A DNA stretch of 64,000 bases. Source: an uncultured virus (IMG/VR IMGVR_UViG_2029527006_000008). Lineage: Duplodnaviria > Heunggongvirae > Uroviricota > Caudoviricetes. Made by a program: the position numbers and the translations under genes. Under the pieces are notes generated by a model, which worked only from the letters and a program-made list of their open reading frames with translations, did not search any database and had not been told where the DNA came from. The stretch spans positions 62,001 to 126,000 of the IMG/VR virus record IMGVR_UViG_2029527006_000008; one strand, written 5' to 3'. Numbering within the stretch: the stretch's first letter is position 1; every line of letters begins with the position of its first letter. Of the stretch, positions 1-64,000 are shown piece after piece.

Positions 1-1
1 G

Positions 2-592
2 GAGCTGGCGAAGTGGCTGGCTGCTGCTGTAGGGCGTCGGAGTTTGGTATTCACGGTTTACTATCCGTCTTACAAATCACTGCGTTCTGTTTACAGCAAA
101 GCAGATCTGGTCACCGATGAAACCCGACGGGAAAAGGCGCGACAGCAGAACAACTTGATTGAGAAAGTTTGTTTGAAGCTGTGCCAAGAGTTCCCACAAC
201 AGATCACTAAAACGGATACACAACTTCCGAAGTTTGGTGGTCGAGGGTTGATTATTACACATCACGTTGTTGATCTCACGATGACGACATCAACGACGCG
301 ATTAAAACTTTTAGAATCACACACGGGTACAGCTAAACCGTACACCAAGTGGTATACGAAATTAACCGGAGGTAAAGACCTTTTCTACATGCCGTTTAAT
401 CGACTCAGCATTCAAGTCTTTGGGGATAAAGCCACAAACTTTTATTCATCCTCTATGGGTCTGAAGAAGTTGATTGAAGATCTCGCCATTGCGAAACAAT
501 GGAACTCTGGTACAAGTTACTCCAAAGTCCGTTCCGACATTAACGGGCTGCCTCCTGGCATTACTAAAGCGGGCTTGAAGTTATTACTTTAA
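2..592 (+). CDS. Conserved jumbo-phage core protein, 5' truncated by the window edge (phiKZ gp66-like position)
   Basis: The frame of ORF 44..592 is open back to base 2. Motifs HHVVDL, LLESHTG, WYTKL, PFN and QVFGD resemble the conserved gene preceding the ChmC/gp68 block. Confidence 0.6.
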   Translation, partial: ELAKWLAAAVGRRSLVFTVYYPSYKSLRSVYSKADLVTDETRREKARQQNNLIEKVCLKLCQEFPQQITKTDTQLPKFGGRGLIITHHVVDLTMTTSTTRLKLLESHTGTAKPYTKWYTKLTGGKDLFYMPFNRLSIQVFGDKATNFYSSSMGLKKLIEDLAIAKQWNSGTSYSKVRSDINGLPPGITKAGLKLLL

Positions 593-655
593 AACTGCAC
601 ACCCTTTATATATGTAGACTTATAACCGAATTTTAGAAATTACAAGGATTAGATC

Positions 656-1399
656 ATGTCAGATTTCCAGCGCCCGCAAAACCAGTCTCGTCCGAAGACC
701 ATGCTGAACGATTATTCTCAGCCGCACCCGGAAACCGAACAACCTCTGCAAGGTGCCAAGCACAACGGCGCACTGCGTTTTGAACAGAAAGTCAACGGCG
801 ATATCGTCCTGCGTGTGTTCGACGGTATCTGGAGTCAGGAAAAGCGTGTTACTCGTGAAGTCACGCTGAACTACAACGAACGTGGCGTGCTGTTTGATAC
901 CATTCGTCAGGCGGCAGATATCAACACTCCGTTCTCTTCTGCGCAGCTGCCGATCAATCAGCAGGCGTGGGTTCGCGGCAACGACGGTAAAAGCAAACGT
1001 ACCGACGAGCCGGTAAACAGCTGTAACTTCATCATCTCTCGTGATGAGAAAGGTCGTGTTACACTGACCTATCAGAAAGGCGACTACAGCTTCAAAACTG
1101 TATTCCGTATGGCGAACGTTGCGGCAATGCGCGTTAAGAACGCCGACGGCACTACCAGCGAAGACTTCGGCATGCCGAGCCGCGCTTCTGCTCGCGCCTG
1201 GTGTAACTTCCACGAAGAACTCCTGAACGATCTGGAGTGGAAAGCCTGGAAACCGAAAGGCGGCAATAATAACAATAACTCCAACGGTGGTGGCGGTAAT
1301 AACAACTGGCAGAACCGTAACAACAACAATGGTGGTGGCAATGGCGGCGGCGCGATGGCAGCAACCACGCAGGAATTCGATGACGATATCGAATGGTAA
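656..1399 (+). CDS. chmC: ChmC-like (phiKZ gp67-like) nucleic-acid-binding protein with an Asn/Gly-rich tail and acidic C-terminal tip
   Basis: 247 aa. Beta-rich N-terminal domain, then GGNNNNNSNGGGGNNN..., ending EFDDDIEW. Lies directly upstream of the gp68-like and PicA-like genes. AAGGA RBS. Confidence 0.65.
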   Translation: MSDFQRPQNQSRPKTMLNDYSQPHPETEQPLQGAKHNGALRFEQKVNGDIVLRVFDGIWSQEKRVTREVTLNYNERGVLFDTIRQAADINTPFSSAQLPINQQAWVRGNDGKSKRTDEPVNSCNFIISRDEKGRVTLTYQKGDYSFKTVFRMANVAAMRVKNADGTTSEDFGMPSRASARAWCNFHEELLNDLEWKAWKPKGGNNNNNSNGGGGNNNWQNRNNNNGGGNGGGAMAATTQEFDDDIEW

Positions 1400-1410
1400 T
1401 AGCCAGACCT

Positions 1411-1460
1411 AAATAAATAGGCAGCCTAGGCGGGGGAAACCCTGCCTAGCTATTTATTTT
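1411..1460 (+). terminator. Hairpin terminator
   Basis: CTAGGCGGGG-GAAA-CCCTGCCTAG flanked by AAATAAATAG/CTATTTATTT, after the stop at 1399. Confidence 0.75.
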
Positions 1461-1474
1461 CAGACCTACATTAT
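1457..1474 (+). promoter_or_regulatory. Putative early (virion RNAP) promoter
   Basis: TTTTCAGACCTACATTAT. Identical 18-mer at 53772; resembles the phiKZ early TATATTAC motif. Confidence 0.65.
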
Positions 1475-1513
1475 CTAACTAGTATAAACGTAAATAATGG
1501 AAAGTGAGGCACT

Positions 1514-3085
1514 ATGTCTTTAAACATCTTTACCGTCCGTAACTCCAAAAAGAATTTTGATCGCTTAACAGTGGTCTGGGAGCAGGGTGAAGAGAAGCGC
1601 CATCTGCACTTCATGGGTAAGGGGTCGATTAAATTAGCCGAAGTTAAAAAGGAAGACAACGATGCGGACATGGAGTTATTTGCTCCGCTGAACAGCTATT
1701 TCGAAATGGCGCTGTCACCTGAACAACAGAAGCAGCTTTTTGATTTATATCAGCGCGGCGCAGATATCATTGAAGACGGTGAATTCGTCTCCTATGAAAA
1801 AGAGATGCGTCGCATTGAACCAGTGATTCATGACATCCTGAGCTTGGTAAAACCTCAGAACCTCATGAACTACTTTGAGCATTCATCGAAGTTCATGGTG
1901 ATTCCCAAAGACCTCAAGACCACCACTGGTCACGGTTACTATCCGCGGGAAACCACCTTCATCGTAGAAGACTACGTGAACATCGTGAAGGCAACGTTTT
2001 TAATTCGTACTGTGTTTCCTATTTTCTTCGGACTGCTTAGTCGACTGGAATCCTTTACTGGCTCCAGCTATGCCGAGCTGCTCTGCGGAACGTTACTGCG
2101 CAGCAACAGTGTCATCACTGAAACCGCAGCGTGGAAGCGACTGGAGAGCTACGTCAAGCACTCCTTTATGAAGAACACGCAAGCTGATGCATCAATTCAG
2201 GTAGGTTCCACAGAACACACCATCGCGATGATTCTCAGCCGTATCGTCTTTAACCGTTTGTGTGTGGCAATCATTCCGGAAACTGAAAAAGGCAAATCCA
2301 TTATCAATGCGATTTCCTCTGAAGTTAAACAGTTTGAGAACAACAACAACGGCTACCGTAAGAAAGAGAGCTACGGTGACGAAGACGACAACAGCTCGTT
2401 CCTGGATGAACACCAGATCACCGAAGAAGTCCCCATGGCGAAAATCACGCAGATGGCGGAATACTTCTCCTTTGGTCTGCGCGATGAGAAAGATCAAGAA
2501 CGTTTCACCAATCGTTTCAAACACCAGTGCTATGGCCTGGGTATCAAGAACGAGAAGCTGGTTGACATGATTTACGATCGTCTGCCAACGGTGTGGAACT
2601 TCCAGCTCACTAAACCGATGCGTACGTTATTACAAATGACGTTTGCCGGCGATGTGTCTGAGCGCATCTATGATCATTGTGATTATCTGCAACTCACCGC
2701 GGCAATCTGTTTAGCGCAGGTGCGGTTATCAGAAAAAGGTTACGTCTATCTGCCGTCTCTGCTGTGCGCACAGTTTGCACAAGACGGAGTACAATCCGGT
2801 AACTCATTCCTGACACTGAGCAATGAAGATCGCGCACGACTGGGCGAGCTCTGCGACGTGCAGTCAAAGAACAACGAAGGCGGCAGCTTTAATGAAGCAG
2901 CGCTCTACGTGAAGGAGTTCTTTGAGGAACTGGAGAGCAATCAGTGGGAAAGTAATTTGGAGTTTGGGATCCTGGGAAATCCTGAACTGTACAGCAAAGT
3001 TAAGAAAGGTGACATGTTCGACCTTGAAATCACGGTTGAAGTCAAAGCCGAAGTCATGCGCCTTATCAATGAAATCAATCAGTAA
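1514..3085 (+). CDS. Non-virion RNA polymerase promoter-specificity (sigma-like) subunit, phiKZ gp68-like
   Basis: 523 aa helical protein. Size and position between the ChmC-like and PicA-like genes match gp68. GAGG RBS and upstream early-promoter motif. Confidence 0.7.
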   Translation: MSLNIFTVRNSKKNFDRLTVVWEQGEEKRHLHFMGKGSIKLAEVKKEDNDADMELFAPLNSYFEMALSPEQQKQLFDLYQRGADIIEDGEFVSYEKEMRRIEPVIHDILSLVKPQNLMNYFEHSSKFMVIPKDLKTTTGHGYYPRETTFIVEDYVNIVKATFLIRTVFPIFFGLLSRLESFTGSSYAELLCGTLLRSNSVITETAAWKRLESYVKHSFMKNTQADASIQVGSTEHTIAMILSRIVFNRLCVAIIPETEKGKSIINAISSEVKQFENNNNGYRKKESYGDEDDNSSFLDEHQITEEVPMAKITQMAEYFSFGLRDEKDQERFTNRFKHQCYGLGIKNEKLVDMIYDRLPTVWNFQLTKPMRTLLQMTFAGDVSERIYDHCDYLQLTAAICLAQVRLSEKGYVYLPSLLCAQFAQDGVQSGNSFLTLSNEDRARLGELCDVQSKNNEGGSFNEAALYVKEFFEELESNQWESNLEFGILGNPELYSKVKKGDMFDLEITVEVKAEVMRLINEINQ

Positions 3086-3105
3086 GTAAACGGGGACAGT
3101 GAAAG

Positions 3106-4527
3106 ATGAGTGAGATTAGATTAAACCAGGTTATGATCGGTATCGGCAACAACGTACACGATCAGTTCCATCGTTCAAACCGTATTGACATTTTGGAAGA
3201 CCTCGCCAACCGCGCCGCGCATGAGCGTTTCTCTGGCGGCATTACTCCGGCAACCATTGCACAGATGGGGATCACCGGCGGCGGCTTAGCAGCACAGCAC
3301 TCTGGTCTGATTAACGTGGAAGGTGGCTGGAACCAGCGTCGTGGTCTGGCGATGTTACGCATGACCGTGGTAAACAATGCGCTGCAAGAAGACACCATGT
3401 CGGTACTGGGTTATCTTTCTGGCGGCGGCATGGCAATGGGTTCAATGGTGCCGGACGACGTACTCTTTATTCCGGTACGTAGCTGGACCATGTCAACGTC
3501 AGCAACTCAGGACGTTCAGTATATGCCGACCACGTCGCGCATGATCACTGAGACATCACAATTCCTGATGGCGGACCCGGAGATGATTCGTCAGCTTCGT
3601 ACTATCCGTCCGGTAGACGTGATCACTCACGGCTTTGGTCAGGTAGCAGCTGAAGAAGAAGACAGCAACATTCCGTATGCTGGCTCAACCAACGCTGACC
3701 TGAACCATAACGGTGTGATCGTGTCTAAGGGCTCTAACCTGGATCCGCTGACCAACGCCCAAACCATCATGACGCATGCGGCACGTGTTTCTCGCCAACA
3801 GGTTTCTCATAACCTGCTTAGCGAAAACATGGCGATGAGCATGGGTGGGATTAGTGAGCAGGAGATCTTTGAACATCCGTTCCTGTCACTGATGATGTCT
3901 GCGCTGGGCATGCCGAGCTATCAGGGCTTTATCGGTTTTACCTTTGGTGAGTTGCGTCAGGTGTTCCAGGGCTTTGACACTGCGGTGTTGCCAGCCACTG
4001 ACCGTAACATCGAAGCACACAACCATCAGCTCGACAGCGATGTGATGGGTGAAGTGAGCTACCACGAAAAGATCGCTAACGAACTGGCGTTTATCTGTAT
4101 GCACGCCATGATCGATGTGGGTCTGGTGTTCCTGGAGTTCGCTGCGAGTAATACCTCTTCCAACATGGGTATCCTCAACGGCGACATTTACTTCAACCCT
4201 GGTATTCCGGCCGGCGTATTGCCAAACGACCCGAACCTGCAAAACCGCGTGGAATCTCTGAAGGACTATATCTCTTCTACGTTCTTCCAGAAGTATGCGG
4301 TAAAAGCGCTGGGCAATTCTACACCGATGGAAGTTGCGGTGAAGATGAACCTGTTCGGTGAGTGTGTGGTGGATATCGTTCTCAACGGTGACTACGCCAA
4401 CTCCAAGAAGAAGGTGTTCCCGTCTTACACCATTAACCGCGCAAGTTCTAACCTGGCGACCGACGAAGCGCAGGAAAGCATGGCATTGCAATACGTCGAC
4501 AACCTGAAGAATTACTTCATTAAATAA
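3106..4527 (+). CDS. picA: PicA/Imp1-like phage-nucleus protein import factor (phiKZ gp69-like)
   Basis: 473 aa, immediately after the gp68-like gene. Motifs INVEGGWNQRR, VLGYLSG and IRPVDV resemble the family as recalled. Confidence 0.65.
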   Translation: MSEIRLNQVMIGIGNNVHDQFHRSNRIDILEDLANRAAHERFSGGITPATIAQMGITGGGLAAQHSGLINVEGGWNQRRGLAMLRMTVVNNALQEDTMSVLGYLSGGGMAMGSMVPDDVLFIPVRSWTMSTSATQDVQYMPTTSRMITETSQFLMADPEMIRQLRTIRPVDVITHGFGQVAAEEEDSNIPYAGSTNADLNHNGVIVSKGSNLDPLTNAQTIMTHAARVSRQQVSHNLLSENMAMSMGGISEQEIFEHPFLSLMMSALGMPSYQGFIGFTFGELRQVFQGFDTAVLPATDRNIEAHNHQLDSDVMGEVSYHEKIANELAFICMHAMIDVGLVFLEFAASNTSSNMGILNGDIYFNPGIPAGVLPNDPNLQNRVESLKDYISSTFFQKYAVKALGNSTPMEVAVKMNLFGECVVDIVLNGDYANSKKKVFPSYTINRASSNLATDEAQESMALQYVDNLKNYFIK

Positions 4528-4550
4528 ATTTCTAAAATACAGGATAACTC

Positions 4551-5981
4551 ATGAACGAACTTAATCGTCTGTACGAATCAATTCTGCTGGCCTGGGGTTG
4601 TAAGATTGACCAAAGCGGCAAGATCACCTGCGTAATGCTGGGCAAAGAGTATCCGCTCCGCATCGACGGTAAAGATCTGCATCTGCCGATCTCCGAAGCA
4701 CTGAACTCCGGCGCTGACCAGAAAGTGTACTTCCACCCAACCTGCGAAAGCATTATCAGTAAAGAGACTGAGGTCTTTAAGCTGAGCCGTCGTCTGGCTG
4801 GTATCCGTCTGCTGTCTGTGTTCCGTTCCATGATCCCGGTGCTGTTTGATATCTCAAGCCGCAAAGAGAAAAAGAGCTGGAACCAGGCCGTGTATGATGT
4901 CATCAGCCCGCTGGGTGTGGTGAAGAAAAGCGTGAAGGATGAAGTGTTCTCTATGCTGGCACGCCTGTCAGTGGAAGTAGAAGACAACACCGACAACCGC
5001 TTTATTCACTTCAAAATCACCAAGGGCGGCAAAGGCGAACTGGGCGAGCGTGTGTACTACAAAGCCAAGCCGAGCTTCCCGCTGTATGACGTACTGGTTC
5101 GTGAACTGGCGCGTTCCGAAGGCCAACCGAAGAACGCCACTATCTCGGTCAACAACTTCACTATGAGTCGTGAAGCGATCGAGCTGACTGTTCACCTGTT
5201 CCGTTCTATTCTGCCGGCAACGCAGAACCCGGATGCGCATGAGTTTGATGCGCTGGTGCCGGTCGCGGCGCGTTTCACTGCCTTCATGTACTGCTTCGGC
5301 AATGTTGCGGGTCAGCTGAACCGTGCGCAGAACATGTTCCGCGGTGAGTTCGATAAGAAGTCGGTGTACAACATCGATGTGAGCTGGGAAGAACACCTGG
5401 AAGAGATTCCGGAGTTCTATCGTCAGGTGCCGGAACTGGACTACAACAGCCACAACGTGTACAAAGAAGGCGAGCAGCAGCAGAACGCGCTGGGCGGGAA
5501 CATGAGCAATCTGTTCAACATCTCTACTCAGCAGCAGGCCGGCGTTCCAACCCAACACACAGCACAAACTGGTGAAGGCGAAGTCCGTGTTATCAACGGT
5601 ATCGAATTCAACATGAAAGTGCCGACCATGTGGAACGGTGACCGCTACCTGCGTTCTGAACCTAACCTGGCACAGAACCGTGTGCATCACTATGCGATTG
5701 ACATGAACCAGCAAACGGTAATCTACGTTTGTTCGCGCATGGGTAACTTCCTGCATCGTGAAAGCATGCAACAGTACGGCGCTTACGGCGCGCAGCCTTA
5801 CGCTCAGCAGCCGTATGGTTATGCTCCGCAGCAGATGCCGCAGCAGCAGCTGTACGATCAGTACGGTCGTCCGGTCGTGGTTCAGCAGCCGCAGCAGCAA
5901 TCTCCGTATGCAACCAGCTACGGTCATCAAGCACCTTCTGCAAGCACCGTTAGTAATGATGCTATTGAAAGTGCGTGGTAA
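4551..5981 (+). CDS. Conserved nucleus-block protein (phiKZ gp70-like) with a Gln/Pro/Tyr-rich C-terminus
   Basis: 476 aa. LHLP..FHPTCESIISKETEV motif; AGGA RBS; low-complexity QQPYGYAPQQ tail. Confidence 0.6.
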   Translation: MNELNRLYESILLAWGCKIDQSGKITCVMLGKEYPLRIDGKDLHLPISEALNSGADQKVYFHPTCESIISKETEVFKLSRRLAGIRLLSVFRSMIPVLFDISSRKEKKSWNQAVYDVISPLGVVKKSVKDEVFSMLARLSVEVEDNTDNRFIHFKITKGGKGELGERVYYKAKPSFPLYDVLVRELARSEGQPKNATISVNNFTMSREAIELTVHLFRSILPATQNPDAHEFDALVPVAARFTAFMYCFGNVAGQLNRAQNMFRGEFDKKSVYNIDVSWEEHLEEIPEFYRQVPELDYNSHNVYKEGEQQQNALGGNMSNLFNISTQQQAGVPTQHTAQTGEGEVRVINGIEFNMKVPTMWNGDRYLRSEPNLAQNRVHHYAIDMNQQTVIYVCSRMGNFLHRESMQQYGAYGAQPYAQQPYGYAPQQMPQQQLYDQYGRPVVVQQPQQQSPYATSYGHQAPSASTVSNDAIESAW

Positions 5982-5999
5982 CAGCTAAGGTATAATAAC

Positions 6000-6031
6000 T
6001 ACTACTCCTACCCTCGCGGGTAGGAGTAGTA
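6000..6031. terminator. Hairpin between convergent genes (repeat family member)
   Basis: TACTACTCCTACCC-TCGC-GGGTAGGAGTAGTA, followed by a T9 run at 6041-6049. Confidence 0.8.
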
Positions 6032-6051
6032 TTATATATCTTTTTTTTTAT

Positions 6052-6378
6052 TTAACTACGAACTGTATTACTACGTGATATAATACGGTCGATGGCGTCT
6101 GCATCAGGATAATACCATTTTTCCAGACGGCTGATATCTTGAAACGGAGTCTTGATACCAGTTAGGTAAGCACACACCCACCACAGTTTCGGCGGTACAC
6201 CCTTCGCGCGCAAATAACCATAGAAGTCATTCTTAAAGGCGAACAACATACTGGTATCTAGCTCAACGGATGCTTGTGTGTTTGCGATTAGAAAATCGCG
6301 GTGACTGCGGATGAGAGTCTTAAACTCTTCGGTATAGTAGACGTCATTCTCAACGACGTTTGCGGTACTTAACGGCAT
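6052..6378 (-). CDS. Small protein, possible LysM-like/baseplate-wedge-associated virion protein
   Basis: GGAG RBS 7 nt before ATG 6378 (MPLSTAN...). DFYGYL...VPPKLWWVCAYLTGIKTP resembles T4 gp53/LysM-like small proteins. Confidence 0.5.
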   Translation of the reverse strand: MPLSTANVVENDVYYTEEFKTLIRSHRDFLIANTQASVELDTSMLFAFKNDFYGYLRAKGVPPKLWWVCAYLTGIKTPFQDISRLEKWYYPDADAIDRIISRSNTVRS

Positions 6379-6396
6379 GGTGTGGCTCCAATATAC

Positions 6397-6413
6397 TTTC
6401 GAACCTATATTAT
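6397..6413 (+). promoter_or_regulatory. Putative early promoter upstream of nvRNAP beta-C
   Basis: TTTCGAACCTATATTAT, the same consensus as at 1457, 12900 and 53772. Confidence 0.6.
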
Positions 6414-6459
6414 CAGGGTAGTGATACACAAACTGTTAACACGTTAGTAGAGGATAAGT

Positions 6460-8565
6460 ATGAAAAAGCCCAATCTCAAGTTGAGCAAGATCAATCAGAT
6501 GCATCCTGATTTGATCGGCGTCAACACCAACCTCAACATCATGCCATATGGTGACTCAGCGTCACGTCTCTATATGGAAGGGAACATGGTGCCGAAGTCG
6601 GTTGTGGTAAGCGGTAACAGTGAACGTTTGATTACAACGGGGTTTGAAAAACAATACGGCGATACAGCACGTTCGATTCGCTGTCCGTCTGATATGACCG
6701 TAGAAGAAGTGTTCTACGTTCAGTCAACTCGCGGTGACGGTATTCTCACCGACGGCTGGAAAGAGATCTTTGTGATCTTTAAGAACGAAGACAAGAACTA
6801 TTTCGACATTCTGGTTCTTCCTCGATTCCACACACAAAATACTTACGTTGGCTTTGAGTATGTCTACGACAAAGAGATGATGCGTCGCTTGAAGAAAGAT
6901 GCGCCATTCTCTAAAGGTGAAGAGTTCGCCCGCTCACCGCGCGTACGCTCCAGCGGAGAGTGGAACTTCGCAACTGAAACCATCGTCTGTGCTATGTCCA
7001 GTCACGCTACCGAAGAGGACGGCATTCGCATCACCGACCGCTATGCTCGTGAAAAACTGCGCTGCATGTTTAAACATGAACGTGGCTTTGAGTATAACGA
7101 AACAGACTGGATTCCTCTGAACCTTTATGGAACAGAAGACAACCCACGTCCGTTTGCTCGCCCAGGCGAAACCATTCGCGAAGACGGCATTGTTATGGGC
7201 TTCCGTCGCCGCGCTGGTTGTAACCCGCTGATCTCTTTGACTAAGAAAGGTCTGATGCAGCCGGACTACCTGTTTGACAAACTGTTCTATGCACCACCAA
7301 GCTCGGTGATGATGGACGTGATTGTTGAAGGCGAAAAGATCAAAGACCGTTCCCATAACCGCAGCACTGAGCAGATCCCTCAACAGCACAGTGAAGCGAT
7401 GCGTGAATTTGAAGCCATGCAGAATGCCTTCTACGTCGAAGTCATTAACTGGTATGAGCGTCTGATCGTGCGCATGGGTGGTCAGGAACCTGAGATCAGT
7501 TTTGAACTCGATCGTTTTGTGCGTGACGCCTACGGTAAGCACACCAAACGTAACGGTATCATCAACAACCTGGGCTACTCGTACAAGAACATTCGTCAGA
7601 AAGACTGGAAGATCACCATCCGTCTGAAAGAAGAAGTGTCGGGTCGCGTTAAGTTTAAGATGGCAGGTACCAACGGGGACAAAGGTGTTGCAGTTGATAT
7701 GATTCCGTGGCAGGACGCACCTCACTATGAGGACGGCACCTACGCCGACATCATTATTAACAACACACCGGCATTCCGTCGCCAGATCATGACCATGCTG
7801 GCCGAAGCCACCATCAACTTCATTAACCTGCAGGTTCATAAGGAAGTGATCGCACTGCGTAATGAAGGTAAGTACAAAGAAGCGTACGATCGGGTATTCA
7901 TGTTCTATGAAACAGGGTTCCCGGAGTTCGCTGAAATCGTGAAGAACGTCATGGTAACGGAAGAAGATCGTAATGAGCATGTGGATTATATCTGCAAGCA
8001 CAACATCTCGGTTCATCTCCGTTCCGATGCGAAGGTCTACGGTATTAACATTATCCGTGAACTTCGTAAGGTGTTCAAACACAAACCGCAGAAAGTGAAA
8101 TTCCGTGACGCCTTTGGCGAAATGGTGGAGTCACATTATCCGATCTTACTGACCAGCATGTACTATATGTTGTTGGATAAGTTCGGTGCAGATGACAGTT
8201 CTCAGTCTTTCCCGAAAGCCAACCCATTTGGTTTACCGGCGTCGAACAGCCAAGGTGACAAACACACCAACTGGTATATCGACAAAGGCAGCCGTAACAT
8301 CGGTGAGTCAGAAACTCGCTGGGAAACGGCACACAACGGTACAAAAGAAAACATCAAACAGTTAGCGCTGGCGAACAGTGACATCGTTCGTACCAACGCC
8401 ATCAAGCGCATTATTCGTGCTGATGATCCGTTTGAAATCGATTGCATCGTGACCGATGAGGAGATCGCCACTAACCGTGCGGTGATCATGGGATCAGAAC
8501 TGCTCAGTGACTCTGGGTATATCTTGCGTGCAGAAAAGCCTGAAGACAGGGACAATGAATTATGA
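6460..8565 (+). CDS. Non-virion RNA polymerase beta subunit, C-terminal part (phiKZ gp71-73-like)
   Basis: DSASRLYM (cf. RpoB DDANRALM), TEEDG (NFEDS), KMAGTNGDKGV (KMAGRHGNKGV), ADIIIN..AFRR (DIVLNPLGVPSR), NIGESE (RFGEME). Confidence 0.9.
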   Translation: MKKPNLKLSKINQMHPDLIGVNTNLNIMPYGDSASRLYMEGNMVPKSVVVSGNSERLITTGFEKQYGDTARSIRCPSDMTVEEVFYVQSTRGDGILTDGWKEIFVIFKNEDKNYFDILVLPRFHTQNTYVGFEYVYDKEMMRRLKKDAPFSKGEEFARSPRVRSSGEWNFATETIVCAMSSHATEEDGIRITDRYAREKLRCMFKHERGFEYNETDWIPLNLYGTEDNPRPFARPGETIREDGIVMGFRRRAGCNPLISLTKKGLMQPDYLFDKLFYAPPSSVMMDVIVEGEKIKDRSHNRSTEQIPQQHSEAMREFEAMQNAFYVEVINWYERLIVRMGGQEPEISFELDRFVRDAYGKHTKRNGIINNLGYSYKNIRQKDWKITIRLKEEVSGRVKFKMAGTNGDKGVAVDMIPWQDAPHYEDGTYADIIINNTPAFRRQIMTMLAEATINFINLQVHKEVIALRNEGKYKEAYDRVFMFYETGFPEFAEIVKNVMVTEEDRNEHVDYICKHNISVHLRSDAKVYGINIIRELRKVFKHKPQKVKFRDAFGEMVESHYPILLTSMYYMLLDKFGADDSSQSFPKANPFGLPASNSQGDKHTNWYIDKGSRNIGESETRWETAHNGTKENIKQLALANSDIVRTNAIKRIIRADDPFEIDCIVTDEEIATNRAVIMGSELLSDSGYILRAEKPEDRDNEL

Positions 8566-10571
8566 TTAAGATCGGTTTACGTGAATTTGCTAATTTACCG
8601 GAAACCACTGTGTTGCGATGGCTCGGGTTCTATCGTCTGGTTGAAGTCACTGACGATGCAGGCGAAACCCTGATTACCGATACGCAATCCCTGTTAGTAA
8701 CCTGGCAGGGGATGATTGTTCACCGCAACTATAACTCATTCCCGTACAGCAACAAGGAAGTTGCGCGCATCTATATTCGGGATCAGGAATTGGAGGTGTG
8801 TGAAGACAAACTGTTAGCACGACCGCTGAACCAGTTCCTGCCGATTGTGATGCGGGACATGAAAGACCCGGTGGAAGCAGACGGTATCAAAATGATGATT
8901 CACGTCTGGCAAGCCAAACTGAATAACCTCTTAACGGCGATGACTGAACGGTTTGCTATTTCCGTGACGTCAGATGACCTGATTGAGGTAATGGAAGATC
9001 CAGGCATCGTTGATATCAAAACGCGTGTGCTCAACGGCACGATTACCATCGACGAAGGTGAAGCAGAGTTCATCACCTACATGGCGACGTCACCGACGTT
9101 AAGCAATGCCATGTTGCCACTTCTGTGTCGTACTGGCGGTACTAGCTACAACCAGGCGTATCAGTCTATCGTAGTACGCGGTGCGGTGTTCGACCTGGAC
9201 AACAGCATCTTCCCGAACCCTATCATGGATTCGTATGCGGAAGGTGTCGTTAACCTGGCGGACTCACTGGCTGAGAAGAACGGTGCTGGTAAAGCACTGA
9301 TCACCTCAGGCAAGGCACTGCAAGGCGCTGAGTGGTTCCACCGTAAGAACCAGCTGCATGCAGCGGTAGTACGCGGTGTGGATCACTTCACAGACTGTAA
9401 TACAGATCTTCCGGTTCCGCTTAAGATCAAATCCAAAGAGTTCCTGCACGCCTGCTTTGGCAAGTATGCTGTTCAGGAAGATGGCTCTCTGGAACTGATC
9501 GATGCAGCTTACGCGAAAACAGTGGAAGTGGGTGACACCATTCATATCCGCTCAATCCCGTACTGTACAACAAAAGATGCAGCCATGCCGTGCGGTTGTT
9601 GTGTGGGTCAGATGAAACATGCTTATCCGTACAACACCATGATGGGGATGGATTGTAATATTGGTATTTACTCTGCGACCGCGGTGTGTCGCCCAATCGG
9701 CCAGGGAATGCTGAGTATCAAGCACTTCCTGCGCAATACGGTTGCCACGCCGTTTGTTGTCCGTAGTCAGGACAAAGACGCCATCAGAACTAACGGTGAT
9801 GATATTTTCTTACTGAAAGATCTCTGTATGGAAGGAACAAAACTAATTGTGAGTTCCGCGGTTACCAAAGAGCTGACTGACATCCGTTCGCTGGATAATC
9901 TTGATGATGTTACAGTAGACAAGCTGTCCTATTTTGATGAAGCCAGCCTCTCCTATTTAGAAGAGGACATCATGATTGGCGGCAAGACACTGTATCAGCG
10001 TTCGGTGAAAACCTCGATACCAAGTCGTAGTGCTCGCATGTCAAAAGACCTGTTAGAGTTCATCTTCGACAATGGTTGGGAAGTGATTGACAAGAAGTTC
10101 ATCGCTATTGATTTGAGTACCTGGCATCACGAGCAGCCGCTGTTTACGCTGCCGTATACTCAGGAAGATATGGACATCTACCGTCGTGAAGTGGAAAGCT
10201 TTATGGCGCACTCTAAACGTAATAATCAGTGGAAAGAACAGGAAGTCACCCCGGCGCGGTTTGGTGAAGTGTTGGTGGAAATGTGGGAGATGTTGAACCA
10301 CAAATTCAAAGGCATCAACATTCTGCACTGCGAAGTGCTGTTGTACGCTGTAATGGGTAAGAATCCCAAAAACGGATACTATGGGCTGGTAAATGGGCAC
10401 GCTCCACGTTATTTCGTGAGCTTCCAGAACGCCATTTGGAACCGAGGCTTCGGCACACTGATGATCTACGATCACCAGCAAAACGTGTTGAACAACTTCA
10501 GTTCATTCTTAGTCAAAGAGCGTCAACCATCACCTTTCGAGGCTTATTGGCATTATGGTCGTAGAGAATAA
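8562..10571 (+). CDS. Non-virion RNA polymerase beta' subunit, C-terminal part (phiKZ gp74-like)
   Basis: IRSIPYC...CGCC zinc site. NIGIYSATAVCRPIGQGMLSIKH corresponds to the RpoC trigger-loop motif [27 protein letters not shown] (HIEVIV). ATGA overlap with the upstream gene. Confidence 0.9.
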   Translation: MIKIGLREFANLPETTVLRWLGFYRLVEVTDDAGETLITDTQSLLVTWQGMIVHRNYNSFPYSNKEVARIYIRDQELEVCEDKLLARPLNQFLPIVMRDMKDPVEADGIKMMIHVWQAKLNNLLTAMTERFAISVTSDDLIEVMEDPGIVDIKTRVLNGTITIDEGEAEFITYMATSPTLSNAMLPLLCRTGGTSYNQAYQSIVVRGAVFDLDNSIFPNPIMDSYAEGVVNLADSLAEKNGAGKALITSGKALQGAEWFHRKNQLHAAVVRGVDHFTDCNTDLPVPLKIKSKEFLHACFGKYAVQEDGSLELIDAAYAKTVEVGDTIHIRSIPYCTTKDAAMPCGCCVGQMKHAYPYNTMMGMDCNIGIYSATAVCRPIGQGMLSIKHFLRNTVATPFVVRSQDKDAIRTNGDDIFLLKDLCMEGTKLIVSSAVTKELTDIRSLDNLDDVTVDKLSYFDEASLSYLEEDIMIGGKTLYQRSVKTSIPSRSARMSKDLLEFIFDNGWEVIDKKFIAIDLSTWHHEQPLFTLPYTQEDMDIYRREVESFMAHSKRNNQWKEQEVTPARFGEVLVEMWEMLNHKFKGINILHCEVLLYAVMGKNPKNGYYGLVNGHAPRYFVSFQNAIWNRGFGTLMIYDHQQNVLNNFSSFLVKERQPSPFEAYWHYGRRE

Positions 10572-10586
10572 ACCGTAGGAGCAGTC

Positions 10587-12131
10587 ATGCGACATACGTG
10601 TGTTATATCCGTGGCCAACAACTACCTCAGGGTGTACGATTACGCTGAGGAATTTGTCGATCGAGTATTAAAGCCGTTTTGTCGCATGTACTTGTCTAAA
10701 ACGGGGATGGTGCCAGCAAAGCATAATCCCCGTCTTCAGGTCATGGCGGTTACACATCGCTTCATGCGGTTCAACCACGACCAGTCGGAAATTCGATTCA
10801 CAAGTAGTTTGTTGGAAGAACTTAAAACTTTTATTGGTAGTCGAGGTTACGCACCCAAACGAATTCTTCAGGTCGTAGAACCTGAAATTATTCCTATGCC
10901 CGCGACTATTAATTTCAAACCGGGAATAGGGACTCCGAAGGATGACCAGCTGGATTGGCTGAAGTACATCATGGAACCGGGTCCGCTTAAATTAAACAAC
11001 GCCGCGACAGGGGTAGGGAAAACCTTTATGTCCATCTGGACTGCAGTTCAACTGCAGCAACGCGTTGTGATTATCGCTAACGCCCGATTCTTGCCAGTGT
11101 GGAAGGTTGAGTGTGGTAACCTGTTAGACATAGCACCGGAAGATTATGTTGAAACAGATGTGGGTGGTTTGGATAACTTCTTGGCAGCCTTGAAGAAAGG
11201 CGTGGTGAATCCCAAGATCGTGGTGATTAGTTTGACCAAGATCGACATCATGCTCAAGAAGTCCAAAGCTGACCCGTTGGCACCAGACCTCGATGATTTC
11301 TATCGTGAGTATCGTCCTGGCTTACGCGTGTATGACGAAGCCCACGAATCGATTCATCAGCTGTACCTGTCTATGATGTTTGGGAACATTCGCAAAACCA
11401 TTGCTAACACCGCAACGGTCAGAGCAGAAGACCCGATGACCAACAAGATCTATGGTTATCTGTATCCCAAAGAGTGTCGCCTGAAAGAAACGGAGTATTC
11501 AGCGCACATGCACGTCAAGGCACTGTTCTATCGCATTGACACCAGCAAGCACCGTATACGTTCCATGGCGCGTGGCGTGTACAACGACACGGTGTTTGAG
11601 GCTTCGGTAATGGATAACCACAAGCTTCAACCCCAGTATATCGAAATGATGTATAAGTTCTTTGATGACTATTATTATCATCGTCGTCGGCCGGGTACCA
11701 AGTGTCTGTTCTTCTTTACTAAGGTAGAGACGTGCAAGATCATGGTGGCTGCGCTGTTGAAACGTTATCCTGACCTGGATGCGATTTCATTTACAGGGGA
11801 GCAGGGTGGTAAGGCAGAAACCAAAGATGAATATCGCAAGCACGAAGTGGTGTTTTCTACACCGGGTTCGTGCGGTACCGGTAAAGACATTCCAGGGCTG
11901 ATTACCTGTATCAGCTTCCACAACGTGAAGTCACTACAGCGTAACTACCAGATGCGCGGGCGTATTCGTCCGATTAAGCAGACGGAACATCCAGACCTGG
12001 AACGCATCTATGGCTACACCGTGTGCGTGAACGAAAAGAAACACAAAGAGTACCACAAGTACCGGAAAGAGCTCTTTGAGGAATCTTCCTTGAGTTACCA
12101 GAGTGTCGATTCGGGCTTTACCTTAGCGTAG
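10587..12131 (+). CDS. Superfamily 2 (DEAH) helicase, phiKZ gp75-like
   Basis: Walker A ATGVGKT, DEAH, TAT motif III, GTGKDIP, QMRGRIR motif VI. Confidence 0.9.
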   Translation: MRHTCVISVANNYLRVYDYAEEFVDRVLKPFCRMYLSKTGMVPAKHNPRLQVMAVTHRFMRFNHDQSEIRFTSSLLEELKTFIGSRGYAPKRILQVVEPEIIPMPATINFKPGIGTPKDDQLDWLKYIMEPGPLKLNNAATGVGKTFMSIWTAVQLQQRVVIIANARFLPVWKVECGNLLDIAPEDYVETDVGGLDNFLAALKKGVVNPKIVVISLTKIDIMLKKSKADPLAPDLDDFYREYRPGLRVYDEAHESIHQLYLSMMFGNIRKTIANTATVRAEDPMTNKIYGYLYPKECRLKETEYSAHMHVKALFYRIDTSKHRIRSMARGVYNDTVFEASVMDNHKLQPQYIEMMYKFFDDYYYHRRRPGTKCLFFFTKVETCKIMVAALLKRYPDLDAISFTGEQGGKAETKDEYRKHEVVFSTPGSCGTGKDIPGLITCISFHNVKSLQRNYQMRGRIRPIKQTEHPDLERIYGYTVCVNEKKHKEYHKYRKELFEESSLSYQSVDSGFTLA

Positions 12132-12145
12132 TTTATCACTAATCG

Positions 12146-12169
12146 GAGTAAGGGGGAAACCTCTTACTC
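12146..12169 (+). terminator. Hairpin (terminator or 5' stabiliser)
   Basis: GAGTAAGGGG-GAAA-CCTCTTACTC; no strong U-tract. Confidence 0.5.
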
Positions 12170-12184
12170 TCTACGGGAGTATGT

Positions 12185-12859
12185 ATGTCAGAACAATTTT
12201 CGCAACAAGTTATGGACCAGATCAAAACCTTTATCAACGAGCGCGGTTTGAAGACTGGCGTGCCGTCGGACATTGCTCACTACATCGCCGAGCAGGTGCC
12301 GGCTGGCCAGGTCCGTATCCAGGATGAAAGTTGGGGTGAACCTGACAAGTGGATCTACCGCGGCCCGGTAGACGCTGAGAGCGACGACGTGCTCTGCTAT
12401 GGCTGGCGGGTCATGCAGAAGGGCAAAGAGTCTGAGCGCTATGAACGTGACCTGCACGATATGATCGGACCACGTTGGACGGTGGAAATCCTGTCTGCTG
12501 AAGACAACCTCAACTTGCCGAAAACCAAACCGGGTAAAGAAACCAAATCAGAGCGGGAATCTCACGAGGCCCTCGAGCAAACCTTTACTCCGTCTGATGA
12601 CGTTGGTACCAAGATCGTTGACCAAACTTACGGCCAGGTCAACGACGCTATCTTTGCCGCTATGCCGGGTACACTGGCTATTCGCTGTGAAGACTGGAAC
12701 AACGCCAACGCCTGGGTGCTGTTGGAAGAAGTTAAGGTCAAAGAAGAAAGCATGCAGGTATTGACTATTAACTACAGCAACGGTGTGAAAATGCCGTGGC
12801 ATCCGTCTATGCTGGATCTCTCCAGCAAGAACTGGACCAGCAAAAGTCCGTTAGAGTAA
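12185..12859 (+). CDS. Protein with two tandem DUF2829/Tad2-like domains (candidate anti-defence nucleotide sponge)
   Basis: C-terminal domain IRCEDWNNANAWVLL...PWHPSMLDLSSKNW. N-terminal domain RIQDESWGEPDKWIY...YERDLHDMIGPRW. Both fit the recalled R-x-x-W-N-G...W-x-P-S-x-x-D-x4-D-W signature, the N-terminal one more loosely. Confidence 0.6.
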   Translation: MSEQFSQQVMDQIKTFINERGLKTGVPSDIAHYIAEQVPAGQVRIQDESWGEPDKWIYRGPVDAESDDVLCYGWRVMQKGKESERYERDLHDMIGPRWTVEILSAEDNLNLPKTKPGKETKSERESHEALEQTFTPSDDVGTKIVDQTYGQVNDAIFAAMPGTLAIRCEDWNNANAWVLLEEVKVKEESMQVLTINYSNGVKMPWHPSMLDLSSKNWTSKSPLE

Positions 12860-12865
12860 GACGTC

Positions 12866-12892
12866 AGGGGTGTTTTCGGACACCCCTTTCTT
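12866..12892 (+). terminator. Rho-independent terminator
   Basis: AGGGGTGTT-TTCG-GACACCCCT followed by TTCTT. Confidence 0.7.
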
Positions 12893-12899
12893 CATTACT

Positions 12900-12916
12900 T
12901 TTTAATCCTATATTAC
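12900..12916 (+). promoter_or_regulatory. Putative early promoter containing TATATTAC
   Basis: TTTTAATCCTATATTAC contains the exact phiKZ early core TATATTAC with an upstream TTTAA. Confidence 0.7.
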
Positions 12917-12948
12917 CTATGCATAACCTAGTCAATAATGGAGTCACC

Positions 12949-13383
12949 ATGTCTACCCTTAGTCGCTTGTTGAAGAACCGTTATAAAAAGTATTACTTGG
13001 ACCTGGCCGGCATCAATGCCAGCGTTGTTCGTATGATCACCCCCATGATTCCCAATATGGAGAAGAAGGGTGAGTTCAAAGATGGCTGGACGCGAAGCTA
13101 CCCTAACCTGAACCTGGAGATCGACCACAACCCCTGTGGTTATCGTCTGGACCTGCGTAAAACCGGCGAGAAGACCTACAGCTACCGTTTACGCATTACC
13201 TTTAAGAAAGACGCACCTTTCTTCTGGGGAAGTCCACAACGCCGTCAGGACCTCACTACGCTAGTGAATCAAGAGTATAAAGAACACAAGCGTATGTTCG
13301 GCTTTTCACACAAAACCAACATCGTGACGCTGATGCAGCGCTACATCACTTTCGCAATCGAAGGCGAAATAAAACTCGACTGA
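12949..13383 (+). CDS. Hypothetical basic protein (144 aa)
   Basis: GGAG RBS before ATG 12949 (MSTLSRLL), downstream of the early motif. Confidence 0.7.
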   Translation: MSTLSRLLKNRYKKYYLDLAGINASVVRMITPMIPNMEKKGEFKDGWTRSYPNLNLEIDHNPCGYRLDLRKTGEKTYSYRLRITFKKDAPFFWGSPQRRQDLTTLVNQEYKEHKRMFGFSHKTNIVTLMQRYITFAIEGEIKLD

Positions 13384-13410
13384 CAATTCAGTAGTCTATT
13401 AGGAGTACAT

Positions 13411-13815
13411 ATGAAACAGACTATTGATCTGATCAAAATCCCACCTGGCTATACGTCTGACATTCACGAGTTCTGTTCACCAGTACTTGAAGTGGCAATG
13501 TTGCGCGGTGAAAAGGCGGGTACGTTCGATGACGATTTCTTCTATGAAGTATTGGAAACGCATCTGGCGGAAAATGAACAACGCATCATTCTGCATAACG
13601 CGCACCGTTTTCTGGAGCAAAAACTTCATTTCATGGATCGTGAGTTCGAGCCCTTCTACGAAAAGGAGTTTGAAATCGGTTGCAGACACTTCATACGAGA
13701 CTTTCTCCACATCAATCAACTTCATACCGTTAGAGGGTTAAAGAGCGACGTATGGAAGATAAGCATAAAGCCGCTGCCCGGCAATATGTGGCAGTTAACG
13801 ACGGTTGTCGGATAA
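13411..13815 (+). CDS. Hypothetical protein (134 aa)
   Basis: AGGAG RBS; operon context. Confidence 0.7.
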   Translation: MKQTIDLIKIPPGYTSDIHEFCSPVLEVAMLRGEKAGTFDDDFFYEVLETHLAENEQRIILHNAHRFLEQKLHFMDREFEPFYEKEFEIGCRHFIRDFLHINQLHTVRGLKSDVWKISIKPLPGNMWQLTTVVG

Positions 13816-14171
13816 GCCAAACTTTTACCGTCAAATATGGGTTTCCGCCTGAGCTCAACGAAGAGCAGTTGGAAGTGCTAACCACCATGGTGTTGAATCG
13901 TATAGATTCTATAGTGACACACACTTCCTTTAACCGTGACACGTTAGCTCTGGTACACGCTCACATGACTCCCAGTCGCTGGGACGAAGAGAACGGTGGT
14001 ACTGAAAACTTTTACCGCCGCGAAGCCATGATGATCGACGAAATGTTCAGTGACGTCGAGGATGATCGCGCGTATCGTTCTACTTTAGGAGATCTTGCCC
14101 GATGTCAATGCACGACGTTCAGTGTACAACTGATAACCAACAATCTGATATTTCTGGAGCTCCGGTTCTAG
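13752..14171 (+). CDS. Hypothetical protein; true start uncertain (possibly ATA at 13812)
   Basis: The ORF fills the gap between its neighbours; ATG 13752 would overlap the previous gene by 64 nt. Confidence 0.55.
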   Translation: MEDKHKAAARQYVAVNDGCRISQTFTVKYGFPPELNEEQLEVLTTMVLNRIDSIVTHTSFNRDTLALVHAHMTPSRWDEENGGTENFYRREAMMIDEMFSDVEDDRAYRSTLGDLARCQCTTFSVQLITNNLIFLELRF

Positions 14172-14182
14172 GCGAAACCGTA

Positions 14183-14485
14183 ATGAACATGATGTTACAG
14201 ATGTACCATCGTGCCAAGAAAGAGTTTTTCTTCCCTACCAGTCTGAAAACCAAAGAAGTTAAAACGGTTGAAGGCATCGCCGGCGGCGCCAAGATCGTGT
14301 TAACGCTCTGGGCAGGTCGCAGCGCGCGTCACGGCATGGAAGAGATGTGCTGTCGTATTAAAGTCACCCCTGAGATCGCTTGGGATGGCACTAACTTCGA
14401 GAAAGACTTCTTGCTGCATTCGCTGGCGCTGTTCAGTGACATGACTGTGAAGAGCGATCGCGACGGCATTTACTACGTTTGGTAA
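14183..14485 (+). CDS. Hypothetical protein (100 aa)
   Basis: ATG 14183 follows the stop at 14171; phage-like codon usage; a terminator follows. Confidence 0.65.
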   Translation: MNMMLQMYHRAKKEFFFPTSLKTKEVKTVEGIAGGAKIVLTLWAGRSARHGMEEMCCRIKVTPEIAWDGTNFEKDFLLHSLALFSDMTVKSDRDGIYYVW

Positions 14486-14497
14486 AACTCCTCCTCT

Positions 14498-14545
14498 TAT
14501 TACGTCTACCCTAGGGTAGACGTAATAGAGTGCTTTCTTTTTTTT
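14498..14545 (+). terminator. Rho-independent terminator (30-bp perfect palindrome plus T tract)
   Basis: TATTACGTCTACCCTAGGGTAGACGTAATA, then TTTCTTTTTTTT. Confidence 0.85.
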
Positions 14546-14919
14546 GTTTCAAGTATTTGTGATCGGTACACACCTAAGCGATAAGGGTCATTTGTAACCG
14601 TTTCAAAATAAAAAATATTTTTTAACGGTGAAGTAATTTTCTTATAACGACACGCAATTTCAAATTCTAATAACAGCTTGAGCTGAGATAGAAATACAGC
14701 CAAGCAACTCGGGAGATTGACGCATGCACCAAACCTTTCTGTGGGATTATTATAATAATGGGTAGTTGTAACATAGAGTACGACACCCGCTGAGTTTAGC
14801 GTATCTAGAGTTTCGTCTTAAGAAGCTACGCATTTTTCCTACTTAGGTAGTTACACACATCGTTCTTAAATGGAAGTTTCAAAACAGATCTATCCCAATC
14901 ATCTAAGGAATCAACGAAA

Positions 14920-15801
14920 ATGCCTAACAAAGATTATGAAGCCGCTTTGAAAGAGTTCCAATCAACCCATAACCAAGTGAGCGACCTGCTGACACCGGTT
15001 GAATACGCACGCTATCAGATATTGAGTTATCCTGACAACGTATCCATCCTGAACACAGCACTGAAGAAAAAATTAGCACTCGATCCTGAGTATGAAGTAT
15101 GGGTGCCGATCCACTACTATAAGTATCTGGTACTGGACACGGCGAAAGGTGTCTCTACGTTCTACACGAAGTACGCGTTCATTAGTAACAAAGGCAATAT
15201 CCACCACATCCGTAAGAAAACCAAGGCGCCACAGGGCCATACCACTCAGAGCGGACATCAGAGCTCACTGGTACGTTTAATTGATGGCCCGGTTCGCTTC
15301 TCGTTACACCGCGCAGTTGCTTGCAGCTTCATCCCCCTGCCAGAGAAGTTTAAACATGTTGGTCACGGCTACGCACAGGTTAAGCACCTTGATAGCGATA
15401 AAGCCCACAACGACTTCCTGAACCTGACATGGGACTCAAGCGTAGTCGAGCAAGAGAAAGACCTGCCGTCGAATGTTACCCAATCAGCCATTCATCATGA
15501 CCATTATGGCATCCGTCCATTAATGGGTGAAGTCATCATCCCTGGCGAACACTTAGGTGTACGTTTCATCCGCTCTGGCGATCGCGAGATCACAGACCTG
15601 CTGGGGACCTCTGGCCTGGTTGACATCGACGAAGTCCTGCGTAACAAGGTGAAAGAAGTGAACGGCATTCGCTGGACGCCTGCCACCGATTCCGATGTTA
15701 TTGTCTATGGTACTTCTGTCATTCCGACTTCGCTGGTTCGTATCCTCAGATCTTATCGCGATAACGGCAGTAATCGTGCCGCTGGTTCTATTCGTGTTTA
15801 A
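14920..15801 (+). CDS. HNH homing-endonuclease-like protein (NUMOD4/HNH type), probably degenerate
   Basis: FISNKGN, LHRAVACSFIP, VKHLDSDKAHNDFLNLTW; TAAGGA RBS. Confidence 0.7.
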   Translation: MPNKDYEAALKEFQSTHNQVSDLLTPVEYARYQILSYPDNVSILNTALKKKLALDPEYEVWVPIHYYKYLVLDTAKGVSTFYTKYAFISNKGNIHHIRKKTKAPQGHTTQSGHQSSLVRLIDGPVRFSLHRAVACSFIPLPEKFKHVGHGYAQVKHLDSDKAHNDFLNLTWDSSVVEQEKDLPSNVTQSAIHHDHYGIRPLMGEVIIPGEHLGVRFIRSGDREITDLLGTSGLVDIDEVLRNKVKEVNGIRWTPATDSDVIVYGTSVIPTSLVRILRSYRDNGSNRAAGSIRV

Positions 15802-15819
15802 GCACTGATGACAAGTTTC

Positions 15820-15843
15820 TCCCTGCTCCTCCGGGGGCAGGGG
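15820..15843 (+). other. Intergenic GC hairpin between the HNH paralogs
   Basis: CCCTGCTCC-TCCG-GGGGCAGGG; the stem extends with flanking AAGTT/AACTT. Confidence 0.55.
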
Positions 15844-15882
15844 CAACTTATCCTTTGGTTACCCAACCCAGGAGATATGATA

Positions 15883-17271
15883 ATGAATGCGAAACAATAT
15901 AACAGTGAATTCAAGAAATTCATCAAGAACCATAACCAACTTTCAGATTTACTCACAGCCGAAGACTTACAGCGTTATCACCAACTTGACTTCCCCGATA
16001 ACGTGCAGATCGTCCACGACGCGCTGATAGAGAAGCTGAAAGAAGACCCCGACTACGAGGTCTGGGTTCCGGTTCGTTACTTCAAGTACCTGCTGTTGAA
16101 CACGGTGACGGGTGTTAAAGAGTTTTACACCAAGTACGCCTTTATCAGCAACAAGGGCAACCTCTACCATTTGCGCAAAACCCCGCAGCTGGACGTCAAA
16201 GAAAATGATGACGAATATCAGCAGAGCGTAGTGCAGCTCACCGATGGTTCCGTTAACTTCTCGGTGAACCGTGCGGTAGCAACCAGCTTTGTCCCGCTAC
16301 CCAAGGACCTCAAAGCTTACGGTTACTATGCGCTGGAAGTCAAGCACAAAAACGACCGCAAGGGCGACAACGATTTCCGCAACCTCGAATGGTTCGCGGG
16401 CAATCAGAACGACCAGACCGTGGTGGATGTCCCTAATGTGGTTCAAACGGTTAGGGAAGATAAACCTGTGCTGAACGTGACGAGCACCGACGATCGTACC
16501 GGCGAGTTGCTTTCTATTAATAGCAAGCCTTCTTCCGGTGAACACCCTGAGCAGTACCACATTCGTCCGATTATCCTGGAAGTCATGATTCCAGGCGATT
16601 ACTACGGCGTGCGGCTGATTCGTTCTTCGCCGAAGGAACTGGATGATCTGCTCGGTCCTGGTATGGCGTCTGCAGCAGAACACGCGGCTAACCTGAACCT
16701 TACGGTATACGGTTGTCGTTGGAGCTATGCGACCAACGATGAGGTCGCTCAGTATGGTGCATTGCGTGTACCGGCTAAGCTTCGTGCGTTACTGCATGAA
16801 TATGCGGCGGGTCACTGCATGAACATTCTGGGAACCCGTGTGGCTGACGGACACATGATCCTGATTGAAGGGGATCCGTTAGAGACAGAACATCTGGGAT
16901 TAAACTATTCCGATATTCTGAAAGTGTGCGATGGGGAGAAAGAAGCCCACAAGGGTTATACTTTCCGTCGGGTTGACGAAGAAGAGATGCTGCAGCTTCG
17001 TACTGCTATTGACCTTCAAACAACCCAGACGTTCCCGCAGGAGGCGCCTGTAGTGAATTTCATTATGGGAAAGCGGATCTCGGATGGACACCTTATTTTG
17101 TTTTGCACGGATCAAGAGATTGAGTTACTGGGATGGGATCCCAAGCTCGTCAACAAAGCCGCGCGTAAACGAGGTGTTCCCGTGTACGGCTATGAGTTCG
17201 AACGCGTTACCGATGATCTTACCGCGCTGAACTTACGTAACCTGATTGCCACACAGATCACCCAATTCTAA
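15883..17271 (+). CDS. HNH-like paralog with C-terminal NUMOD1-like DNA-binding repeats
   Basis: The N-terminal ~170 aa are clearly homologous to the 14920 gene (DPDYEVWVP, FYTKYAFISNKGN, VKHKNDRKGDNDFRNLEW). Repeats ILKVCDGEKEAHKGYTFRR and VNKAARKRGVPVYGYEFER. AGGAG RBS before ATG 15883. Confidence 0.7.
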   Translation: MNAKQYNSEFKKFIKNHNQLSDLLTAEDLQRYHQLDFPDNVQIVHDALIEKLKEDPDYEVWVPVRYFKYLLLNTVTGVKEFYTKYAFISNKGNLYHLRKTPQLDVKENDDEYQQSVVQLTDGSVNFSVNRAVATSFVPLPKDLKAYGYYALEVKHKNDRKGDNDFRNLEWFAGNQNDQTVVDVPNVVQTVREDKPVLNVTSTDDRTGELLSINSKPSSGEHPEQYHIRPIILEVMIPGDYYGVRLIRSSPKELDDLLGPGMASAAEHAANLNLTVYGCRWSYATNDEVAQYGALRVPAKLRALLHEYAAGHCMNILGTRVADGHMILIEGDPLETEHLGLNYSDILKVCDGEKEAHKGYTFRRVDEEEMLQLRTAIDLQTTQTFPQEAPVVNFIMGKRISDGHLILFCTDQEIELLGWDPKLVNKAARKRGVPVYGYEFERVTDDLTALNLRNLIATQITQF

Positions 17272-17281
17272 TGTGCTGCTA

Positions 17282-17312
17282 ACTACTACTGCCCTTTGCG
17301 GGCAGTAGTAGT
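17282..17312. terminator. Hairpin between convergent genes (repeat family member)
   Basis: ACTACTACTGCCC-TTTGC-GGGCAGTAGTAGT, followed by a T tract. Confidence 0.8.
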
Positions 17313-17324
17313 ATATTTTTTTGT

Positions 17325-18623
17325 TTATCGGAACGCTTGATCCCAAGCCACTTTACTGTTCGACGTACCAGAGATGTGACTCGCCTTCATACGAAGAAGC
17401 ATAAAGACGGTCGCTGTGCGCGATACTGCTGCGGGTAAACGAGTAGCGGTCGCACCCAAGCCTTTACCTGCACAGGTCTTACAGTAGTCACCTTCACCAG
17501 TCAAGCAGAACTGCATCGCACGCATGGGAACAACTTTACCCTCATACTTGCTCCAGTTATCGTTGGTCAGCATTATGTCCTTGCCGTTGTCGATAACAAA
17601 GCAACCCAACCACAGTTTCTTGTTGGTTGGCCAGAGCATAATGAGTTCACCCTGCTTGCTACCACAGTTCTCTTCGACCACGCGCTTGGAGCCCATGATG
17701 CGCAGGATGTCTTTAACCCTTGCACCACCTTCACCCGTAGCTTTACCACGGTTGTATGCGCCTTCGATCGCGGTGTTGATGTAGTCCACCATGTGACGTG
17801 GATCCCAGCCTTTGGTCAGTGGATCAACCAGTGGTACCCAGCTGTTGGTTTCAGAGTTGAACTCGATACCAAACATAATGAACATACGTTTACGACAGTT
17901 GCTGACGTAGCTCTTGTCGATGTAGAACGTAGCCGACTCACCCTTCATCTGGATCTCATAATCCAGGTTAACGCACTGTTCAACGATGTCGTTGAATACC
18001 AGTGGGTCAGAGAGACGATCTTTGTTCTCTTTCAACAGGCGATTCTTGAGGTCGATAACCTCTTTGGAAACCGTCAAAGAATCTTTGGAGCCGCACTTCA
18101 CGATGGCGTAAAGAATACCTTCCAGGAAGTTAGCATTCTTGGAGATCTTTAATACGTCACGAACCGGCGCCTTACCTTCAGGAACCGATTCACCTTCAGG
18201 CGGGTCATCCACCATGATGTCACTGATCCAGTCACGAATCAAACCTGGGGTGAGTTCACGGTTCTGATAGGGAATGACATGACCCACAGCTTCATAGAAC
18301 ATCACCACGTTAAACAGGAAGATGCCAAACGTACTTTTCACCGCCTGCCCCTGTAACACAGGATGGAAGTCAGCAGTGAGGTCAATGGTGTCGGCCATGT
18401 TAAACACCGGTTCCAACACATCGCCTTCCAACGTTTGAACGTTACCTTCATGATCGTGGAACTTAAAGCTGTTGCCCTCAATCCATACCGCATAGGGGTG
18501 TGGAGAGAGAATGGCTTTCGACTCTTCGTCTTCAAAGCCAATAGTACAAACAGAAAGCAACCACTCTTTGCGCTTGTAAGCACGATGAGCAAAGGCTTCC
18601 CGTAAGAAATCAAACTTATTCAC
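17325..18623 (-). CDS. Virion RNA polymerase beta' middle subunit (phiKZ gp80-like)
   Basis: Bridge-helix-like GAYNRGKATGEGGARVK; zinc site MRAMQFC..GDYCKTCAG; trigger-like MKASH. Confidence 0.85.
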   Translation of the reverse strand: MNKFDFLREAFAHRAYKRKEWLLSVCTIGFEDEESKAILSPHPYAVWIEGNSFKFHDHEGNVQTLEGDVLEPVFNMADTIDLTADFHPVLQGQAVKSTFGIFLFNVVMFYEAVGHVIPYQNRELTPGLIRDWISDIMVDDPPEGESVPEGKAPVRDVLKISKNANFLEGILYAIVKCGSKDSLTVSKEVIDLKNRLLKENKDRLSDPLVFNDIVEQCVNLDYEIQMKGESATFYIDKSYVSNCRKRMFIMFGIEFNSETNSWVPLVDPLTKGWDPRHMVDYINTAIEGAYNRGKATGEGGARVKDILRIMGSKRVVEENCGSKQGELIMLWPTNKKLWLGCFVIDNGKDIMLTNDNWSKYEGKVVPMRAMQFCLTGEGDYCKTCAGKGLGATATRLPAAVSRTATVFMLLRMKASHISGTSNSKVAWDQAFR

Positions 18624-18625
18624 GC

Positions 18626-19534
18626 TTAGCTCCCGTTGGGTAAGTTAAGGGCTTTGACCATGGACTCGATGCGGATCTGTGCGGTGAGGTCATCAACACG
18701 TCCCTCGAAGTAACGCAGCAACGTTTCCTTAATACGGTCATCGTTGATCTCACTGATAAGGTGCAGCGAAATAACATCACGGCCGTATTCCAGGAAGCTG
18801 TCCAGCGTATCCTGGTTAAGCAGCTTGTTGAGTTCTGGTGCAAAGAAGTTCAGGTACGTCTCTACAGGCGAACCTAAGCCACCGCCGTTGCGCACGTGCT
18901 GATAGCCCAGTGAACCATCCAGTAGTGCCTTAGCACCTACTACACGCTTGATAATGGCGTCTGGCGGAACATCCTGGTTATCCTGTCCGGTGAGTGAATC
19001 AGAGATCGCATTCAGCGTCACTTCTGATACGTCGTCAATCACGCATTCCAGTTCAGAGATGTCAGGTTCTTCTTCATCACGCATGGCTTTGGTAAACGCA
19101 TTGATAAAGCGATACTTGGGGTGAGAGTCCGTGGCCTGCAGCTGAGGATAGATGGTTGAGAGGCTGTCTTCGATTAAAGGCGCCACAAAAAAGAAGTCCG
19201 CAATTTCACACAGCAGCTTGAGATGGTCAAGTTCTAAATAATCATTATTTAGCGTGACGCCCATCTTATTGATGATGTCCCTTATGTTGTCGTAAATAAT
19301 TTTACGTAAGGCCATACTGCGCATGCCGGCATCGAGCTGCTCATCTACCACAAGCTCAACGATTTGCGTACTAACCAGAGATTCAGGAAACGCGCGAAAG
19401 ATAATCGCGAGTCCTTCTTCAAAGAGTTCAACGTGCGGTTCGGGAATAGTTTCCATGAACTCGTTCCAAACGTTACCGCAATGATCGATTACCAATTCTC
19501 TGTTTACCAGAATGGTATTGTTCACCACTGTCAT
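18626..19534 (-). CDS. Conserved hypothetical protein co-transcribed with vRNAP beta'-M
   Basis: 302-aa ORF with an AAGG RBS, ending 2 nt before the downstream gene. Confidence 0.7.
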   Translation of the reverse strand: MTVVNNTILVNRELVIDHCGNVWNEFMETIPEPHVELFEEGLAIIFRAFPESLVSTQIVELVVDEQLDAGMRSMALRKIIYDNIRDIINKMGVTLNNDYLELDHLKLLCEIADFFFVAPLIEDSLSTIYPQLQATDSHPKYRFINAFTKAMRDEEEPDISELECVIDDVSEVTLNAISDSLTGQDNQDVPPDAIIKRVVGAKALLDGSLGYQHVRNGGGLGSPVETYLNFFAPELNKLLNQDTLDSFLEYGRDVISLHLISEINDDRIKETLLRYFEGRVDDLTAQIRIESMVKALNLPNGS

Positions 19535-19568
19535 ACAGTTAACCTTTTTATTTAAAGAGAGTCATAAC

Positions 19569-20273
19569 ATGACCAAGAAATTAAGCAGCAAAATGCAGGC
19601 CAAGCACTTAAAGAAACGTAGCGAACGTGCCGCCAAGAAAAGCGCACCGAAAACCGAAACAGCTCAGGCACGTATTCGTCGCGAACGTCTTGAACGCTAT
19701 ACCAATGGCGCCGTAGCTGGTCTGCTGGCGCGCGGACAGGTGATTAATGGTCGTGAACTCTCGATTGATGAAGTCATGAAAATGATTAATCACACCATCG
19801 AAGTTGACGCCGGTGTTGGGTCTGTGGTTGAAACCATGGAGATCCTGGAGCGCGAAGGCAAGTTGGTGATCTCCGAAGAGCTGCGCGCTACCATCGACCA
19901 GTTTGATGAAGACGTGGTGAAGTTCAACGAAAACGCCCAAACCATCAGCATTGTGCTGCAAGGCGAAAACAACCTGCTGGGGCTGCCGCCGGAACTGTTG
20001 ATGGATACCGGCTTCCGCTCTGAACGTCTGATCACTGAAATCTGTCCGAAAATCATGGCAGAAGCCACACCGTTCACCGAACTGGTAAACACCTACCAGA
20101 AAGAACACTATCCGCAACAGAACTACCGCAAGGTAATGTTCAACGTTGCCCTTACTCGCCTGGCGCGCATCACGCCTAAGTACGCTACGCCGGCTAACGT
20201 CGACGCAGAAGAAGTACTGGGTGACGAAGCTGCTGAAGCGCACGCTGTACTGAACGATAAAGAGGAAGCATAA
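19569..20273 (+). CDS. Hypothetical protein with a basic N-terminus
   Basis: ATG 19569 after GAGAG; biased codons; TAATG coupling to the next gene. Confidence 0.7.
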   Translation: MTKKLSSKMQAKHLKKRSERAAKKSAPKTETAQARIRRERLERYTNGAVAGLLARGQVINGRELSIDEVMKMINHTIEVDAGVGSVVETMEILEREGKLVISEELRATIDQFDEDVVKFNENAQTISIVLQGENNLLGLPPELLMDTGFRSERLITEICPKIMAEATPFTELVNTYQKEHYPQQNYRKVMFNVALTRLARITPKYATPANVDAEEVLGDEAAEAHAVLNDKEEA

Positions 20274-22000
20274 TGTCTGACAACCTGGAAGAGCGCATGG
20301 CAGCTGCTGCAGCCGAGCACCAGAACACACCCGCGCCTGCACCGAAAAAGCCGGTAACGCCGCAAGACGTGCAAACTGCGGATACCACGCTGGCGCATGA
20401 AATCCTGAAGCCGAAGTCGCAGGCTCAAGGTCAGTTCGACATGAACGATCCTAACCAGACCTGGGTCAATGGTTTTATCGGTCTGAACAAAGAATCCTAC
20501 GAACGTGTGGGTAATGAGCAAGAGCTGTGGCAGAATTACACCGCCGCCAAGCAGATGGCTCAGATGAATGACAAGCAGTTGCAGAAAGAAGGCATTACTC
20601 GCAGTCAGATTCAGGCGCAGATCGCCGCCTGGGAAGAGTACGTTGCAGAACGCATGCCGGACATCGATCTCAAAGAAGCCGACGCGCGTCAGATGACCAT
20701 CTATTCCTTTATTACCAATCTGGGTGATCCTCTGCTGCTGCACTATCCGGTTGTGCGCGAGCCGGGTCTGACCAACCAGATGCAACGCACCACTGATATC
20801 GCCACCGGTGACATCAACGGTCTGGTGCCGAGTCGTGATCGTGGTACTTTTAAACTCAGTGAATACATGCGCCGTACTTCGCTGAGCGTCAGTAATGACC
20901 CGTACAACTACGATCTGCTGCTGCGCAACTCCTACATGGCGTTCCGCTATGCCAAGCCTGGTCGTCTGGAAGCTGGTGAGCTGATTGACAAAATTGCACG
21001 TTCAGTGCGTGGCCACGTGCGTACGGTTTCCCAGAACCTGCCTGCGCTGGCCAACATCGCCGCCATTCGTGTGGTGTGGCAGTTCATCCGTGACAAAATC
21101 ATTATGTGCAGCGTCAAAGACACTTCTGACTTCGACGAGCTGGCAGACGTGATTCGCATCACGGACATCAACACCATGGCGTGTTCGCTGCTGGAACTGT
21201 TCTACCCGCACGGGGTTAACTTCAACCTGCGCTGCCTGGGTTCAGAAAGCTGCGACTGGACCCGTCAGGACGTCATTGACCCAACCCTGTTGGTGATTGA
21301 CCGTAAATGGCTGGATACACCGGAAGAGTCTGCGGCTTACGCCAACATGATGAACTTCTCTCGCAAGTATTCTCGCGAAGAGTCGCTGGAGTTCATTGAC
21401 AAGGCGGACTTCAAGCACGAGATCGAACCGGTGTGGAACGAAAACCGTAGCGCTTGCTTCATCCTTGGCGTACCGTCGCTGACAGAAAGCTTTGAAGCAG
21501 AAGCCTTCTTCAGTGATGTGGTGCAGAAAGAGCTGAACAAGATCCGTGAACAGGCGATGACCGAAGAAGAGTATTTCGGTAAACGCGAAGAGTTCCTGAA
21601 CGGTCTGGTGGGGACGGACTACCTGCACTATGTGGCTGAATACCGCATCATGCCGCCGGCAAACACCGATGGTCAGCCGGTGATCATTCGTCGTCGTGAA
21701 CAAGACCCTACGCAGTTTAACCAGGGTATTATGGACATCATCATGGATAACGACGTGATGGCGACCAACCTGGTACAGGCCGTGATCAAGCACTATCCGT
21801 TCATGTCCAAAACGTTTGTGGGTCTGGCGAACTACGCGTGTGAGAAATGTGGTAGTCATTCGGATGCGTACGATGACCTGGGTTATACGCCTATCAACAT
21901 CATGTCGGCGTTTTTTACCCTGGCCAACCTGACGTATACTGGACGGTCGAAGGTTGGCGAGAATGCAAGGCAAGAAGCCCTCTCGGCACTTTCTCAATAG
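20273..22000 (+). CDS. Conserved protein with Cys pairs, possible baseplate-hub assembly chaperone (T4 gp26-like; phiKZ gp77-like)
   Basis: 575 aa; DINTMACSLLELFYPHGV..CLGSESC and a C-terminal CEKC. Confidence 0.45.
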   Translation: MSDNLEERMAAAAAEHQNTPAPAPKKPVTPQDVQTADTTLAHEILKPKSQAQGQFDMNDPNQTWVNGFIGLNKESYERVGNEQELWQNYTAAKQMAQMNDKQLQKEGITRSQIQAQIAAWEEYVAERMPDIDLKEADARQMTIYSFITNLGDPLLLHYPVVREPGLTNQMQRTTDIATGDINGLVPSRDRGTFKLSEYMRRTSLSVSNDPYNYDLLLRNSYMAFRYAKPGRLEAGELIDKIARSVRGHVRTVSQNLPALANIAAIRVVWQFIRDKIIMCSVKDTSDFDELADVIRITDINTMACSLLELFYPHGVNFNLRCLGSESCDWTRQDVIDPTLLVIDRKWLDTPEESAAYANMMNFSRKYSREESLEFIDKADFKHEIEPVWNENRSACFILGVPSLTESFEAEAFFSDVVQKELNKIREQAMTEEEYFGKREEFLNGLVGTDYLHYVAEYRIMPPANTDGQPVIIRRREQDPTQFNQGIMDIIMDNDVMATNLVQAVIKHYPFMSKTFVGLANYACEKCGSHSDAYDDLGYTPINIMSAFFTLANLTYTGRSKVGENARQEALSALSQ

Positions 22001-22020
22001 AGACTGATCAGTACCGAGCA

Positions 22021-22437
22021 ATGATACGTGGTTTGGTGGGGAAAGACACCCGCCACGTTTCTCGAGATAAGATGATCCTTAACATGCGGTTGATGTACCA
22101 AGTCCGTATGGGATATATCGATCTGGAGAAACCCACTGCGTTTCAGTCGATTGCCTATTCTCCCGAAGAGCATGTGTATGACCACGACTTGTCTATCCGC
22201 TCGATAGGTCGTGGTTTTGCGGTTAAGAAAATCAAAGACCACATGCCTTTGGAGCTTTACCTCAAACTCCCACACGGTCACTCTGAGCAGTTATTAGAGG
22301 GAATGATGATGGGAGAAGAGGAGCGCGTTGAGTTGGAAAAAGCCGCCGCGGAAGAACACAACCGTCAGGAAGAACTCAGCAAGCAAAAAGCCGCCCAAGG
22401 TTTCAACGATATCCACGAACAAAACACCAATCAGTGA
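22021..22437 (+). CDS. Hypothetical protein (138 aa)
   Basis: ORF in the operon; motif MPLELYLKLP followed by a coiled-coil tail. Confidence 0.65.
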   Translation: MIRGLVGKDTRHVSRDKMILNMRLMYQVRMGYIDLEKPTAFQSIAYSPEEHVYDHDLSIRSIGRGFAVKKIKDHMPLELYLKLPHGHSEQLLEGMMMGEEERVELEKAAAEEHNRQEELSKQKAAQGFNDIHEQNTNQ

Positions 22438-22452
22438 GGGCTTCGGCCCTCA
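22435..22452 (+). terminator. UUCG-loop hairpin
   Basis: TGAGGGC-TTCG-GCCCTCA, then TTGATTTT. Confidence 0.6.
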
Positions 22453-22455
22453 TTG

Positions 22456-22463
22456 ATTTTATG
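22456..22463 (+). promoter_or_regulatory. Putative late promoter ATTTTATG
   Basis: One of six intergenic copies; contains the phiKZ late TATG motif. Confidence 0.55.
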
Positions 22464-22491
22464 TCACGTTTTCCCCCCTAATGAGGTTTAT

Positions 22492-23058
22492 ATGAAGAGC
22501 GATACCTATAACGCGCCGGTTATCGAGGAGTTGGCTCAGGCACAGACTCCTGAAGTCGAGCCCGTCCAGACGCCTGTGGTAATCAAAGCCATTGCGCAAG
22601 ATGTAGATAAAACCAGCAACGAATCTTTCTGGCGTGGTGAAGTGGATAAATACTTCCGCTACCTGGCCGGCGAGCGTGGCTACAAGAACGACGCAGAGCG
22701 CATCAAAGACAACATCGCCTTTATGCAGCGCACGGGTACCATGCTGTCCTACTCTTATCCGGAGTTTGAAGACTGCATGCTGTACCTGATTCAGAAGATG
22801 CGTAACGAACCCACAGCCACTGCTGATGGACGTTTCTTCCGCTATCTGGAGAACTGTGAGCTCTCCTATTCCCACGCTGCGCTGGGACAGTACCGTATGC
22901 TCATGAGCTTCTGTATCAAGATTGCTCGCTGCTGGCCGACTCGCGTCAAGCTGGCGCGCGCAACGGATATTCAGAGCATGATCGCCGGTATGCGTGCTGA
23001 AGCCAAAGACAACCTGGAAATGTTTGTCCGCAAAATGGCCAACTACGCTATCCAATAA
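22492..23058 (+). CDS. Conserved hypothetical protein, possibly virion-associated
   Basis: GAGG RBS before ATG 22492; preceded by the late motif. Confidence 0.7.
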   Translation: MKSDTYNAPVIEELAQAQTPEVEPVQTPVVIKAIAQDVDKTSNESFWRGEVDKYFRYLAGERGYKNDAERIKDNIAFMQRTGTMLSYSYPEFEDCMLYLIQKMRNEPTATADGRFFRYLENCELSYSHAALGQYRMLMSFCIKIARCWPTRVKLARATDIQSMIAGMRAEAKDNLEMFVRKMANYAIQ

Positions 23059-23073
23059 GTAACGTGCATAAAC

Positions 23074-23103
23074 CCTACCTCTACCCCTGCGGGTAGAGGT
23101 AGG
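23074..23103. terminator. Hairpin between convergent genes (repeat family member)
   Basis: CCTACCTCTACCC-CTGC-GGGTAGAGGTAGG. Confidence 0.75.
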
Positions 23104-23115
23104 TAATGCTTTCTT

Positions 23116-24882
23116 TTATTCTCCGATTTCCATGTCTTCTTCTTCCAGTGATTTCATGAACTTCGGCATCAGTTCCTGCTTCACTAAGATTTCTTCAAAC
23201 TTCTCAACCACGGTATCGTAGCTCGGGAAGTTAAAGAGCTCTTCACACAACATCACCGCATTCGCTTCTGGACTGCTGGCATAGTTCACCGCAATCTCAC
23301 GCTGCTTCAACGGATCCTTGCCCTGGATACGACAGACTTCAATCTGTGTGGTGTAGTTCGATACGTTCTCTGTTACCGTTGCATACGGATATGCCCCTGC
23401 TACGTCGACGTCCGATACCGCAGAACGACCATTACTGTAAACGTCGTACAGACCATCAAACAGAATATAACCTTTACTGGCGTTCTTCTCGGTTTCCAAC
23501 AAGGCAATCCAGTCACCCAATGTCGGCAACATGTCATTGAACTCGTTCTTGCCACCACCCGCACAACCCCACACATAACCGTTGTCACGCGCAATGTACG
23601 CCAGTGCATCGGAGATGATACGTGGTTGACTCGGATAGTTAAAGTACTCCGAGGCTTTGGTCAACAGCGGGAACGACATAGACAGATCCAGCGTCTTGTC
23701 ATTCAGATCTTCAATAACCCAGTTATCCTTGATGTTGTACATCGCATAGATAAACTTGTGGTTCTTCTGCATGTAACGGTGCCAGTCAGCTTTACCCTCG
23801 ATAAGGTGACTGCCCTCATCGGTATAAAGTTTACCGTCAACCCCTTCACGCTTGGCACATTCGTTCAAACCATAAGAGTCCAGCTTACCGCCTGGTGCGC
23901 GTTTAATGGCATAGAAGCTCATGAAGTCAAGCCACTGCCATTTCGCCATTGAGCGAATCGTTGGGAACTTCTCTTGCGGCTCTAACGGTGTCTTGTCACC
24001 ATTCTCCTTGATCTTGTGCGTGCGACCACGATCCAGACGATAGTGCGTAAACTCATCAGGAATGCTTGGGTCACAGTAGATACGTTCCAGAGGACGACCA
24101 TCTGCGTTTAAGCCCTGTTCGTTTTTCTCCATATCGTACGTGGCGTTCCACGAAGCCACTAAGTCAGGACTCCATTCATGGAAACGCTTAATGCAGTTCT
24201 CAATGACTTGACCCGGTGTGTCGAAGATACCGTACTCAAACACCGTGATCTTACGAGCCATCTTTTCTTCTTTGAATCGCTTCTCTTCTTCCTCAGCTAA
24301 GCCGGTTAAGATCTCTTCATCAGTTAACCCGTTCCACCATGAACGCACCGTTGCAAAGTAGACCTTGTCACGCATGGTAACCGAGGCCATCATTACTGGC
24401 TCGCCTTTCTTCTCCATGTCGGTTTCAACGTCGTATGCGGCTACGCTGTAACGCTCGGTTTGCTGGTACTCTTCATACTTATCAAAGAAACGCTGCTTGA
24501 TAAACACCGGTGCTGACTGGTCACAACCAAACACATAGGGGTTGGTTAATACCTGACGCAGGTTAGCTTTAGGATCCGGAGAACCGTGCAGAACTTTGGT
24601 GATCATGTAAGCGAGCTTGGCGGTATTACTTTTGAACTGCTTACACTTCTTGGCTTCGATGTAATCTTTTTGCTGTTTAAACTTACGGTGCTCTGGTTTA
24701 ACAATCCAGAACGGCTGTTGGAAATTCTTAATTAGCGAGTAATCTTCACTGCGACTACCGTCCGCGTGTACGTTGGTTATTTTAATTGCGGTTAGGTCGT
24801 CGAAGCGCTCGGCTTTACTGAAACCCTGGTGAACGTGTTTACATACACGCCCCACGATGGGTGATTTAACTTTCTCTGCCAT
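23116..24882 (-). CDS. Split family-B DNA polymerase, N-terminal subunit (3'-5' exonuclease plus motif A; phiKZ gp82-like)
   Basis: ExoI YDVET, ExoII SWNATYD, ExoIII YNIKD, PolB motif A DVDVAGAYP. No motif B (KxxxNSxYG) or motif C (YGDTDS). Confidence 0.85.
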   Translation of the reverse strand: MAEKVKSPIVGRVCKHVHQGFSKAERFDDLTAIKITNVHADGSRSEDYSLIKNFQQPFWIVKPEHRKFKQQKDYIEAKKCKQFKSNTAKLAYMITKVLHGSPDPKANLRQVLTNPYVFGCDQSAPVFIKQRFFDKYEEYQQTERYSVAAYDVETDMEKKGEPVMMASVTMRDKVYFATVRSWWNGLTDEEILTGLAEEEEKRFKEEKMARKITVFEYGIFDTPGQVIENCIKRFHEWSPDLVASWNATYDMEKNEQGLNADGRPLERIYCDPSIPDEFTHYRLDRGRTHKIKENGDKTPLEPQEKFPTIRSMAKWQWLDFMSFYAIKRAPGGKLDSYGLNECAKREGVDGKLYTDEGSHLIEGKADWHRYMQKNHKFIYAMYNIKDNWVIEDLNDKTLDLSMSFPLLTKASEYFNYPSQPRIISDALAYIARDNGYVWGCAGGGKNEFNDMLPTLGDWIALLETEKNASKGYILFDGLYDVYSNGRSAVSDVDVAGAYPYATVTENVSNYTTQIEVCRIQGKDPLKQREIAVNYASSPEANAVMLCEELFNFPSYDTVVEKFEEILVKQELMPKFMKSLEEEDMEIGE

Positions 24883-24898
24883 CTGCTATAGCCTCGAC

Positions 24899-24906
24899 AT
24901 TTTATG
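24899..24906 (+). promoter_or_regulatory. Putative late promoter ATTTTATG
   Basis: Intergenic, upstream of the virion operon starting at 24960. Confidence 0.6.
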
Positions 24907-24959
24907 TTCAATTCAAACTATGTAATATCCTTCTCAGTAATAAAATAAGGAAACTCTCC

Positions 24960-26309
24960 ATGTTCGGTATCGAATTTTTACGACAGGGGAAATTGTCGGG
25001 GTTAGAGTTCATGGACTTCGTGACCAGCAATTTCGCCGAAGAATTAACCGCAGCAATTGAACCCCATGTTACCGAACGTGATGGCAGTGCTTTGCTAAAT
25101 GGTTCGGTAAAAGAAGCGATCCTGCCAGTGATCGAAAAGTACTGCGGGTTCAACAACATCACCGTAGAGATGATGGATTTTGCCAACTTCATGGTTGACG
25201 TGGGTTATCTCTCACCTGGCAATATTCTCAATATTAAAAATATTGAAAACTGGCTTGACGTCACTGAAAGTACGCTTAGTCAGTGGTACGCCAAGAACAA
25301 AGGAAAGATGTTCAAAGGAACCATCGACTACCGCACCGGCAAGGTGGGTGGGGCTTATGCCGAGATGCCTATCAAGCTTTATCTGGGTCGTCCGGTTGGT
25401 GACATCTTCAAGAAAGAAGAAGTGCAGAAGCTGAAGATCAGCATCTCTGAAATGATCGCCGGTTGTATTGCTCACGAGATGGGTCATTGCTTCTCTGCGT
25501 GTTCTACTGTTGACACTGCCGCTAACGACAACTTCGTTATGCGTGGCGCGCTTTCTGCGCTGGGTGCTGCTAACACCAAAGAGAAACGTGTGGCTGTCAT
25601 CCGCAATACCGCTGTGCTGTTAAACAGCAGCGTAGAAACTCGTGATGCCGTGGAAGCCATGGCCGAAGATGCTGACCGCGTTAACGATATCGTAATCTAT
25701 TTCAACGCCTTGATTTCCCGTCGCAATACGCGTCGTGCATTGAGCCTGGGTGTAGATCAGATGTCGTCTGAAGTTCTGGCTGATATGTATGCGATCCGCA
25801 TGGGCTTTGACCGCGGCATTACTGCAACGCTGAAAGTGTTTGCACAGAGCCGTGTACCCAGTATCGCTCAGAGCACCGCAGTGATTTGCCTGGTAATTGC
25901 CATGGCGTTCCTGCAAGTGTTGGTGATTGCTCCGGCACTCTACCTGGCTATTATGGCGGCAAGTTTCCTGGGGACGTTTGTATTTGTTTACGGGGTGATG
26001 AATTACTCCGGTGACTACAACAGCCCGTTCCGTCGCTTTGAAGATGCTGTGCGTCAGATGATCGCCAAGCTGAAAGAAGTTGATATGCCGGCTAAAGAAC
26101 GTCTGGAATTTGCCGAGCGTGCCGCCGTACTGTTAAAACAGTGCGCAGAATTTCGTCCACTGATTTCTGGTACTGTGTTTGATCGTCTGCTGGGTCGTAT
26201 CATTCAGGGCAGCGACTTCAAATACCAGGAGTTCGAACATTTCACTCAGGTCATCGCGAACAACGAGATGGAAATCCTGAACGTCAAAATTGCTAACTTG
26301 TCCGCATAA
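24960..26309 (+). CDS. Virion/head protein with an HExxH zinc-metalloprotease motif and transmembrane segments
   Basis: IAHEMGHC, third-ligand motif SEVLADMYA, and a long hydrophobic stretch AVICLVIAMAFLQVLVIAPALYLAIMAASFLGTFVFVYGV. Confidence 0.7.
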   Translation: MFGIEFLRQGKLSGLEFMDFVTSNFAEELTAAIEPHVTERDGSALLNGSVKEAILPVIEKYCGFNNITVEMMDFANFMVDVGYLSPGNILNIKNIENWLDVTESTLSQWYAKNKGKMFKGTIDYRTGKVGGAYAEMPIKLYLGRPVGDIFKKEEVQKLKISISEMIAGCIAHEMGHCFSACSTVDTAANDNFVMRGALSALGAANTKEKRVAVIRNTAVLLNSSVETRDAVEAMAEDADRVNDIVIYFNALISRRNTRRALSLGVDQMSSEVLADMYAIRMGFDRGITATLKVFAQSRVPSIAQSTAVICLVIAMAFLQVLVIAPALYLAIMAASFLGTFVFVYGVMNYSGDYNSPFRRFEDAVRQMIAKLKEVDMPAKERLEFAERAAVLLKQCAEFRPLISGTVFDRLLGRIIQGSDFKYQEFEHFTQVIANNEMEILNVKIANLSA

Positions 26310-26318
26310 GGAACCATT

Positions 26319-26729
26319 ATGTCACACTTAGATCACATTGTCCGCGTTAAACAAAAGCTCGCTGAGTTAGGCATCACCTGTCCTTTCAAACAGCGCGGTA
26401 TCATTGATAACGCGTTTAAAGACGCACTGGTTGCGCACCACTTTGCCGTGAACCCGACGTTCAGTCTGACCGACAAAGAACGCGATGTTTATCGCACGCA
26501 GCTCGATCGCTGGAACAACGTTTCTCCGGTGGGCTACGAAGCGATCTACTCTGGCGTGATTGCTACCCTGAACCTGATGTATGGCTCACTGCGTTCTACC
26601 GGCCGCGTCTCTTCTAGCTCTATTAACTTGGAACTGGAAACAGAGATCGCCACGCCGCTGGAAAGCGAGCAGTCCTACAAGGACCTGGTGTCTTACCTTG
26701 TTCAAGAGGTGAAAAAGGCACATGAATAA
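26319..26729 (+). CDS. Small virion-operon protein
   Basis: TAAGGA RBS; 136 aa. Confidence 0.75.
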   Translation: MSHLDHIVRVKQKLAELGITCPFKQRGIIDNAFKDALVAHHFAVNPTFSLTDKERDVYRTQLDRWNNVSPVGYEAIYSGVIATLNLMYGSLRSTGRVSSSSINLELETEIATPLESEQSYKDLVSYLVQEVKKAHE

Positions 26730-28239
26730 CACCGTCACCGTTGAAGGTCTGGGGAAGTCTGATCCCATCGATACCATTCGTTTCGACGAGGCGGATGAAG
26801 CCACTATCGACATGACCGAGATCATTAACTACGACAAGCAGTTAAAGGTCACCAAGGTTGTGAGCGGTGTGGAGAGCTTTATCAGTACCGGTCAGCTGGA
26901 CGCCGCTACTGCGCTCTATCTGGGTGTAAAAGCCAAGCCAGGCAGTATGGACCCGCTGGGATCTACCTACAACACGCGCTTTGGCGGAGAAGGTTTCTTC
27001 CAGAGCACGTTGAAGGCGCTGGAAACCGGTATTGTTGCGGTAATTCGTTTTATCAAGAAGATCGTGCTGTGGGTCGTTGATAAAATCAAAGTCGTGTTTG
27101 GTCTGAAGCCCTCTGATCGTCAGGCTGCTGCCGTGAAAGAGAAAATGCCGGAAATTAAACAGCAACTCGGCGCTTATCTGCTGGCCATGGGCTTCCCGGC
27201 TCACCTGGTGGATCTGGATAAGTTCCTGGAAGACGTACCGGACGGTCGCTTTAACAAATCCATCAAGTACCTGTCTTCTAAGCTGGTGAGCAAAGAGCAC
27301 TACCTGGAAAACTTCACGCAGATTCCGGGACTGATTCAGGGTGTTTGCGCCACCATCTCCAAAGGCGTGAAGAAAGCCAAGCTGGCGAAGAAACGTTTCT
27401 CTGACAAGCTCGAGTATATCGTGCGGAAAAGCAAAGAGCGTAACTTCAATTTCGATTACGAAGGCGGTGCACTGCGCGAAGCGATGTTGGAAGTGATTCA
27501 GTCGCTGAATTACAAAGACATCACGCCACAGCTCAGCAAGCTGCTCGAAGTCGTGATGCAGCAGACCTACACGGAAGATGACTTTGCCAAACACTCTATT
27601 GAGATTGCGCAAAAGATCACGGCTTCGCTGATCACTGCCCAGCAGTCTGCCGACGTGGAGTTCGTTCGCAAGATCGAGCAGATTCTTGCCAAGACCACTG
27701 TCGAGAACTTCGAAAAGCTGGACGAGCAAAAGAACGATCTTTCCGAAGCCATGAAAGATCTGTTTGGCTTTGCCGGTACCGAAGAGCTTACACAGGTTGC
27801 CATGATCAGTAACCTCAGCAATGACGGTCGCTATCTGGGCTTCTATCAGCAGATGGCGGGTGCGGTTAACGTCTATACCAACTTCACCAAAGTCACGGTT
27901 GAGATCTTGCGTATGGCGGGTACAACTTTCTCTGACCTGGGTAACTGGTACAGTAAAGCCAATGCCTTTATGCTGGCTGCGGTAGCGAACGACGTTGACA
28001 CCATCAGCAAGATGATGCTGGCTGCTCAGCAGAAAGCGCTGAAAGAAGGGCGTCCGTTTACGGTAGACATGTACCCGAACGGCGTACCGAAACTGGTGGC
28101 GGTTCCTGAAGCCGAAGCACAAACCTTCCTGGAGAAAGCAGCTGACGTCTCTAGCCTGGTTATCGAAAACAACCTGCTCAATATCCGTACCGCGGTAAAC
28201 AACTTCGGTAAAGATGTCGGCATGGGCAAGCTCTTGTAA
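26722..28239 (+). CDS. Internal head protein (processed paralog family)
   Basis: Acidic propeptide, G-x-E sites (SGVES, GGEGF), then an amphipathic helix. Confidence 0.7.
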   Translation: MNNTVTVEGLGKSDPIDTIRFDEADEATIDMTEIINYDKQLKVTKVVSGVESFISTGQLDAATALYLGVKAKPGSMDPLGSTYNTRFGGEGFFQSTLKALETGIVAVIRFIKKIVLWVVDKIKVVFGLKPSDRQAAAVKEKMPEIKQQLGAYLLAMGFPAHLVDLDKFLEDVPDGRFNKSIKYLSSKLVSKEHYLENFTQIPGLIQGVCATISKGVKKAKLAKKRFSDKLEYIVRKSKERNFNFDYEGGALREAMLEVIQSLNYKDITPQLSKLLEVVMQQTYTEDDFAKHSIEIAQKITASLITAQQSADVEFVRKIEQILAKTTVENFEKLDEQKNDLSEAMKDLFGFAGTEELTQVAMISNLSNDGRYLGFYQQMAGAVNVYTNFTKVTVEILRMAGTTFSDLGNWYSKANAFMLAAVANDVDTISKMMLAAQQKALKEGRPFTVDMYPNGVPKLVAVPEAEAQTFLEKAADVSSLVIENNLLNIRTAVNNFGKDVGMGKLL

Positions 28240-28252
28240 GGACGCGCCTACC

Positions 28253-28960
28253 ATGATCGTTAATCTCGAAAATATCCAGACGCTGACTGATGATATTGAA
28301 AACGCACTGACCCGTACGCTGGGATTTGAACTGCCGGATGAACTCACGTTTGATGAGGCTCTGACGCTGATCACCTCTATGCAGGATCCGTTGCGCACTC
28401 AGATCAAAGAGCGTTTGATGACCCGCAACTTTGCCATGAACGAAAGCGATCTGCGCTGGACCGTGCTGAACGTTGTGGTGCGTTTCGGTGTGCGCTTTGG
28501 CGGCATGCGTGAAGTTGGGCAGGAAGTGTGCAAGGAGTTTTACGAAGCCTTGACGCAAACAGCTGATCGCGTGTATGAGCTGCTGCAGAATCCGGGTCGT
28601 GTTCCTCCTACGCGCTACGGTTATCTGAAAGGTATTGTGGCGGGTTTTGTGTGTGGTTTCCGTGACTACGATTCTCAACGCCTGAAGTTTGTCAACAAGC
28701 AGAACTTCATTGTGCTGGACGACACCCAGCTCAAGCGTTACTACGGCACCAGTAGTGAATTTGCTGGCATCAGCGAACTCATTACTCGCGTCGCTAAAGA
28801 GTACTGTCTGGAAGTGCACAACAGCTACAGTAGCTTGCCACGTCTGGTTGATCGCCTTGCCTGGATCGGCACCAATGATGATCTGCAGGATCTGAAAACC
28901 CACCTTCAGATGCGCCTCTACCTGATTCGTGTGTTCAATGAACTGCTGGATGACTTTTAA
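28253..28960 (+). CDS. Hypothetical virion-operon protein
   Basis: TAAGGA RBS before ATG 28253. Confidence 0.7.
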   Translation: MIVNLENIQTLTDDIENALTRTLGFELPDELTFDEALTLITSMQDPLRTQIKERLMTRNFAMNESDLRWTVLNVVVRFGVRFGGMREVGQEVCKEFYEALTQTADRVYELLQNPGRVPPTRYGYLKGIVAGFVCGFRDYDSQRLKFVNKQNFIVLDDTQLKRYYGTSSEFAGISELITRVAKEYCLEVHNSYSSLPRLVDRLAWIGTNDDLQDLKTHLQMRLYLIRVFNELLDDF

Positions 28961-28964
28961 TAAA

Positions 28965-28996
28965 TAAACTACTGCGCCCTCGGGCGCAGTAGTTTA
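28965..28996. terminator. Hairpin between convergent genes (repeat family member)
   Basis: TAAACTACTGCGCC-CTCG-GGCGCAGTAGTTTA. Confidence 0.8.
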
Positions 28997-28999
28997 CTG

Positions 29000-31918
29000 T
29001 TATAGACTGGTTACATCGTGCTGCAAGAAGTCAACCTTGACATCTTCCTGGACGCTAGGCAGTTTGTTATCACCCAGTACCAGTTTCTTACGGACACTGA
29101 AGCCACTGAGTTCATCCACGGCCGAGATAACGTCTACTGTGCTGTCACCGCTCACGGCATTGATCTTGACATCCACAACATCAGACGGCAAGTTCTCCAT
29201 CAGCGCTTTCACCAGAGACGAGACGCCCACCGTAATGTTGTTGAACAGGAAGTTGTTCAATACTTTCGGCGTGTTGTTCTTCAGTGACGTCTTCAGGTTA
29301 GAGTTCTGATAGCCAGAGCGAGTCAGGTAGTAGGTAACTTCAAACGACAGATCTTGTTTCAGCACAGAGTAGTAGTTGGAGTTCACCACCACTTTACGCC
29401 AGCCCAGCTTGCTTTTCGGCTGATAGAGCAGACGGGTTTTGTCAATGATCTGCTGACTGAACAGGTCAAGGTCAAGACTGATGGTATCCGCCAGCATGTC
29501 TTTGATGGTTTGAGCAAACACGATATCGTAATCATCTTTACTCAGCGCATAGACACCGTCGAAGCCCACAAAGTCCCAGTGGTAGTTGAGTTCGCGCGGA
29601 GCCAGCTCAACGTAGTTACCCTGGGCATCTTTAACCCAGTCACCTTTCTGATGCTTGTAGATCGGGTAACCCGCATCTGTCAGCATCGGTTCGCCTTTGC
29701 TGTGCAACAGAATAGGCAGGTTGTCAGAACCCAGCACCAGTTGACCGTTCTCTTTCTTGTAGACATCTTCATCGTAGACATCCGGTACGTTGAAGTCATA
29801 CTGTTGGTATTGACCTTCACCCACCAGAGGACGCACACGGTTATAGATGCGATCAAGACGTTTACCCAGCACCAGTTCCAGATTGGTTTTGATGATAGCC
29901 TGAACCGGATCTTTGAACAGCGATTGGTCGATCTCACTGTCGGCACTGATAACGGTTTGCCACGTACCTACACGACGCACCACGATAAACGACACTTCCA
30001 GATCCAGCGCAATAGGTGTATCCGGCTGGACACTACCGTACTGACTGAAGTTAGTGATGTGGAGCTGATCGCTTTCATCAACATCGAGATTACTCTCCAT
30101 GCGGAAACGATACACGCGTTCACCACCTGCAGTTTTGTACGCCAACTCGCCTTTCAAGCTTGCCGGTTGGTTACTGCCTGCAATCATCACCGAGAGCTGC
30201 ATGCCTACTTGTTCATCCGTCAGCACCTTGTAGCTCTGACCGGAACTGGTCTGTGCCATAATGGTGTAGCCGTTGTTCTCGTAGGTCACGGTCACGGCAT
30301 CAATACCCACTTCGATACCCAGGTTGGTGTTCTCATCCTGGAAGCTCTGAATGCCGAACTTTGGCTTATCCAGGTAATACATGCGGATAGCGGCCTGATT
30401 CTGGGTGGTATCGAACACATAGTGGAACGGCAGATACGCCAAGCTGGTGCTTTCCATGTAGGCGATTAAACCGTTGTGAGTCATGGCCGCAATGTCAGCA
30501 CGCTGCGAAGCACTCACCAGGGTCGGAACTTGACTGGTCACGTCAAACATCGTTCCTGCCGGTACCGTTACTCGTGCACCGTTATCCAGTGCTACCCCAG
30601 AGTTCACCAGCTGTTTAGCCGAGATCAAGTTAGTGCCCACAAAGCAGTTGACGCCTGAGTAGAAGTCTTTGTTGCTTTGCAGCGGCAACTCTTTGGTTAA
30701 GGAGAACAGACGTGAGGTCACAAAGTCAATGCTCTTCACCGCAGAATAACCGTAGTCTTCTACCGATCCAATCAGGTTGTTTTCCGTGATTGGCAAACTG
30801 CGCATGCGACGACCGTTAACCACACCGTACTTGATCTTGCTGAACGACGTTGGAATCGTACCACCTGAGATAGGTGTATGGAATTTCCACAGCACACCAC
30901 CCATGTTTGGCAGGAAGTCCGAATAGGCGTTGAGATCGTTATTGGCATAACGGAAATCACGGTAAGCCGGCTTGTAGTCATTCAGGTCAGTGGCGGTAAA
31001 GTCTTTATCTACTGTACCCTTGGTGGTGTAGACATACAGCGATACCGTACCGATGCCCAGACCGTTTTCAATATAGATATCAGGAATGGCGAAATCAAAC
31101 GCACTCTCTGAAGTATCCAGATCGATGGTCATGGTCAGCGTGCCCGGGTCAAACACTGCCTTGTCATAGGCAACGACCATTTCACGCTTCACGCCGTCAG
31201 TGCCGGTGATGTAGGCACGAATGCCATACAGGTAGTCAGAATAAGCACGACGTCCCGAACAGCCCGCACCTTCCGTTGACGGAATGTTGCTATCAAATGA
31301 ACAGGCGAGCTGACGGACTGGCACTTCAATAACCAGATAATCCTTGCCGCTAATAGGGCGCACTTTACGTTTCAGTACGTTACCCGCAATGGCATTGAAC
31401 GGGTTATTGGTGGTTGAGTCATACACCACCTGCACGCCAGTACGCTCGTTGTAACGGATCTCGATTCCGTTCTCAATGGCAAAGGTATAACCTGCCACAT
31501 CGACCTCGGTATCTTTTGGAATCAGCATCTTTTGGTAGCTAAGGTTAACCCCGTTCACCGTGCTGGTTGCTGTAGGTGCAAAGGCCTTCAGGTTATCCAT
31601 GGCGATGATGAGGTTAATAGTGCTGGTACTTGGCGTACCAAACAAACCATAGTACTCGATGTCGTTCATGTTACGCGACAGTTCAGCGACAGAGCGTGCA
31701 TGCGCTGGGAACACTTGACTGATGGCGTCACTGAGCGAACTCAAGAAACCAAAACCCACCCCAATGGTGAGGTCGGCACAGAACACCACTGGATGTGTAC
31801 CAGAGTTGATGTTTACCTTTTGATCAAACCAAGCCTTTTCCAGATTGTCCACGACGTAGTTCAAACCACGGTACGGGTTGTTGGCGAGCTTGGTAATCGA
31901 CGTAATTTCAATGGTCAT
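29000..31918 (-). CDS. Large baseplate structural protein (phiKZ gp87-like; T4 gp6 wedge-like)
   Basis: About 972 aa, beta-rich. FPAHARSVAELSRNM..YYGLFGTPS, IPKDT, YTTKG and ISGGT resemble wedge-protein motifs. ATGA overlap at 31915-31918. Confidence 0.65.
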   Translation of the reverse strand: MTIEITSITKLANNPYRGLNYVVDNLEKAWFDQKVNINSGTHPVVFCADLTIGVGFGFLSSLSDAISQVFPAHARSVAELSRNMNDIEYYGLFGTPSTSTINLIIAMDNLKAFAPTATSTVNGVNLSYQKMLIPKDTEVDVAGYTFAIENGIEIRYNERTGVQVVYDSTTNNPFNAIAGNVLKRKVRPISGKDYLVIEVPVRQLACSFDSNIPSTEGAGCSGRRAYSDYLYGIRAYITGTDGVKREMVVAYDKAVFDPGTLTMTIDLDTSESAFDFAIPDIYIENGLGIGTVSLYVYTTKGTVDKDFTATDLNDYKPAYRDFRYANNDLNAYSDFLPNMGGVLWKFHTPISGGTIPTSFSKIKYGVVNGRRMRSLPITENNLIGSVEDYGYSAVKSIDFVTSRLFSLTKELPLQSNKDFYSGVNCFVGTNLISAKQLVNSGVALDNGARVTVPAGTMFDVTSQVPTLVSASQRADIAAMTHNGLIAYMESTSLAYLPFHYVFDTTQNQAAIRMYYLDKPKFGIQSFQDENTNLGIEVGIDAVTVTYENNGYTIMAQTSSGQSYKVLTDEQVGMQLSVMIAGSNQPASLKGELAYKTAGGERVYRFRMESNLDVDESDQLHITNFSQYGSVQPDTPIALDLEVSFIVVRRVGTWQTVISADSEIDQSLFKDPVQAIIKTNLELVLGKRLDRIYNRVRPLVGEGQYQQYDFNVPDVYDEDVYKKENGQLVLGSDNLPILLHSKGEPMLTDAGYPIYKHQKGDWVKDAQGNYVELAPRELNYHWDFVGFDGVYALSKDDYDIVFAQTIKDMLADTISLDLDLFSQQIIDKTRLLYQPKSKLGWRKVVVNSNYYSVLKQDLSFEVTYYLTRSGYQNSNLKTSLKNNTPKVLNNFLFNNITVGVSSLVKALMENLPSDVVDVKINAVSGDSTVDVISAVDELSGFSVRKKLVLGDNKLPSVQEDVKVDFLQHDVTSL

Positions 31919-33030
31919 TTCTTCACCCAATATTCCAGCGTCATGTTATCCAGATTGATATAAGGATACACACGCTCGTAGTTGTTGCCATAATACTGAT
32001 CGAATTCCAACCGACGATATTTGGATGCGCGGGTTTCATCACGCAGATCATTATTGAAGTATTCAGTGGTGGCGTTAAACATACGCGCCACAGTAACGTT
32101 GCCGTAACGAAACGCAATGGCATCGAACTGCACATCGAACTCGTCCTGACCTTGACCACGCAACGTGTTTGTTGTGCGATCAATTGCTGAGAACGCACCT
32201 GATGGGTAGGTGGTGGGTACGCAGCTGGCGTTACAGAAGATCCACTCGATGTTACGCATGTTGCGGTTCAGGATGATGTGGTAGATGCGGCAGTCATAAT
32301 CCTGATAGTTCTGCTTCAACGCTTCCGGGTAAGGCTCAAGGCCATGATCCCCTAATGTCACTTCATTTATATAGTTCAGCCAAACCTCAAAGATATAAGG
32401 CAAGAACTTAGGTTGTGACATGTGGAAACTCTGACGCATCGGGTAAGCACCGTTGTGCTGCAGGATCCCGCTGATGTGGCGGTAGACTTCCTGACGGAAA
32501 CCCGGTGAGCTGGTTGAGACGTTCAGCGAAAGATCAGGGAAGCCATTACTGGTTTTACAGTAGTTGGTTAACGGTGTCATCCAGGCAGTTAGAGGATCTA
32601 AGAACTTAATCGCTCCACTGTTCGCCGCGCCCCACTGCTTATCCATCAGCCCTCGCACATAGCTCATCACGCTGTTGGGTTTACTGCGATACAGAGGAAA
32701 TAACCCAGGATAACGTGAGACGTTCTCATCTGAGAGGTTTAAAAGGGGGCGTGATACAAAAGGCAATCCTATGGCATCGTCGGCTATGGGGATGAATTGG
32801 TGGCCCGGACCAAGGATCCTTAAGCCGGACAATGATTTAATAACCGGACTCTGTGAACCAGGTCCACCTTGCTCAGAAAAAGCATAATCCATCATAGACA
32901 CCAATTGCTCTGGTGTTATGGGTGATTGTGCTTTCGTTTGTTCAACATTTTCTTTTAGAAATTCGGGGCGAGCTAGACCTGGTGTTTTCATTAACCCGGC
33001 GAGATCGTTTATATCAAATTTTTCACTCAT
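31915..33030 (-). CDS. Virion structural protein, tail-tube-like/baseplate fold (phiKZ gp88-like)
   Basis: 371 aa; DYDCRIYHIIL, CVPTTYP and FDVQF are tube-like motifs; synteny. Confidence 0.55.
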   Translation of the reverse strand: MSEKFDINDLAGLMKTPGLARPEFLKENVEQTKAQSPITPEQLVSMMDYAFSEQGGPGSQSPVIKSLSGLRILGPGHQFIPIADDAIGLPFVSRPLLNLSDENVSRYPGLFPLYRSKPNSVMSYVRGLMDKQWGAANSGAIKFLDPLTAWMTPLTNYCKTSNGFPDLSLNVSTSSPGFRQEVYRHISGILQHNGAYPMRQSFHMSQPKFLPYIFEVWLNYINEVTLGDHGLEPYPEALKQNYQDYDCRIYHIILNRNMRNIEWIFCNASCVPTTYPSGAFSAIDRTTNTLRGQGQDEFDVQFDAIAFRYGNVTVARMFNATTEYFNNDLRDETRASKYRRLEFDQYYGNNYERVYPYINLDNMTLEYWVKK

Positions 33031-33052
33031 AATTTAGCCATAAGAGGTTAGT

Positions 33053-34183
33053 ATGATAGGGTCTATTATCGGCGTTAGTCGATTGCTGCTTGACACAGCA
33101 AAAATGATTTTTCCTGAGAATGGAGAAGTGGCTGCGGCCTCCAACGTGGCGGATAAGGCCGGCAATACATACAATTTGCTGACTAAGCACAGCGTTGTAC
33201 ATAGCGGGAACCGCACGTTAGTTTCGCCGATCGTAGGTATCGATAAGACAATTCTGCACGCCAACTACATGCAGGCAGTTATGCAAGTTGTCATGGCGCG
33301 CGACATGCACGCGGTACTTGCTCACATTTCTATCAAGAACGCAGAACGCATGGGCATCAAAATCGATGAGATCATCGGTGGTGTTCAGCCGCGTCGCGCG
33401 GGTCTGGTATCGCTGGCTGGCTGTGAAGCCATGAACGGCAATGGTCCGAACCCGAACAAATTCAAAGGCGGTAAAGATGGTTCCGAAGCACCCGAAATGG
33501 GCAGCGATGGTGATACTGTTACTATTGGCGGCAAGTCTTATTCAGAGATCGCAGAGTTCACTCCTCTGGCAATTGGACGTGTTGTCGTTGCAACAGCGCA
33601 CGGCCCAAATGGCGGAAAGGTAGAACTTCCTCTGACCTTCCGTGAAATCCCCATGCCCATGATGCCTGCACAGATCCTTAACGTGTTCTCTGCGGCAAAA
33701 CCTGAAGACGGTTTGTTTGCACGTCTGGCCATGTGGGGCGGTGGTGAAATCACTGGGCCACAGTTCTTCTCTGGTAGCGACATCAACAAAGAGAAGTTCA
33801 ATACCAAGTACAAAGATAACACCGGCTACTTCGAAGAGATGGCGAAACGTGAGCGCATCAACAAGGCGCAGGCGCTTCGTACCGGTGTGGTTTCCATGAA
33901 CACCATGGCGAACACCTTTATCATGAGCTCTGACACTGCTAAGCAGATCGAACTGACCATTGGTAAACGTTTCTCCAACGGCCGTAACCTGGATGCGATC
34001 TTCCGTGCGGTAGACGCGTCTCGCATCGTTATCTGCGATGAGCGCAACGGTGTGTTTGAATTCATCACCAACGGCGACAGCCTGATTGAAACCTATACGC
34101 TGAAAGAACTCGAAGCTAAAGGCAAGAAATCTGACAGCGCCGATTCTCTGGAATCACTGGCCCGTATTCTGGCAGGGAAATAA
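33053..34183 (+). CDS. Internal head/inner-body protein (phiKZ gp89-like)
   Basis: GAGG RBS; AGCE site; LAIGRVV motif; synteny. Confidence 0.6.
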   Translation: MIGSIIGVSRLLLDTAKMIFPENGEVAAASNVADKAGNTYNLLTKHSVVHSGNRTLVSPIVGIDKTILHANYMQAVMQVVMARDMHAVLAHISIKNAERMGIKIDEIIGGVQPRRAGLVSLAGCEAMNGNGPNPNKFKGGKDGSEAPEMGSDGDTVTIGGKSYSEIAEFTPLAIGRVVVATAHGPNGGKVELPLTFREIPMPMMPAQILNVFSAAKPEDGLFARLAMWGGGEITGPQFFSGSDINKEKFNTKYKDNTGYFEEMAKRERINKAQALRTGVVSMNTMANTFIMSSDTAKQIELTIGKRFSNGRNLDAIFRAVDASRIVICDERNGVFEFITNGDSLIETYTLKELEAKGKKSDSADSLESLARILAGK

Positions 34184-34185
34184 TT

Positions 34186-35079
34186 ATGTCTGATATTCGT
34201 GAATACGCTTCAAGCGTAAAAAACGTAAGCCGCAAAAACATCCTGACCCTGATCTCCACGGTTGATGTTTCTGCACACGATCTGATCGATAACGTAAACC
34301 GTTTGGAAAGCGAAGGGTTAACGCTGGTCAGTGAAAGCGCCGGCTGGGCCGTCACCAAGTCCATTGCCAACAACGTCGCGAAAGCTACCCCTAACTTCAA
34401 CGCCTCTACCCCGACCCTGACTACGATGAAGATGGTGGCAGAAGTTGTAACCAACCTCACGGCTTATCTCAAGAAAGAAGTCTCGGCTTATAAAGACGAG
34501 CTCTGGGCAGGGGAAACCATGAGCGTGCGTCAGGTCTACCTGCTGTCTACTATTGAACAGCTGGATTTCTGGGCTCGCTACTCCAGCAAGCTGCTCGACG
34601 TACTGCTGAGCATGTCGGTGAAGTCTGGGTTCGTGGTGGATAAGTACCTCACCAAAAACGAACTGATGTTCCTGAACGGTTCTGCGCTGTACTACAGCAA
34701 CATCACCGTTTCCCTGCTGAAAGGTAAAACCGCACTGATCAAAGAGATCGATGCGATTCCTGAGCTGGATGCGGATGATGAGAACAGCATGGACATCATG
34801 CTGGGCATGGGTGGCAAGAAACCTGAGCTGGCACGCGGCTTTGGTATTCACTACCTCAACCCGAAATACTGGTATGACAGTCTGATGCGCGAGATTGATC
34901 TCATGCGTATCCGCAGCGCACAGGAGCACAATGAGTTCCTGGCGATGAAGATCAATCAGGCCATCAACCAGAAAAACGGCACCAACGACGCGTCACTGGA
35001 CCACCGTATCGAAGTTTACCGCGAGAAGATCGTGAAGAACACCGGTACCATCAACAAGATCGTTGAGAGCTATCAGTAA
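34186..35079 (+). CDS. Internal head/inner-body protein (phiKZ gp90-like)
   Basis: 297 aa helical protein; HYLNPKYW followed by a C-terminal coiled coil; synteny. Confidence 0.6.
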   Translation: MSDIREYASSVKNVSRKNILTLISTVDVSAHDLIDNVNRLESEGLTLVSESAGWAVTKSIANNVAKATPNFNASTPTLTTMKMVAEVVTNLTAYLKKEVSAYKDELWAGETMSVRQVYLLSTIEQLDFWARYSSKLLDVLLSMSVKSGFVVDKYLTKNELMFLNGSALYYSNITVSLLKGKTALIKEIDAIPELDADDENSMDIMLGMGGKKPELARGFGIHYLNPKYWYDSLMREIDLMRIRSAQEHNEFLAMKINQAINQKNGTNDASLDHRIEVYREKIVKNTGTINKIVESYQ

Positions 35080-35087
35080 CTGTTTAT

Positions 35088-35119
35088 CTATTACTGAGGG
35101 GTCACTCCCTCAGTAATAG
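35088..35119 (+). terminator. Hairpin
   Basis: CTATTACTGAGGG-GTCACT-CCCTCAGTAATAG. Confidence 0.7.
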
Positions 35120-35121
35120 TG

Positions 35122-35129
35122 ATTTTATG
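35122..35129 (+). promoter_or_regulatory. Putative late promoter ATTTTATG
   Basis: Intergenic, directly after the hairpin and upstream of the 35172 gene. Confidence 0.6.
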
Positions 35130-35171
35130 ATGATTTTCGCCATCCCTCCTTCTTAATGAGGTTATTGTCCT

Positions 35172-35693
35172 ATGAGTACGTTTGTACGCGCTAAAAATGG
35201 GTTTGTTAATGGTGCCGTAACCAATGCTGATGTCAGTGCCGCCAAGGAAGTGATTCGTGCTTTCCTGAACAGTACTACGCAGGACTACGCCCAGAAAACC
35301 AATCCCATCATCTATCAGGAAGTGCTGCGTGCAGCGCGTTGCTTGATCGGTGAAAACTTCCAGGACTTCCTGGAAGCCAACTACAAAAACGGTATCGGTC
35401 CGCTGGCTTCTATTGTGGGTTCGATTGTTCTCTACCTCAACAACAAGTGTTCTGCTCGTGCTATCGGCAGTGACATTCGTTGTGCTGAAGAGATCGTTCA
35501 CCACAACAACAATACCACGGGAGCGTGGGAGCGTCGCTTTATCACCAGCACGCAGAGCTCTGCTCGTAACTCCATGGCGTTGACTGATAACATCACCAAC
35601 TTCGATTACTATCGCCTGCTGCGCGGGATTGGCATGGAAAACATGTCACGTATTCTGCTGGCACTTCTGGGAGAAACCCGCTATGACAACTGA
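35172..35693 (+). CDS. Virion head protein (phiKZ gp91-like)
   Basis: GAGG RBS; 173 aa; synteny. Confidence 0.6.
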   Translation: MSTFVRAKNGFVNGAVTNADVSAAKEVIRAFLNSTTQDYAQKTNPIIYQEVLRAARCLIGENFQDFLEANYKNGIGPLASIVGSIVLYLNNKCSARAIGSDIRCAEEIVHHNNNTTGAWERRFITSTQSSARNSMALTDNITNFDYYRLLRGIGMENMSRILLALLGETRYDN

Positions 35694-36999
35694 GCTTGAC
35701 GAACAGATGGCTGCTATTTCTGTCGTGAAATCACTGGAGCTGATGGAAACGGTAAAAGACAGCCGTGACCTCAACAACATCACGAACCAGGTGTTGGGTG
35801 CTACTAACCGCGTACAGGAAATCAAAAGTCTTCTGGAAAACACCCCGGACCATGAGATCTCTCCTGAAGATGCCATCACTATCGACGGCCAGCTCAGTGA
35901 TCTGAAAGTCGTGGAGATCGATGACGGCGAAGTTACCTATAACGCACACCGCGTTGCCGGCGCTGAACACTTCGGTCGTACGCTGCGCCCTAGCCAGTAT
36001 CGTCTGAGCCGTATTGCGGCCTGTGAGGGCTTCCTGAGCGACACACTGGAAACCGCCAAGGTCTTTACCAAACGCCTGGGACAGAACTTCCACGACGCGT
36101 ATACGCTGGCTGTGGAAGACACCGAGTCCTTGATCACGCGTTTCAAGATGATTGAGCGCGCCAGTAAAGATCTCGGCGACTTCAAAGATGGCCTGGAGCA
36201 GTTCAACCTTTCTGCCCGTCTGTTTAACCTGTTAAAGGTTCAGGGTGAAGTCAAAGAAGATTGGTACAACCAGATTCTGAATCTGTTTAAAACCACGTCG
36301 GCCCTGACCAACAACTACTACGACTACTCTGAGAAAGAGCTGACGCAGATCATGGCGTTCTTCTCTCGCTTTGAAGGCGTAAGTACTGATGAAGAAGCTG
36401 TGCAGATTCTGATGCAGGTAGGGCCTCTGCTGAACGTGCCGGCATTCCGCGAGTGCAAGATCGATATCTCTGATAAAGCCGTGCCGTGGCTGCGTAAGCT
36501 GCGCTCTGTGGAACTCATGGGCGGTCGCTTCCTGATTGATACCCGCTGGAAAGATCCAATCAAAGTCAAAGATGTGAAAACCATCGACGACTGGTTTGAT
36601 TCTCGCGTACAGGATCTGGGCGTGCGTTTCAACAAGCGTGAATCCATTGATTTCATCGACCGTGAGCAAGAAATCAATACCTTTGGCGCCGAAACCATTC
36701 GCCACGTCTGCGCGATCTCTATCAAGATCCTGGAGAACTGGCTGGCTATCTGCAACAAAGCCATCAAACACCGTATCTCTGAGCGTGACTACGAGATCAT
36801 CGGTAGCAACCTCACCAAGATGCCGATCAATGAAACGGACAAGCACCGTATCATGGCGATGTACTCGATGATTGTGCGCAAGAACCAGCAAGACCTGCTG
36901 GACCTCAATGCGGACTTCACGCGTTACCTGGTGATTACCCTGAACGCCATTGCCAGCCTGTGCAATGACTCCATCAACTTCGCGAAATCGGTGAGCTAA
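35683..36999 (+). CDS. Internal head protein (processed)
   Basis: GGAG RBS before ATG 35683; AGAE and ACEGFL sites; ELMGGRFL paralog motif. Confidence 0.7.
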   Translation: MTTELDEQMAAISVVKSLELMETVKDSRDLNNITNQVLGATNRVQEIKSLLENTPDHEISPEDAITIDGQLSDLKVVEIDDGEVTYNAHRVAGAEHFGRTLRPSQYRLSRIAACEGFLSDTLETAKVFTKRLGQNFHDAYTLAVEDTESLITRFKMIERASKDLGDFKDGLEQFNLSARLFNLLKVQGEVKEDWYNQILNLFKTTSALTNNYYDYSEKELTQIMAFFSRFEGVSTDEEAVQILMQVGPLLNVPAFRECKIDISDKAVPWLRKLRSVELMGGRFLIDTRWKDPIKVKDVKTIDDWFDSRVQDLGVRFNKRESIDFIDREQEINTFGAETIRHVCAISIKILENWLAICNKAIKHRISERDYEIIGSNLTKMPINETDKHRIMAMYSMIVRKNQQDLLDLNADFTRYLVITLNAIASLCNDSINFAKSVS

Positions 37000-37991
37000 T
37001 GGCCAAGCTTAAAGAGTTGTATGTCGCCTGTCGTCAACAACACCTTGAGCTGCTTGATTCACTGCAGCCTCTTCAGGGTGCGTACTCTTTAAGCGTGCGC
37101 AACGGCAACGAAGACTTCGGTGAATCCATGAAGTCACTGGGAGCGGGTACGTTGTCAGTGGCTAAGTGGGTAGGTGGGCAGGCGTTGGATCTGTTGGACA
37201 AAGGCATTCGTGGTGCGGGTGCTCAACTGTCGAAAACGTTTGACAGCAACAAGTCTCTGATTGCCAAAATCCCCAGCGCGATGAAAGGTGAAGAATCATA
37301 TAGCTTTACTTTTTCAGGCGCACAGGTTGCAGCGTTGACCAGCACTGGTCAGTGGGACGACTTTGGCTCCGACCTGGATGAGTTGATCAAAACGTTGGAA
37401 GGCTTTAAGAAGCACGCCAACGATGTCAAAGATCACCTCAGTCGTGAATTGGTTGTGGCACGTAAGCTCAAAGGCGTAAAGAGCACCAATGACGTCATGA
37501 ACGTCGTGCGGGAGTTTGAAGGGCTTCATTACCCTGAATACAAGCTTCCTCACAAGAACGGTGAATGGATGCTGTCAGAGGTCTTGCCGGGTGGAAAGGT
37601 CGTCAAGTGTAAGTTTACAGACAAAGACGTAGTATATTCTATGTCTGGAGACAAGCCCGCTGGTGAGTCTCACACCCTCGAAGCTTCTAAGTCTGATGTT
37701 CAGTCGGTCCTGGCAAAAGTTGCCAAGCTCAATGATCTGCATTTGCAGGTTAAAGGATCTTATGCTGATTATCTTGATTTTGTTAAAAGCTGGTCTTCTG
37801 TTGTAGAAGAAGCTAGCAAAGGTTTAAGTGAAACAACTAACGTAGGTTCTCAGATTATCTCTGAAGCCGAGTCCATCTTAAAAGGCAATGCTCACGCATT
37901 AGCATTTTATAGTGGTTTCACTCCACGCGTGGTGAGCTACGTCGATAAATACATCCAAGACGTCTTAGGTGTGTTATCGAAAGTTATTTAA
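36999..37991 (+). CDS. Internal head protein (processed paralog)
   Basis: TAATG coupling; NGNEDF site; SEVLPGGK paralog motif. Confidence 0.7.
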   Translation: MAKLKELYVACRQQHLELLDSLQPLQGAYSLSVRNGNEDFGESMKSLGAGTLSVAKWVGGQALDLLDKGIRGAGAQLSKTFDSNKSLIAKIPSAMKGEESYSFTFSGAQVAALTSTGQWDDFGSDLDELIKTLEGFKKHANDVKDHLSRELVVARKLKGVKSTNDVMNVVREFEGLHYPEYKLPHKNGEWMLSEVLPGGKVVKCKFTDKDVVYSMSGDKPAGESHTLEASKSDVQSVLAKVAKLNDLHLQVKGSYADYLDFVKSWSSVVEEASKGLSETTNVGSQIISEAESILKGNAHALAFYSGFTPRVVSYVDKYIQDVLGVLSKVI

Positions 37992-38036
37992 TTAAATAAA
38001 CTTTTACTTAAGTAAAAAATCTCCAAGGAGTTTTAC

Positions 38037-39284
38037 ATGTTTAATCCATCACTGTATGCGGGTACTGAAGATCTGGGCCTGAACGAAGAAGGCGCACAGG
38101 GTACTCTGGAAGCAGTAGCAGAAACCGTTTCTGAAATCCGTGCTGAAGTCGCTGAAGCGAACGCCGAAATCCAGGAGCAGGGCGAAGTTCTGGAAGAAGT
38201 CTCTGAGCAGGTTTGCGACATCCAGGAAGCGACTGAAGAAGTTCAGGACCTGGTTGAAGGTATGGAGTCCATGCTGGCTTCCGGCAACTTCGACGGCCGC
38301 GCGTTTGCTTCTCTGTACAACCAGGCGTACAAAATCACCGATCGTCGTCTGGGCGGCGCACCGGAAACTGCTGCTCCGCGTATGGGCGCAGAAGATCTGT
38401 ACGATGCCTCTACTGCCTCTTCTCTGGCGCGCGACGGCATGGAAGGCTTCATGGATAAAGTGAAAGGCGCTGGCGCTGCAGTTATCGCTTTCATCAAGAA
38501 GATCTTCAACACCGTTGTGAACTTCTTCATCGGCCTGTTCAACAAGAACAAAGCCATGAAACGTCGCATCGAAGGTCTGCAGGCTGATCTGAGCAAAGAA
38601 GGCCTGAAGCTGAAAGAGAAAGTCAAGCTGGGCGGCTGGAACGGCTACGTTGATTACGAAGCCAAAGGTCTGACCGGTAAAGCTTCTGAGCTGGCTGAAG
38701 TTTCTGCACCGCTGGGCGCGTACGCTAACCTGCTGGACGGTGAAATCACCCTGGCTGAATTCGCTACCGCATACAAAGCTCTGACCAACGGCCTGAAATC
38801 TAAAATCGCTGCTGCTGGCGCGAGCAAAGACGAGAAAGGTCAGCTGGTTGCACAGATCGCTGGTATCCGTGTGGTTCTGCACACTGGCGAAGGCGAAGCG
38901 TCTGATCTGAAGAAAGCTGCTGGCCTGGCGCGTGCTCTGAGCATGAAGACTGTCAAAGCTGACAACTTCAGCAAACTGACCTCTGGCGAAGCTGCTCCGA
39001 AAATCACCAACGCTGGCGCGCTGAAAACCGTTCTGACCGGTATCGGCAACCAGATCACCAAGCTGGAAAACGGCAAAGTTGATCAGAAGTTCGCCGCTGC
39101 TAAGCGTGACAAACTGGTTGGCTACATCAACGCTGCTGCGAGCAAAGACGACAAAGATACCGCTGACAAAGTTGCACTGGTTAAAGCCGTTGCTGCGTCT
39201 TCTGCATCTCTGACTCGTTCTGCAACTTCTCTGGCGTCTAACGTCCTGGAAGCTCTGATCGACGGCGTTGCTGCGCACATCTAA
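38037..39284 (+). CDS. High-copy internal head/ejection protein (phiKZ gp93-like family)
   Basis: AAGGAG RBS; extreme optimal-codon bias; Glu-rich propeptide with AGTE, EGME, MGAE and DGME, then FMDKVKGAGAAVIAFIKKIFNTVVNFF. Confidence 0.75.
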   Translation: MFNPSLYAGTEDLGLNEEGAQGTLEAVAETVSEIRAEVAEANAEIQEQGEVLEEVSEQVCDIQEATEEVQDLVEGMESMLASGNFDGRAFASLYNQAYKITDRRLGGAPETAAPRMGAEDLYDASTASSLARDGMEGFMDKVKGAGAAVIAFIKKIFNTVVNFFIGLFNKNKAMKRRIEGLQADLSKEGLKLKEKVKLGGWNGYVDYEAKGLTGKASELAEVSAPLGAYANLLDGEITLAEFATAYKALTNGLKSKIAAAGASKDEKGQLVAQIAGIRVVLHTGEGEASDLKKAAGLARALSMKTVKADNFSKLTSGEAAPKITNAGALKTVLTGIGNQITKLENGKVDQKFAAAKRDKLVGYINAAASKDDKDTADKVALVKAVAASSASLTRSATSLASNVLEALIDGVAAHI

Positions 39285-39330
39285 GCTGTGTCGACCGCGC
39301 GGGTCTTCGTGACCGTGCTTTAGAAAAAAG

Positions 39331-39360
39331 ATACTAACCCGGGGCAACCCGGGTTAGTAT
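39331..39360 (+). terminator. Hairpin
   Basis: ATACTAACCCGGG-GCAA-CCCGGGTTAGTAT. Confidence 0.7.
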
Positions 39361-39380
39361 TGACTTGAGGTTTTTTATTT

Positions 39381-40454
39381 ATGACTTCTATTTTTAAAGA
39401 CTTCGATAAGGGTACTCAAAAGGCTGCGATTACGCGTTACGTAAACACACCTACCGTTGAACTGCTCTATCAAACCGACAAGAAGGCTGTAGATGCGTTC
39501 CTGGACGGTGACAGTAAAAGTATCAAGGACAAGGCTGCAGAGATTGAACAAAAGCCTGAGGAAGAGCGTGACGGCACTGAACAGCTCTACTTGCGTGTTG
39601 CTTCCCTGCTTCCTGATGCACCGGCTGAAGTAAACGGCAGTGAAGGACTGTTCAGCACGGTATGGTCATTGATCAAACGTTTCCTCAGCATGATCGGTAA
39701 CTTCTTCAAGTGGCTGGCGGAAACCTTCTTTGGTTTTGGTACGCGTTCTAAAACAGATTTCAACAAGCTGGAAGCAAAAGTAAAAGCCGGAGAGATCAAT
39801 TACGATACTGAATTGAAATATCCGTCCAATGCCAAAAGCTTGATTGACAGCAAACGCTTTAAGTCGTTCCCTGCTAACCTGGACTGGTTGGGCAAAGAAC
39901 TGGACAACCTGGTAAACCGCACAGACGGCACCATTAAGACCTTTACCGCTGCTAAAGACCTCTTTGCCAAAGTGCAGGATAAAAAGGTCGCTGTGAGTGA
40001 TGTAGAGCGTTTTGGTGCGGCTGTCGCGACACACTTGGGAGGTAAGCTCGGTAGCGGCGAATTCCGCATTGTTGGGGCGTTGTGGGCAGTTGTTGCCAAA
40101 GACAAAGATAACGCCATCACGTTTACGCTTAATCCTGTGAAGCAAACCGAAGTTACCGGCGAAAGCAAGTTCATGGTGTCAGAAGGGAAATTCGATGGCT
40201 TGGTTGACAAGCTGGAGAAAACTTCTAACAACCTGGTTCGTCTGGCTGAAATCTCCAAAAACGAAGGCTCGCTGTTTAATGTCAAGATTAAGGAAGAGAA
40301 AGATCTCCAGGGCATTGGCAAGGCAGAGGCGTACGCAATGGCAGCAGCATTCCGCAGCCTGGTTAACTTCATTGCGTTTATTAAACACGTTATGACGGCG
40401 ATTCAGCAGGCGGATACCGCGGCGCATGACATCATGGGGAAAGCATTTAAATGA
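39381..40454 (+). CDS. Internal head protein (processed paralog)
   Basis: GAGG RBS; DGTE and NGSE sites followed by an amphipathic helix. Confidence 0.7.
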   Translation: MTSIFKDFDKGTQKAAITRYVNTPTVELLYQTDKKAVDAFLDGDSKSIKDKAAEIEQKPEEERDGTEQLYLRVASLLPDAPAEVNGSEGLFSTVWSLIKRFLSMIGNFFKWLAETFFGFGTRSKTDFNKLEAKVKAGEINYDTELKYPSNAKSLIDSKRFKSFPANLDWLGKELDNLVNRTDGTIKTFTAAKDLFAKVQDKKVAVSDVERFGAAVATHLGGKLGSGEFRIVGALWAVVAKDKDNAITFTLNPVKQTEVTGESKFMVSEGKFDGLVDKLEKTSNNLVRLAEISKNEGSLFNVKIKEEKDLQGIGKAEAYAMAAAFRSLVNFIAFIKHVMTAIQQADTAAHDIMGKAFK

Positions 40455-40915
40455 AGATCATACGCGTAACGCCTGGTCAGTTCACGCGCTGCGTGTTAAA
40501 GGCCAGTAACGAGCAAAGTTTTGTTGCCCCTACGCTGCACAACCTCACCAGTGAAAGCTACGTTGTGGTAGACACGGCATGTCGCTCTCGTTTTATCCGC
40601 GGGGACAAAATCGACCTGAGCTTCCTGGATACCTTAGATATTGATCTGAGTTATCTGCGTGGCAGTATTGTTGAGGACGTGACCCTGCAAGAGTTGGGTG
40701 ACACCGTGTTTGAAGATGACTCGGTGCTTGTGCCGGATCAAAACGACATGCTGACGTCAGACAACTTACTGGAAAGTTTTGATGTTCTCATGAGTGTCTT
40801 AGGTCTTCCTATGGTGACCAACACCGAAGTCACTTTGTCCAAGGTTGATAACAAGCTTCACGTCGAATTCACCGACTGTCCGTACTTCAAAGGTGCGTTT
40901 TCGGTTATTTGCTGA
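40451..40915 (+). CDS. Small acidic virion-type protein
   Basis: ATGA overlap; KIDLSFL...PYFKGAFSV resembles the 43437 protein (KMDL...YLYKGSVTI). Confidence 0.6.
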   Translation: MKIIRVTPGQFTRCVLKASNEQSFVAPTLHNLTSESYVVVDTACRSRFIRGDKIDLSFLDTLDIDLSYLRGSIVEDVTLQELGDTVFEDDSVLVPDQNDMLTSDNLLESFDVLMSVLGLPMVTNTEVTLSKVDNKLHVEFTDCPYFKGAFSVIC

Positions 40916-40922
40916 TTTTATG
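40915..40922 (+). promoter_or_regulatory. Putative late promoter ATTTTATG
   Basis: Intergenic, 40 nt upstream of ATG 40962. Confidence 0.55.
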
Positions 40923-40961
40923 TTTACACCCCACCTATTAACTTTCACATGGAAAAAAATT

Positions 40962-41846
40962 ATGCAAGACGACGACGTTATCGACCTGGTGTTGGACGAA
41001 TCCCCGGCAGACCTGGATGACACCCACGAGTCACTTATCATTCAGGGCAGCATCGACGCCATCGACGGAACTGAAAGCTACGCAGTGAAATACCTGGCTG
41101 GCGCAATGTGTGGTGCAGACATGCTGTCACCGTACGCTATCCACGGTAACGAATCTGTGTGGACCTCGGTAAAGGCTGGCTTCGCGAAGTCCATCACCTA
41201 CGTTAAAAATGTCTTTAAAGGCATTTGGAACTTTTTCTTCGGGAAAGAATCTGAAGAGAAAGATACTGAGAAAAACAGTGCGGTGGAAAAAGACAAGGCG
41301 CTGCTGGCCAAGCTTCCTTCTACTGCTGAGCTGACTGAAGCGGCGCGCGGTGCTATCGACAGCGCAGCTGATAAAGCGGCTAACATTGGCAAGAGCATCA
41401 AAGCCAAGGTTGAACAGGGTGTGCAGGCAGCCAAGATCTATGCGGAAGACAAACAGCTGAAAGAGAAGCTGGATGCTGCGCTGGAGAAAATGGTTGAGAT
41501 CACCGAGAAAGGCGTTGAAGCGGCCAAGAAACAGGGTCGCGGCATCGCGCTGGCTGTGTCAATCAAAATGACGCTGTGGGCCATGTACTTCCGTGATTTC
41601 CGTAGCGTGATGTCTTCTCAGGTTAAAGCTCTGGCTTCTAAAACCATGGCCGAGATCGAGAAGCTGGAAAGCAAAGTGAAATCTGCGGGTGAAAACGCGT
41701 CTGCGGAAATCAAAGAGAAACTGGCGTCGCTGAAAGAAGTTATGAAGTCCTATACTTCCATTCAGCAGCTGAAGTCCTCTTTCCGTTCATTCGTGACCGG
41801 CGTTGTGGATAAACTCACTCCGAGCTACTTCGCAAAAAAGGCATAA
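40962..41846 (+). CDS. Internal head protein (processed paralog); ends in an A AAA AAG slippery site
   Basis: Acidic propeptide; DGTE and HGNE sites, then VWTSVKAGFAKSITYVKNVFKGIWNFFF. Confidence 0.7.
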   Translation: MQDDDVIDLVLDESPADLDDTHESLIIQGSIDAIDGTESYAVKYLAGAMCGADMLSPYAIHGNESVWTSVKAGFAKSITYVKNVFKGIWNFFFGKESEEKDTEKNSAVEKDKALLAKLPSTAELTEAARGAIDSAADKAANIGKSIKAKVEQGVQAAKIYAEDKQLKEKLDAALEKMVEITEKGVEAAKKQGRGIALAVSIKMTLWAMYFRDFRSVMSSQVKALASKTMAEIEKLESKVKSAGENASAEIKEKLASLKEVMKSYTSIQQLKSSFRSFVTGVVDKLTPSYFAKKA

Positions 41847-41932
41847 TGCCTGGGCCTGATTACGATACGTCGCGTATTGCTGTAGAACCCAATTACAGCA
41901 CAGGTGGGGGTTATCGTCGTAAGCTCCGTTAA
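41846..41932 (+). CDS. 28-aa small ORF MPGPDYDTSRIAVEPNYSTGGGYRRKLR, or a -1 frameshift extension of the upstream gene
   Basis: TAATG overlap; it fills the gap exactly up to the hairpin; it is in the -1 frame of A AAA AAG at 41834-41840. Confidence 0.45.
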   Translation: MPGPDYDTSRIAVEPNYSTGGGYRRKLR

Positions 41933-41934
41933 AT

Positions 41935-41967
41935 TACCAGCTGCAGGGGAAACCCTGCAGCTTGGTA
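41935..41967 (+). terminator. Hairpin
   Basis: AGCTGCAGGG-GAAA-CCCTGCAGCT, extended by TACC/GGTA. Confidence 0.7.
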
Positions 41968-42031
41968 TTCTGTGTGAATTGTTTTTTAACTGCAATATGA
42001 ACTTAATGTCAATACTGGTGGAGGCCGGGGG

Positions 42032-43444
42032 ATGGAAGGGGTTACTATATTTAAATTACTTAATTTAGTTATTAGTTTAAGTAATGATGAGAGAGCCATT
42101 ATTGGTACTCATGAGATGTTTAATAATGTTCGTGATATTATCAAGAAAGATGCAGATTATATCAACGTAGAAGATGAGAAGGTGTGTAAGCAACAACTCA
42201 CTTCACTGATCTGTATTACCGCTGATAATGCACTGGATTATTTAACAGGATTACAACACACCAACAAAGGTATTAGCAATTATCTTCAGAACATCATTGA
42301 GTCAAACAAGCTCATTGATCCGATCAAAGCTTCGGCAACGATCTGTGCACTGGGGAATGCTGATCTTACCTACACTGAACGTTTAGGGCTGGATGTGTTG
42401 AAGTCGGCACTGGTTGAACTCAAAGACATGTACTGTTTGTTTGTCAATGAGGGCAAAGACTACAACGCGCTGAATGAGGCTGCTGACCGCTTAGTGTTCT
42501 TGGCTACGCTGGCACAAATCGTCTGCACCTTCATGATCTCCAAGTACGGAAGTGAAGTGGGTGTTGGTGAACATTTTGGCTGCAACGTCAAAGAGGTTCC
42601 TACAGATCTCTCTGCCAAAGACACCGATCACACTGAAAGCTTTGAACCGGATGAAGTAGAAGGCACAGAGCAGCTCGATCACTTTGCCACCATGCTGCAG
42701 GGGCTTGAAGAATTTCATGCAGCTGGGGGCTATGTGTCGACGGAACAGCAGAGCTATGCCCAACGTTACCTGATGGGCGTCATGATGAGTCGCGGCATTA
42801 TCTCTGATCGTATCGATGGCAATGAAGGTGCGGTATGGGATAAAGTCAAAGCTGCTATGCTGAAAGCGTTCCAGGTTGTCAAAGACGGTTTGGTGGCGAT
42901 CAAGGAAAACTACTTCGATAAGTCGTTGCAGGAAATGGCTGACGACATCAAAGAAGCTTCCGAAGCCAACAAGAAAGCCCTCGCTGCAGTAGAGCAGAAA
43001 GACGCTACCTTAACTGACAGCGCAAAAGCAGGCATCGAGCGTCTGGCAGCAGCTACCAATAACGACGGCGTGAAAACAGCAGTGGGCTCTTTGACCACCG
43101 TAAGTTCAGCTCCGGGTGTTATTGACAAGCTCATGACTGAATTCACCACGGTATTCAACAAAGGCACTGAATTAGAGAAAACCTTTAACGAGGTGGATTC
43201 TGATCTCAAAGCACTGGAAAGCAGTGTCAGTGGCGACGTACCTGCGGACGGTGATAAAGAAGCCATCAGTGTGAAGAAAGCTGCTATCACTGAAAAATCA
43301 AAAGAAACCCGTGAGAAGTTTGACAGCCTGAAGAAAGAGTTAGCGGATCAACGTAAAGTCGCTGGCGCAATTGTCAAGGCAATCAAAGGCATTACTCCGG
43401 GTATCTTCTATGCGGAGAAGAAAGAAGGTGCAAGCGATGAGTAA
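42032..43444 (+). CDS. Internal head protein with a long propeptide (paralog of the 40962 gene)
   Basis: GGAGG RBS; EGTE, QGLE and DGNE sites. SYAQRYLMGVM..DGNEGAVWDKVK aligns with SYAVKYLAGAM..HGNESVWTSVK. Confidence 0.7.
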   Translation: MEGVTIFKLLNLVISLSNDERAIIGTHEMFNNVRDIIKKDADYINVEDEKVCKQQLTSLICITADNALDYLTGLQHTNKGISNYLQNIIESNKLIDPIKASATICALGNADLTYTERLGLDVLKSALVELKDMYCLFVNEGKDYNALNEAADRLVFLATLAQIVCTFMISKYGSEVGVGEHFGCNVKEVPTDLSAKDTDHTESFEPDEVEGTEQLDHFATMLQGLEEFHAAGGYVSTEQQSYAQRYLMGVMMSRGIISDRIDGNEGAVWDKVKAAMLKAFQVVKDGLVAIKENYFDKSLQEMADDIKEASEANKKALAAVEQKDATLTDSAKAGIERLAAATNNDGVKTAVGSLTTVSSAPGVIDKLMTEFTTVFNKGTELEKTFNEVDSDLKALESSVSGDVPADGDKEAISVKKAAITEKSKETREKFDSLKKELADQRKVAGAIVKAIKGITPGIFYAEKKEGASDE

Positions 43445-44177
43445 TATCACCCCTGAAAACATCAGCAAGCTGGAAACACGCCTAGGTGGTAAGGTACTGG
43501 AGTATTTTACCTCGGGCGGTGATGAGTCTACCGTGAGCTTTGTTAACAAGCAGGGCGTTGAAACGGTAGGGGTGGTCAAGAAGATGGACCTGACTCCGCA
43601 GTTCTTGCTGTCGATGCCCACTGTCAAACTGGAGAAAGGCGCAACCTATGCCCAGGCTATTGCTGCGTTCTCTCAACAGTTTGGTTTAGGCTTGATTCGT
43701 AACGTGGACTACAAGGCCACTGACGATGCCATTGTGTTCAACGGCAACCTGCTGGGACAGGCCACGCTAACGATCCTTAATAACTCCTACCTCTACAAAG
43801 GTTCGGTCACGATTCGTGTGGTAACCGAAGCAGGCGGGAAGTTAATCGACAGCATGCAGTCACTGGGCAAGACTTTTCAGCTTATCTTTTTCCAAGGTAT
43901 CCTGAGTGCGTCTAAACCGTTCCAGGGCAAGGGCAAAGCCTTTAATGGTAACCAACTGTCCCCTGAATTGGTCGACGCAGTTAAAGCCCGTCTGAGTACG
44001 TCTCCTTACGTCACAAAAGACAATATCAACATTCTGCGCAATGCCACGGTGTTTAAATACCAGACGTATCGCAAAGAGGGGGAAGAAGGTGTGGTGCGGG
44101 TTTACCTGCGCGACGCCAACCGTAACCTGTTGAGTCTGGCCGTGGTTCCGCAAGACAGTGACGATCGTCCCTTTTAA
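43437..44177 (+). CDS. Virion structural protein
   Basis: AAGG RBS before ATG 43437; QQFGLGL...NNSYLYKGSVTIRV motif typical of jumbo-phage virion paralogs. Confidence 0.6.
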   Translation: MSNITPENISKLETRLGGKVLEYFTSGGDESTVSFVNKQGVETVGVVKKMDLTPQFLLSMPTVKLEKGATYAQAIAAFSQQFGLGLIRNVDYKATDDAIVFNGNLLGQATLTILNNSYLYKGSVTIRVVTEAGGKLIDSMQSLGKTFQLIFFQGILSASKPFQGKGKAFNGNQLSPELVDAVKARLSTSPYVTKDNINILRNATVFKYQTYRKEGEEGVVRVYLRDANRNLLSLAVVPQDSDDRPF

Positions 44178-44189
44178 AACATAACCGAG

Positions 44190-44213
44190 CTTAGTGGGGT
44201 AACACCCACTAAG
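44190..44213 (+). terminator. Hairpin
   Basis: CTTAGTGGG-GTAACA-CCCACTAAG. Confidence 0.6.
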
Positions 44214-44221
44214 TCAGGTAA

Positions 44222-44229
44222 ATTTTATG
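44222..44229 (+). promoter_or_regulatory. Putative late promoter ATTTTATG
   Basis: Intergenic, after the hairpin and upstream of the 44256 operon. Confidence 0.6.
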
Positions 44230-44255
44230 TTTATTTTCATAAGGAACTTATCGCT

Positions 44256-45767
44256 ATGGGTGCCACACAAACCACCTTTGCCGGGTCCATAGAAACCTAC
44301 CGCTCGATTACGCGACCGGTGATCTACGACTCTATTATTTCCGTACTCAAGTACTTTGGTCTTGAGGGCGCTAAAAACGTTTATTTTAACGGTGAAGCAG
44401 AAATCACCAAAATGATCGGCAGCGACTTTGGTGATAATCAAGCCAACACGCTTTACACCGATGGCATTTTCCGGAACAAGGTTTATGCTGTTGCCGCTAT
44501 CGAACCCTCGGAATTCAACAACGGCTACCACAACCAGCGTCGTGACGCCACAGAGATGCCGTTCTGGTTAGACAAAAGCATCGGTATGTACTTCACGCCA
44601 GAGTTTGCCGGACGCACGGTAACCGTGGAGTTGAACTCGCACTTTACTTCTCGTATTGCCGCCCAAGAATTCGTGAACAAAATCAACTACACCACCAGTC
44701 AGATGTTAACCATGATGACGTTTGACGGTGAAGGACACCTGCCGTTGAATGACGGTATCCTGGAGTTGATGAGTGACGTTCACGCACTGCTGGTAACAAA
44801 CAAGATACGTAGCGACGCTTTCCCACAATACCTGGTTGAGAAAAAGCTGCGTGACTTCACCATCATCAACAACGTAGCCGGCAATAACTCTACCTTGGTC
44901 TACCCGATTAAACTGCGCGACATGCAGATTGAGTTTGAAGAGCCGCAGGTGCGTCTGGCTCAGAAAGGTCAGACCATGGGGCAGTACGAGGTGGGGTTCG
45001 CCTATAAGTTCTTCTACAACGAGTTCATTGGTTGGCGAATTACCTATCCGTTGCAGGTGCATCAGGACGAGATCCCAGCGAAGTGGGTAGTCACCAATCG
45101 CGATCTGTATCGTCAGTCGGTTCCTTATCACGGCGCGGCTAACCCTGAATACGTAGCCGGGGTGCGTTTGCTCACCAACCTAGGTCTGACACAGGCCCCT
45201 TATTATCTGGTGCTGCCGCATCACGATAACTGGGAGCGCCCGCACAAGGCGAAACTGAACCAGCTTATTCAGGTGCGTTTGCGCGTAGATGACGTTGCGG
45301 GTGAACAGCTGCTCTGTAATCTGTTTGAGATCCCTGAGTTCCAGTGGGATGATGATGCCAAAGCTTACTTGTTGCGTCGTCATGACAAGGTATTTAACCG
45401 CCACGATACTCCGATTCACTTCGAGGTGTACTCGGACGATCTTCAGGTTGAACCCAATCAGCTGCGTATGGATGAAGCAGGTAACATCTTTATCAAACGC
45501 GAACCCACCACCACGCGTTTACAACACCTCATTATCAACATCGACTACTCGGTAGAGGATTACTCTGACGATTACTGGAGCGATGCGCGTGATAATGGTG
45601 GGGGTTTACTGCCCAATATCTTCCCGTGGTGGGATTGGCCGAACATGCCGGGGAATTGGCAAGAGAACCTGCCAGACGGTTTACCGGTTGACATCAAGCG
45701 CAACTGGAATCAGTACGAGATGGAACTGGGGCTCATTGTCAAGAACATCAAAACCTTTAGGAGTTAA
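44256..45767 (+). CDS. Virion structural protein, probable neck/tail completion (phiKZ gp98-like)
   Basis: 503 aa; TAAGGA RBS; ETYRSITRPV and YPLQVHQDEIP motifs; synteny. Confidence 0.5.
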   Translation: MGATQTTFAGSIETYRSITRPVIYDSIISVLKYFGLEGAKNVYFNGEAEITKMIGSDFGDNQANTLYTDGIFRNKVYAVAAIEPSEFNNGYHNQRRDATEMPFWLDKSIGMYFTPEFAGRTVTVELNSHFTSRIAAQEFVNKINYTTSQMLTMMTFDGEGHLPLNDGILELMSDVHALLVTNKIRSDAFPQYLVEKKLRDFTIINNVAGNNSTLVYPIKLRDMQIEFEEPQVRLAQKGQTMGQYEVGFAYKFFYNEFIGWRITYPLQVHQDEIPAKWVVTNRDLYRQSVPYHGAANPEYVAGVRLLTNLGLTQAPYYLVLPHHDNWERPHKAKLNQLIQVRLRVDDVAGEQLLCNLFEIPEFQWDDDAKAYLLRRHDKVFNRHDTPIHFEVYSDDLQVEPNQLRMDEAGNIFIKREPTTTRLQHLIINIDYSVEDYSDDYWSDARDNGGGLLPNIFPWWDWPNMPGNWQENLPDGLPVDIKRNWNQYEMELGLIVKNIKTFRS

Positions 45768-45769
45768 TC

Positions 45770-47047
45770 ATGGCTTTAAGTATCACGCCGGTAGGTCAAG
45801 CACCCAGCCCGCCACCAGAAGCGCCTAAGATCTATTCTGAAGCGTATAAGCACAGCATCGTGGAGAGCGTGTACCAGAACGAAGGATCGTTCCTCTCCAT
45901 GGTTCCTGGCACGCCTGTGCTCACTGAGTACCATCGTCAGGCACAGAAGAACAACGAAGAACTGCACGCTTTCCAGCCAGGGTCAGGCACCTACCAGAGT
46001 CATACCCGTATCAAAGACGTTATACTGAAGTTCCGTGATGAAAACTTCAGCTTTGATGCCACTACCGCAGTATCGGGTAAAACGGGTTCGGCTTATGCTT
46101 TCTTTGGCTTGGTGCCGTTGGTGGGCGATTTCTTTATTGCTGACATCGGCGATGGCAACGCGGGCTGGTTTACGGTTACGGCGCTGTCTATTCCTGAATT
46201 CACCGCAAACAAGGTCTATCAGATCGAGTGGGTCTTTAACGGTATCTTAACTGAACCAATATGGAAAGAGATGGAGAGTATGATCGTTGAGGACCTCGTG
46301 TACTCACGCGACCAGCATCTCAATGGCGGTACGCCAATCATTTCTACCGGCGAATTCGATCTCAAGAAAAAGATTTGGAGCTGGTACCCAACGATCGTTC
46401 ACTACGTCTACGAAGAGTTCTACTGGGAAGAAGAGCGCACGCTGGCGTTAGAAGACAACGGCAAGCACTATTACGATCCCTACTTGGTCAAAGCTTTCCT
46501 TTCTATGGCCAAGAGCGAATCCCTGGGAACGTATCCGCGTTTAACTACGTTGGGTCTGGAGTACGGTGGGAATCTAAAAGCACAGCACGGCGTGTACAAC
46601 ATCTGGGACGTGCTGTTCCGTGGTGACTGGAACACCCTGCGTCGCTGCAAGAACACCGCGGCTATCGTGGACGTGAAGCGTCTGTACTCCACGCGCACCT
46701 ACAACAACATCCGTTCCAGCAGCTTTGACGGCGTAGTGGTGACTAACCCAGAAGATTTCGCGGATATGTCGGGATGGTACAGTTGGATGGATCTCATTCC
46801 GACCTACAACCCACTGCCCAACATCAAGATGGCTTACCTGTTTAGTGAAGACTTCTATCAGGGCAAACCACAGGGTGTGTTTGAGAACCTGGTTGTGGAC
46901 GTACTGAAAAACGACATCGTCGATCTCAAGCGCATTCACGACTTCCTGGAAACCTATTGGGATCTCCCCACCAAGTTGCAGTTCTACTACGCGCCTATCC
47001 TATTGTTAATGATTTTTAAATCACGCAAGATGGGTAAAGTGTTATGA
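45770..47047 (+). CDS. Virion structural protein, probable neck/head-closure (phiKZ gp99-like)
   Basis: AGGAG RBS; LVPLVGDFFIADIGDG resembles the P-x-x-G-D motif of head-closure proteins; YYDPYL. Confidence 0.55.
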   Translation: MALSITPVGQAPSPPPEAPKIYSEAYKHSIVESVYQNEGSFLSMVPGTPVLTEYHRQAQKNNEELHAFQPGSGTYQSHTRIKDVILKFRDENFSFDATTAVSGKTGSAYAFFGLVPLVGDFFIADIGDGNAGWFTVTALSIPEFTANKVYQIEWVFNGILTEPIWKEMESMIVEDLVYSRDQHLNGGTPIISTGEFDLKKKIWSWYPTIVHYVYEEFYWEEERTLALEDNGKHYYDPYLVKAFLSMAKSESLGTYPRLTTLGLEYGGNLKAQHGVYNIWDVLFRGDWNTLRRCKNTAAIVDVKRLYSTRTYNNIRSSSFDGVVVTNPEDFADMSGWYSWMDLIPTYNPLPNIKMAYLFSEDFYQGKPQGVFENLVVDVLKNDIVDLKRIHDFLETYWDLPTKLQFYYAPILLLMIFKSRKMGKVL

Positions 47048-47754
47048 TTGAAATTGAACGTTACCACGCAATAAGGTCGCGAGCAATTACGCTGCATGCG
47101 ATAATTACCAAGCGCACCTTTCCGTTTTGGGTGTTCCCTAGCCACACCATGACCACAGACCAAATTCGTGACCGCGTCGCCTACATGTCCAACGATACCG
47201 TGCCGGATTCTGACGTCTATGCACGACCGGTAAAGCGTGGACTCACGATTGAGAAAGCCATTAAGCTACTGGAAAACGTCACGGACGATCAACCATTAAA
47301 AGTTGATCAGCCCAATAAAAACGTGATTCAGATCGTGGACACGATTCAGGAGTATAACTCGCTGTGGTATGAGCTCTATCTCACGAACTCTAACTACGGC
47401 AGCATTAACCCTGAAGAGATACGTTACCTGGAACAGCTTGCCTTCTACATGTTTGACGACTACGCCCGCATCAAGCTCTATTTAGATCAGCGTGCGCATC
47501 GTGAAGATGAACGGCAAAGCGGCAAAGCAGGAAACGGGTTACTGGGATTGGTGGGGTTGTTCCAGTTAGACCACAAAACGGGAAGGCATCAACGTCCGGA
47601 GTTTATTTCCTATTACGATCTTCTTACCACGCGTGTGTTGCCGAACATCGGACACATTCCTCAAGACGCTTACAACGTACCTGCCCGCAATAACGTGGAC
47701 ACTCTGTTGCGTCAAGAAGAAGCACGCAAGGAGTTTGGTATCTGGGGGTCGTAA
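47044..47754 (+). CDS. Conserved hypothetical protein
   Basis: ATGA overlap; 236 aa. Confidence 0.7.
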   Translation: MIEIERYHAIRSRAITLHAIITKRTFPFWVFPSHTMTTDQIRDRVAYMSNDTVPDSDVYARPVKRGLTIEKAIKLLENVTDDQPLKVDQPNKNVIQIVDTIQEYNSLWYELYLTNSNYGSINPEEIRYLEQLAFYMFDDYARIKLYLDQRAHREDERQSGKAGNGLLGLVGLFQLDHKTGRHQRPEFISYYDLLTTRVLPNIGHIPQDAYNVPARNNVDTLLRQEEARKEFGIWGS

Positions 47755-49092
47755 GTGGAAATCTCAAAACCGCTACAGAACTTAATCACGCAGGCCCGAA
47801 CAGTATCCAAAGCAGGCACCAACCGCTACTACCGTTTGTCAGCCACGCTGATTACGCCGACGCAACATATTCCGGTGTATTTGATCAGTCACTTTGATCG
47901 CACCGCGATGTTTGCGTCGTCTCGCGCAGACGACTACCGGTTAACCTGCCAGATTCAACCCGGTCTTTACCTCAAGCAAGTGTTGCCGTTTTCAGACAAT
48001 CTCAAGCTAGAGGTCATTGAGCGAGAAGGATTGAAACAGACTTCCCGTATGTTTCGCTGCATCCCGCTGACCAACAACGATCCAGAGATGTCGGGCAACA
48101 ACACCAAGGTCAGTAACCTGGAGAACTTTGATAGCTTAAACATTATCACGGTTAACCTTCAGCTACAGGAGCTCGGCTTCGCGATTCTGCGTAACAGCTT
48201 TACCACTGACTCGGTGTTCTTCCTGGCACGCACTGACAAGGCCCTACAGCACGCTCTGATCACAGATGGAGCTGAAGTAGGGTTATCAGGTGCTGATGCT
48301 TTCCGGGGTGTAGATATGCCGATAGAGGGCGATAACGCCAAAGTCTATAAGCACATTGAAATCCCAGACGGTACGCGGTTAATGGATCTTCCGACTTATC
48401 TTCAGAACGATGACAAGTACGGGATCTATTCTGCTGGACTGGCGTGTTTCTATCGCAAGGGAATGTTTTACCTGTTCCCACCTTTCTTGATGGGTCGATA
48501 CAAAACAGCCGCTCGTGTATTGGATATCTTCCGCTTTCCTGAGGATGCTACACCAACGTTGGAAACCACCTGGTACACCAACAATAAAACGGTGACGATC
48601 TTGTCAACCGGGCACTCCAAGCATCAGTCAACAGTTGACATCACGCGCCAGAACAACGGCGTGGGTAAACGTATTATTAACCCAGATGCACTGTCAGGCA
48701 AAGCCGGTAACTTCTACGCGAAAGGTAAAGCCATCACTACCCGCTCAGACTCCATGAGTGAGTACCAGACAGCACAACGCGGTTCGGGCGAACAGATCTC
48801 CGTCTATGACCGTAATCCCGCAGAGAACATCTACAAGGGTCTTTCTGAGACTGCTTACAACGATGGTGAACTCATTACGATTCCGTGGGATCAATCCAAT
48901 GCTGAACTCATCACACCAGGCATGCCGTGTAAGTATTACTTCACGCAAGCAAACGATGTGTTGGTAGAAGTTGAGGGCGTGGTGTTGGGCGTTATCAGTC
49001 AGTCAGTGCAAAACGATACGCAGCCGAATACGGTGTTCCGTGAACGCTCAACGCTGTTTGTGTTTCTGGTCTATGAAGGTTTGGATACATAA
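47755..49092 (+). CDS. Probable baseplate hub protein (phiKZ gp101-like; T4 gp27-like)
   Basis: GTG start; IEIPDGTRLMDLPTYLQ..YGIYSAG and WDQSNAELITPGMP motifs; synteny. Confidence 0.55.
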   Translation: MEISKPLQNLITQARTVSKAGTNRYYRLSATLITPTQHIPVYLISHFDRTAMFASSRADDYRLTCQIQPGLYLKQVLPFSDNLKLEVIEREGLKQTSRMFRCIPLTNNDPEMSGNNTKVSNLENFDSLNIITVNLQLQELGFAILRNSFTTDSVFFLARTDKALQHALITDGAEVGLSGADAFRGVDMPIEGDNAKVYKHIEIPDGTRLMDLPTYLQNDDKYGIYSAGLACFYRKGMFYLFPPFLMGRYKTAARVLDIFRFPEDATPTLETTWYTNNKTVTILSTGHSKHQSTVDITRQNNGVGKRIINPDALSGKAGNFYAKGKAITTRSDSMSEYQTAQRGSGEQISVYDRNPAENIYKGLSETAYNDGELITIPWDQSNAELITPGMPCKYYFTQANDVLVEVEGVVLGVISQSVQNDTQPNTVFRERSTLFVFLVYEGLDT

Positions 49093-49096
49093 CTCA

Positions 49097-49126
49097 CTAC
49101 TCTACTCCCGCTGGGGAGTAGAGTAG
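49097..49126. terminator. Hairpin between convergent genes (repeat family member)
   Basis: CTACTCTACTCCC-GCTG-GGGAGTAGAGTAG. Confidence 0.75.
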
Positions 49127-49142
49127 CTTATGCTTATTGGGC

Positions 49143-50696
49143 TTATGCCGCTATGTCGAAATCATCTTCTCCCGGTACTGAATCACCAAAGTCATTAAGA
49201 CGATGGGTGATCTTCTTACGACACATCGGCTTGCCTGCGATATCGTGAACCAAACCAAGTACAGGATCCAGATCGTAGATACCAAATGAGAACGCAGGGT
49301 CGCCCGCATCACCACGAATCTTACCGATTGCGTAGGTGAAGTAGTTACCTGTTGAAGTCTTGGCAACGTGAATGGTAATTTCTGCATCCACTTCGTTCGT
49401 TAACTTAGTGGAGGTTTCTGTCATCGACTTACCCGCTACCATCTGAGCAAAGTAAATCTCACTGTCATCATCTGATTCCCTGAGCAGTCGTTTCGCGTCC
49501 GGGTTAAGCTGATGAGGCGTGTTGAAACAGATACCGCGAGCAGAAGTAAACGCACGTGCTTTACGCAGCAGGATTTGCAGTCGGTCAGATTTGCTGTCAC
49601 CCAATATGCCATCGAGTTCCATCATCGCTAAGTAGTCATAGACATACATGATGATTTCGTGACCGCGCATTTCCAGCTTACGGATACGTGCGCAGAAGTT
49701 AGCGTAGTTATCTTTGTTCGGCTCAATCTGGTTAAAGATGAAGTACCAACCGTTCTCGATAAACGCTTCGGTAATGGTGGTGTAGATCTCTTCTGACGTG
49801 ACTTCTTCAAACGGACGCAGCTTGCCGGTCTTGGCCACACAGATGAGTTTGTACATACGGTTAAGAATAAGTTCGATACCGTCTTCTGCTGAATCCAGAA
49901 CGATGGTTGGAATCTTACTCTTGTTACGCAGCATCGGTGTTGCTTTATTATACAGACCAGTCGATGCAATCGCATGACCCATCATGAGAGACTTACCACG
50001 GTTAGTCAGGGCGTTCCACAGATACGTCTTACCGCGACGCAACCCTTGGTCTGGACCTAAGCCCTTGTTGATGCCCTGGATGCCTAACTTAATGATACCA
50101 TCGCCATTCTGTTCACGCTGAGCACGTTCAATGATTTCCAGGAAGGGATCTTTATCTTCCGAAGAAACCGACTCAACAACCTCGCTCTGCTTCTCTTCAT
50201 TATAAGCTTGGTTGATCTTGCCCTGAATGACATCCATGAACTCTACCCAGTCGTTTTTCTGGAACTGGCGGAGTTCTTTGAAGTGGAAGTCCTTGATCTT
50301 CTTTTTCAGTGCATCGTTGATCTTGGTGGTTTCTTGCTCCTTCTTGATTTCGTCGATATGTTTGTAGATAATCTGACGAGTACGTTCTGTTGTCGGATAG
50401 TCTTCCAACCCCACTTCCAGCAGATCTTTCAGCTCAGGTGCTTCTTTTACAAACGAATACACCCTCTGCATGAGCATTGATTTTATGATCGCTTCATCGT
50501 CCGGTTGCTCTAAGATCCAGTCGATGGTGGAACGAATAGCACTGTCAGTCTTGCGATCTTGGACAAACACATCCGTGTTGGGGGTTTTTAACGTTCCGAG
50601 AACATCGGTCAACTCATTTAACAATCCGCGGTCTTTCAACTTCTTTGCATGATAAAAGCAAGTAAGGACTTTTACCAACATTAACAGATGACCCAT
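49143..50696 (-). CDS. dnaB: DnaB-like replicative helicase (phiKZ gp118-like)
   Basis: GLRRG..ALTNRGKS Walker A, DSAED, YVYDYL Walker B, TPHQL, EVDAEI, GKIRG; GGAG RBS. Confidence 0.85.
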   Translation of the reverse strand: MGHLLMLVKVLTCFYHAKKLKDRGLLNELTDVLGTLKTPNTDVFVQDRKTDSAIRSTIDWILEQPDDEAIIKSMLMQRVYSFVKEAPELKDLLEVGLEDYPTTERTRQIIYKHIDEIKKEQETTKINDALKKKIKDFHFKELRQFQKNDWVEFMDVIQGKINQAYNEEKQSEVVESVSSEDKDPFLEIIERAQREQNGDGIIKLGIQGINKGLGPDQGLRRGKTYLWNALTNRGKSLMMGHAIASTGLYNKATPMLRNKSKIPTIVLDSAEDGIELILNRMYKLICVAKTGKLRPFEEVTSEEIYTTITEAFIENGWYFIFNQIEPNKDNYANFCARIRKLEMRGHEIIMYVYDYLAMMELDGILGDSKSDRLQILLRKARAFTSARGICFNTPHQLNPDAKRLLRESDDDSEIYFAQMVAGKSMTETSTKLTNEVDAEITIHVAKTSTGNYFTYAIGKIRGDAGDPAFSFGIYDLDPVLGLVHDIAGKPMCRKKITHRLNDFGDSVPGEDDFDIAA

Positions 50697-50714
50697 ATTA
50701 ACTCCGGTGACAAC

Positions 50715-51272
50715 ATGAAATTTATTTTGAAGAATGTGAACGAGAAAACCGACTTCTGGGTCTTGACCTCAGACATGGTCAGTCTTATCGAAAAAAATGG
50801 TATAAAATATTCCGAGCTTAATGAGCTGGGGAAGAAGTTGAATAAATTAACATTTGATGAGGTGGGTAGTTTCTTTTTACTCCAGGGTCTTGTGTTAAAA
50901 CGCCTGGGTAAACCGGAAGTTGACTATCCTATTGAGACGTCAAATGCAACACAGACTGCGCTCTTGAAAGAGGTTATCACATCACGTGATGACATTAAGC
51001 AGTATTTTATTGAATTATTGCAGCACCACAACACATACTTCTATCGTCGCGCTGAAAGCGGACTTGTTCTGATGATCGCGGACAGAGGTTGTGTGCAATC
51101 TGATTACCCAAACTGGACGATGCTTAAAGCAGACAAGTTGGCAATGGCGATCATGGATACACTCTATGAGAACTTTGGTTATCAGGATCTGCACTTTAAC
51201 GCAGTAATCCAGGCGGGTGTCAACGAGTTCACTCTCTCGAACGCATTCTATGCACTGGAACAAGAGCCTTGA
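50715..51272 (+). CDS. Virion protein preceding the major capsid (phiKZ gp119-like)
   Basis: ATG 50715; divergent from the helicase; synteny. Confidence 0.6.
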   Translation: MKFILKNVNEKTDFWVLTSDMVSLIEKNGIKYSELNELGKKLNKLTFDEVGSFFLLQGLVLKRLGKPEVDYPIETSNATQTALLKEVITSRDDIKQYFIELLQHHNTYFYRRAESGLVLMIADRGCVQSDYPNWTMLKADKLAMAIMDTLYENFGYQDLHFNAVIQAGVNEFTLSNAFYALEQEP

Positions 51273-51297
51273 CGTAGACTATAGCTATCACTGTTAT

Positions 51298-51305
51298 ATT
51301 TTATG
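51298..51305 (+). promoter_or_regulatory. Putative late promoter of the major capsid gene (ATTTTATG)
   Basis: Intergenic, about 65 nt upstream of ATG 51371. Confidence 0.65.
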
Positions 51306-51370
51306 CGCAAGCGAGTTAACAAATATATTTGTTTATTTCATGTCTTAACTGAAACAGAAGGATTTATACG

Positions 51371-53623
51371 ATGGCTTTTAAAGACGTCAAAGCTGGAGTT
51401 CGCAACACCGGCAACCTTATTAAGCAGGCGATGGACCTGACCAAGAACCAGTCGTTCGCTGCCCTGAGCGGCGTTGAGTCATTCAACGATGCACAGCAAC
51501 AGTTCGGCACAATCTTCGGTGGCGAAGGCTTCAATACCTTCCAGAAGGGCATGACTGATAACCTGTCCCACGGCGGCTTCGACGCAGCTAAAGCAGCGAT
51601 CGGTCGTAACAACATCAACGAAATCGCGGCGTCTGTCTTCACCACCGACGTGCTGAGCGACATCGCGAAACGTCAGGGTCTGGAATCTTTCACCCTGGCA
51701 CAGTTCCCGGGCCAGAGCATGGAAACCAAAGCGGTTAACATCGTTCTGAACACCCAAACTCGTCTGCAGACCAAAGCTGCTGAAGAGCTGTACAAAACCA
51801 TCTCCGTGCGTTACGAAGATGAAGGTGTGAAACTGACCGTGCGTGCTGCCGGCGTAGGTTCTTATGTTTCCGGTGCTTCTGCATGGGAAAGCATGACCGA
51901 ACTGACTCCGATCTTCGGCATCCTGCGTAATGGCGACATCTTCAAAGATGACGTACTGCGCGTGTGGCCGGTTCTGCCTGCTGATGCAGACGACGAAAAC
52001 GCACAGCTGTTCATCGACGCGAGCATCAAAGCGCCGGTTGATCAGGAATACCCTACCGGTGACGCATACGGTCGTCAGGATCACCTGACTCAGATGCTGG
52101 CCGTTCCTGGCGTAGTTAACAACCTGCTGGGCCTGTGCACCGCACCTGGTCAGCGTCCGTGGACCGATACCGACGATATCGAATCAGCTTCTATCCGTAT
52201 TCTGGAGCTGGGCTTCGCTGGTAAACTGAACGGTAAAGACATCCAGGCATTCGTGCCGACCGAGTCTATGACCAACATCAACATGTCTCCGACCTCTGTT
52301 GGCCAGAACTCGAACGACCGTGATCTCGACATCACGCTGCGTCACCTGCCGGTTACCGCGCTGGTTGACAAAGACGGTAAGTCTGTGAAGGCGCTGTTCC
52401 AGGCGTTCTATGACAAAGGCCTCGAGCCGAACCTGAACGTGCGCATGACCGCTCGTTATAACCGTCAGAGCTACCGTCTGGAGCTGACCACTGGTAAAGT
52501 TACCATTGAGTCCCTGACCGATCTGAACGACAACAACAAGCGTATCACGCACAGCAGCGCAACTGAAGATCAGAAAGCCCTGCTGAACGCGCTGAAAGGC
52601 GGCCTGGTGAATGCGGCGACTCCGTCCATGAACCTGACCAACGCCTCTAACGGCAACTTCGGTTACCGTCTGGAAGTGTTTGACACCAGCAAAGAACTGA
52701 CCACTCGTCGTCAGGATCCGATCTCTGTCAAATACCCGGTCCGTCCGGAAGATGTGAACAAAGAAGCGCTGGACGACGCTGTTAGCTACATGGGTGTTAC
52801 CATCCAGACTAACTGCTCGAAGAAAGCCTTCGAAACTGCGTACAAACATCTGGACTACCTCACCTCTATCGATGGTGCGCCGGTTGTTGACAACGAAAAC
52901 GGCGGTAACGATCTGCCGGGTCGTATGTACGTTAAAGCGTCTACCGTTCACCGTTCGTTCCGTATTCAGGATCACATCAGTTCTCCTGAAAACATCGACG
53001 TGTTCGATAACGTCTGCTCCCTGCTGCTGACTGAAATCCAGGACATCACTGCCGCGCTGGCATTCAAATCCGGCATCGCCGCGATCAACGAATACAGCGG
53101 TATCGCGAAGACTAAATGGTCTGTGATCGTTCACCAGAACCTCGAGCGCTTCCTGATGCGTTCTGGCGACGCGCGTATCACCGCGTCTGAAGATTTCAAC
53201 ATCGTTGCGACTAACTTCGACAGCATGATCGGTAAGATCCTGATCGTTCCTCAGAACGACTCGACTGAAGATCGCATCAACCCGCTCGGCGGCATCGGTG
53301 TTAACGTTGCTAAAGAGAACGTCGTTCTGCACGGCCAGGTAACTCGTGGCAACCAGGACTTCGGCGTGATGATGACCATGCCGTGCTACCTGCACTGGAA
53401 CCTGAACGTAATCGTTGGCTCTCTGGTCATCGAAGACGCTGCAGACTTCCTGGGCGACGCTGGCGTGTTCTTCAAACTGGGCGGCGTTAAAGTTAGCTCT
53501 GCTCCGGGCACTGCTGTTAACACCAACAGCAATGGCGCTGCAACTGGTCCTTCTGAAGTGAAGATCGTCAATGACGCTACTTCTCCGGTTGTGACTCAGG
53601 CTGTACCTGCCTCGGGAAACTGA
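51371..53623 (+). CDS. Major capsid protein precursor (phiKZ gp120-like)
   Basis: 750 aa; strongest codon bias in the window; propeptide with SGVES/GGEG/QGLES; QTKAAEELYKTI, NNLLGL, TDTDDI, FLMRSGDARI, MPCYLHWN motifs; position after dnaB and gp119. Confidence 0.9.
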   Translation: MAFKDVKAGVRNTGNLIKQAMDLTKNQSFAALSGVESFNDAQQQFGTIFGGEGFNTFQKGMTDNLSHGGFDAAKAAIGRNNINEIAASVFTTDVLSDIAKRQGLESFTLAQFPGQSMETKAVNIVLNTQTRLQTKAAEELYKTISVRYEDEGVKLTVRAAGVGSYVSGASAWESMTELTPIFGILRNGDIFKDDVLRVWPVLPADADDENAQLFIDASIKAPVDQEYPTGDAYGRQDHLTQMLAVPGVVNNLLGLCTAPGQRPWTDTDDIESASIRILELGFAGKLNGKDIQAFVPTESMTNINMSPTSVGQNSNDRDLDITLRHLPVTALVDKDGKSVKALFQAFYDKGLEPNLNVRMTARYNRQSYRLELTTGKVTIESLTDLNDNNKRITHSSATEDQKALLNALKGGLVNAATPSMNLTNASNGNFGYRLEVFDTSKELTTRRQDPISVKYPVRPEDVNKEALDDAVSYMGVTIQTNCSKKAFETAYKHLDYLTSIDGAPVVDNENGGNDLPGRMYVKASTVHRSFRIQDHISSPENIDVFDNVCSLLLTEIQDITAALAFKSGIAAINEYSGIAKTKWSVIVHQNLERFLMRSGDARITASEDFNIVATNFDSMIGKILIVPQNDSTEDRINPLGGIGVNVAKENVVLHGQVTRGNQDFGVMMTMPCYLHWNLNVIVGSLVIEDAADFLGDAGVFFKLGGVKVSSAPGTAVNTNSNGAATGPSEVKIVNDATSPVVTQAVPASGN

Positions 53624-53686
53624 TCATCCTCCCGTCAACCTTTTACGGTGAACTTGATCAGCAGGCTTACCTAGGATGATGGGAGG
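53614..53686 (+). other. Candidate programmed -1 ribosomal frameshift cassette
   Basis: In-frame G GGA AAC immediately before TGA; 7-nt spacer; stem CCTCCCGTCA (53628-37) / TGATGGGAGG (53677-86); the -1 frame is open to 53679. Confidence 0.7.
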
Positions 53687-53717
53687 CCGCCCCCGACTGT
53701 TGTACTAAGTTAATAAC

Positions 53718-53750
53718 TACTACTCCCACCCGGAAGGGTTGGGAGTAGTA
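53718..53750 (+). terminator. Hairpin (repeat family member)
   Basis: TACTACTCCCACCC-GGAA-GGGTTGGGAGTAGTA, then TTATTT. Confidence 0.75.
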
Positions 53751-53771
53751 TTATTTATGTTTGCCATTTAT

Positions 53772-53789
53772 TTTTCAGACCTACATTAT
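53772..53789 (+). promoter_or_regulatory. Putative early promoter of the operon containing nvRNAP beta-N
   Basis: TTTTCAGACCTACATTAT, identical to 1457-1474. Confidence 0.65.
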
Positions 53790-53850
53790 TAGACCGTATA
53801 CACTCAAAATGATCGACGGATCAGAGAACCAAATTACAGGGCCCTGAAAA

Positions 53851-54861
53851 ATGAACCGATGCTTTAACTTAGACTACAAGATATTCAATCCTAAACGCGT
53901 TCCTCTTCAAATCCGGTACAAGGGGGGAATTAGTTATGAACTCCACGACAACTGGGATGACAGGGGAGAGCGGGTTTATATTGAGTTTCGTATTGATGGG
54001 GTCGATGTGCGCAAGCTACGGGTTAATCCTGAAGAAGCACTGACCAATTTCGATCGTACTGTGATGACCAGCTTAAAGGCTCGTATCGACGACTTAATTA
54101 AAAGTCATCCGCACGACGATCTAATGTTAGCTAACCAAAACATTTTCTTTGTAGTAAACATTACGAATCAAGAACTCGGTCGTAAGAATTCAGTACACAG
54201 CGAGTTGTTGGGTTTCACTCTTTACCTGGGCAAGTTCGATCGTGAAGTACATGCGTTGAACACGCCCAGCGAAGCGTTAGACAATATTGCCGATACAGCC
54301 AACGTCAGCAATAGCGTTAACGCATCCATTAAGTTAATTGACCCAGAGCGCCGTTTCAGCAATCTGTGGACAAACGTTTTTGGTCGTGCGGTAAAGGTGG
54401 ATGCAGTGAGGGTGTCAGACCAAACGCCAGGTCTGTACTTGTTTTGTGAGGGCGAGGATGTCGACGGGATTCAGTGTTATTTCACGTTCGACGAAATTGA
54501 TAATAAAATACTACAGCAATATGGTATATTCATGAGTGAACAAGATGCACTATTGGGAGGTAACACTGACGAGCTAATCCGCACTCGCAAGAGTCTGGAT
54601 AACGTCAAGAAAGAAAACCGTGACCTAATGACAATGCTGTCTACCCAACGCACACGCATTGGTGAGTTAATCCAACGAGTAGCGACCGTTACAAATGAAG
54701 TTGCTGTACTTAAAGCTGAAGTAACCAAGAAGGATCTGGAACAGAAGTTCTTCGAGAAGTTAGAGAAGAAGAAAGCAGGCATGGATACGTTGGGAGGATA
54801 CGTTAAGAATGCTTCGATTGTTTGTAGCGCGTTGCTGAGTATTTACAAAACAGTGACATGA
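53851..54861 (+). CDS. Conserved hypothetical protein with a C-terminal coiled coil and hydrophobic tip
   Basis: 336 aa; heptad stretch ELIRTRKSLDNVKKEN...; PGLYL motif. Confidence 0.7.
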   Translation: MNRCFNLDYKIFNPKRVPLQIRYKGGISYELHDNWDDRGERVYIEFRIDGVDVRKLRVNPEEALTNFDRTVMTSLKARIDDLIKSHPHDDLMLANQNIFFVVNITNQELGRKNSVHSELLGFTLYLGKFDREVHALNTPSEALDNIADTANVSNSVNASIKLIDPERRFSNLWTNVFGRAVKVDAVRVSDQTPGLYLFCEGEDVDGIQCYFTFDEIDNKILQQYGIFMSEQDALLGGNTDELIRTRKSLDNVKKENRDLMTMLSTQRTRIGELIQRVATVTNEVAVLKAEVTKKDLEQKFFEKLEKKKAGMDTLGGYVKNASIVCSALLSIYKTVT

Positions 54862-54877
54862 CACAAATGGAGGGTTG

Positions 54878-56556
54878 ATGCAACCGAAACTGGTAGAGGC
54901 AGTTGATGCCACAATGCCGAGGTTCAACAAGTCAATTGTTGAAGGGTTCCATCTCCGAGAGTTTGAGGGCGGATATCGTTATCTTAACTATATCTATCGA
55001 TTAATCTTCAAAGACGTTGAAAAGAAAGGCGTGATCTTTGATGGCATCAGTCGAATGAAGCCAAAGGAATATATTACATTCCTGCGTAACCGTCAACCTA
55101 AGGTTTACGACACGCACAAAGAGAGCTACTATCCTGTCACCGTCAATTTCTCCTGGCGCGATCCCAAGAGCGGTGAAGTTAAACCGTTCCCGCCGATTGT
55201 CACGATGCTGCTGTATTGTGATCGTTATGGCGATGTGTGGATCCGCGATAGTCAGTACTCGTTGCAGATGGTTATGGCTGAACGTGGCCTGAGTGTAACG
55301 AAGAAAAGTCTATCTTCTTTAAGGTGTTGAGTTTCAAGACAAAGATCGGTGCGGAATTCTTCCGTTTCGACAAGGTACATACCGAGCTGAGCAATCTGCC
55401 ACGTTCTACCATTGACTTGAACTTAGCCGCCAACCGTTTTTATAGCCCCAGCGAGTCCCGAGCCATTACCAGTAAGAAAACCCCGTTCCCTCTGTTGAGC
55501 TGGTATATCTTCGGTAACTTTGGATTCAGTGAGGCCATGCGTCTTTATGGCGAATGCGAGTATGAAATTGGGCCGGTAGAAGTATTGACAAAACGTTGTC
55601 TTCCAAAAGATCGCTGGGAGATATTTACGCGTAGTGGCAGCTCCAACAACAAGTTCCTCGGTGACTTTATTCCGTTGGATTTGGGCATTGCCTTGCGTAA
55701 TAAAAACGAAAAGCGTAAAGAGCTGTCTAGCATGGGCGTTCAGTATGCCGCCGCACTGTTGTTCGTGATCTCGTGCATGCCGTCTTATTTTGAGATGGAT
55801 GACATTGATGACAAGAACTACTGGCGATTACTGATTGGGCGCTGCTCGGTGAAGCCGGGTGACCCAAATGATTATGTGCTGCGTCTGATGGACGAGCATT
55901 TTGATTCCATGAATGATTTGCTGGAAGAAGATTCCATTCGTAAGTTTGCAAGCCAATCGGTTTACGTTAAAGATATGTTTGAGCTCTTCAACTATATCAT
56001 CGCGAACCGCAGTGAGATTGTGCAGACCACTGACCGTGGTAGCGCGTTGAACAAAGAGCTGGCAAGCATGGAGTTTACCTTCGACGGTTTGAGCACGCTG
56101 GCAAACCAGTTCAAGCACTTCATCAAGAACAACTCTGAACTCAGTTATCAGAAAGTCAAGAACTTCCTCACAAACAGTAGCATTAAGCTTCGTTCTATCG
56201 ACAATGCACGTTTGGCAAATATGATCTTGGAACCGACTCCAACGGACAACCCGTTCTCGGAATACATGCTTGGCGTAATGGCTCAGCACAAAGTGTTCAC
56301 GGGTAAAAGGAAGCAGGCTTCAGGTGACTTTGACGTGCACGACACGGCTAACCTCACAAACGCGACCATGCCCTTTATTTTCAGTTACCAACGTGTAACC
56401 AAACCAGACCCCGATGCCAGAGGCTTCTTAGCCCCTTGTGTGTATACCATTAGTGGTAACCTCACTGGTATTCGTCCGGAGCGGATTCCGTTGGCTGGGG
56501 CCACGGAGACGCGTTTGAAAATTAGGGAGTCGCGTACGTACACTCAACAGGATTAA
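54878..56556 (+). CDS. Non-virion RNA polymerase beta subunit, N-terminal part (phiKZ gp123-like), interrupted by a -1 frameshift near 55300
   Basis: ORFs 54878..55330 and 55324..56556 join into about 560 aa. MPRFNKSIVEG, PFPLLSWYIFGNFGF, WRLLIG, NKELA, PDARGFLAP motifs. The -1 frame reads EKSIFFKVLSFK directly after GLSVT. Confidence 0.8.
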
Positions 56557-56558
56557 AA

Positions 56559-58928
56559 ATGGCACTCTCACCTCGTTACACTGGATCAGTACAACCAACT
56601 GCCGCAGCTCCGGGACCGGGACAACCCAACGCTGCCGCCAACCCACAGCAAGATGCCCTGGGTCTGGTAAAGCAGTTGGTCAGACAGTCGTCGCAGCCCA
56701 CGAATTTCGACCCTGTCTATAATAACATTTATGAAGATAAAACTTTACAGGAGTTTAAACAACAGTCAGCAGAGAATAGCGAAGAACAAATCGCCTACTT
56801 CCGCCAGCACGCTTCGGTGTATGTGGTGCAGTTTGTTCAAGAGGTAAAAATCTATCGTCACGGACTTATGTACGCAACATTCCGCGACATCGTAGACAAC
56901 TACCCCGCTATCAACACCGTAAGCAGCCAGGTCAAGAAAGAGTACATCAAAGTACTGACCGACCGTATTGATCTGCTGGATACGATCGCTGTTCGTACGT
57001 CCGTGTGGTTTGGCTGGATCATGGCCGAAATCATTAAGCGTACTGATGGCAAGCCGCCCCGCGCTGAAGTACTGAACGCGGTTAAAACAGCCACCGTTAA
57101 CATTCTGAACCTGGAAATCGTAACGTGGCTGAACGGCTCTAGTAAAGCCGCTGCTTTCCTGTATAACCCTACACAGGAGATCAGTGATCTGGTAAATAAG
57201 TTTGCTCGTCGTAAAGAAGTCGCATCACGGGTGTTTCAGTTCTTTGAAGAAACTTCTCCGTACGATGCAGCTAACTTTTCAGGCGACCGCATGAGCGAAG
57301 GTAACATCACCAACATCATGCCGGAAATCGCCAGACTTGGCATCGATCAACGTTTACCAGCGGATAAGAACAGTGGTATCACCGACATGACGGGACGTTA
57401 TGTACCGGACTACCACGACGGGATGAATGCGGAAGAGCGTGATCTACTGCGGATCTCTTTTGACCTGATGCGTAAACACAATCAGGGACCAGGAGATTAC
57501 AACCAGGCACCACCTCCTCGCCAAAACCGGGACAGTTACGAAGACTTGAACATCTACGGAACGAGCGGTCAACGTTACCGTACGGATATTGAGAATATCG
57601 ATATCCACAACCGTCATCTGTTTGATCTGCGCAGTTACTTTACCGCAACTGCCTGTGAGAACTGGTACACTGTAAGAGAGGGAGATTGGAACTTCCTTAA
57701 ACGTGCAATGAAACGTCGCGGTCGTATTCGTGCTGAAGACACCATCACCAAAGGGTGTGTGCGGTTTGTAGAATATGATTTCGATCACGAGAACTCGTTC
57801 CCAGGATGGCGGACGCGGACTATTCGTTTCACTGACCCAGCGGAAAAACAAATGATTCTGTCTGATCCTGATAAGTTGTTGCCTCTGCTGGACGTCGACA
57901 CTTTCCAAAACAAGACAGTAGTACTGCCTGTAACGGAAGCAAAGGCGTTCTTCGATGAGGAAGGTAGAAAGTTAGGTCCTGATGCTGAAGTCTTCGAGAA
58001 ACTGCGTGAACCTGGTTTTGATTTCCGCGTGATTGACAGTGGCGATAAACTGCGCACTGGCAATAGCAAAGATATCCTTGACCGCATGCTGGTATCCGGA
58101 AGTTCACTGGCAGAAGAAACCGAAAAACCTGTGGCTGTGCTGGGTGAATTCGAAATCACCGGTCGTCGTCTGTTTGCTACTCGTCAACAGCGTGATGGTG
58201 TTATCGCTCGTTTCCCTATGCTGTTCCAGGGTAACGAAAGTAACCAAGATAATTCCTACTTCGGGATTATCGACAGCATTGCGCGCCAGATGGCACGCTC
58301 ACCGATTGACAACGATGATACGCCTGATGAATATCGCTTTGATAACTTCATCAGTCAACGCCTGACGCTGGATATCAATGACTGGCTGGTTAACGCCTGC
58401 GGCTATGTGCTCAACCAGTACGATGGTGAAGTGTTAAACGTTGACAACATCTTGTTGGACTACCAGGAGCTCAAAGCCGTTCTTCTGGAGAAAGACAAGG
58501 AAGTGTATGACATCCTTAATCAGACCGGTCGTGATTCGCTGATCAAGTCTCAGCTTGAGATCTTTGAAACGCCTACCGCACCTACTGAAGAGATGTCAGT
58601 CACTGAGCGTGAAGAGCACATGATGTCGCTCTATCGCAGCCGTAAGTACCACAGCATCGTAATCTGGAATGAACCGGGTCCTAAACCAACCCAGGGCAAA
58701 CCAATTACTCTGCGCCGTAGCAACAACCCGGAGTTCTTTAGTTTGGTCGACACTCTGCGCGCTCGCGTACAGGGTCAAGGTCAAGTGCTGGACACACAAA
58801 GCATCTTCGTGATGTATAAATATAGCCATGACATCTTCATGGTAACGCCGACTGTTTATGATGATAACGTTGTGACGATCCGCACGGTCAGACCAACGCG
58901 TACCTTCTTAAGCCCGGCCTTTGGGTAA
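56559..58928 (+). CDS. Large conserved hypothetical protein
   Basis: 789-aa ORF with an AGGA RBS, co-transcribed with nvRNAP beta-N. Confidence 0.75.
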   Translation: MALSPRYTGSVQPTAAAPGPGQPNAAANPQQDALGLVKQLVRQSSQPTNFDPVYNNIYEDKTLQEFKQQSAENSEEQIAYFRQHASVYVVQFVQEVKIYRHGLMYATFRDIVDNYPAINTVSSQVKKEYIKVLTDRIDLLDTIAVRTSVWFGWIMAEIIKRTDGKPPRAEVLNAVKTATVNILNLEIVTWLNGSSKAAAFLYNPTQEISDLVNKFARRKEVASRVFQFFEETSPYDAANFSGDRMSEGNITNIMPEIARLGIDQRLPADKNSGITDMTGRYVPDYHDGMNAEERDLLRISFDLMRKHNQGPGDYNQAPPPRQNRDSYEDLNIYGTSGQRYRTDIENIDIHNRHLFDLRSYFTATACENWYTVREGDWNFLKRAMKRRGRIRAEDTITKGCVRFVEYDFDHENSFPGWRTRTIRFTDPAEKQMILSDPDKLLPLLDVDTFQNKTVVLPVTEAKAFFDEEGRKLGPDAEVFEKLREPGFDFRVIDSGDKLRTGNSKDILDRMLVSGSSLAEETEKPVAVLGEFEITGRRLFATRQQRDGVIARFPMLFQGNESNQDNSYFGIIDSIARQMARSPIDNDDTPDEYRFDNFISQRLTLDINDWLVNACGYVLNQYDGEVLNVDNILLDYQELKAVLLEKDKEVYDILNQTGRDSLIKSQLEIFETPTAPTEEMSVTEREEHMMSLYRSRKYHSIVIWNEPGPKPTQGKPITLRRSNNPEFFSLVDTLRARVQGQGQVLDTQSIFVMYKYSHDIFMVTPTVYDDNVVTIRTVRPTRTFLSPAFG

Positions 58929-58945
58929 CTCTTAGAAATAACTCC

Positions 58946-58971
58946 TACTCCTACCCGCGAGGGTAGGAGTA
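58946..58971. terminator. Hairpin between convergent genes (repeat family member)
   Basis: TACTCCTACCC-GCGA-GGGTAGGAGTA with a T-rich downstream flank. Confidence 0.8.
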
Positions 58972-58997
58972 AGGTTGTTTCTATTTTTTTGTTTCAA

Positions 58998-61900
58998 TTA
59001 ACCAAACGGATTGCTTTCACCTTTCTTGCTATCAGAGAGTTTTGTTGCATCGGCACTGACTGCAGCGTCATCTTCTGGTTTAGTTTCAGCGTTCTCGTCT
59101 TCTAGCGGCACATCATCCTTGTTTTCATCGTCTGGCTTATTCTCATCATCCGGTGCGTTATCCAGGTTCTGATCATCAGCATTTTCATCGACGTTGAGAT
59201 CCGACGTGTCGTTGTCGTCTAACGGAGGTGCGTCGTCAGTAGGCGGTGTTTCGCCATTGTCTGTTGGTGTAGCAAATGGGTCGGCTGGCGGAGTTTCCTC
59301 TTCTTGACTTTGACCAGTCTTGGTTTGGAATTTCTCCAGCGCATTCTCGATCTTCTTGCTGAGCGTGCCGAACGACTTCGTACGTTCTTCAAGATCACGA
59401 ATAGCCATGTTGCCCAGGAACGCGTAAAGCGAACTGTTCTGCGTGGCCACGCTTTCCACAATGCTCGCCATACCACCACCAGATGGATCGTCAACAGCAT
59501 CGTCAAACGGAGACGGAATGTTCAAGAGTTTGTGCGCCTTCTGATACAGGTACGCCTTGACCATGCCCTCAACTTGTTCTTTGCTGTATTCGCCCGAGAT
59601 GTTCAACGTTTCAGTTGCTTTCTCAATCATGGCAACTTTACCGTTGGCTTCCCACCACTGGTTAACCAAATCACCCGCGGTGCTCAGACCCTCTTTGAGC
59701 TTAGCCGCCTGTTCCATTACCGCAGGAGCCGGCAGTGAACACTCAATGTTGTTCAGGAAGTCTTCCAGGATAGTTTCGATCTTCTCGGCTTCGTTTGCAC
59801 CTTCGATCTCGATATCTTTATTGTCTGGCTTCCAGAGGTTCTTGTGGGCGTTGATGGTTTGGATAAGAGACAACAGCAGAGGCTGATTTACGCGCACGTA
59901 TTTACGCTGACGCTCAATCACAAAGTCCGCAATCTGTTCCTGCCAGTTCAAGGCCTGGTTGTACACCAGTCGGTGTTCATTCAGTGCTTCAATCTGGAAG
60001 TTGTTGTTTTCATCCGCAACGTCCAACCAGCTACGTGGCAGCATGAAGTAGTTGGCGATCTTGTTCAACACTTCATTGCGACTATCGGTATCCACACGGC
60101 GGAAGTGCTGCTTCTCCTGAGGCTCCACCGTGATGTTAGGAACCGGCAAGTACGGGTTTTCACCCGCATCCACTTCCAACGTCAAGGAGAGTTCACGGAA
60201 CGCATCAACCAGCACCGGAATACTCATCTGGTTTGTTGCCAGCACGTTATAGAAACGCGGGTTAGCACGGAAGAAGACTTCACGAGCCATTGCAATCGTA
60301 CGCTCTGGGTTCGGGTCATCTTTGTTCAGCACAATACGCATCTTGTTAGAGCTTTGTGCGGCTTCCATGTTGGCCATGGCATCTGCCAGATCCATTGCTG
60401 CTAAGCGCGCAATGTGCATCTTTGCTGCTTGCGTCAGCGACTGACCCACACCCAGTGCATTGTATTTAAACGCTGCATAAGTTACGCATTCACCCGGAAC
60501 ATACAGAGCACGGATACCCTGACCACGGAACATACGTGCCAGGAAGATCTTGTTGGTTTCCTCATCGAGGTCCACAGAGATCGTACCAGAACGACCCGAA
60601 ATCACTGACTTCATAAAGGATTCAATAATGATGCCCTTACTTAACTCAGCAAACTCGCTCATGTCGAAGTCACAGTCTTTGCCCTGCTGAATCTGCTTCA
60701 AGTTATCAATCAGGGAGTTAGAGCTACCCTGCTGGTTCTTGTTGCCGATGCTGTCAGACTGTTTCTTGGAGCTCTGGTAATACTGGAAATCCGTAGTCGG
60801 GTTCAGGAACTCACCGGTGTCAGGATCAAACAGAATTACGTAGTCTTTCTTCTTACGCACATTCCCGTTGATATGAATCGGAATGATAGCCGCAGAAGGA
60901 ACATGCCAGTCAATAGGCGTGCCGTAGTTCTGGACACCAAAATCAGTATCCTGTTTCACAAACTGCATGAACTGGTTAGCCGCGCGACGATGAGGGAAGA
61001 TCTCGTTTTGCAGACTGTTCAGCGTGCCCATGGACATGTTGGTGGTTTTGGACTTCGGCTGCTGTGGACGCTTGGCCGATTTGTCGCCAGGCTTGGTAAC
61101 TGTTTTGTCACGTTCATCTTCCGGCGCATCCTGATTACTCAGCGTCTTTTGAATCAGTGATGCAAAGTCCTCGTTGCCTGCGTAGAACTGTTCATTGAAC
61201 TTCTTACGCTTCTCCGCCAACAGGTTAGTCGCCAGTACTGCCGGGTTATCCGTAAGGGTGATATCGAAACCAGTACCTTCGAGAGGTGTGCCTTTCAGAA
61301 TATCAAACTCTGGCTGACTGGAGGTTTTAACGTTTTGCATGGAACCCATGACAGATTCCAAACCCGCCACGTTAAACACATTATCAGACTTATCATCCGC
61401 AGGACGCACGTAGTTACCGACGTTCATCACGCGCAGTTTCTTCGTGGTCCGGTCAAAGGTAAAGTTACCCTGCGACTGTTGGTAGGTGTGAGCAGCTTTC
61501 AGATCTTCACTACCTGAACGCTCTACCACTTCCATGCCGTTGATCAAATAATCCAAGGAAATGCGGCTCAGCGTCAGTGTGGCATAGCTACCGGTGTTCC
61601 AGAGCATGTCATCAATCTGTTCGCGCAGTTCGTCTTCGATTTTATAGTCGTTTGTAAAGTAATCTTTCCAAACCTTTAATAATGCGGTATGCAACGGCGT
61701 ATTTTTGTAACGAGATGCCCGCGTCGAGTAGTCCAGGATATTTTTCTGTTTCCCGTTGGGATACAGCAGCAACGAAGACCAGATCAGCTCAGCACGGTCG
61801 ATATAGGGCGTAATTGCACGCAGGTCATGCGCGGCATTAATGTTGTTAGCAATGATGTTGCTTATGCGTTCGAGCTTGTGCGGCATAATCGCATTACGCT

Positions 61901-62063
61901 CATTTCCCGCAGTGAGTTCGTTTGCTTCCGGGGAGCGTCCGTTCTTTGGTACAGCATTGCGAAGCGTTGCTGCGACCAGGGGGTTAACCGATTTCACCTT
62001 ATCGCGCAAGCGAGAAAGCTGTGCGCGGGTGTTGCCTCTGGTCATATCTCGACTTTGGACCAT
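58998..62063 (-). CDS. Portal protein (phiKZ gp129-like) with an acidic disordered C-terminus
   Basis: About 1021 aa; GAGG RBS before ATG 62063; ILFDPDTGEFL, LYVPGECVTYAAFKYNALGVGQSL and IECSLPAP motifs; several G-x-E sites; divergent from the gp130-like gene. Confidence 0.75.
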   Translation of the reverse strand: MVQSRDMTRGNTRAQLSRLRDKVKSVNPLVAATLRNAVPKNGRSPEANELTAGNERNAIMPHKLERISNIIANNINAAHDLRAITPYIDRAELIWSSLLLYPNGKQKNILDYSTRASRYKNTPLHTALLKVWKDYFTNDYKIEDELREQIDDMLWNTGSYATLTLSRISLDYLINGMEVVERSGSEDLKAAHTYQQSQGNFTFDRTTKKLRVMNVGNYVRPADDKSDNVFNVAGLESVMGSMQNVKTSSQPEFDILKGTPLEGTGFDITLTDNPAVLATNLLAEKRKKFNEQFYAGNEDFASLIQKTLSNQDAPEDERDKTVTKPGDKSAKRPQQPKSKTTNMSMGTLNSLQNEIFPHRRAANQFMQFVKQDTDFGVQNYGTPIDWHVPSAAIIPIHINGNVRKKKDYVILFDPDTGEFLNPTTDFQYYQSSKKQSDSIGNKNQQGSSNSLIDNLKQIQQGKDCDFDMSEFAELSKGIIIESFMKSVISGRSGTISVDLDEETNKIFLARMFRGQGIRALYVPGECVTYAAFKYNALGVGQSLTQAAKMHIARLAAMDLADAMANMEAAQSSNKMRIVLNKDDPNPERTIAMAREVFFRANPRFYNVLATNQMSIPVLVDAFRELSLTLEVDAGENPYLPVPNITVEPQEKQHFRRVDTDSRNEVLNKIANYFMLPRSWLDVADENNNFQIEALNEHRLVYNQALNWQEQIADFVIERQRKYVRVNQPLLLSLIQTINAHKNLWKPDNKDIEIEGANEAEKIETILEDFLNNIECSLPAPAVMEQAAKLKEGLSTAGDLVNQWWEANGKVAMIEKATETLNISGEYSKEQVEGMVKAYLYQKAHKLLNIPSPFDDAVDDPSGGGMASIVESVATQNSSLYAFLGNMAIRDLEERTKSFGTLSKKIENALEKFQTKTGQSQEEETPPADPFATPTDNGETPPTDDAPPLDDNDTSDLNVDENADDQNLDNAPDDENKPDDENKDDVPLEDENAETKPEDDAAVSADATKLSDSKKGESNPFG

Positions 62064-62088
62064 TATTAGCCTCTTTTTTGGAAACAAA

Positions 62089-64000
62089 ATGAATAGAATA
62101 GATCTCGATAATTTCTATTCCGACACTTTCCAACTCACTCGAACAATGGTGGTAAAGATAGAAGCCATTGCAGAGCGTGAGAATCAAGTGTTGGAAAAGG
62201 CCGGACACACCGTTCTTAATGACAAGCGCACTTGGCGCTATTACATGAATTTAAACGGGGATTACCACGAGACTGATGAAGTCATGACGGTGATTTCCTT
62301 GGACACTGGTGAAGAGATACCGTTTACCAAAGAGACGATGGCTCAGCATCTTCTCACCTACCGTCAGTATCTAAAGAGCGGCGACCTGTATAAGCGCCTG
62401 ACTGAAACCTATGACGGACAGACCGTTTTAATTAACGGAATTCTGTTTCCGATTACATATGATGTTTCTATTGCCGCCCCGAACTATAAGATTCTTCGCT
62501 ATAATGAGAGTCTGGTTCTGTGGAATGAAGAACAGCTGATTCCTCAGGTGCAGCGCTGGATTAACGGCAACGCTCCTGCAATGTTCGAAAACGAATACCA
62601 CGTCACTGAAGACCTCATGCTTCACCAGATGGTGGTAGAGCTTTATGCCGGCATTACTCAATGTATACACCTGACGCGTTTCCAGGCTATTAAGACTCGA
62701 CACGCGCATGACTTCTATATTTGGAGTCACATTGATTCATTCGGTGAGTTTTCTGTTTATAAGAACTCACTGAACCAAGAACAGGTGATGTGGTTACACC
62801 GCAACATTGAGTGGATCAACAACAACGCCGGTAAAGAGTTTACGTTTGATAAACTCATGGAAAAGCTGCTGACTATGCGGAAGATTCCCATCGCGAAATA
62901 TGAGATGGTGTTGAACACGCAGAAACAGTTAGAGGATCTGGTGCCCACGCCTCAGTGGAAGCGAACTCAGTTAAACATGAACGAAGACAAGCAAATCACG
63001 CCGGTCTACTTCAACACTGAGAAGCTCATTGAGAAAGAACGCCCGATGGCGGTGGACAACACCCTGATGACCTCTATCTATCAGGAAGAAGCAAACTTCG
63101 AAGGCACGTACAGTTTACACAATGACTTGCCGACCAAGGTGCTGGAATCTGAGATGGCGGACTACACCAACCGTCACAGCGACACCATGATGACCGTGGT
63201 GTTTAACCAGTGGATCTACCTGGCAGGTAAAGGCGTCTATCAGGTTAACATGGCGGTGGTGAATCCCAAAGATGGTCGTCTGCTGCGCCTGGATGCCAAG
63301 GATGCATTTACCCTGTGGCGTTACATCACGCGCCTGGCTGCTGGTCACCAACTGGAAACCATTGAAAACGCTTTTTATCACAACGTGATGCGGTTAACCC
63401 CGCCCACTGTGAAAGAGTTACGTCGCGTGGGATTAGGAAGCAAATACATCACTGACGCCGTAGCTAACAGCATCCGCGATCAGTTTGTTGACATTGTTTC
63501 CGTGGGGTCGTCAGAAGAACTGCTAAACGTTTCTAAGAGCATCTATATTGCGATGTGGAAGCATCGTAAGCTCTACAGCTCCTACGGTGATCAAATCACT
63601 CATGCTGCTGTTAAGAACGCTACGTCGCTGATGTACGAAACCGGTGAGATCTCGTTGGTAGACGATCACAGTTATCTGCGCTTCTTGCAGAAGTATGCGC
63701 TGGACTTTGACGACTACAACTACGAAGAGCTTACTAATCTGGCTTGGGTGATCTTTAAAACCTTTACTGGTTGGGATCTCAACAACAACCCATCACTGCG
63801 CAGCATTCAGAACGATCTCGTTGATCTCATGATGAAGCTGAGCTCTTATACCGTCCACACCATTAAAACCATGGATGACGGTACGGATGTGATTGAGTTG
63901 TTGTCGCAGAACAGCATGGGTGATTCCGCCTATTTAGGCTTGGGTCATCAGCTTGAAGCCGATCTCTCTAATGTTCAGCTCAAGCTCAACCATGCATTAA
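62089..64000 (+). CDS. Large virion (baseplate/tail) structural protein, 3' truncated by the window edge; absent from the ORF track
   Basis: ATG 62089: MNRIDLDNFYSDTFQLTRTMVVK...TWRYYMNLNGDYHETDEVMTVISLDTGEEIPFTKE. The same frame is still open at the window end. The motif is typical of the gene divergent from the phiKZ-like portal. Confidence 0.75.
   Translation, partial: MNRIDLDNFYSDTFQLTRTMVVKIEAIAERENQVLEKAGHTVLNDKRTWRYYMNLNGDYHETDEVMTVISLDTGEEIPFTKETMAQHLLTYRQYLKSGDLYKRLTETYDGQTVLINGILFPITYDVSIAAPNYKILRYNESLVLWNEEQLIPQVQRWINGNAPAMFENEYHVTEDLMLHQMVVELYAGITQCIHLTRFQAIKTRHAHDFYIWSHIDSFGEFSVYKNSLNQEQVMWLHRNIEWINNNAGKEFTFDKLMEKLLTMRKIPIAKYEMVLNTQKQLEDLVPTPQWKRTQLNMNEDKQITPVYFNTEKLIEKERPMAVDNTLMTSIYQEEANFEGTYSLHNDLPTKVLESEMADYTNRHSDTMMTVVFNQWIYLAGKGVYQVNMAVVNPKDGRLLRLDAKDAFTLWRYITRLAAGHQLETIENAFYHNVMRLTPPTVKELRRVGLGSKYITDAVANSIRDQFVDIVSVGSSEELLNVSKSIYIAMWKHRKLYSSYGDQITHAAVKNATSLMYETGEISLVDDHSYLRFLQKYALDFDDYNYEELTNLAWVIFKTFTGWDLNNNPSLRSIQNDLVDLMMKLSSYTVHTIKTMDDGTDVIELLSQNSMGDSAYLGLGHQLEADLSNVQLKLNHAL

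Follow-up and report, generated by a model that had tools for sequence, protein, structure and literature searches.

The open reading frame considered here (12185..12859, + strand, 224 aa, with its ATG start confirmed by reading the sequence) lies in a 64,000-nucleotide stretch of DNA, hereafter referred to as the window, which is itself part of a 126,167-base virus record whose completeness is put at 54% by CheckV. The record encodes beta-type subunits of a split multisubunit RNA polymerase (phrog_3295, phrog_3015 and phrog_2962), along with a DNA polymerase and a helicase of the kind usual in phiKZ-like jumbo phages, and its nearest cultured relatives, judged from one RNA polymerase subunit, are the Erwinia phages Joad and RisingSun (55%) and the Pseudomonas phage EL (52%). 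The presence of a phage nucleus may be argued solely from this kinship with phiKZ-like phages: the phiKZ nuclear shell protein gp54 had no match in the 126-kb record, a result of little weight either way for a record that is 54% complete, and BLASTP of gp54 against the ORF at 20273-22000 gave nothing.

The gene, which we call the tandem Tad2 gene, follows the helicase gene and precedes four small ORFs, two HNH endonuclease genes and, beyond these and on the reverse strand, an RNA polymerase subunit gene. The only related contigs that were located (L002/L010, L009 and L003/L011, up to 223-243 kb) share this gene order. In Erwinia phage Joad, the interval between these core genes is occupied instead by four unrelated small ORFs, which identifies it as a variable slot and bears out the earlier placement of the gene at the edge of an accessory island. 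The features of the locus are as follows (coordinates refer to the window):

12145..12170, + strand: upstream stem-loop (11-bp stem, GAAA loop, dG -17.5 kcal/mol, z -2.9)
12175..12179, + strand: Shine-Dalgarno-like GGGAG, 5 nt 5' of the ATG at 12185
12185..12859, + strand: coding sequence of the tandem Tad2-like protein (224 aa ORF; five full-length homologues of 213-227 aa)
12185..12256, + strand: N-terminal extension, residues 1-24 (helix at 7-19, start of a strand at 21-26)
12257..12490, + strand: N-terminal, very probably diverged Tad2-like domain, residues 25-102 (hhalign against its own C half, structure matches)
12494..12610, + strand: charged linker, residues 104-142 (disordered in the model; most variable part of the protein)
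12611..12847, + strand: C-terminal canonical Tad2/DUF2829 domain, residues 143-221 (Pfam, VIA-align, hhalign)
12866..12905, + strand: downstream stem-loop (9-bp G+C-rich stem at 12866-12887, dG -16, z -3.7, U-rich tail)

The first-pass annotation, made from the sequence, had the gene bracketed by its own hairpins, and folding confirmed both of them. The upstream hairpin, which is directly 3' of the helicase stop codon and occurs once in the window, folded better than every one of 200 shuffled sequences (0/200 as good); it lacks a U tract and is thus not a canonical intrinsic terminator. L002 and L003 carry the hairpin without a single change, and the intergenic region 5' of the gene is 95% identical across the relatives, as against 53-58% for the protein. 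The GGGAG is kept in L002, and its counterpart in L003 is AGGAG. The downstream stem-loop looks like a terminator-like site; in L003 the stem has a different sequence and the pairing is retained. A scan of the whole window for TATATTAC, which we take to be the phiKZ early promoter motif, returned two matches for 0.9 expected; the motif is not enriched and was discarded as a window-wide promoter signal.

Four further small ORFs without known function adjoin the tandem Tad2 gene on its downstream side (12949-14485). They had no match in Pfam or PHROG, and they were rejected as candidate Tad2 copies or paralogues, their hhalign scores (8.8-16.0) being those of the background.

The translation shows the two domains split by a charged linker that had been proposed for the protein. 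The N-terminal Tad2-like domain is preceded by an extension (an extra helix and strand, residues 1-24) whose M1, S2, F5, I13 and G21 are invariant in the family, so that all six members start with MS-x-x-F. In the AlphaFold2 model, the K/E-rich linker (about residues 104-142) is disordered, its pLDDT falling below 50 at residues 114-143; the indels among homologues are located in this linker. Each half carries the R-x(3-5)-W..W and aromatic-x5-D-x5-W motifs exactly as quoted in the first-pass annotation: R44-x5-W50, W56-I57 and Y86-ERDLH-D92-MIGPR-W98 in the N half, R167-x3-W171, W177-V178 and W205-HPSML-D211-LSSKN-W217 in the C half. The protein is acidic throughout, with a net charge of -7 for the N half, -4 for the linker and -3 for the C half. 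The AlphaFold2 model of the whole protein (pLDDT 72.2, pTM 0.47) gives no confident domain arrangement.

The two-domain family is small: it comprises six clusters among 5.8 billion proteins, only two of which are distant (about 30% identical), and all located copies belong to one clade of phiKZ-like jumbo phages. Neither a tblastn search with the full protein (E up to 0.01) nor a megablast search with 3 kb of the locus gave a match among 50,697 phage records, and a pattern scan of a 185,579-species genome set found no relatives. Searching the PDB sequences with the full-length protein (phmmer) and the family profile found no Tad2 and returned chance matches only (a Nudix protein, E 1; a designed TIM barrel, E 2.1); in PHROGs, the protein matched only weak families of unknown function, and an NCBIfam search with it returned nothing. 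Canonical single-domain Tad2 is common, SPO1 Tad2 matching 428 of the same 50,697 phage records. It also occurs in jumbo phages: PaBG has two matches and Joad has one, all of them at loci other than this one. A search for related loci with SPO1 Tad2 alone returned only SPO1 itself. The 216-aa PaBG protein S5VZM3, a BFVD match, was considered as a second tandem and set aside, its N half being different and not Tad2-looking. We found no Tad2-Tad2 tandem in the literature, with the proviso that the supplements of the Tad2 surveys might list such proteins, and no Tad2 in Chimalliviridae, including in the available text of PMC13728456 and PMC12265669.

The C-terminal domain is a Tad2/DUF2829 domain, at the level of both Pfam and fold. 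Residues 161-218 match PF11195 (Tad2-like) with 26.2 bits (cut-off 25, E 1.1e-5), and the same Pfam profile matches five of the six family members at E <1e-3, three of them above the cut-off (26.2, 25.3 and 31.3) and two below it (22.2 and 24.0), leaving P0005 without a match. When the six C halves were compared, as a profile, with one built from 15 canonical phage Tad2 proteins, among them those of SPO1, PaBG and Joad, hhalign gave a probability of 91.8% (E 7.4e-7). In a Foldseek search of the PDB, the top rows for the C domain were SPO1, Myroides and Hgm Tad2, with a probability of 1.00. With VIA-align, the domain superposed on SPO1 Tad2 (8smf_H) with a Z of 10.1 and an rmsd of 2.2 A over 72 of 74 residues; ten Tad2-family entries scored between 9.0 and 10.1, and the next unrelated chain 5.2.

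The N-terminal half, in our judgement, very probably arose by duplication of the Tad2 domain within the gene and has since diverged, as both sequence comparison and the predicted model indicate. The N-half profile aligned with the C-half profile over residues 40-101 with an hhalign probability of 94.9%, an E-value of 4.5e-8 and a score of 45.6. By comparison, 100 column shuffles scored 10.7 on average (sd 2.1, maximum 17.7), the reversed profile 15.0, and 18 pairs of unrelated profiles from the same locus 16.0 at most. The alignment is in register: Y86-x5-D92-x5-W98 pairs with W205-x5-D211-x5-W217, and the N halves of the most distant members, P0005 and P0006, read W-F-P-T-x-x-D and W-A-P-S-x-x-D at this place. 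The W-x-P-S-x-x-D-x5-W pattern had been put forward as the Tad2 motif, and SPO1 Tad2 indeed carries it as W73-V-P-S-Q-T-D79-x5-W85. Sequence searches outside the family were negative for this half: PF11195 matched none of the six N halves, even at E up to 10; the N-half profile found no Tad2 among the PDB sequences; and no stand-alone relative of the N half was present among 1.84 billion representative proteins. In hhalign comparisons, the N halves scored at background level both against an independent Tad2 profile (14.9, E 0.069) and against the 15-sequence Tad2 profile (17.6, E 0.021, a score reached by one of 100 shuffles). The link of the N half to Tad2 therefore runs through its own C half and through predicted structure.

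Folded alone, the N domain gave a model of pLDDT 79.3 and pTM 0.70. A Foldseek search of the PDB with this model returned Tad2 chains in all ten top rows (probability 0.97-0.99, TM by target 0.54-0.67, E 0.025-0.072), the best of them being SPO1 Tad2 chains. In an exhaustive VIA-align comparison with 48,161 representative solved chains, the first rank was held by ModTad2 (9eib_A; Z 7.0, rmsd 3.1 A, 72 residues aligned, model residues 25-102) and the second by AcrIIA7/HgmTad2 (8kbi_A; Z 6.6, 73 residues aligned), followed by YopQ (Z 5.6) and a chain at 4.9. A Z of 7.0 is middling by the calibration of VIA-align itself, and 1.4 above YopQ; because it is moderate, we weighed it jointly with the sequence evidence. 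A low-confidence ESM Atlas model resembled Tad2-like clusters in both parts (TM 0.57-0.61 for the N part, 0.69-0.78 for the C part) and is a lead only as regards the N-domain fold. When the two halves were checked against the Tad2 fold, as the first-pass annotation had proposed it, each of them matched: the C half by Pfam and fold, the N half by hhalign to the C half and by Foldseek and VIA-align. The tandem Tad2-like protein is real and well supported.

The rank of AcrIIA7 among the structural matches, which holds for both domains (8kbi), raises the question of a protein that is no signal sponge at all. It might instead be an anti-CRISPR that binds RNA or another nucleic acid as AcrIIA7 does, or a DUF2829 protein with some other, non-defence nucleotide-binding role. 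AcrIIA7 is reported, in the available text of PMC13133391, to bind tracrRNA through a positively charged groove of the tetramer. The acidic character of the tandem protein fits such a groove poorly, however, the long insertion of the HgmTad2/AcrIIA7 type is absent and the C domain has kept its gcADPR contacts, as detailed below, and we regard this alternative as very improbable.

The gcADPR contacts of SPO1 Tad2 were then followed through both domains. According to the available text of 10.1101/2023.05.01.538930, SPO1 Tad2 holds gcADPR by W25, N26, W73 and D79. These residues align with W171, N172, W205 and D211 of the C domain, and the P75, S76 and W85 columns with P207, S208 and W217. The two tryptophan contacts and the aspartate are kept in the C halves of the family, except for a Y at the W73 column of P0005. 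Only the protein of the window has N at the N26 column, where the other five C halves have E, D, D, V and E; the residue that follows is an invariant N, so that those five read W-[EDV]-N. In the N domain, W50, at the W25 column, is invariant in the six members, the W73 column is aromatic in all six (four W and two Y, Y86 in the protein of the window) and W98 sits in the W85 column. By contrast, the N26 column reads G, G, D, G, A and V (G51 in the protein of the window) and the D79 column D, E, N, S, D and D (D92). The contact set is therefore incomplete in the N domain, with its aromatics kept and its polar contacts changed, and the variability of the N26 and D79 columns implies that N domains by themselves cannot make up a canonical gcADPR site.

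This pattern can be read as that of a canonical sponge with a degenerate partner, in which the C domains alone would bind the signal, for example as a C4 homotetramer as in other Tad2 fusion proteins, and the N domain would serve as a scaffold, solubility or regulatory module. The variable polar columns and the failure of Pfam to detect the N domain agree with it, as do the Tad2-Acb4 and Tad2-Sequestin fusions, which were modelled with each domain forming its own homotetramer (PMC12265669, available text). Yet the pocket tryptophan has been retained in all six N halves together with the register of the motif, and the N domain is constrained much like the C domain in the comparison with L002 given below, which leaves this reading distinctly unlikely in our view.

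The constraint on the gene was assessed with the syntenic relatives. Identity of the protein is 58% to L002 and 53% to L011, as against 96-97% for the helicase, 87-95% for the RNA polymerase subunits, 79-94% for the HNH genes and 63-84% for the four small ORFs: the tandem Tad2 gene is the fastest-diverging gene of its neighbourhood. Its dN is 0.34-0.37 (0.52-0.54 in the linker), compared to 0.013-0.05 for the flanking core genes, and its dS is raised or saturated, saturation against L011 leaving no whole-gene dN/dS for that pair. Against L002, dN/dS is about 0.2 overall, 0.195 for the N domain and 0.220 for the C domain, and the gene is thus under purifying selection. Low dN/dS combined with high divergence points to a gene that is constrained and yet subject to turnover or recombination much faster than its surroundings. 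An identity of 53-58%, next to a helicase at 96-97%, is the signature of an arms race.

Purifying selection on the N domain may also be taken as a sign that this domain has a pocket of its own (N-N' or N-C) with which the protein would capture a second immune signal, one bound at that site by no single-domain Tad2, so that a single chain would neutralise two signalling systems. Consistent with such a dual specificity, the aromatic W25 and W73 columns are kept in all N halves while the polar contacts have changed, additional sites, for cyclic dinucleotides and for cUMP, are known to have arisen in the Tad2 family, and fusions of two different sponge domains are described as blocking two systems (PMC12265669, available text). 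The changed polar positions nevertheless vary within the family, which relaxed or structural constraint would explain at least equally well, and we consider a second signal of this kind unlikely on present evidence.

Known Tad2 proteins provide the frame for a functional proposal. In the solved structures, four Tad2 protomers form a homotetramer, arranged as a dimer of dimers, with two gcADPR pockets, each of which is formed by the same residues from two protomers belonging to different dimer units. We propose, with somewhat more confidence than doubt, that the protein is a single-chain tandem Tad2 that would form a pseudo-tetrameric immune-signal sponge against Thoeris-type defence. The N domain would have arisen by internal duplication and then diverged. 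Two chains would assemble into a four-domain pseudo-tetramer, by analogy with the solved homotetramers; for a chain whose two Tad2 domains are tethered by some 39 flexible residues, a two-chain, four-domain assembly is the simplest arrangement. The C domain would provide the full canonical contact set and the N domain its aromatics and altered polar residues, so that the pockets would be either one canonical C-C' and one altered N-N' pocket or two hybrid N-C pockets. The assembly would sequester a TIR-derived ADP-ribose-type signal (of the 3'cADPR/gcADPR class, possibly His-ADPR or N7-cADPR) and thereby blunt a Thoeris-type abortive defence. Oligomeric state, pocket composition, ligand and anti-defence function are all inferred for the tandem protein.

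ADPR-derived Thoeris signals are the most likely ligand class because the C-domain contacts are intact and the gcADPR site is conserved in about 99% of Tad2 proteins in a published survey (10.1101/2023.11.15.567273, available text). The range of the family is wider: in the available text of 10.1101/2025.08.24.671296, 18 Tad2 homologues were tested, which jointly block CBASS, Pycsar and Thoeris of types I, II and IV. Members are also reported to bind His-ADPR, N7-cADPR, cUMP and cyclic dinucleotides. Since Tad2 members bind several other signals, a new specificity of the N domain is conceivable. Cyclic dinucleotides are bound by HgmTad2 and SptTad2 via a 35-41-residue insertion between beta2 and beta5 (10.1101/2023.11.15.567273, available text). 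This insertion is absent from both domains of the tandem protein, where a short hairpin takes its place and the alignment has gaps even opposite the shorter SPO1 loop, and as the insertion forms that site, binding of cyclic dinucleotides in the manner of HgmTad2 appears unlikely from the sequence.

Comparison with individual systems places the tandem protein more precisely. SPO1 Tad2 (gp34.65; 8SME/8SMF/8SMG, 8WJE), the founding Thoeris anti-defence 2 sponge, superposes on the C domain, but it is an 89-aa single-domain protein forming a homotetramer, whereas here two diverged domains share a 224-aa chain; moreover, neither domain has the beta2-beta3 loop, with its helix alpha2, that makes the V-shaped dimer interface in SPO1 Tad2. 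The N domain found its best VIA-align matches among ModTad2/MoTad2 (9EIB, 8V3E), HgmTad2/AcrIIA7 and SptTad2 (8KBI-8KBK, 8WJD), and these proteins also match the C domain strongly (Z 9.0-9.9). MoTad2 is reported to bind His-ADPR and cUMP as well. Outside the two-domain family, the closest sequence relatives of the C domain are single-domain metagenomic proteins of 94-111 aa (P0007, P0009, P0010 and P0011; E 2e-6 to 1e-4), which share with it the WNN and W-H-P-S-x-x-D-L motifs and a short beta2-beta3 loop; they have one domain, and none matches the N half. P0011 was the sole addition made by a word-indexed search with the single-domain and C-half profile. P0008, a repetitive protein of 1,252 aa matching in seven short stretches, was dropped as a low-complexity chance match.

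Phage sponges are described, in the available text of PMC12265669, as short homo-oligomers with pockets between identical protomers. The same source describes two single-chain sponge fusions, Tad2-Acb4 (Pasteurella phage Pm86) and Tad2-Sequestin (PF21825), and proposes that such fusions widen the range of blocked signals. The tandem protein likewise combines, in one chain, a Tad2 domain and a second domain. The published fusions join unrelated sponge folds, however, whereas the partner here is a diverged copy of Tad2, and such a partner could build hetero-domain pockets within one Tad2-type assembly. The further step, a hetero-domain sponge in which the symmetry of the tetramer is broken, yielding a type of pocket that is impossible in a homotetramer and that would capture an ADPR-derived and a second signal, is a speculative one, to which we give a low probability.

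The slot between core transcription genes in which the tandem gene lies is likely to be a counter-defence locus of this uncultured phiKZ-like clade. A single-chain Tad2-Tad2 protein with one half conserved and the other rapidly diverging would show how duplication can break the symmetry of a sponge pocket, and would make a compact test case for the evolution of sponge specificity. Should the hetero-domain reading be true, one small jumbo-phage protein would capture two immune signals, the second of them possibly novel.

Across window 12185-14485, the tandem Tad2 gene shows the greatest divergence in its neighbourhood when compared with the related contigs L002, L003, L010 and L011: amino-acid identity is 53-58%, whereas the helicase next to it reaches 96-97%. 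Just after it come four small ORFs that are likewise evolving fast (63-84% identity in the same comparison):

12949-13383, small ORF 1
13411-13815, small ORF 2
13752-14171, small ORF 3
14102-14485, small ORF 4

Because dS is also elevated between the window and its relatives in this region, the pattern suggests an exchange of alleles rather than relaxed constraint alone. The four ORFs gave no match in Pfam or PHROG, and no kinship was detected among themselves or with Tad2.

A short element is kept between the tandem Tad2 gene and these ORFs in all three of the window, L002 and L003:

12908-12916, CTATATTAC, at the same place in L002 and L003

It lies directly past the downstream terminator-like hairpin, about 33 nt 5' of the next ATG (12949). 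It is a candidate phage promoter and may resemble phiKZ early promoters. The element is not enriched window-wide (2 matches versus 0.9 expected).

Beyond the small-ORF island lie two adjoining genes, bounded on the other side by a reverse-strand RNA polymerase subunit gene:

14920-15801, HNH endonuclease gene 1 (phrog_17657)
15808-17271, HNH endonuclease gene 2 (phrog_17657), with an I-HmuI NUMOD-like stretch

Both look like homing endonucleases, and they are 79-94% identical in the relatives. Further along stands a longer frame:

20273-22000, ORF of 575 aa (phrog_4585)

Its counterparts, at 24-33% identity, occur in phiKZ-like jumbo phages, those of the EL and RisingSun types among them, where some records label them 'putative ZipA-like cell division protein'; BLASTP found no similarity between this ORF and the phiKZ gp54 nuclear shell protein.

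In Erwinia phage Joad, the equivalent slot (locus L012, record 42042-43870) runs from a helicase-like gene through four small ORFs to an RNA polymerase subunit. These ORFs are unrelated to those of the window, and Joad's own Tad2-like gene (L015, record 7349-7603) lies outside the slot, elsewhere in the genome. PaBG carries two Tad2-like genes (L014 and L016), and the product of one of the two, 216 aa long, has a different N-terminal half that does not look like Tad2. Enterobacteria phage IME10 (L019, record 17863-18375) has a Tad2-like reading frame with an additional N-terminal stretch; the deposited record annotates no gene in that region.

Finally, the family alignment shows a difference at the position next to the pocket Trp, which is N172 in the window's protein. 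Of the six two-domain proteins, five have W-[E/D/V]-N where SPO1 Tad2 and the single-domain relatives have W-N-[G/N], and the window's protein alone among the six retains WNN. The phosphate-contacting Asn may be displaced by one position in the two-domain family.
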